Made by a program: the position numbers and the translations under genes. The notes below the pieces were generated by a model. The model saw only the letters and a list, made by a program, of their open reading frames with translations, was not told the origin of the DNA and searched no databases. This document shows positions 1 to 24,817 of a stretch of 24,817 bases of DNA, piece by piece (position 1 is the stretch's first letter; each line of letters begins with the position of its first letter). This DNA is from a virus (Duplodnaviria > Caudoviricetes). The stretch is taken from positions 1 to 24,817 of IMG/VR virus record IMGVR_UViG_3300020042_002391. One strand, 5' to 3'.

Positions 1-2
1 TG

Positions 3-1790
3 GCAGGCGTTGGTACGCTTAGTTCAGGTGCGATTACATCTTCGGGTCAACTCACCCTCACCAACGCAAGTGATTACAACCTGTACGCAAGCGGTGTAGG
101 TGATAACTTTATGCAAGGCGCGCTGGGGATTGGTACGTTGCCTGCTGCCTCTACTATTACTTTAGTAGGTGGTAATCTTGCTACAGGCGCAGTAACTGTA
201 AATAATATTCTTGTAACTAGCGAAATTCAAAGTGATGTAACCAGTCAATATCATTCTTATAGAAGCAATCCTAGAACGGCAGCCACCGCATTTACACTAG
301 CTAATTTACGTCATTTTACTGCGGCACAACAAACTTTTGGGGTGGGTTCGACTGTAACAAATCAATACGGATTTTATGCAGACAATGCTCTCACAGGCGC
401 AACCAACAACTACGGCTTCTACTCTGCCATAGCAAGCGGCACAGGTCGCTACAACTTCTACGCTGCGGGTACTGCTGATAATTACTTTGCGGGTAATGTG
501 GGGATTGGTACTACCAGTCCTTCCGCACTTCTTCATGTTAGCAATGCTGCTGCAAAAATCAGAATTGGTTTAGACGCTTCAAGTCAATATTTGGATATAT
601 CTAGGGATAATGCGACTGGTTTTTCAATATATAACGCAGCGCAAACATCATTTTCATCGCATATTTTTCAAATTGCAGGAACGGAATACGCTCGTATTGG
701 ATCAGCGGGAGTAATCTCCCTCGGCGCAGCAGTAGGCTCAGAATCCCTGCGTGTCACGCCTGTTGCGAGTGCGGTGAATTACTGGAGTATGGTGGGTGCG
801 GCAACAGCAAGCTCGCCATCTTTATCGGTTGCGGGTTCAGACACAAATATTAATATGAATCTGTTACCTAAAGGTGCAGGTTTTGTGTACACCCCTGCCT
901 CAGTAGCAATTGGTACAGGCACAGTATCACAAGCTCTAAACGTGACAGCAGTAAACGCAAGTGGATTTGCTGGTCAACGTGTTCAGAATAACAACGGCAA
1001 TGTAGGTATTGCAGGCGTTGAATTTTCATCTGACGCGACTTATGCTAAAGCTGCTATTGGATTAACTCGCGCTTATCCCAACGGCGGTGGCACACTTTCG
1101 CTTTACAACTCATCAAGCTCAAGCGCAGCTAATTGGGCAACGACTGATGCCAGAATTCAGATTGATTACTCTGGATTTGTATCTTTAGGCGCACCAGCTG
1201 GCTCAGAATCCCTTCGCGTCACGCCTGTTGCTAGTGCGGTGAATTACTGGGAAGCATACGGTTCTGCTACTGGTGGAACGCCTGTTTTGTACATTTCTGG
1301 TTCAGATACAAATATTTCATCTGTCATTACATCAAAAGGCACTGGCAACGTACAGATTCGTACTAATAGTAGCAATCAAATTCAACTAGTAGTAGCCCAC
1401 ACAGCCTCAGCAGTTAACTACCTGCAAGTGACGGGTGGGGCTACGGGTTTGCCAGTTACTTTTTCTGCTCAGGGTTCTGATACAAATATTCAAATAAACC
1501 ATGTGTCAAAAGGTACAGGAAACCAAGTATTTATTGCAGGAACAACTACTCAATTTGCTGTCGCAACAACTGCATCTGCTGTGAATTCTTTAAGCGCCAC
1601 AGGCGCAGCCACGGGTTCTGCCCCATCTATTTTTTCCGGTGGCTCTGATACAAACGTAGATATTGCGCTTTACACACAAGGCACAGGCGTATTGCGCTTC
1701 GGCACACACACAGCAGGTATTGTTGCTCAAGCAGGCTACATCACGATCAAGGATGCAGGCGGCACAACTCGTAGACTTTTAGTTGGTTAA
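3..1790 (+). CDS. Tail fibre / receptor-binding protein, 5'-truncated by the window edge
   Basis: The frame of the 111..1790 ORF is open back to nt 3 (AGVGTLSSGAITSSGQLTL...), so the true start lies upstream of the window. The protein is G/A/S/T/N-rich and beta-strand-like, with a GNVGIGTTSP motif, four 'ASAVN...GSDTN' repeats and a C-terminal GYITIKDAGGTTRRLLVG, all typical of phage fibres. Confidence 0.85.
   Translation, partial: AGVGTLSSGAITSSGQLTLTNASDYNLYASGVGDNFMQGALGIGTLPAASTITLVGGNLATGAVTVNNILVTSEIQSDVTSQYHSYRSNPRTAATAFTLANLRHFTAAQQTFGVGSTVTNQYGFYADNALTGATNNYGFYSAIASGTGRYNFYAAGTADNYFAGNVGIGTTSPSALLHVSNAAAKIRIGLDASSQYLDISRDNATGFSIYNAAQTSFSSHIFQIAGTEYARIGSAGVISLGAAVGSESLRVTPVASAVNYWSMVGAATASSPSLSVAGSDTNINMNLLPKGAGFVYTPASVAIGTGTVSQALNVTAVNASGFAGQRVQNNNGNVGIAGVEFSSDATYAKAAIGLTRAYPNGGGTLSLYNSSSSSAANWATTDARIQIDYSGFVSLGAPAGSESLRVTPVASAVNYWEAYGSATGGTPVLYISGSDTNISSVITSKGTGNVQIRTNSSNQIQLVVAHTASAVNYLQVTGGATGLPVTFSAQGSDTNIQINHVSKGTGNQVFIAGTTTQFAVATTASAVNSLSATGAATGSAPSIFSGGSDTNVDIALYTQGTGVLRFGTHTAGIVAQAGYITIKDAGGTTRRLLVG
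735..1250 (+). repeat. 51-nt near-identical direct repeat inside the tail fibre (735-785 and 1200-1250)
   Basis: ggctcagaatccctgcgtgtcacgcctgttgcgagtgcggtgaattactgg versus ggctcagaatcccttcgcgtcacgcctgttgctagtgcggtgaattactgg: 3 mismatches, all synonymous. Both copies encode GSESLRVTPVASAVNYW. Confidence 0.95.
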
Positions 1791-1804
1791 CAAGGAGTAG
1801 TAAA

Positions 1805-1981
1805 TTGAACGAAATACCCCTAAGCCTCGCCCCCGAAGAAATTAACTTTATTCAGCAAGTGCTGGGTGAGCTTCCATCGAAATCAGGCGCATTTTTATTG
1901 ATGCAAAAAATCAAGCAACAGTCTGACGCTTTCGCTATCACTAGCGCCCCCGTAACCCCTATCCCACAGGTGCAACTATGA
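1805..1981 (+). CDS. Small 58-aa hypothetical protein, tail-fibre associated (absent from the ORF track)
   Basis: AGGAG Shine-Dalgarno at 1793-1797 and TTG start at 1805 give MNEIPLSLAPEEINFIQQVLGELPSKSGAFLLMQKIKQQSDAFAITSAPVTPIPQVQL*. The stop overlaps the next ATG (ATGA, 1978-1981) and the ORF fills the gap exactly. Confidence 0.85.
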   Translation: MNEIPLSLAPEEINFIQQVLGELPSKSGAFLLMQKIKQQSDAFAITSAPVTPIPQVQL

Positions 1982-2304
1982 ACTGGTCAATCAACTCTCT
2001 CTCGGTAATGAACACACCTCTGCCCGAAACCGTGGTCATGAGCAACTTCACAATTGCTGAATCCGGTCAATCGGTAACGTACTCAGTCAACCTCCTACCC
2101 GCTGACGCTGCAAACTTCACCCCCTACGCAGACATTACCCAAGCCGAAGCAATCCAATGGACTCAAGACGCTTTGGGCGCAGACCGTGTAGCAGCGATGG
2201 AAGCCGAAGTCGATGCCTTGATTGCACAGGCGGCTATCCCTACGCCACAGCCCGAACCGTTGCCTTGGGTTCCTGCTGAAGTCGTTGAGCCTGAAGTCGC
2301 ATGA
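1978..2304 (+). CDS. Conserved phage hypothetical protein, possible tail-fibre assembly/accessory protein
   Basis: 108 aa and acidic, with FTPYADIT...IQW and C-terminal PLPW motifs that I recognise from genes following phage tail fibres. ATGA-coupled on both sides. Confidence 0.7.
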   Translation: MNWSINSLSVMNTPLPETVVMSNFTIAESGQSVTYSVNLLPADAANFTPYADITQAEAIQWTQDALGADRVAAMEAEVDALIAQAAIPTPQPEPLPWVPAEVVEPEVA

Positions 2305-2393
2305 TGTGGTGGCTTCTTTTAGTACCAATCGCAATAGTCGGAATATTCTTCTGGCTCTGTGCGGGCGTTGATGAACAGATGAAGGGGTACTGA
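2301..2393 (+). CDS. 30-aa single-pass membrane peptide (absent from the ORF track)
   Basis: MMWWLLLVPIAIVGIFFWLCAGVDEQMKGY*. The ATG overlaps the upstream TGA (ATGA, 2301-2304) and its TGA overlaps the next ATG (TGATG, 2391-2395). Confidence 0.75.
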   Translation: MMWWLLLVPIAIVGIFFWLCAGVDEQMKGY

Positions 2394-2686
2394 TGAACCG
2401 CACAAACTTCGAACACGCTGGCTACGCCTTGGTAATGCAGGGTGCGCTATGGCTGCTAACTGGAAGCCTGCTCACGGGTGCGGTTCTTGCTATCGGGTTC
2501 TTCGTTGGGCGTGAACACGCTCAGGCGGAATACAAAGCAATCAATACCGATTTCAACGGTCAACGCGCCAACTTGCCGTGGTACGCAGGGTTTAACCCCA
2601 AGTACTGGTCGCTCGATGCGGCGTTAGATGTGCTGTTCCCCACAGCGGCTGTGTTAGCCGTCTTCCTCTTTGCTAAATGGTACTGA
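2393..2686 (+). CDS. Membrane protein of unknown function (REHxQAEY...NxPW family)
   Basis: 97 aa with 2-3 hydrophobic segments. The motif GREHAQAEY...RANLPWYAGF...W...LD..FP resembles small membrane proteins I recall next to tailspike genes in enterobacterial phages and prophages. Confidence 0.7.
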   Translation: MNRTNFEHAGYALVMQGALWLLTGSLLTGAVLAIGFFVGREHAQAEYKAINTDFNGQRANLPWYAGFNPKYWSLDAALDVLFPTAAVLAVFLFAKWY

Positions 2687-2687
2687 C

Positions 2688-2942
2688 ATGGACTGGCAGA
2701 ATATTATTAACATGGCAGGCGGCGCAGCTTTAGCTGTAATTGGCTGGTTTGCCCGTCAACTGTGGGATTCTGTCAAGGAACTCAAGGCAGACATTGGTGA
2801 TTTGCGCCTGCACGTTTCTGATGTCTACGTCAAGAAGTCTGAGATGGAAACGCTTGAAGCCCAGATGGATAAACGCTTTGACCGTGTTGAGCAGATGATT
2901 GTGAAACTCTACGACAAAATTGACCAGAAGGTGGACAAATAA
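2688..2942 (+). CDS. Holin/antiholin-like protein (N-terminal TM plus coiled coil)
   Basis: The likely start is the ATG at 2688, just after the upstream stop (MDWQNIINMAGGAALAVIGWFARQLW...), rather than the TTG at 2670. One TM helix is followed by a charged heptad-like tail. It lies upstream of the endolysin and is TAATG-coupled to the next gene. Confidence 0.6.
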   Translation: MDWQNIINMAGGAALAVIGWFARQLWDSVKELKADIGDLRLHVSDVYVKKSEMETLEAQMDKRFDRVEQMIVKLYDKIDQKVDK

Positions 2943-3307
2943 TGGACCCGATTACCCTACTCGCCGCCCTTGGACCGCTTGCCGTTGACTTAGGCAAGTC
3001 CCTAATCGGGCGCTTTATTCAGACTGATGTATACAAGCCCACGAACGTCGCCGAATACACCCAAATGCGTCAGACCGATTTGGAGATGTTCAAGGCGATG
3101 AACAACGCAGGTGCTGGTGGCAGCACTTACCCGTGGGTTGAAGCCGTGGTGCGTTTGATGAGACCGTCCGTTGGAGCGATTGTGTTGGGTACTTGGAGCT
3201 TTATGATGCTCACAGGTCAAGACAATTCGGCGGTGAATAACTTTGCAAGCGCCGTCGGATTTTATTTGTTCGGGGATCGCACCCTGTTTTACGCACAGAA
3301 GAAATGA
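2942..3307 (+). CDS. Holin, GTA-type 3TM-holin-like
   Basis: N-terminal amphipathic helix, a W...VRLMRP motif followed by a TM segment, and C-terminal FYLFGDR plus a basic tail. Immediately precedes the endolysin with an ATGA overlap. Confidence 0.7.
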   Translation: MDPITLLAALGPLAVDLGKSLIGRFIQTDVYKPTNVAEYTQMRQTDLEMFKAMNNAGAGGSTYPWVEAVVRLMRPSVGAIVLGTWSFMMLTGQDNSAVNNFASAVGFYLFGDRTLFYAQKK

Positions 3308-3840
3308 AAGAGAATTGGGATCAAGCGTTTAAACAGATGCTCGCTTCAGAGGGCGGTTTTACAGACGATGACCGTGATAAAGGCAACCAACTACCGGATG
3401 GACGCAAAGGCAGCACCATGCTCGGCGTGACTCAATTTAATTGGGAGCGCCATCTTGGACACGAAGTCACGCACGACCATATGCGTCGCCTAACCCCTGC
3501 GGATGTGGAACCCCTGTACAAGAAGAAGTACTGGGACGTTGTGCGAGCCGACGAGCTACCAAGCGGGATTGACTACTTGGTGTTCGATATGGGGGTCAAT
3601 GCGGGTCCGGGGCGCTCTATCAAGCTACTGCAAGCTGCGGTGGGTGTAACGCCTGACGGTGGCTTTGGTCCGATCACGATGGCGGCTGTCCTTGCTGCTG
3701 ACCCTGTAAAGCTGATTGAGGACTTCAGCGATGCCAAGGAAGCGTTTTACCGTGGTCTTAATGATTTCCTCGTGTACGGCACAGGCTGGCTTAATCGTGT
3801 TGCAGCAGTTAAACAAAAAGCCTCAACAATGGTGGCATGA
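3304..3840 (+). CDS. Endolysin, glycoside hydrolase family 108 with C-terminal peptidoglycan-binding domain
   Basis: Catalytic EGG motif (SEGGFTDDDRDKGN), GxTMLGVTQ, YKKKYWD, FDMGVNAGPGRSIKLLQ, DGGFGPIT and C-terminal GWLNRV, all hallmark motifs of GH108 with a PG-binding-3 domain. Confidence 0.92.
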   Translation: MKENWDQAFKQMLASEGGFTDDDRDKGNQLPDGRKGSTMLGVTQFNWERHLGHEVTHDHMRRLTPADVEPLYKKKYWDVVRADELPSGIDYLVFDMGVNAGPGRSIKLLQAAVGVTPDGGFGPITMAAVLAADPVKLIEDFSDAKEAFYRGLNDFLVYGTGWLNRVAAVKQKASTMVA

Positions 3841-4391
3841 TGAAAATACTTACTGTAGTTAGCACCGTTATCTTGTTCTGGGTTTTAGCCTTATTTTCTA
3901 TTGCTCAAGCTCAAAATCTAGCCGTCTGTCAGGGTGAGTACGCCTTGTGTGCTGCGTCTCCTGCAACGCCCACGGGCAACTCCATTGTGGTGGGCAACAA
4001 GGTCTTTAAGGAAGGCATGGCTGTCTGCCCTGTCTTAGAAGGTTCAAGCATTGCAAACCTTGACTTGATGGGTGGTAGCTGTACTGCCGCCAAGAATAAA
4101 GTCTGGAGCCTGTTTGGTTTCCCCCCTCTGTCATCGTTCCCACAAGCCCCGACATGGGAAGTACAACCCGCCGTGGCTCGCACCTTTGTCACCACCGCAA
4201 CGTCTGGCATGAGCAACATGTGGTCGTTTGAATGCGTGAAGACCAAGAAGGTCAACGGGGTGCAGCTTGCTGACTGTTACGGTCCACTAAATGAGTCGCC
4301 CTTTGATGGTGGACATGTTAAAGTTGGCTCGACTGTTATTACTCAAGCGCCAGTAGGTGCAACCTTCCCAGTCGGTGGTAATTTACCGTAA
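3837..4391 (+). CDS. Secreted cysteine-rich protein of unknown function
   Basis: Sec-type signal peptide (MMKILTVVSTVILFWVLALFSIAQA|Q) and a mature part with 6 Cys. ATGA-coupled to the endolysin. Confidence 0.75.
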   Translation: MMKILTVVSTVILFWVLALFSIAQAQNLAVCQGEYALCAASPATPTGNSIVVGNKVFKEGMAVCPVLEGSSIANLDLMGGSCTAAKNKVWSLFGFPPLSSFPQAPTWEVQPAVARTFVTTATSGMSNMWSFECVKTKKVNGVQLADCYGPLNESPFDGGHVKVGSTVITQAPVGATFPVGGNLP

Positions 4392-4400
4392 GGTTTAGTT

Positions 4401-6308
4401 ATGCCGTTACAAAAATTAACTTTTAGACCGGGTGTAAACCGTGAGGGTACTAACTACGCAAATGAGGGTGGTTGGTACGACTGCGACAATATTCGGTTTC
4501 GTTCAGGTTTTCCCGAAAAGATTGGCGGTTGGGTGCGTTTGTCTGCAAGCACATTTCAAGGCGTATGCCGTGCGTTATGGAACTGGGTATTGTTGGCTGG
4601 AGACAACCTACTCGGTGTTGGCACAAACTTAAAGTATTACATTGAGAATGGCGGTGCATACTACGACATTACGCCAATACGCACCACCACGACTGGCACG
4701 GCAACTTTTGCAGCAACAAACGGTTCATCCGTTCTTACCGTCACTGATACTGCCCACGGGTGTCTTGTGGGTGATTTTGTCACCTACACGCTTGCTGTGT
4801 CTTTAGGCGGAGTAATTACTGCCACGGTGCTAAATCAAGAATATCAAATTGTTTTAGTACCCACAATAAACACTTACACCATTGACGTCACGACCATAGC
4901 TGATGCAAGCGATACAGGCAATGGTGGCGCATCTACGGTAGCAGCCTATCAAATTAATGTTGGTACAGTTACGCAGATTCCTATTCTTGGCTGGGGCGCA
5001 GGTGGTTGGGGTTTAGGCTACTGGGGCATTGGCGGAGCGTCAAACACTCAATTACGCCTGTGGTCAAATGATAATTACGGTCAAGATTTAGTTATTGCGC
5101 CTAGAAACGGCGAAATTTATTACTGGGCAGCAAGTAGTGGTCTTACAGCCAGAGCGCAATTTTTATCTGTTCTTTCTACTGCCGCAGGTTATGCTGGCGA
5201 TTATGTGCCAAATCAAACGCTTGAAGTGTCAGCGTCATCTATTCAAAGATTTGTTATAGCTTTTGGTGCAAATCCATACGAATCTGGAACGCCAAATACA
5301 ACATTTAACCCTATGTTAGTGCGTTGGTCTGATCAAAATAATCCATATGAATGGGTTCCTGCCATTACTAACCAGTCTGGTGAGTTTCCTCTTTCTCATG
5401 GCTCTTCTATCATTTCGTATATTAATACTCGTCAAGAGATTTTAGTTTGGACTGACTCCGCCTTATATTCTATGCAGTATTTAGGACCACCATATATCTG
5501 GGGTTTTAATATATTGATGGATAATATTTCCGTCATGTCGCCTAACAGCATGATTACTATTAACAGTATTACCTACTGGATGGGTGTTGATAAATTTTAT
5601 ATGTACGCTGGGCGTGTAGAGACGTTGCCCTGTTCATTGCGGCAATACGTTTTTAACGATATTAATATTTTACAAGCATATCAAGTGTTTTGTGGCAGCA
5701 ACGAAGGCTATAACGAAGTTTGGTGGTTTTATTGCTCAACAGATTCAGACGATGTGGACAAGTACGTTATTTACAACTACCTTGATAAGGTATGGTATTA
5801 CGGCTCAATGTCGCGCACAGCATGGTTAGATTCTAGTCTGCGTCAATATCCAATGGCAGCTAACTACGACACCAGTGCTTTAACCGGCAGAACCTTGTAC
5901 CACGAAGCTGACGTAGATGATGTTGCCGGTACGACGCCTGTAGCAATTGATGCGTACATTCAGTCGTCAGATTTTGATATTGGCGATGGACATAACTTTG
6001 GTTTTGTCTGGCGTATCTTGCCTGACATTAACTTTAACGGCTCAAACGTGGATCAGCCTTACGTCACCATGACCGTTAAACCTCGTCAAAACGCAGGTTC
6101 GGCTTATAGCGCATCCAACAGTCCTGAAGTGCAAAGCGCAGATAACTACGCAGTTAGCAAATCGTACAACATTCAATTATTCGACGGGCAGGTCTATACC
6201 CGCTTGCGGGGTCGGCAAATGGCGTTCCGTATTGAATCCACTGAACTTGGTGTGGCATGGCAGCTTGGCTCTCCTAGAATTGACATCAGACCGGACGGCA
6301 AGAGATGA
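4401..6308 (+). CDS. Tail hub / nozzle ('stabilisation') protein, analogous to P22 gp10 or T7 tail tubular protein B
   Basis: 635 aa, aromatic-rich and beta-propeller-like (VRWSDQ, EILVWTD, YWMG, EVWWFY, YVIYNY...WYYG), with N-terminal MPLQKL.FRPG and C-terminal RGRQMAFRI...RIDIRPDGKR. It sits before the internal virion genes and has an inserted TVTDTAHG..GDFVT beta-sandwich. Confidence 0.75.
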   Translation: MPLQKLTFRPGVNREGTNYANEGGWYDCDNIRFRSGFPEKIGGWVRLSASTFQGVCRALWNWVLLAGDNLLGVGTNLKYYIENGGAYYDITPIRTTTTGTATFAATNGSSVLTVTDTAHGCLVGDFVTYTLAVSLGGVITATVLNQEYQIVLVPTINTYTIDVTTIADASDTGNGGASTVAAYQINVGTVTQIPILGWGAGGWGLGYWGIGGASNTQLRLWSNDNYGQDLVIAPRNGEIYYWAASSGLTARAQFLSVLSTAAGYAGDYVPNQTLEVSASSIQRFVIAFGANPYESGTPNTTFNPMLVRWSDQNNPYEWVPAITNQSGEFPLSHGSSIISYINTRQEILVWTDSALYSMQYLGPPYIWGFNILMDNISVMSPNSMITINSITYWMGVDKFYMYAGRVETLPCSLRQYVFNDINILQAYQVFCGSNEGYNEVWWFYCSTDSDDVDKYVIYNYLDKVWYYGSMSRTAWLDSSLRQYPMAANYDTSALTGRTLYHEADVDDVAGTTPVAIDAYIQSSDFDIGDGHNFGFVWRILPDINFNGSNVDQPYVTMTVKPRQNAGSAYSASNSPEVQSADNYAVSKSYNIQLFDGQVYTRLRGRQMAFRIESTELGVAWQLGSPRIDIRPDGKR

Positions 6309-6556
6309 GTACTGGCACAACAAAATCCCCAAACTTACCAATTGCTCCACAAGAGTACAACAGAATATATCTTGAGCAACTAACAAACACATTGCGATTG
6401 TATTTTGCACAGTTAGATAATCCGGGTTTTTCAGCAGCAAGTGGTTTAAACTTAGACCTAAATACGCTTCCTACGCAGACAAGTCTTGCTGACCTACGGG
6501 TTGGCGATGTATATCGGGACACCACGGCAAGTAATGTTTTAAAGGTTAAGGTATGA
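6305..6556 (+). CDS. Small virion-associated hypothetical protein
   Basis: 83 aa with a PNLPIAPQEY...LRLYF motif. ATGA-coupled to both neighbours, at the position after the tail hub gene. Confidence 0.65.
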   Translation: MSTGTTKSPNLPIAPQEYNRIYLEQLTNTLRLYFAQLDNPGFSAASGLNLDLNTLPTQTSLADLRVGDVYRDTTASNVLKVKV

Positions 6557-6906
6557 ATATTGAAGAACTTGTTCAAGACCCAAAATATGTTCGCGTTGAA
6601 CATCCTTATGTAGAATTTGCAGAAGTTGATGACATTTGGGTCAGAGCTTATTCAATTGAAAAGTCTGAAAGTATTGCAGCGCAGCATGTTCATGCACATG
6701 ATCACATAACAATTGTTTCCCGTGGAACAGTTGAAGCTTGGCAAGATGGCGTTTTGACGGGCGTTTACACAGCCCCTGCAGTGATTACAGTAAAAGCAGG
6801 AAAGCACCACGCATTTAAAGCATTAACCGACGATGTAGTTTTTTGTTGCATACACAATCTTCGCGGCACTGGTCTTGAGTCGCCTGAAATCATGGAAGGG
6901 GTTTAA
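6553..6906 (+). CDS. Cupin-fold protein
   Basis: Cupin motif 1 (HVHAHDH..IVSRGTV) and motif 2 (ITVKAGKHHAFKAL), followed by FCCIH. Confidence 0.85.
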   Translation: MNIEELVQDPKYVRVEHPYVEFAEVDDIWVRAYSIEKSESIAAQHVHAHDHITIVSRGTVEAWQDGVLTGVYTAPAVITVKAGKHHAFKALTDDVVFCCIHNLRGTGLESPEIMEGV

Positions 6907-6908
6907 TT

Positions 6909-9710
6909 ATGCCTATTATGATAGGTTTGGCAATTGGCGCTGCTATGGGTGGCGGTATTGCTGCGTTGCGCGGTGGTAAAACAGACGACATACTTAAAGG
7001 CGCTTTAATAGGTGGTGCTACTGGTGCTGCTGGCGCAGGTATAGCTCCTTTGCTTAGTGGTGGTGCTGGTGCTGTTGGCGCTAGTGGTGCTAATGTTGCT
7101 CCCGCAGTAGCTAATTTATATGTTGAAGGTGCTGGAACTGCTGCTGCTAGTGCTGCCACCGCTTCTCCTACAGCTAGTTCAATTGCTAATCCGGGTTTTT
7201 TTGGCTCAGGTATTGGTAAATTTATTTCTGAAAACAAAATGCCTTTAGGTCTTGGTGCGGCTGGTTTGTTAATGGCTAATAAAGGCAATAATCAGAGTAG
7301 CCAACCTGAATCAGATTCGTACATCCGCCCATATGAGTTTAGTCAAGTTGAAAACCCTGACTACCAAGGAGCAGGGACGCCTTATTTTAATCAAGCATAT
7401 AAGGCTAAAACACCAATTAAAGCAAGTGATTTTGGAGCCACTACCGTTGCTAATGGCGGCGTTATCCGTATGGCTGAAGGTGGCGACGTAGGAATTGGTC
7501 AGTTTGAGCAAGACCAATTTAATAGACCTCAAGCAATGTCGCCACAAAACAATCCTACGCTTGAAGCTTTAGCATCTATTCAACAAGCACAGCAATCTTA
7601 TCAACCGCCCGCTGTATCGCAAGGCATTACACAACCGCTTATTCAGCCACAAATGGCTCAGGTTCAGCAGCGTTATGCCACTCCACAAAGAGCCGTACCT
7701 GCTGATTTCCAGTATCAAGCACCACAGTTTGTTTCATACGGGATTGGCGGCGGCGGTGGTAGTGGTGGTGGTTATGGTAGTTTGGTTGACCCAACAACAG
7801 GCAAACTCCCGACAACAGGCAGACCAATTAGTGGTGTTATGCCTGTAACGGGTACGAAAGATAAGCCATTTATGCCGACGGTAAACTTACCATATATGGC
7901 AGGTGCTACGGCTCCTTACAGCCCAGAAACTCCTACAAGCATTATCCCATCTACAGGCGAATTTAGAGCGCCTGTGCCTGAAACATCTTTAAATCCTGCT
8001 GGCGTAGTTGGGTATGATCATAACCCGCTTAAATCAGAAAACATTGGTCAAGCAGTGCTTCATCGCGGTACATCAGCGGGTGAAAGTGATGCCTATACAG
8101 TTCCAGTATCTCCTTATGCAAACACTGGATACGGCGGTATTGGTAGCGAATCAGGGGGAAATTATTCTAGTGGTTTAGGTTATTCAGGCGTTGAGCTTGA
8201 TCCCGGCTATAACAATTTAAAAGTTCCTACTTCTTCAGAAAACTTGGCTAATATTTATCAAGAAATGTTAGGTCGTGCGCCCGATGCATCTGGGATTGAA
8301 AGCTTTTCTAACATGGCTCCTGACCAAGTGATTAGTGCAATTATTGCATCACCTGAATATCAAGCTACAAATGGTCCTCCTCCTGAACCAACGTATTATT
8401 ATGGCGGTCAGGAAATGTATACACCCGAGTATGCACAAGTACGCCCAGATGATTATTATGATCCTAACCAAGGTTTTGGTGGTGGTGAGGCTGATGGCGG
8501 TTTAATAGCTGATAAACATCCTAGGTATGCAATGGGGGGGGGTATTGGTGGTTATTACCCTGAACCTGATGACAGCAATCATAACTTTGGTGGCATTGGT
8601 GCTTTAAACCAAGGTCCACAATACCCAATGCAAGGTATTGGCTACCGTGATGGTGGCATTATTGCGTTTAAAGATAGAGGTAAAGTTCCTGAACGTGACA
8701 ACAATGATGCGCCCACAGTTAGGGAGTTATTAGAAATATTGGGTAGTGACCGTGATAAATACGAGCGTTTAGCTAGGGGTGAAGAATATAACCGTAAGGA
8801 TTATTCCGCCAACGAAATACAAGCCGCAAAATTGTTGCACACTGCTAACAAAACGGAAAACCCTGAACGATACCTTGAGTCACTTAATCCGTTTCATGAC
8901 AACCAGCTTAATTATGCGTTAGCAAATACCAACCTCAAAGGATTTGTTAACCGAGATCAACCCAATACCACAATTATGCGGCGTATGGACGCTAGCACAT
9001 TGCCGCATGAATTAACTCATTCATTGCAGTTGCATGATGAAAATCGTGGCAATAAAATTAGTAGGGAGCTTTACCCTTATGTTTCAAATTTAAATAGTGA
9101 AACTCAAGATAAAATATTTGGTAAAGCCGATAATCGGTTTGCCAATCCAAAAGAAGTTTATGCAAATTTAAACGCCTACGCATTGCTTCAAAACGCCGCA
9201 GGTGGAGATTTTGTAAATTCACCTGAAGGTCGTGCATTATTGCCTGATAGAAAATCGCAAGGTCAGTATTATGCAAACACAATGCCCGGCGTTCAAAGCA
9301 TCTACGGTTATCGGGAAGACTCAAAGATTCCAGAAGACAAGTTTAAACGTGACTCTCGTGATTCCTACGCAACGCAACTTGCTAAATACGCAAAACACAA
9401 AACTAAAGATTACGCAATGGGTGGTCAGTTAGGCGGTTATTCTGATGGTGGGCAACTACTAAGAGGACCCGGCGATGGAGTCAGCGATGATATTCCTGCT
9501 CAAATTGGTAACCGCCAGCCTGCTCGTCTTGCTGATGGTGAGTTTGTCGTTCCTGCTAGGATTGTTTCTGAACTGGGAAATGGGTCTACAGATGCCGGTG
9601 CTAAAAGACTGTATGCCATGATGGATCGCATTCAAAAGAACAGAGGCAAGACTGTTGGCAAAGACAAGGTAGCCATTAACTCTAGGTCAGATAAATACTT
9701 ACCCGCATGA
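6909..9710 (+). CDS. Modular internal virion / ejection-type protein with glycine zipper, DUF4214-like segment, HExxH zincin-like module and conserved C-terminal GPGDGxSDxIPA domain
   Basis: N-terminal Gly/Ala hydrophobic zipper; IYQEMLGRAPDASG...IIASPEY (about 8241-8360); HELTH at 9006-9020 with downstream EVYA; C-terminal GPGDGVSDDIPA...RLADGEFVVPA; repeated xAxGG motifs. Confidence 0.65.
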   Translation: MPIMIGLAIGAAMGGGIAALRGGKTDDILKGALIGGATGAAGAGIAPLLSGGAGAVGASGANVAPAVANLYVEGAGTAAASAATASPTASSIANPGFFGSGIGKFISENKMPLGLGAAGLLMANKGNNQSSQPESDSYIRPYEFSQVENPDYQGAGTPYFNQAYKAKTPIKASDFGATTVANGGVIRMAEGGDVGIGQFEQDQFNRPQAMSPQNNPTLEALASIQQAQQSYQPPAVSQGITQPLIQPQMAQVQQRYATPQRAVPADFQYQAPQFVSYGIGGGGGSGGGYGSLVDPTTGKLPTTGRPISGVMPVTGTKDKPFMPTVNLPYMAGATAPYSPETPTSIIPSTGEFRAPVPETSLNPAGVVGYDHNPLKSENIGQAVLHRGTSAGESDAYTVPVSPYANTGYGGIGSESGGNYSSGLGYSGVELDPGYNNLKVPTSSENLANIYQEMLGRAPDASGIESFSNMAPDQVISAIIASPEYQATNGPPPEPTYYYGGQEMYTPEYAQVRPDDYYDPNQGFGGGEADGGLIADKHPRYAMGGGIGGYYPEPDDSNHNFGGIGALNQGPQYPMQGIGYRDGGIIAFKDRGKVPERDNNDAPTVRELLEILGSDRDKYERLARGEEYNRKDYSANEIQAAKLLHTANKTENPERYLESLNPFHDNQLNYALANTNLKGFVNRDQPNTTIMRRMDASTLPHELTHSLQLHDENRGNKISRELYPYVSNLNSETQDKIFGKADNRFANPKEVYANLNAYALLQNAAGGDFVNSPEGRALLPDRKSQGQYYANTMPGVQSIYGYREDSKIPEDKFKRDSRDSYATQLAKYAKHKTKDYAMGGQLGGYSDGGQLLRGPGDGVSDDIPAQIGNRQPARLADGEFVVPARIVSELGNGSTDAGAKRLYAMMDRIQKNRGKTVGKDKVAINSRSDKYLPA

Positions 9711-10117
9711 ACGTACAGCATGTTCCAATTCAGTATGTGAATCAAACGTGGGATGCTGTTTCGGGGTTTTTAAAAGCGGCAATTGAGCAGCAAACGGGCG
9801 ATAAAGATTACACGCTAGACCAAGTTCAGGCTTATGTAACTGGTGGTCAGTGGATTCTGTTAGTTGCAGTAGAAGATGACAAGATTATTGGTGCAGCAAC
9901 GGTCAATTTGTTTAATCGACCAAACCATCGTGTAGCGTTTATTACTTACATTGGTGGCAAGTTAATTGTTAGCAAAGACTCGTTTAAACAGATGTGCCAA
10001 GTTTTACAAGGCTTTGGGGCTACGTCTATAGAAGGTGCGGTTAATGACGCTGTTGCTAGATTATGGCAACGCTTTGGGTTCGTTGAAAAATACAAAATTG
10101 TTGAGGTTGCGCTATGA
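9707..10117 (+). CDS. GNAT-like acetyltransferase-fold protein (positional analogue of P22 gp14 / T7 gp13)
   Basis: 136 aa with WILLVAVEDDKIIGAATV, AFITYIGG and C-terminal ARLWQRFGF, a GNAT-like pattern. Coupled directly upstream of an ejection protein. Confidence 0.65.
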   Translation: MNVQHVPIQYVNQTWDAVSGFLKAAIEQQTGDKDYTLDQVQAYVTGGQWILLVAVEDDKIIGAATVNLFNRPNHRVAFITYIGGKLIVSKDSFKQMCQVLQGFGATSIEGAVNDAVARLWQRFGFVEKYKIVEVAL

Positions 10118-11295
10118 GATATAATTATTTTGACATGTTACCCGAACGGGCTTTTTTAAAAGTCGGTGGCAAGATTATGCCTCAAGGTGGAGGAAGTAGC
10201 GCACCCACTTCAACTACGGTTCAAAATACTTCTATACCTGAATACGCAAAGCCTTATGTAGAAAGCACATTAGGTAAAGCCGCTGCGGTTACTGATCTTA
10301 CTAACAATCCGTATCAGCCGTATAAAGGGCAGCAAATTGCACAATTTACCCCAATGCAAAACCAAGCGTTTCAAAACGTGGGTAGCCAACAACTAGCGCC
10401 TCAGATAGCTGATGCATCAAACATTGCATATCAAACAGGTCAATACGGTCTAGGGACACAAGGCACAGCAGCACAACTTCAAAACGCATCATTAGGCTAT
10501 GGAGCAATGGCAGCGGGTGCAGGGGATCGTTACGCACAGCAAGCAACTAATCCATACGCCTCACAAGCGTACATGAACCCGTATTTGCAAGCTTCGCTTC
10601 AGCCTGCGTTACAAGAAGTGCAGCGTCAGTATGACATTACCGGCACTCAGCAGATGGGCAATGCTTCGCGCTCAGGTGCGTTTGGTGGGAGCCGTGAAGC
10701 GTTGATGGCAGCAGAGAATCAACGTAACAAAAACCTTGCCATGAACCAGATGATTGGACAGGGATACAGCACGGCTTTTGATAAAGCTAATCAAGCACAA
10801 CAGTTTGGCGCTACCCTTGGACTTCAGGGCTTGCAGGGTGGACAACAGGGCGTTCAAGGTGCTGTAGGTGCAGGTCAGTACGGGTTGCAAGGCTTAGGTC
10901 AAGCAGGAGCTTCTGCCAGCACTCTTGGTCAGTTAGGGCAGACTCAGTTTGGTCAAGAACAAGCGGCAAACCAAGCTATGGTGTCAGCAGGAACCCAGCA
11001 ACAAGCCTTGCAACAAAAAGGGCTAGACGCTGCTTACCAGCAATATCAAGCACAGTTAAACTATCCGTATCAACAACTTGGCTTTATGTCCGACTTGTTG
11101 CGTGGTCTGCCATTGACTCAACAGTCTCAATCTATGTACCAGAACCCAAGCATGGTGTCTCAAGCTGCCGGTATTGGTACGGCGGGTATGGGTCTTTATG
11201 GCATGAATAAAATGATGAATAGTGCAAAAGGCGGTCAGATTAAAGAAAGTGACGGGCTAGACACACTTGGCATTTACAATGCTATGAAAGGATAA
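10114..11295 (+). CDS. DNA ejection / pilot protein (P22 gp7-like position)
   Basis: Q/G/A-rich helical protein with GGG after a ~24-aa N-terminal extension, IPEYAKPY, YMNPY, GAFGGSR and a C-terminal Gly-rich hydrophobic helix. Confidence 0.7.
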   Translation: MRYNYFDMLPERAFLKVGGKIMPQGGGSSAPTSTTVQNTSIPEYAKPYVESTLGKAAAVTDLTNNPYQPYKGQQIAQFTPMQNQAFQNVGSQQLAPQIADASNIAYQTGQYGLGTQGTAAQLQNASLGYGAMAAGAGDRYAQQATNPYASQAYMNPYLQASLQPALQEVQRQYDITGTQQMGNASRSGAFGGSREALMAAENQRNKNLAMNQMIGQGYSTAFDKANQAQQFGATLGLQGLQGGQQGVQGAVGAGQYGLQGLGQAGASASTLGQLGQTQFGQEQAANQAMVSAGTQQQALQQKGLDAAYQQYQAQLNYPYQQLGFMSDLLRGLPLTQQSQSMYQNPSMVSQAAGIGTAGMGLYGMNKMMNSAKGGQIKESDGLDTLGIYNAMKG

Positions 11296-11298
11296 AAA

Positions 11299-13098
11299 AT
11301 GAGCATCCAACAAAACATGGCGTCAGATATTTATAGAATGGCTGATAGTGTCCATAGATCAAGAGATATTGCAGCTTTTCAACAATCGTTAGCCCAATCT
11401 ATTAAAAGTGGCGCTGTTGAGTCTTATGTTGGTATTCCTGTACTTCAGTCTCTTACTCAAAAATTAAAACTTGCCCAGCAAAAAGAAGCTATGGCTATGG
11501 CTGCGCCACAGGATCAGCAACAACAAGGAGTACCCCTTGCTGCACAAGTTATGCAGGATGCTGGACAAACAGACGAAGACGAACAAAGATATGCCGGTAT
11601 AGATGAGCTACGTACAAACTTGCCTACCGAAGACGACGATGATAATGAATATGCCAACGGTGGAATTATTGCGTTTAGTGGTAAAAATAACGACCAAGTT
11701 GTAGATTCTAATTCTGATCCATTGGTAGAGCGGTTGCGAGAGGATGACCCAAAAAGTTATGAACGTTTTATGAGCGGGAATACTATATCTCCAGAGTTTG
11801 GTGGGTTTGACGCAAATCCTAAAACTGTTTTTGAACGTAACTCGCCAGAATACGATCCTGTACCAACAACACCGGCTGGTCGTTTTATTGCTAATCAAGC
11901 TACTGACATTAAAAGCGGCATAGCAAATTATGATCTTCGCCAAAGATTGTATGAACAATACAGTAAATCAGCCGACCCTTTTTCAAGCGTGTCAAACCCT
12001 GAAAGAGAAGCTGGGCGCGATATGCTCAGTCGTATTAAAGACATGTCCCCCGCAGAATTACGTGCATTAGACCGACAGGGCAACGTTTCTGCATCGGCTA
12101 CTGTTTCTACTGTACCAAGCGCCCCACCACCTCAAGAATTATCAACATTTAATCCGCCAAATGATGCAGGAGTAGGAGTAGCAGGACTTCCAGCCGCACA
12201 AAATGTTCAGATTGCGCCAGCTAAACAAGGTGCTGGTACTGCCGCTCCTGCTGGTGGTGAAAGACTTACGCCAAGAGTTGGGCTTGAAAATGCCCCACCT
12301 ACTTTAGCTCAAGCGGAAGCCGTTGCTGGTAAATCTCCCGCCGCTGCAAAAGCTATTAGCGCAGCAGATGAATACATAGCTATGCTTAAAAAGAGTGGCG
12401 AAAGTGTTGGACGTGAAAAGAAAGAAGCTTTCTACATGGCACTTATTAGTGGTGGTCTAGCAGCCGCTGGTGGTACATCGCCTAATGCTTTGGCTAATAT
12501 CGCTGCGGGTATGGTTCCTGCTACTCAACAGTACCAAAAAGTTATTGCTGGTATTCGTAAAGATGATCGTGAGCGTCTTGAGAAACTTATGAGCGCGGGT
12601 CTTAAGAAAGATGAATTTGCACTTAAAGCTGAAGAGATTGGTATTAACCGTCAGAAAGCTAAAGATTGGTTTGAAGTAATGACGGAGCGTAATAATGTTA
12701 TGCGTTCTCGTGGTGGTGACAGCGATTTAAAATTACAGGCCGAAGTAAGAAAAACTGAACAAATGTATGGTGGGTTAATTGGTAAAGAACAAACCGGATT
12801 TGATAACTACCTTAAAGCAAATCAAATATATGATAGGATCGACCCAACTAATGTGCCTCCCAGTTTGAAAAAAGGTTATGACAATTACGCTAGAAAAGTT
12901 GAAGGCTATCAAAATAGAATTGATAATTTACACCAACAAAAAAATAAACGTATTGAAAGAGTAACGGGCGAAACATATAGTGAAGAGCCAAGTAGCAGTG
13001 GGAAAGTCCCAACTATTGCAAATCAAACAGAATATGATAAATTACCGAAAGGCACACAATATAAAGACCCTAATGGCGTACTACGTACAAAAGGTTAA
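11299..13098 (+). CDS. Internal virion / ejection protein
   Basis: 599 aa with YANGGIIAF, a Pro/Ala linker, a hydrophobic Gly-rich segment (ALISGGLAAAGGTSPNALANIAAG), a coiled coil and C-terminal EYDKLPKGTQYKDPNG. AAGGA SD upstream; lies between two other putative ejection genes. Confidence 0.65.
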   Translation: MSIQQNMASDIYRMADSVHRSRDIAAFQQSLAQSIKSGAVESYVGIPVLQSLTQKLKLAQQKEAMAMAAPQDQQQQGVPLAAQVMQDAGQTDEDEQRYAGIDELRTNLPTEDDDDNEYANGGIIAFSGKNNDQVVDSNSDPLVERLREDDPKSYERFMSGNTISPEFGGFDANPKTVFERNSPEYDPVPTTPAGRFIANQATDIKSGIANYDLRQRLYEQYSKSADPFSSVSNPEREAGRDMLSRIKDMSPAELRALDRQGNVSASATVSTVPSAPPPQELSTFNPPNDAGVGVAGLPAAQNVQIAPAKQGAGTAAPAGGERLTPRVGLENAPPTLAQAEAVAGKSPAAAKAISAADEYIAMLKKSGESVGREKKEAFYMALISGGLAAAGGTSPNALANIAAGMVPATQQYQKVIAGIRKDDRERLEKLMSAGLKKDEFALKAEEIGINRQKAKDWFEVMTERNNVMRSRGGDSDLKLQAEVRKTEQMYGGLIGKEQTGFDNYLKANQIYDRIDPTNVPPSLKKGYDNYARKVEGYQNRIDNLHQQKNKRIERVTGETYSEEPSSSGKVPTIANQTEYDKLPKGTQYKDPNGVLRTKG

Positions 13099-13103
13099 CC
13101 ATA

Positions 13104-16100
13104 ATGGCGAATTTCTGGGACAACGATCCTGAAGTTACAGGTGGTAAAAATACGTCTAATTTCTGGGCAAACGATTCGGTTGTAGCAGAAGAGAAACCAA
13201 AAAAAGGTCAACAACGCGCCGCTGCAGACGCGCCTGATTTTTCTCGTGGTATGGGTAACATCCCCGGTGGCATCCAAAATATATATGGTGCGGCTAAAAC
13301 TGTAGCAGGCGTTGGTGCTAAAAAGTTAGGCTTTGAAGATACTGGCACAAGTTTGATCAAGAGTGGTCTTGAGTCAATGGAAGCTGGTGAGTCTAAACAA
13401 CTCGTAAAAGAAAGTGACGAGTTTACCAACGCTTGGGAAAAAGGTATTGGTACAGTCATTACTGATTGGTTGCCATATCAGATGGGCGCAGGAGTTGGTA
13501 ACTTAATTGAGACCCTTGGTGCAATGGGTATTGGTGCGGTGGCTGGTGCTGGTGTTGGCTCTTTACCCACTGCTGTTGCTGCAGGTCTTGGTAAAACATT
13601 ACTTAAAACAACCGTAAAAGAAACAGCAGAAAAAATATTAAAAGACCAAGGTGAAGAAGAAGCACAAAAGTATGTTGCTAGAGAAGCCAAGAAAGCCCTT
13701 ATTTCTATGGGCGCAACCGCTGGTCTAGGTGGACAAGCCGCGCTTCATGGTGTTGGTGAAGTGGGCGGTCGGGCAATTGAAGAAGCTCAAGAACGTGGCG
13801 GGTCGGCTGAAGATATTAATCTTGATAAAGTACTACCGATGGCTGGTGTTCATGCCGTTGCTGATTTTATATCTAACAAGATTTTATTAAATGCAACCAA
13901 ACCTATTAAACCCGCCGATAAAAAAGTATTGGATTCATTAACGCTTGAGATAGGTAAACGTGTTTTTATTACTGGCGCTAAAGAGTCTGTACCAGAAACT
14001 GTTCAATCAGTTGCCGAGCGTTTTGGCGCTGAGCTATCTCTATCCGATGCAGGAGCTATCAAAGAGTACATTAATACCATAGCTGCATCGTTTGGTATGT
14101 CTGTTATCCCCGGCGGTATTGGTGCTGTACGTTCTAAATTAGCTGCGTCTGTGCCTGAAGATAAAACAAAAACACAAGAAGACGCGCTGATTAAAGCTGG
14201 TGAGCAACCTGTTGGCGAGACCACAACCGAAGCTGGTACAGAAACTGAATTGCCACCGTTTAGTCCGGTGTTAGTTAACGGTATTGTATTTAATTCACAA
14301 GCTGACTTAGATGCATACAACCAAAACCCTGCTGCGCCAGTAGGAGCGACCTCAACGTCTGAAGAAACACTTGCTGCTGAAATAGCAACAATGGAAGCTA
14401 AATATTCCAGTCGTGAAGAAGACATTAAAAACAAAAAGGGCGGTAACAAAGCGGTTAAAAATAGAATTAACTCTAACGCAATTTTAAAAAAAGAAATAGA
14501 CGCTAAGAAAGCAGAGCTTGCTGCCGCAACTGCAACTGTTACAACCCCTGCGCCTAGTGCGGATGTTGACGGTACTAACTTAACGCCCGGCGCTAACGGG
14601 CAAGTAACACCCCCTGCTGCTCCAGTGCCTCCTGTTGTTGAGACCCCTGCTGAAACTCCTGCAAGAGAATACACTGCTCCAGAACAAGCTGCTGTTGATT
14701 TAGTTAAAGCTGTTGATGCTGGTGGTGTACCAACCGATACTCGCAAAATAAACAAAATTGCAAGAGACCTTGGGTTAGAAGTTTCTACTAAAGCTAGACC
14801 AGAAGATACGTTAAATCGTATCAAAGATGCTGTTGGGCGTATTGATACTACACAGGTTGAAACTTCTGCTGCACCTGTAGCTACCGAAGTAGTTAAAGAA
14901 ACTCCGCCGCAACAACAAGCCCCGTTGCCTACAGCGCGGGAAGCTACGCCCGAAGAACAAAAAGCTATTGATCACATTGATGGTATTGATAACTTAGGCA
15001 AATCATTTTCGCCCGCGCAGGCAAAGAAAGTTGCTCAAGCAGTGGGAATTCAAATACCTAAAGGAACTAAAGAGAAGCCAGTTACATTACAAGACATTAA
15101 TCAAATCATACGTAATTATGTTGGTAACTTAGAAGGCGTGTTGGCTGGGCGCATTCGTCAGATTGCGCCTAATGTGTTTGAAGGCACTTTTACCACTAAC
15201 ACTAAAAAAGTAAAAGATCGTGTATCTTCAAAATTACCAACAGAAGAGCCTGAAGGTAACCGTGTTGCAACGCCTGAAACAGAAAAAGAAACGCCTCCGC
15301 TTGCGGGCGCTAAGTTAGATGAAGCTATTAAAGCTGCTAATGCTGCTAATAAAACCCGTACTGTTACTACAGAAGGTAATGTTACGACTGTAACGTCTAA
15401 ATTAAAGAAAGCTATTAGTTTTATTGTTGCTGCACCGTTAAAATTTGTTAAAGGCTACAAACCAACTAAGACTCCTTCGGCTGAGAATTTTTTAAATCAA
15501 ACTAGCTATTATGGAGAAGGTGCGCCCAGTGATATAAATCAAGCCATAACTATGGCTGCGCATGATATGGCTGCGGATGCAATAGATTCTTTGGATGATA
15601 AAAAAGGATTAACGCCAGCATTACGTGCTATTGCAGGAAAAGGTGTACCAATCAATCGCCCTGATCAACTTATGTCAATGGACAAGTTGGTTGAGCTTTA
15701 TAAAAAATTTGTAAATAAAAGAAATGGTTTTGCAAATGTTGGTGGTGACGGACGTACTAAAGCCGCAGCTAACCGTCAAGCTTTTATAGAGTCGTTAGCC
15801 CCTGAGCAACGTGCTAAGTACGATGCTGTTTATGAAAAAGCTTTTGTTCAAGCTATTAAAGACGATATTTATGTAAGGGACACAACTGAGTCTGACAAAC
15901 GTAAAGGGATAGTAGCAGCAACTAAAGAAGCACAGTTAGCAAGGCGTCGCGCTAAATACAAAGAACGTTTGATTGCTGACATGCAAGAGCAAGTTGAAGA
16001 GGCTAAAGAAACTGATCAAGAAAGAGATGAAAAGACAACAAAAGCTTTTGAAGAAGCTGAACAAGCAGCTCTTGAAGCCCGTGAAAAACCATTATTAGAT

Positions 16101-19100
16101 TCAGAAGCTAAATTAGATCGCGAAGAAGAAAAACAAGAGGTTGCTGAGGCTAAGTCAGAAGAAGACAAACGCCTTGAGTCTGCTATTAATGGGGGCGAAG
16201 GCGTTAAAGGTGTGCTGCAAATTCTTGCAGACTATAGTTATTCTACAGACAAACCACATAGTGCTAGAAACGTAGGTGTGTTTGCAAAAAGTTTGTTAAA
16301 CCTTTTAAAGCAAACTGGTTTTCTTGATCAAGTTAAATTAACAATCTCATTTGGTAAAGTAGAAGGTACAAATGACGGTAAGTTTAATCCAGTTAACAGC
16401 CGTGCAACGTTGCAAGGCGTTAAAGGTGTATACACAGGTGAACGTGATTTAGGCGAGACTGTGTTGCATGAAATCATGCATTATTTTCTTGACCATGTGT
16501 TTGATAACCCAGACGCATACATTAAAAGTTTGCCCGTAGAAAAACAAGCAGAAGCTCAGGCTGCTATTAACCGCATTAGACAGAATTGGGCGCGAGCAAG
16601 AACATTTTTACCCAACAGTTTTCAGCCTAGTATTTCAACTCTTAAAGAGTTTGTTGCTGAAGTTATGTCTAATTCAAAACTTCAATCCGCACTCATAGCT
16701 CTTGATGCTAATACGGGTAGTGACAAGACGTACGCACCTAAAGATAATTTCTTTACACGGTTTGTTAAAAATATAACGGCTGCAATGGGTATTAAACCTA
16801 AAGATGTTGCAGTTAACTATAAAGAATTAATTGAAGATATTACTAGAGTTATATCGTTACCGAGCAAAGGTATTCGTGGTAACGAAGTATCGTACTCAGC
16901 ACAAAAAAATAAAAAAACTCAGCAAACAAAGAAAGCGTCAACCCCGTTACGTACTGGCAATATTGGTATTGGTGAGAAAAACCAAACTAGCAATGAAGAG
17001 TACATGTTGCCTGAAGAAGTTGTGGGGCGCGATAAAGGCTTTTGGAGAAAGTTGTTTACAACTGAAAAGGGTTGGCAAAATGTTGCTAGGCTTTTTCAAA
17101 ATGATCGTTACCCCATTAAGTCTTGGCAGGATACGTTAGAACTTGCTGACGCAATTGTAAACGACCTGTCTGCTAAGTTTAATAACATCTACACTCAGAT
17201 AACTTTGTCATCTGGTCGTGCTAAAGATTTGTATGAACGTCACGTAGCGGGTCCCGCACAAGCTTTAGACACAGCAATTAATAATTTTGCTAAAGCAACA
17301 GGTCTTGATATAAAAGCTGCTATTGCACAGCTTCATATGATTGTTGAGGCAATACATGAAAGAGAACGTCGTGTAGTTAAATTTATGTTGCTTGTGCCGT
17401 TAGATAGCACATCTAAAGTTGTTAACTCAAAAGGTAAATTAATTTCTCCTGCAGCTCGTAGGCAAGAAATAGTTGGCGAGCATGACAATAATAAAAAAGG
17501 CGAGTTAGATGACCCTAACTTGACGCCTGCACAGGCACGGCAGTTGCGTACTGAACTTGATTACCTTGTTAAAAACTACGCTAAAGAGACTGGGTATAGT
17601 CCTTCAGGTATTAAAGTTGCTCTGGATGGTAACAAACGTAAAAACACAGATATAAAGAACGAAGCTTATAACGTAGTAGGTATTGATCCTGACACCGCCG
17701 ATGCACGACGTGCTGAAATTGCTAGTAAGGATAATAAGTTTAAAGCAGAGATTGATGAAGTGTCTGCAGCACTTAAAGGTTTGCATGAAGCTACTAAGAC
17801 TCTTGATATGCAATCAAACTATTGGTCTAAGCCTGTTAGCAACCGTGTGGCGTTTTACGGGTTTGAAAACTACATTCCGTTAAAAGGCAGGAAAGGCGAG
17901 AAGGTTACAACTATTGATGAGATGTTAGATTTTACAAGCTCACGTATGGGCAGTGAAGTTGATAAGCCACAGAGCGCGTTCGGCGGTCGTATGAGTGTGG
18001 CTACAAACCCATTGCTACAGAGTATGTCTGATGCAACTCGCTCTGCTCTTCGTGCTGGGCGTAAAAATATTACACAGTCAATTATTAATGCTATTGACCA
18101 AGGACTGCTTAATGGTAGAGCTGAATATAAAAAAGAACCTATTCCTTTTGAACAACGCTACGCCATAGTTCCCGATGAAAATACAATCTTTCATTACGCT
18201 AAGAATGGTGAAATTACGCTTATTAAAATTAAGGATAAGGCTCTTTTAAATTCTATTCGTCGCACTTATAAAGCAGTCAACCCATTGGTTGAAATTGCAA
18301 ACACTATCACTAGTACGATTGGGCAGTTTCACACACGATACAACTATTCATTTGGTCCAATGAACTTTGTGCGAGATATTCTTACCAATGCTTTTGCAAT
18401 GGGTGTGGACCTTGGACCAACAAAGTCATTAGCTTTCATTGGTGATATTTCAGCAAAGGTAGCCAACGGCGGATTATTTAAAGCAATGCGGTTTATTGCC
18501 ATGTACAACCGTGGTGATTTTACAAGTATTGCAAACCTTGCTAAGCAAGACCCGTTCGTACAAGACATGCTTGACTTCTACACAGAGGGCGGCATGGTAA
18601 CGTACATTGATGGTATTGCTATAAAGTCTAATTTTGAAGCCCTGCAAAAAGAACTTGGGCGTAGTGGCATTATGAAGACTAAAGAGCAGGTGGATAAGTT
18701 TGTTGATATTTGGACAAACATGTTTGAGCTTGCAAGCCGTGCCGCAGCTTATGGTGTAGCTAAAAGTAGTTTTATGGCAGACGGTATGTTAGAGCAACCG
18801 GCAAGAACTAAAGCCGCTGCTTACGCTAAGAACCTTGCTAACTTTGAACAAGTTGGTGAGATTGGTAAGACAATGGGTGCGTTCTATATGTTCTTTAGAC
18901 CCGCTGCAACGGGTGCTGTCCGTGCAATTGAGGCAGTAGCGCCAGCCTTCCGGTCACTAGACTCTGCGTTAAAGAGTTTGCCTCAAGCTATTCAGATAGG
19001 TGCAACACCAGAAGCCAAAGTGCAACGTGATAATTTTATTAAAAACTACAAGCAGAAACAACAAAACGCTCGGATTATGACAGGTGCATTGTTTGGTTTA

Positions 19101-20111
19101 GGTATGACAGCCTACGCTATGTCTATGGCTATGTCACCTGACGATGAGTTGGGACGCAACAAAGTTAAGTCAGACAACATGCAGCAGTGGTCGCGCTATG
19201 CACGGTTCCATTTACCTAATGAGTTAGGGCTGGGTAAAGATGTTGTGTTCCAAATTCCTTGGGGCTTCGGGCTTGGCGCGTTTGCTGCTGCTGGAGCGCA
19301 GATGGCGGCTGTGGCGTTTGGTAAGAGTACTATGGCTAATGCAGCAGCTAACATTGCATTGCAAATTTCACTTGACTCGTTTGTGCCAATTCCTGTGTCA
19401 AAGATGAACCCGCTAGAAGACCCACTTAACTTTGCGTTAGATTCAATTGCACCAAGCACTGTAAGGCCCATTTTAGAGTTTGCGTTAAATAAGAATGGTC
19501 TAGGACAGAGTATTTACAACGACTCTAACCGTCGTATTGGTGATGCGTATGTGGGTGGGGACAACATTCCTCAAGCTTACAAAGACGTAGCACGTACGTT
19601 TGCACAAATTACTAATGGTTATATAGATTGGAGTCCAAACAGTATGTATTTCTTAGCTAATAGCTACGCTGATGGTGTATCACGCATTCTTGAAACAGCT
19701 TACGGTTTTACTGATCTTGCTAGTGGCAGAAAAGAATTTAATATTAAAGCTGATCTACCATTAGCTGGTTCGTTCTTTGGTACTCGCTCAAACGTAGACT
19801 CAAGAGAGTTTTCTGCTGTTGAAAAACAAATCTTAGCTAAAGAACAGCGGTTAAATATGTTCAAAGGTGATCCGGAAGCAACGATGCGATATCATTCAGA
19901 GTACCCAATGGATGAGATGATAGTTAAAAAATTCAATACTATGGTCAATGGTGAACTCAAACGTCTGCGTACCGATGCAAAGAATTTCCGTTTGATGGAA
20001 GGTTTATCGCCTAAAGAACGTGATTCAATTGTTAAGATGATTACCCTTCAGCAAAACCTGATCAAGAACAACATCATTGAGACGTTTAAAGCATACGACA
20101 TTGAACCCTAA
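13104..20111 (+). CDS. Large polyvalent-type virion/ejection protein with zincin-like metallopeptidase and LPD38-like C-terminus
   Basis: 2335 aa with a Gly/Ala-rich N-terminal region, low-complexity linkers and a charged coiled coil. VLHEIMH (HEIMH 16467-16481) is followed by EFVAE (16647-16661). The C-terminal region has NFVRD, F..F..AA..G, QIPWGFGLG, DSFVP and E..LNKN..G..IY motifs, resembling the LPD38 region. It is the last and largest gene of the late operon. Confidence 0.75.
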   Translation: MANFWDNDPEVTGGKNTSNFWANDSVVAEEKPKKGQQRAAADAPDFSRGMGNIPGGIQNIYGAAKTVAGVGAKKLGFEDTGTSLIKSGLESMEAGESKQLVKESDEFTNAWEKGIGTVITDWLPYQMGAGVGNLIETLGAMGIGAVAGAGVGSLPTAVAAGLGKTLLKTTVKETAEKILKDQGEEEAQKYVAREAKKALISMGATAGLGGQAALHGVGEVGGRAIEEAQERGGSAEDINLDKVLPMAGVHAVADFISNKILLNATKPIKPADKKVLDSLTLEIGKRVFITGAKESVPETVQSVAERFGAELSLSDAGAIKEYINTIAASFGMSVIPGGIGAVRSKLAASVPEDKTKTQEDALIKAGEQPVGETTTEAGTETELPPFSPVLVNGIVFNSQADLDAYNQNPAAPVGATSTSEETLAAEIATMEAKYSSREEDIKNKKGGNKAVKNRINSNAILKKEIDAKKAELAAATATVTTPAPSADVDGTNLTPGANGQVTPPAAPVPPVVETPAETPAREYTAPEQAAVDLVKAVDAGGVPTDTRKINKIARDLGLEVSTKARPEDTLNRIKDAVGRIDTTQVETSAAPVATEVVKETPPQQQAPLPTAREATPEEQKAIDHIDGIDNLGKSFSPAQAKKVAQAVGIQIPKGTKEKPVTLQDINQIIRNYVGNLEGVLAGRIRQIAPNVFEGTFTTNTKKVKDRVSSKLPTEEPEGNRVATPETEKETPPLAGAKLDEAIKAANAANKTRTVTTEGNVTTVTSKLKKAISFIVAAPLKFVKGYKPTKTPSAENFLNQTSYYGEGAPSDINQAITMAAHDMAADAIDSLDDKKGLTPALRAIAGKGVPINRPDQLMSMDKLVELYKKFVNKRNGFANVGGDGRTKAAANRQAFIESLAPEQRAKYDAVYEKAFVQAIKDDIYVRDTTESDKRKGIVAATKEAQLARRRAKYKERLIADMQEQVEEAKETDQERDEKTTKAFEEAEQAALEAREKPLLDSEAKLDREEEKQEVAEAKSEEDKRLESAINGGEGVKGVLQILADYSYSTDKPHSARNVGVFAKSLLNLLKQTGFLDQVKLTISFGKVEGTNDGKFNPVNSRATLQGVKGVYTGERDLGETVLHEIMHYFLDHVFDNPDAYIKSLPVEKQAEAQAAINRIRQNWARARTFLPNSFQPSISTLKEFVAEVMSNSKLQSALIALDANTGSDKTYAPKDNFFTRFVKNITAAMGIKPKDVAVNYKELIEDITRVISLPSKGIRGNEVSYSAQKNKKTQQTKKASTPLRTGNIGIGEKNQTSNEEYMLPEEVVGRDKGFWRKLFTTEKGWQNVARLFQNDRYPIKSWQDTLELADAIVNDLSAKFNNIYTQITLSSGRAKDLYERHVAGPAQALDTAINNFAKATGLDIKAAIAQLHMIVEAIHERERRVVKFMLLVPLDSTSKVVNSKGKLISPAARRQEIVGEHDNNKKGELDDPNLTPAQARQLRTELDYLVKNYAKETGYSPSGIKVALDGNKRKNTDIKNEAYNVVGIDPDTADARRAEIASKDNKFKAEIDEVSAALKGLHEATKTLDMQSNYWSKPVSNRVAFYGFENYIPLKGRKGEKVTTIDEMLDFTSSRMGSEVDKPQSAFGGRMSVATNPLLQSMSDATRSALRAGRKNITQSIINAIDQGLLNGRAEYKKEPIPFEQRYAIVPDENTIFHYAKNGEITLIKIKDKALLNSIRRTYKAVNPLVEIANTITSTIGQFHTRYNYSFGPMNFVRDILTNAFAMGVDLGPTKSLAFIGDISAKVANGGLFKAMRFIAMYNRGDFTSIANLAKQDPFVQDMLDFYTEGGMVTYIDGIAIKSNFEALQKELGRSGIMKTKEQVDKFVDIWTNMFELASRAAAYGVAKSSFMADGMLEQPARTKAAAYAKNLANFEQVGEIGKTMGAFYMFFRPAATGAVRAIEAVAPAFRSLDSALKSLPQAIQIGATPEAKVQRDNFIKNYKQKQQNARIMTGALFGLGMTAYAMSMAMSPDDELGRNKVKSDNMQQWSRYARFHLPNELGLGKDVVFQIPWGFGLGAFAAAGAQMAAVAFGKSTMANAAANIALQISLDSFVPIPVSKMNPLEDPLNFALDSIAPSTVRPILEFALNKNGLGQSIYNDSNRRIGDAYVGGDNIPQAYKDVARTFAQITNGYIDWSPNSMYFLANSYADGVSRILETAYGFTDLASGRKEFNIKADLPLAGSFFGTRSNVDSREFSAVEKQILAKEQRLNMFKGDPEATMRYHSEYPMDEMIVKKFNTMVNGELKRLRTDAKNFRLMEGLSPKERDSIVKMITLQQNLIKNNIIETFKAYDIEP

Positions 20112-20314
20112 GATATGCGCCAAGACCTGACACCAAGGTGACCATCTTTACTTGCAACAAAAGATTTCATCTTGATGCCAGCCTTCTTAGAGCCAGTATC
20201 TATGACATAGATTAATTCAGCAGGGCGTAAGGTGGGGATAAAAAAACTATCCCCAACCTTCATATGCTCCATAGGGAACAACCACTCTGGTTCAAGAATC
20301 TTATCGGGCGTCAT
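20108..20314 (-). CDS. Small conserved phage protein (FPxxxMxVGDSFF...GVRxWR), possibly DNA-binding
   Basis: 68 aa. ATGA-coupled to the primase stop (20311-20314); its TAG overlaps the TAA of the convergent large gene. Confidence 0.75.
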   Translation of the reverse strand: MTPDKILEPEWLFPMEHMKVGDSFFIPTLRPAELIYVIDTGSKKAGIKMKSFVASKDGHLGVRSWRIS

Positions 20315-23181
20315 TCGTCTTTACTGTATAGACCGTCAATCTCTTCAGGATTAAAGTGATAGCACCACACGTTACCGCCACCGCCACTACCCTTCCAGCC
20401 TTTGTTAAGCCTACTACGCACAGAACCGATTAAGCGTGGCTTATTAGTATCCCCACCAATGTAAACCTGCTTCATCTCACGTTCAAAGTTTGATGAGCTT
20501 ACTTGCAACTCAGCGAGGTACTTCTTAAAGTGAGTGACAGATACTTGCAAGATGCCTTCCTCAATATCAAAACGTGCTGCTAGTTCATTACGTGGTGCGC
20601 TCTTAACTGTGTTTCCCTCTAACACAAGGATGTTTGGGATGTTGAGGTTAATGTATTCATTTAAGATTGATGGGTAGTCAGTCGTGTGCTTGGGTGCTAC
20701 GTTGTCACGGATGTTAATCATCTCATGCAGCACTTTGTTGTACACACGGTTAAGGTCAACATCAATGATGCCAGCCTCTTTAGCTATCTGACCACCAGCA
20801 AAAGTTACACTAACTAAGTTTTGGTAAAACCGTTGTTCAGGTTGATCACCAAAGTCTACGATAAATCTCTCCAACCATTTATTTACATACTCGTAAACTT
20901 TGCCATCACCGATCTCGTACAACTTTTGAACATACATTGTGCCAGCATGACCGTAGTTGTATTTCAACGAATCAAATATTTCTCTTCCAAGGTTGCCCGC
21001 CCCTGTTAAACAAGCTATCTTCTTTACTTCAAACTCAACTAAACGCGCTGCTTCACCAACAGGAGTTTTCTTCCATGCTACCAACTTGGCGTACATTGGG
21101 TGGTTAGCAGTCATAAAGTTAATCAAAGATGCTGATAATTCAAACTCACGTTCAGCGTTAACAGACCCTTGCATCTTGATCTTGGCTTTACCGTTTGATA
21201 CTTTATGTACCAGTAATGCGATTGACTCAGCTTTCTTATCACCTACCTCATCAACGCCGAGCATAATATTGTGAAGCGTAAGATACCTACCTGTCATACC
21301 GTTATCGGTTGCGTCGAACACACTTAGGTCTAGCGGGTTGCCAAATATACTAAGCCCTGCATACATTGCGCCAGTCTTTGCTGAACCTGACGGACCTGTG
21401 AAGCATACTGATATACCTGCTGTAGATGTATATTCCATGAGGGGTGAACCGAACCCGCACAGCAACCCGAAGATTTGCATATCAAGCTGCCCATCGGGTC
21501 GTTCTAATTGATCCATACACCAACGCCACTTAGTATATGTACCTGCGGGGACTAGATGTTTTGATACGCCACGTATTAAAGGTGACATAGCGGAGTCTAC
21601 TAACTTACCATCTTCGTTTATTTCTTTGTCGCCTAATACAAATGCCCGCTTTAACGGAGTTATATCGTCACGATTAGGTTTCTCTGTCCAACCAAGTTGG
21701 GTGCGTATCTGGTCTGCCTTGTATACATTTATCATATATTGATACCATTTGTTAATATAGTTGTGGAGCCTTTGTGATTCTTTGGGTTCACAAGGGACGC
21801 CTTGAAATACCACCATTTTTCTTAAATCTTCAGACGATTGTGCGACTGGGACTAAGAACTCTCTTGCAGGATCGTTTGGCAACTCTAGACGCATTAACAA
21901 ACACTCACCGTCTATCTTGCCATACACCCTACGAATAGGCCAAAAATCGTGTGCTAAAAACAGCACAGGATCAGGTTGCGTTTTCTTCTTTGTTTCTTTG
22001 TCGTATGTTGGAGATGGTATGTAATAGATGCCACCATTCTCGCCGCGCACAAACGGTCTTAAAAATCCCGGAAGTTCTTGAAGCTTTTTGGTATCCGGTT
22101 TCTCCCAAACTGTGTCCTCCTTATGCGTGGCTGCTGCAGGGGTAAACTCTCTTCCAAGCTCAATTGGTCCTGTGATTCGCCCTCTATGACTACATCCTTC
22201 ACAGAGACTTGGCTCATCTCGCGCAAACCCTTCGCATGTTCGGATAGAATCAAAAGACTTGGCTTTTGTAATTGTTTTTTCTGGTGTGTAGTCACGGTGT
22301 CCCTCTGATATTAATTGAATTGCTTCTTCGCCATCTTCGCAACGTATGGCAACTGCCAGCGCCCCTGTCCATGATGTGTATGGTGGGTTCTGTGGGTTGT
22401 TTGCTACTTCCGCAATTTGCCTGCAGCCATCGCCTTCAAGACTTTTGATAACAATGGTTCTAAAGTTGTATTTAAAGTTATCAAGCTTCTTAAACGCTTT
22501 GGTATCTTCGTCTAAACCTTTTGGTATTGATGCAAGAATATCCTTGACTGACACAACCTCTTCACTACTACCAAGAAACTCTTTGAAGAAAGAGAAAGGG
22601 TACGTGGTTAATTCTGTACTGATCAACCCAGTAGGTGATGGTGGGTCTGTCTTATAGTTGAGCGAGTCTGCATAGCGCATAATCCGCGCCATGTCTGCCA
22701 TCACCGCAGGGTCACAAAAAACCTTGGGAATGCAATACTCTTTAAATAACTGAGCGATTGGTAAGTACTCTTCTGCTGGTACATCCTCATCTAACAGCCA
22801 GTACGCATGAACCCCACGCCCTGAGCTAACGCGCACAGGCTCAGGTAACCCACTCTCCGCGATGAACGCATCAAGTGCAACAAGCGCAGCGTCAGCATCA
22901 ACGTAGCCTTTGTTCTCTGCTGCCTTATCTATGCCTACATCTAAATCAATAAACAATGAACGACAAAACACAGCGTCTTTTGCCTTCCTACTAAACTCGT
23001 CAAACGTGCTTACTGCTATAAATATGTTTTGTTTTCGTTTCTTAAAGTCTCCAATTAAGTCAAATATTTCATCAAACGTCTCTGTAAACTTATTCCTTGT
23101 TGCCCCTGATGCCGGATCAATGCCGGTAACACAGTAGACGCCTTGTGTTGGCAACACCTTCTCATAAAATTGTTTTATCAT
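20311..23181 (-). CDS. Primase-helicase: AEP-type primase, Cys-containing linker domain and DUF927-type P-loop helicase
   Basis: AEP motifs FIDLD and VSSGRGVHAYW, then D.ARIMR; Cys cluster GCRQI...RTCEGF...LCEGC; Walker A GPSGSAKT (21373-21396) and Walker B LGVDE. The start is most likely the ATG at 23181 (MIKQFYEK), because the GTG at 23217 lies inside a hairpin. Confidence 0.85.
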   Translation of the reverse strand: MIKQFYEKVLPTQGVYCVTGIDPASGATRNKFTETFDEIFDLIGDFKKRKQNIFIAVSTFDEFSRKAKDAVFCRSLFIDLDVGIDKAAENKGYVDADAALVALDAFIAESGLPEPVRVSSGRGVHAYWLLDEDVPAEEYLPIAQLFKEYCIPKVFCDPAVMADMARIMRYADSLNYKTDPPSPTGLISTELTTYPFSFFKEFLGSSEEVVSVKDILASIPKGLDEDTKAFKKLDNFKYNFRTIVIKSLEGDGCRQIAEVANNPQNPPYTSWTGALAVAIRCEDGEEAIQLISEGHRDYTPEKTITKAKSFDSIRTCEGFARDEPSLCEGCSHRGRITGPIELGREFTPAAATHKEDTVWEKPDTKKLQELPGFLRPFVRGENGGIYYIPSPTYDKETKKKTQPDPVLFLAHDFWPIRRVYGKIDGECLLMRLELPNDPAREFLVPVAQSSEDLRKMVVFQGVPCEPKESQRLHNYINKWYQYMINVYKADQIRTQLGWTEKPNRDDITPLKRAFVLGDKEINEDGKLVDSAMSPLIRGVSKHLVPAGTYTKWRWCMDQLERPDGQLDMQIFGLLCGFGSPLMEYTSTAGISVCFTGPSGSAKTGAMYAGLSIFGNPLDLSVFDATDNGMTGRYLTLHNIMLGVDEVGDKKAESIALLVHKVSNGKAKIKMQGSVNAEREFELSASLINFMTANHPMYAKLVAWKKTPVGEAARLVEFEVKKIACLTGAGNLGREIFDSLKYNYGHAGTMYVQKLYEIGDGKVYEYVNKWLERFIVDFGDQPEQRFYQNLVSVTFAGGQIAKEAGIIDVDLNRVYNKVLHEMINIRDNVAPKHTTDYPSILNEYINLNIPNILVLEGNTVKSAPRNELAARFDIEEGILQVSVTHFKKYLAELQVSSSNFEREMKQVYIGGDTNKPRLIGSVRSRLNKGWKGSGGGGNVWCYHFNPEEIDGLYSKDE

Positions 23182-23197
23182 TTCTTGAGTAGAGTCT

Positions 23198-23222
23198 AAA
23201 AAAGCGTGATCGCTCACGCTTT
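23198..23222 (-). terminator. Intrinsic terminator-like hairpin, - strand
   Basis: The - strand reads AAAGCGTGA-GCGA-TCACGC-TTTTTT: a perfect stem, a GNRA tetraloop and a 6-U tail. Confidence 0.75.
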
Positions 23223-23233
23223 GGTGTGGAGGT

Positions 23234-23259
23234 TAGGGGGCATGACACCCCCTATTTTT
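23234..23259 (+). terminator. Intrinsic terminator-like hairpin, + strand
   Basis: The + strand reads TAGGGGG-CATGACA-CCCCCTA-TTTTT: a 7-bp stem followed by a T-tract. Confidence 0.55.
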
Positions 23260-23572
23260 ATTGCAGTTTTTGACCGATCATATCCTCAATGTATTTTTTA
23301 GCCGCTAGAGTATTACGTGCAGGCAAGACACCATCCTTCATGTCTTTCTCTACAAGGTCAATAAATACTTCAACAATATTTTCGTTCTTCTCACGGATAG
23401 GTTTGCCACGGAACCAGCTATACAATGACATGCGAGAAACATTTAGCGCAACCGCTACGTACTTGGCTGGTAAGTTTGCTTTGACGCAGGATTTTGCAAG
23501 CGTAACCCCAATCCTTCTAGGATTACCTTTGTGCATTGCAATTAAAAACTTTTCGCTGTATGTCCGTGGCAT
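23258..23572 (-). CDS. Helix-turn-helix (XRE/Cro-like) DNA-binding protein
   Basis: HTH pattern LPAKYVAVALNVSRMSLYSWFRG in a basic 104-aa protein; AAGGAG SD upstream. Confidence 0.75.
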   Translation of the reverse strand: MPRTYSEKFLIAMHKGNPRRIGVTLAKSCVKANLPAKYVAVALNVSRMSLYSWFRGKPIREKNENIVEVFIDLVEKDMKDGVLPARNTLAAKKYIEDMIGQKLQ

Positions 23573-23581
23573 CCCTGCTCC

Positions 23582-24439
23582 TTATTTCTTAGACCATTTC
23601 TTCATTACATCAACAACGTTCTTCTCGGCATCCCCGCTTGCGGCTGGCTTTGATTCACGTTTGACAGGCTCATCTTCTTTTACAACTGTTTCAAACCCAC
23701 CATCATCGCTAGTGCTAGTGTCAGCTTGAAAGACGCTCATCTTAATAGCTGCTTCTGCTGCTGCACTCTTAGCCTGTTGCACAATGATAGGCAATACATC
23801 ATCAGGCGTTGCGCTATCAGGAGAGAACAAAACTTTCGGTGTAGGTGACTTTGTATCAAACGCCATACGAGTGATAACACGCCCAGCACTGACGCTGTTA
23901 GCTGCCAAGTGTTGAATGTATGGGCGGAAAGGGCGGCGATCATTATCTTCTTTACCGAACGCTGAAGTGGCAGGTAACACCAACTGCATCACATCCCCTG
24001 CAGGATCATTAGGCAACACCACAGCAGTGCGCCATGACAATCGGCACTTAGTACCCATACCGCTATCGCCTGAACCTTTAACGCTGTACTGACACTCGTT
24101 ACAAAACTTAGCTGGCGGAGTGCGTACATCTGCATCAGGGGTCTCAGAGTCGCTTGACCAACAAGCAGGGCTAACCTTCTCGCCTTCCTTGTAGCCTTGC
24201 ATGTACAACTGACGCGATGCCTTGTGTGCCATCTTAACGAAGATAACATTCATAAAGCGGTCTTCAATCGTACCAACTTCTTTACCGCCTGCATACTTAC
24301 GAAACACGCCACCCTTGATAGAGATGCGTTTAACACCACCACGCCCCGCGCCACCTGCAACGGCAAGGGTATCTTCATCAAGCCCGTCTACGGTGAGTGA
24401 TGTATTTTGGGACAACAATGTGATTAGATCGTTACTCAT
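23582..24439 (-). CDS. Putative single-stranded DNA-binding / annealing protein
   Basis: 285 aa with RISIKGGVFR, PACWS...CNEC...C (possible metal ligands) and a low-complexity acidic linker near the C-terminus. Located in the replication module with an AAGGA SD. The function is inferred from context. Confidence 0.5.
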   Translation of the reverse strand: MSNDLITLLSQNTSLTVDGLDEDTLAVAGGAGRGGVKRISIKGGVFRKYAGGKEVGTIEDRFMNVIFVKMAHKASRQLYMQGYKEGEKVSPACWSSDSETPDADVRTPPAKFCNECQYSVKGSGDSGMGTKCRLSWRTAVVLPNDPAGDVMQLVLPATSAFGKEDNDRRPFRPYIQHLAANSVSAGRVITRMAFDTKSPTPKVLFSPDSATPDDVLPIIVQQAKSAAAEAAIKMSVFQADTSTSDDGGFETVVKEDEPVKRESKPAASGDAEKNVVDVMKKWSKK

Positions 24440-24459
24440 TTGATTTTCCTTTGACTGAA

Positions 24460-24816
24460 TTATCGTGCTACTGGTTTACGTACTGTGATGCCAAACTCGC
24501 GCATCACATTTACGCCGGGGGGTAGACCATCATCTTTATGCTCCGACATAAATTCTTTGAAGTTGCCTTGGTGTATACGACGTTCAAATAAATCAATCGC
24601 CTGATGCTCCAAAATAAACTTCTTAAAGTTGTCCCAATCGTTACAGTAAAAACGCTCGTTCATCTTGCGAATCACTGTCCCATTTTGGGTTTTAATACTG
24701 TCTGCATTAGTATCGTTACAGACTGAAAGCATCGACTGCTCTAGGACTAACAGCTCTTCCTTTAACACCTTGTCTTTGGTTTCATACTCATTAAGTATCT
24801 TTTCACGTTCTGTTCT
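24460..24816 (-). CDS. Conserved phage coiled-coil protein, N-terminus truncated by the window edge
   Basis: The frame is open to the window edge (RTEREKILNEYETKDKVLKEELL...). Motifs SIKTQNGTV, DWDNF..FI and LPPGVNV...ITVRKP are common in phage replication/recombination modules. Confidence 0.7.
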   Translation of the reverse strand, partial: RTEREKILNEYETKDKVLKEELLVLEQSMLSVCNDTNADSIKTQNGTVIRKMNERFYCNDWDNFKKFILEHQAIDLFERRIHQGNFKEFMSEHKDDGLPPGVNVMREFGITVRKPVAR

Positions 24817-24817
24817 A

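Follow-up and report, generated by a model that had tools for sequence, protein, structure and literature searches.

Three proteins encoded by a virus of the Caudoviricetes share a short motif, [bulky]-[Ala/Ser]-x-Gly-Gly-x-[Ile/Val/Leu], which is real and marks the boundaries of cassettes in these probable ejection proteins. On balance, and with somewhat better than even confidence, we read the motif sites as maturation cut sites that join swappable modules, a small C-terminal module of the longest protein being the candidate reader or catalyst. The window analysed comprises 24,817 nucleotides (positions 1 to 24,817 of the IMG/VR record IMGVR_UViG_3300020042_002391, which is 38% complete); all features named below lie on its plus strand. 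No paper describing this motif or a cassette-joint system of this kind was found in the literature.

The motif is enriched in three gene slots

The pattern AxGGx[IVL] was found eight times in the 933-, 393- and 599-aa proteins (six, one and one matches, respectively), compared to 0.45–0.9 matches expected. Shuffled sequences contained 0.45 matches on average, or 0.89 if Gly runs were kept, and in none of 2000 shuffles were eight matches reached. The remaining 17 ORFs contained no match, with 0.88 expected. One match, at residue 12 of the 933-aa protein, is located inside the N-terminal glycine zipper, where it is probably a chance occurrence. The six strings quoted originally translate as written at the positions given for them; the strict pattern [YM]AxGGxI, however, fits only two sites, whereas the looser pattern fits the eight.

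As AxGGx[IVL] was picked after the data had been seen, a weight matrix was also built from relatives only (L009-L080; 90 seeds) and used to scan 7,835 positions in 18 window proteins. The five highest-scoring positions are motif sites in the 933-aa and 599-aa proteins. Five motif sites reached at least 9 bits, compared to a mean of 0.49 and a maximum of 2 in 100 shuffled sets. This level was also reached at two positions in other proteins, YTEGGMV (2335-aa protein) and YAGGKEV (285-aa protein), whereas four sites quoted earlier scored below it (6.8–8.8 bits). Across 80 related loci the motif is limited to the same three gene slots, and all 120 database homologues of the 933-aa protein hold 2–10 sites.

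The motif is kept as protein and not as DNA. Its 153 distinct instances show free codon use, the Ala and the second Gly each being encoded by any of their four codons at near-background frequencies; an origin as a DNA repeat was therefore rejected. The residue preceding the motif Ala is highly variable (Y, M, G, A, F, L). A derivation from Met-Ala-x-Gly-Gly starts of former genes found no support, as only 6 of 845 ORFs start in this way, all of them M-S-G-G-G ejection proteins.

Domain structure of the carrier protein

The modular 933-aa protein (6909..9710) consists of a glycine zipper, variable low-complexity segments, a zincin cassette and a C-terminal GPGDG/GEFV module. The last is shared, at 72–100% identity, by 120 homologues of 517–1346 aa. 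The glycine zipper (6921..7040) is replaced by a different N-terminal domain in many relatives. It is followed by a tandem motif pair, V/ANGGVI and M/AEGGDV (7446..7490; the slash marks the predicted cut), with Ala181 and Ala189 as predicted new N-termini. Downstream of a DUF4214-like stretch (8229..8366) lies a second pair, E/ADGGLI and Y/AMGGGI (8487..8546; Ala528 and Ala541). The HExxH zincin-like cassette (8643..9410; residues 579–834) opens with the motif Y/RDGGII. The third pair, Y/AMGGQL and Y/SDGGQL (9411..9458; Ala836 and Ser845), ends in the leading motif of the GPGDG/GEFV module itself (9438..9707), in which Ser859, Asp860 and Glu878 are invariant. Tandem copies are 8–13 residues apart, and the flanking segments are Gly-rich.

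Of the segments labelled originally, the glycine zipper is a weak match (PF05433, E 0.049), as is DUF4214 (E 0.006–0.02, below the cut-off), which exceeds the cut-off in 6 of 47 scanned relatives; the zincin shows a visible HELTH string and had no match in Pfam or the PDB. Neither the 933-aa nor the 599-aa protein matched a PHROG.

Cassettes are exchanged at the motif

All nine cassette copies seen retain HELTH and, further downstream, NPxE. Relative to the homologue P0050, the cassette is a clean insertion between motifs. Within the carrier it is found at three positions, and it also occurs in another, small protein; the motif bounds it every time, which supports the original reading of the motif sites as boundaries. 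Among 52 homologue pairs, all four clean insertions of at least 50 aa end no more than 8 residues from a motif on both sides (random expectation 5%); all four are the zincin cassette and represent at most three events. In the loci L001 and L008, motifs are located on either side of SLT and glucosaminidase domains. The ends of BLAST segments were within 6 aa of a motif in 20% of cases versus 12%, but conserved motifs lengthen alignments and thereby confound this comparison; the clean-insertion test was therefore relied on. A role of the zincin as general processing enzyme was rejected, since it is present in no more than 6 of 200 homologues, whereas motif sites occur in all 120 database homologues.

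Neighbouring genes

The GNAT-like protein encoded next (9707..10117; weak Pfam match), which may resemble P22 gp14, has the motif in none of its 37 homologues. The 393-aa DNA ejection protein (10114..11295) occupies a gp7-like slot and is the only one of the three with a family match to P22/APSE-type ejection proteins (PHROG 4287, E 4.6e-16). Its C-terminus consists of the motif S/AKGGQI (11221..11241; Ala371) and a conserved tail of 20–30 residues. The 599-aa probable ejection protein (11299..13098) contains Y/ANGGII (11650..11670; Ala119). In 27 of 59 classifiable loci these two proteins are fused, and both motifs around the gene break are kept in 26 of the 27; in the 32 split loci they are kept in 26 and 22, respectively.

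The 2335-aa giant protein with LPD38 (13104..20111), a probable ejection protein, has one 11-bit site and is otherwise mostly free of the motif, which occurs in 4 of 13 homologues (0.15 hits per 1000 aa). In the upstream virion structural protein (4401..6308; PHROG 3287), presumably the tail hub, the motif is at background (5 of 73 homologues; 0.1 hits per 1000 aa). No match to tape-measure or tail-tube families was found in the window, and the neighbours of the carrier are an ejection protein and the LPD38 giant. No portal gene was identified among its ORFs, and the head genes lie outside it. Gene order and the one PHROG match suggest that the 933-, 393- and 599-aa proteins are virion cargo.

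The GPGDG/GEFV module is widespread

The motif precedes the module in 377 of 378 proteins of its own family and in 80 of 80 tape-measure-type loci. The module shows sequence homology to tape measures of the GEFV type (hhalign 96.9%, E 2e-10; 8zdo_S, E 1.7e-12; 8rk3_A, E 0.0016), and the module of lambda gpH is homologous to the merged family (hhalign 76%, E 2e-5). It was found in 10,202 clusters at 50% identity, and with a permissive E of 1, tape measures matching it occur in 669 cultured phage records. Its cultured carriers include Synechococcus phage MinM2 and Caulobacter phage RW. In 51 of 52 modules of the Caulobacter-RW type, a motif-like string closes the protein, leaving 1–3 residues past the GG. 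Profile comparison gave no link between the window module and those of T5 and crAss001 (E 0.23 and 0.4; also E 0.07–0.1); the transfer from these phages therefore rests on the motif itself. For the alternative N-terminal domain (GRGxD..LVH, 105 sequences), no homology was detected by hhalign or hmmsearch.

AlphaFold2 models of the module, based on 48 and 81 sequences, had mean pLDDT values of 54.3 and 54.5 and were uninformative on the fold; Foldseek returned nothing at E 0.001. VIA with 48,161 chains was likewise uninformative on the fold (best Z 3.4; 48 of 50 rows on C-terminal helices only). No known peptidase signature is visible. A mechanism of the Hint or Ntn type is disfavoured, given that Ala cannot serve as a nucleophile.

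Comparison with other phage systems

The tape measure pb2 of T5 is reported to be cut after R1127 into pb2* and pb2C (Linares et al. 2023, PMC10038345). Sequence comparison places this cut at FVPR/AEGGMM, which is directly before Ala; as in the window, a short Gly/Glu module follows. Both pieces are retained in the virion, and each has its own action on ejection (PMC10038345). In contrast to the single site of this siphophage ruler, the window has up to seven sites per protein in three podophage-type proteins. The T5 authors describe the module as a muralytic metallopeptidase motif, and the A-x-G-G string is not remarked on in the paper as available to us (PMC10038345).

Lambda gpH is converted to gpH* and gpHC; the cut site and the catalyst were stated to be unknown in 2025, and T5 and lambda were given as the only cleaved rulers (PMC12617516). 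Unlike the window proteins, gpH is a tail ruler and not head cargo. It contains F-ATGG, the module and Y-ATGG at 733–782, and a cut before Ala734 would yield 12.5 kDa, compared to about 14 kDa reported. The string M-RDGGL at 842 looks uncut, because it sits inside the range 819–848 aligned for 8iyk_H. For JBD30, a cut at residue 1066 was a speculation based on a prediction tool, and residues 1022–1066, a predicted hook, overlap the module (PMC11445458). The stem "cleav" does not occur in the papers on Douge (PMC13033339) and TP901-1 (PMC5099701).

The cargo protein gp45 of crAss001 (PF25725) is likewise encoded after the tail-end protein and contains at least six motif sites (207, 261, 330, 425, 560 and 826). 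Its portal-bound domain, with a GE-V-V strand, was modelled from 425 to 552 (PDB 7QOG; Bayfield et al. 2023, PMC10172136); it begins exactly on the motif Ala425 of N/AFGG and stops short of the following motif. A second piece that was modelled, 214–245, is located about 420 Å away in the tail (PMC10172136) and falls between two motifs. The motif is absent from gp46 and gp49. In the paper, gp45 is treated as one chain threaded through the portal, and "cleav" does not occur in the main text (PMC10172136). A modelled chain can begin at a domain edge without a cut.

The crAss_CARG1 family PF25725 gave no match to the window at E up to 10 and, across five module-bearing genomes, one weak match elsewhere. 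In the ESM Atlas it is the nearest named family (0.85–0.86), which is a lead only. Homology between the C1 domain of crAss001 and the window module was undetected by hhalign and hmmsearch, and in the comparison of the module with chain M of 7QOG both models had a pLDDT of about 54. In the published gel peak lists, gp45 was at chance level in the four bands of 77–100 kDa, in which gp20, gp22, gp25 and gp26 were clear; this weakly suggests that full-length gp45 is missing from the gel. Fragments of gp45 were found in none of the 13 bands, those at 15 and 35 kDa being gp29 and gp36, and the sole support for the motif-free cargo gp46 in this gel was one ambiguous peak.

In SPN3US, the prohead protease gp245 cuts ejection proteins at an A-X-E motif (PMC10052503). 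A single short, often repeated motif marks several unrelated internal head proteins there as well, but it lies on the other side of the bond, and propeptides are removed instead of exchangeable internal cassettes being parted. This prohead-protease signature is not seen in the window, where the conserved string is A-x-G-G and the preceding residue is variable. P22 similarly has three consecutive ejection-type genes (gp7/gp20/gp16), and gp7 is trimmed by host OpdA to a Gly-Gly-rich new N-terminus (PMC8402733). This is, however, a single dispensable N-terminal trim by a host enzyme, and the source as available to us describes no shared internal motif or module (PMC8402733).

Proposed processing model and alternative explanations

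Because the T5 ruler is reported to be cut before the same peptide, the three probable cargo proteins are likely cut at Ala-x-Gly-Gly. A cut just before Ala or Ser, a register inferred along with the cutting itself, would split the three probable ejection proteins during particle assembly; for the 933-aa protein, pieces of about 17, 36, 4, 29 and 9 kDa and three short peptides are predicted. A new cassette (zincin, lytic transglycosylase or glucosaminidase) could be dropped between two motifs and packaged within the carrier, and cutting would free cassettes in pieces small enough for the tail channel. The module, which is motif-led and has a conserved Asp and Glu, may bind the motif and, oligomerised at the portal or the tip of the tail, would likely catalyse the cut. 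This is the most speculative step, with about an even chance if cutting holds; otherwise a host or prohead protease might be the cutter. We would rather doubt, but tentatively raise, the wider proposal that the module of 50–90 residues is a new miniature peptidase family of long- and short-tailed phages: its oligomers, formed on the portal or in the tip of the tail, would cut x/A-x-G-G in cis and in trans, would mature lambda gpH and T5 pb2, and would drive a plug-in polyprotein system for injected cargo in more than 10,000 protein clusters. Several observations speak against cutting: at the C-terminal motif-like strings of the RW type it would release almost nothing, the only mapped cut at such a string is the one T5 site, the lambda string at 842 looks uncut, the residue before Ala varies, and no known peptidase signature is visible.

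Those C-terminal strings count in favour of an uncut docking strand, which the module would bind in cis and in trans. The carrier would then gather the other ejection proteins at the portal, or at the tip of the tail, and determine the order in which they exit, the T5 cut being a local special case. We regard this as possible, though distinctly less probable than cutting. The 12 copies of the crAss001 C1 domain on the portal wing (PMC10172136) and the ESM Atlas lead are in line with docking, as are the split 393-aa homologues: in 26 of 32 loci, the motif and a conserved helix-like tail are kept even though there is little behind them. On the other hand, homology to C1 was undetected, and there is no need for a tag on both sides of every inserted cassette. 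The precise agreement in register between the T5 cut and the start of the crAss001 model speaks against docking too, as does the apparent lack of full-length gp45. The mostly motif-free giant protein also argues against it and, together with gp46 and gp49, weakens the general capsid-loading tag put forward in the original prediction.

The shared protease site proposed there is the best reading of the motif, but probably not in its double-glycine register, as T5 is cut before Ala, three residues before the first Gly. A cut after Gly-Gly as in bacteriocin leaders, or by the encoded zincin, would fit the invariant Gly-Gly and the HExxH cassette in the same protein; it is nevertheless very improbable given the few homologues with a zincin and the internal, repeated sites. 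The single N-terminal leader of double-glycine systems is not seen, and no C39 peptidase matched among the 19 ORFs scanned of this 38% complete record. Also improbable, though less so, is a flexible turn-and-strand linker spread by duplication, mainly a recombination seam with no specific partner or cut. The closely spaced tandem copies, the indel ends on the motif and the Gly-rich surroundings would suit such a linker; the near-background codon use, the excess over Gly-run-preserving shuffles and the retention of the same string in T5, lambda and crAss001 would not.

If maturation cutting is correct, it makes exact predictions, namely a cut at Ala734 in lambda gpH and seven new N-termini in crAss001 gp45, whose cutting would explain why its two parts lie so far apart on the two sides of the portal. 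The rule would then have a broad reach, since the module occurs in thousands of clusters and in tape measures from hundreds of cultured phage records. It would furthermore point to the released pieces that merit study as injected enzymes.

Distribution of the motif

All motif strings quoted in the original prediction were found in the window sequence. The pattern AxGGx[IVL] matches eight times in the 933-aa carrier, the 393-aa DNA ejection protein and the 599-aa protein, compared to 0.45–0.89 matches in shuffled sequences; none of 2000 shuffles reached eight, and the 17 other ORFs of the window contain no match. A weight matrix deduced from relatives only ranked five motif sites highest among 7,835 positions. 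Scores above 9 bits were also reached at two places in other window proteins, and four of the quoted sites scored lower. In 80 IMG/VR loci, the motif occurs in the homologues of the 933-aa (80/80), 393-aa (65/76) and 599-aa protein (15/15), in 5/73 upstream structural proteins, 4/13 giants and 4/17 lysins, and is absent from GNATs (0/37) and primases (0/7). All 120 of 120 database homologues of the 933-aa protein contain 2–10 sites past residue 60 (median 5).

The record of 24,817 bases, which the window covers completely, has an estimated completeness of 38%. The plus strand encodes, in this order, a probable tail fibre, an endolysin of the GH108 type, a virion structural protein of 635 aa, the 933-aa protein, a GNAT-like protein, the 393-aa DNA ejection protein, the 599-aa protein and a protein of 2335 aa that contains LPD38. 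This order is similar to the ejection-gene block of short-tailed phages, and the 933-aa, 393-aa and 599-aa proteins are presumably virion cargo. The 2335-aa giant (13104–20111) carries LPD38 at its C-terminus, internally the HExxH string LHEIMHY, and a single motif-like site (residue 1827, 11 bits). The virion/lysis block further contains a cupin-like gene (6553–6906), found in 7/80 loci, and a 184-aa gene (3837–4391) that is rich in Cys, has a start resembling a signal peptide and was found in 3/80 loci. Close relatives of the module carrier (L085–L103) are located on short contigs that had been assigned to the genome bins of many unrelated freshwater taxa. These are likely misbinned phage contigs, and the host can therefore not be read from them.

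The C-terminal module

The GPGDG/GEFV module (residues 845–933) is 72–100% identical across the best 120 homologues, and its profile matched 10,202 clusters at E 0.001. Its first 35–50 residues match the tape measures 8zdo_S and 8rk3_A. A search at E up to 1 matched 669 phage records, the best 60 of which are mainly annotated as tape measure. Profile comparison linked the lambda tape measure gpH to the module (76%, E 2e-5); plain hmmsearch gave only 3.7 bits. Nine columns, including Ser859, Asp860 and Glu878, are invariant in 81 sequences, which were retrieved using patterns partly including the same residues. A motif directly precedes the module in 377/378 own-family proteins and in 80/80 tape-measure-type loci, in 78 of which a second motif lies at most 60 residues away. 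Structure prediction of the module yielded no usable model. In two loci (L012:3389–7321 and L021:5386–9516), an unassigned ORF of 1310–1376 aa is inserted directly upstream of a short module carrier of 252–258 aa.

Motif sites as cassette boundaries

The zincin-like cassette occurs in 6/200 homologues at three carrier positions, with motifs or near-motifs flanking both ends. Compared to the homologue P0050, residues 579–834, which begin at Y-RDGG, are exactly inserted. Among 52 homologue pairs, 4/4 clean insertions, all of the same cassette, are bounded by motifs on both sides (5% expected). Screening of 443 candidates revealed three further copies, of which two are motif-flanked in a different protein of 324–336 aa; the N-terminal end of one of the three is cut off. 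A scan of 47 proteins showed motifs on both sides of an SLT domain (L001) and of a glucosaminidase (L008), both located in the 599-aa slot; a second SLT (L037) has a motif upstream only.

The 393-aa gene, classified by length in 76 loci, is fused to the next gene in 27, split in 32 and incomplete in 17. Two motifs lie 60–135 residues apart in 26/27 fused forms. In split forms, a motif is found within the last 35 residues of the 393-aa homologue (26/32) and at residues 75–135 of the following gene (22/32). This retention fits cutting and tagging equally well. Split gp7-like proteins (window 11224–11292) have a conserved short tail after the motif, GL..L[AG][LIM].N[MA], which is a candidate packaging or pairing helix. 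The 393-aa protein starts (10114–10200) with a leader of 20–40 residues containing the variant string L-KVGGKI, followed by a Gly/Ser run, and the leader looks similar to the removable one of P22 gp7. Relatives contain K-KEGGKI in the leader; several begin directly at M-S-G-G-G.

In 105 distinct relatives of the 933-aa protein (P0051, P0081, P0082 and others), residues 1–60 form a conserved domain, GRGxD..LVH..P.EV..L...GG.L..NP.TGLPEA, in place of the plain glycine-zipper start seen in the window. A profile link between this domain and the C-terminal module was not found. The homologues P0118 (residues 935–1045) and P0372 (residues 699–810) contain a PT-HINT self-splicing/cleaving domain, which is a second processing device within the same carrier.

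The cargo protein gp45 of crAss001

In the ESM Atlas, crAss_CARG1, the family of gp45, was the nearest named family (0.85), which serves as a lead only; profile comparisons detected no sequence homology between the gp45 domain and the module. The motif occurs in gp45 at 207, 261, 330, 425, 560 and 826, and at 370 as judged by eye; it is absent from gp46 and gp49. The portal-bound cryo-EM domain is reported to comprise residues 425–552 (PMC10172136) and thus begins on the Ala of N/AFGGWL (slash, presumed cut). The other modelled piece, residues 214–245, reportedly resides in the tail about 420 Å away (PMC10172136) and falls between motifs 207 and 261. The text of that paper names four peptides (79–101, 181–190, 275–300 and 307–320), none of which spans a motif.

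MALDI peak lists of 13 virion gel bands (PMC6235969, supplement) were re-matched after visual removal of peaks from trypsin, keratin and the matrix. Bands 3–9 correspond, in order, to gp50/gp47, gp49/gp44, gp20, gp26/gp22, gp22/gp25, gp25 and gp23, and bands 11–13 to gp32, gp36 and gp29. The 91-kDa gp45, present in 12 copies, gave 3, 4, 3 and 1 matches in bands 5–8 (about 100–77 kDa by order), compared to shuffled means of 3.3, 2.9, 2.5 and 0.75; in the same bands, gp20, gp26, gp22 and gp25 gave 12, 22, 25 and 14 matches. This chance level is weakly compatible with cutting. No gp45 fragments were seen in the 13 excised bands, which include none near 21–29 kDa, and gp46 is represented by one ambiguous peak in these lists. 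In the two highest bands (1–2), gp44 was matched together with gp34 and gp40, which suggests an SDS-resistant tail-end complex. Two crAss-like contigs (L149 and L151) have in-frame stops at Gln-like positions within the conserved cargo domain, suggesting a recoded stop codon.

Register of the proposed cut and competing readings

Mass spectrometry reported in PMC10038345 maps the cut of the T5 tape measure pb2 after R1127. The sequence at this position is FVPR/AEGGMM, conserved in 9/9 distinct T5-like variants, and 92 residues remain downstream. The cut therefore precedes the Ala, unlike that of a double-glycine leader, and the double-glycine register originally proposed is not borne out; such processing, or cutting by the zincin, is very improbable. 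In lambda gpH, a cut before Ala734 would release a computed 12.5 kDa; the released piece is given as about 14 kDa in PMC12617516, which describes cut site and catalyst as unknown.

We slightly favour the reading that the motifs are maturation sites cut before Ala. If cutting holds, the module is about equally likely to be its catalyst or not, so that module-catalysed cutting as a whole is a tentative and rather unlikely proposition. An uncut docking tag is unlikely as well, if a little less so. Against cutting, Y[LM]xGGxx closes 51/52 RW-type modules and the M-RDGGL of lambda at 842 lies inside a modelled range; on this basis, some of the motif-like strings resemble ligands more than release sites. 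Possibly the module binds all motif-like strings and only some are cut. That the motif is a recombination seam only is improbable. In 153 distinct instances, the codons of the Ala and the second Gly match background use, so that selection acts on the peptide; the first Gly is nearly always encoded by GGC or GGT.

No description of the shared motif or its catalyst was found in the open-licence full-text literature (PMC, bioRxiv), subscription papers being outside this scope. By the tests run, the window system is not a family member of either known system compared; it would work similarly to the maturation of tape measures and to the motif-directed processing of SPN3US head proteins as described in PMC10052503.
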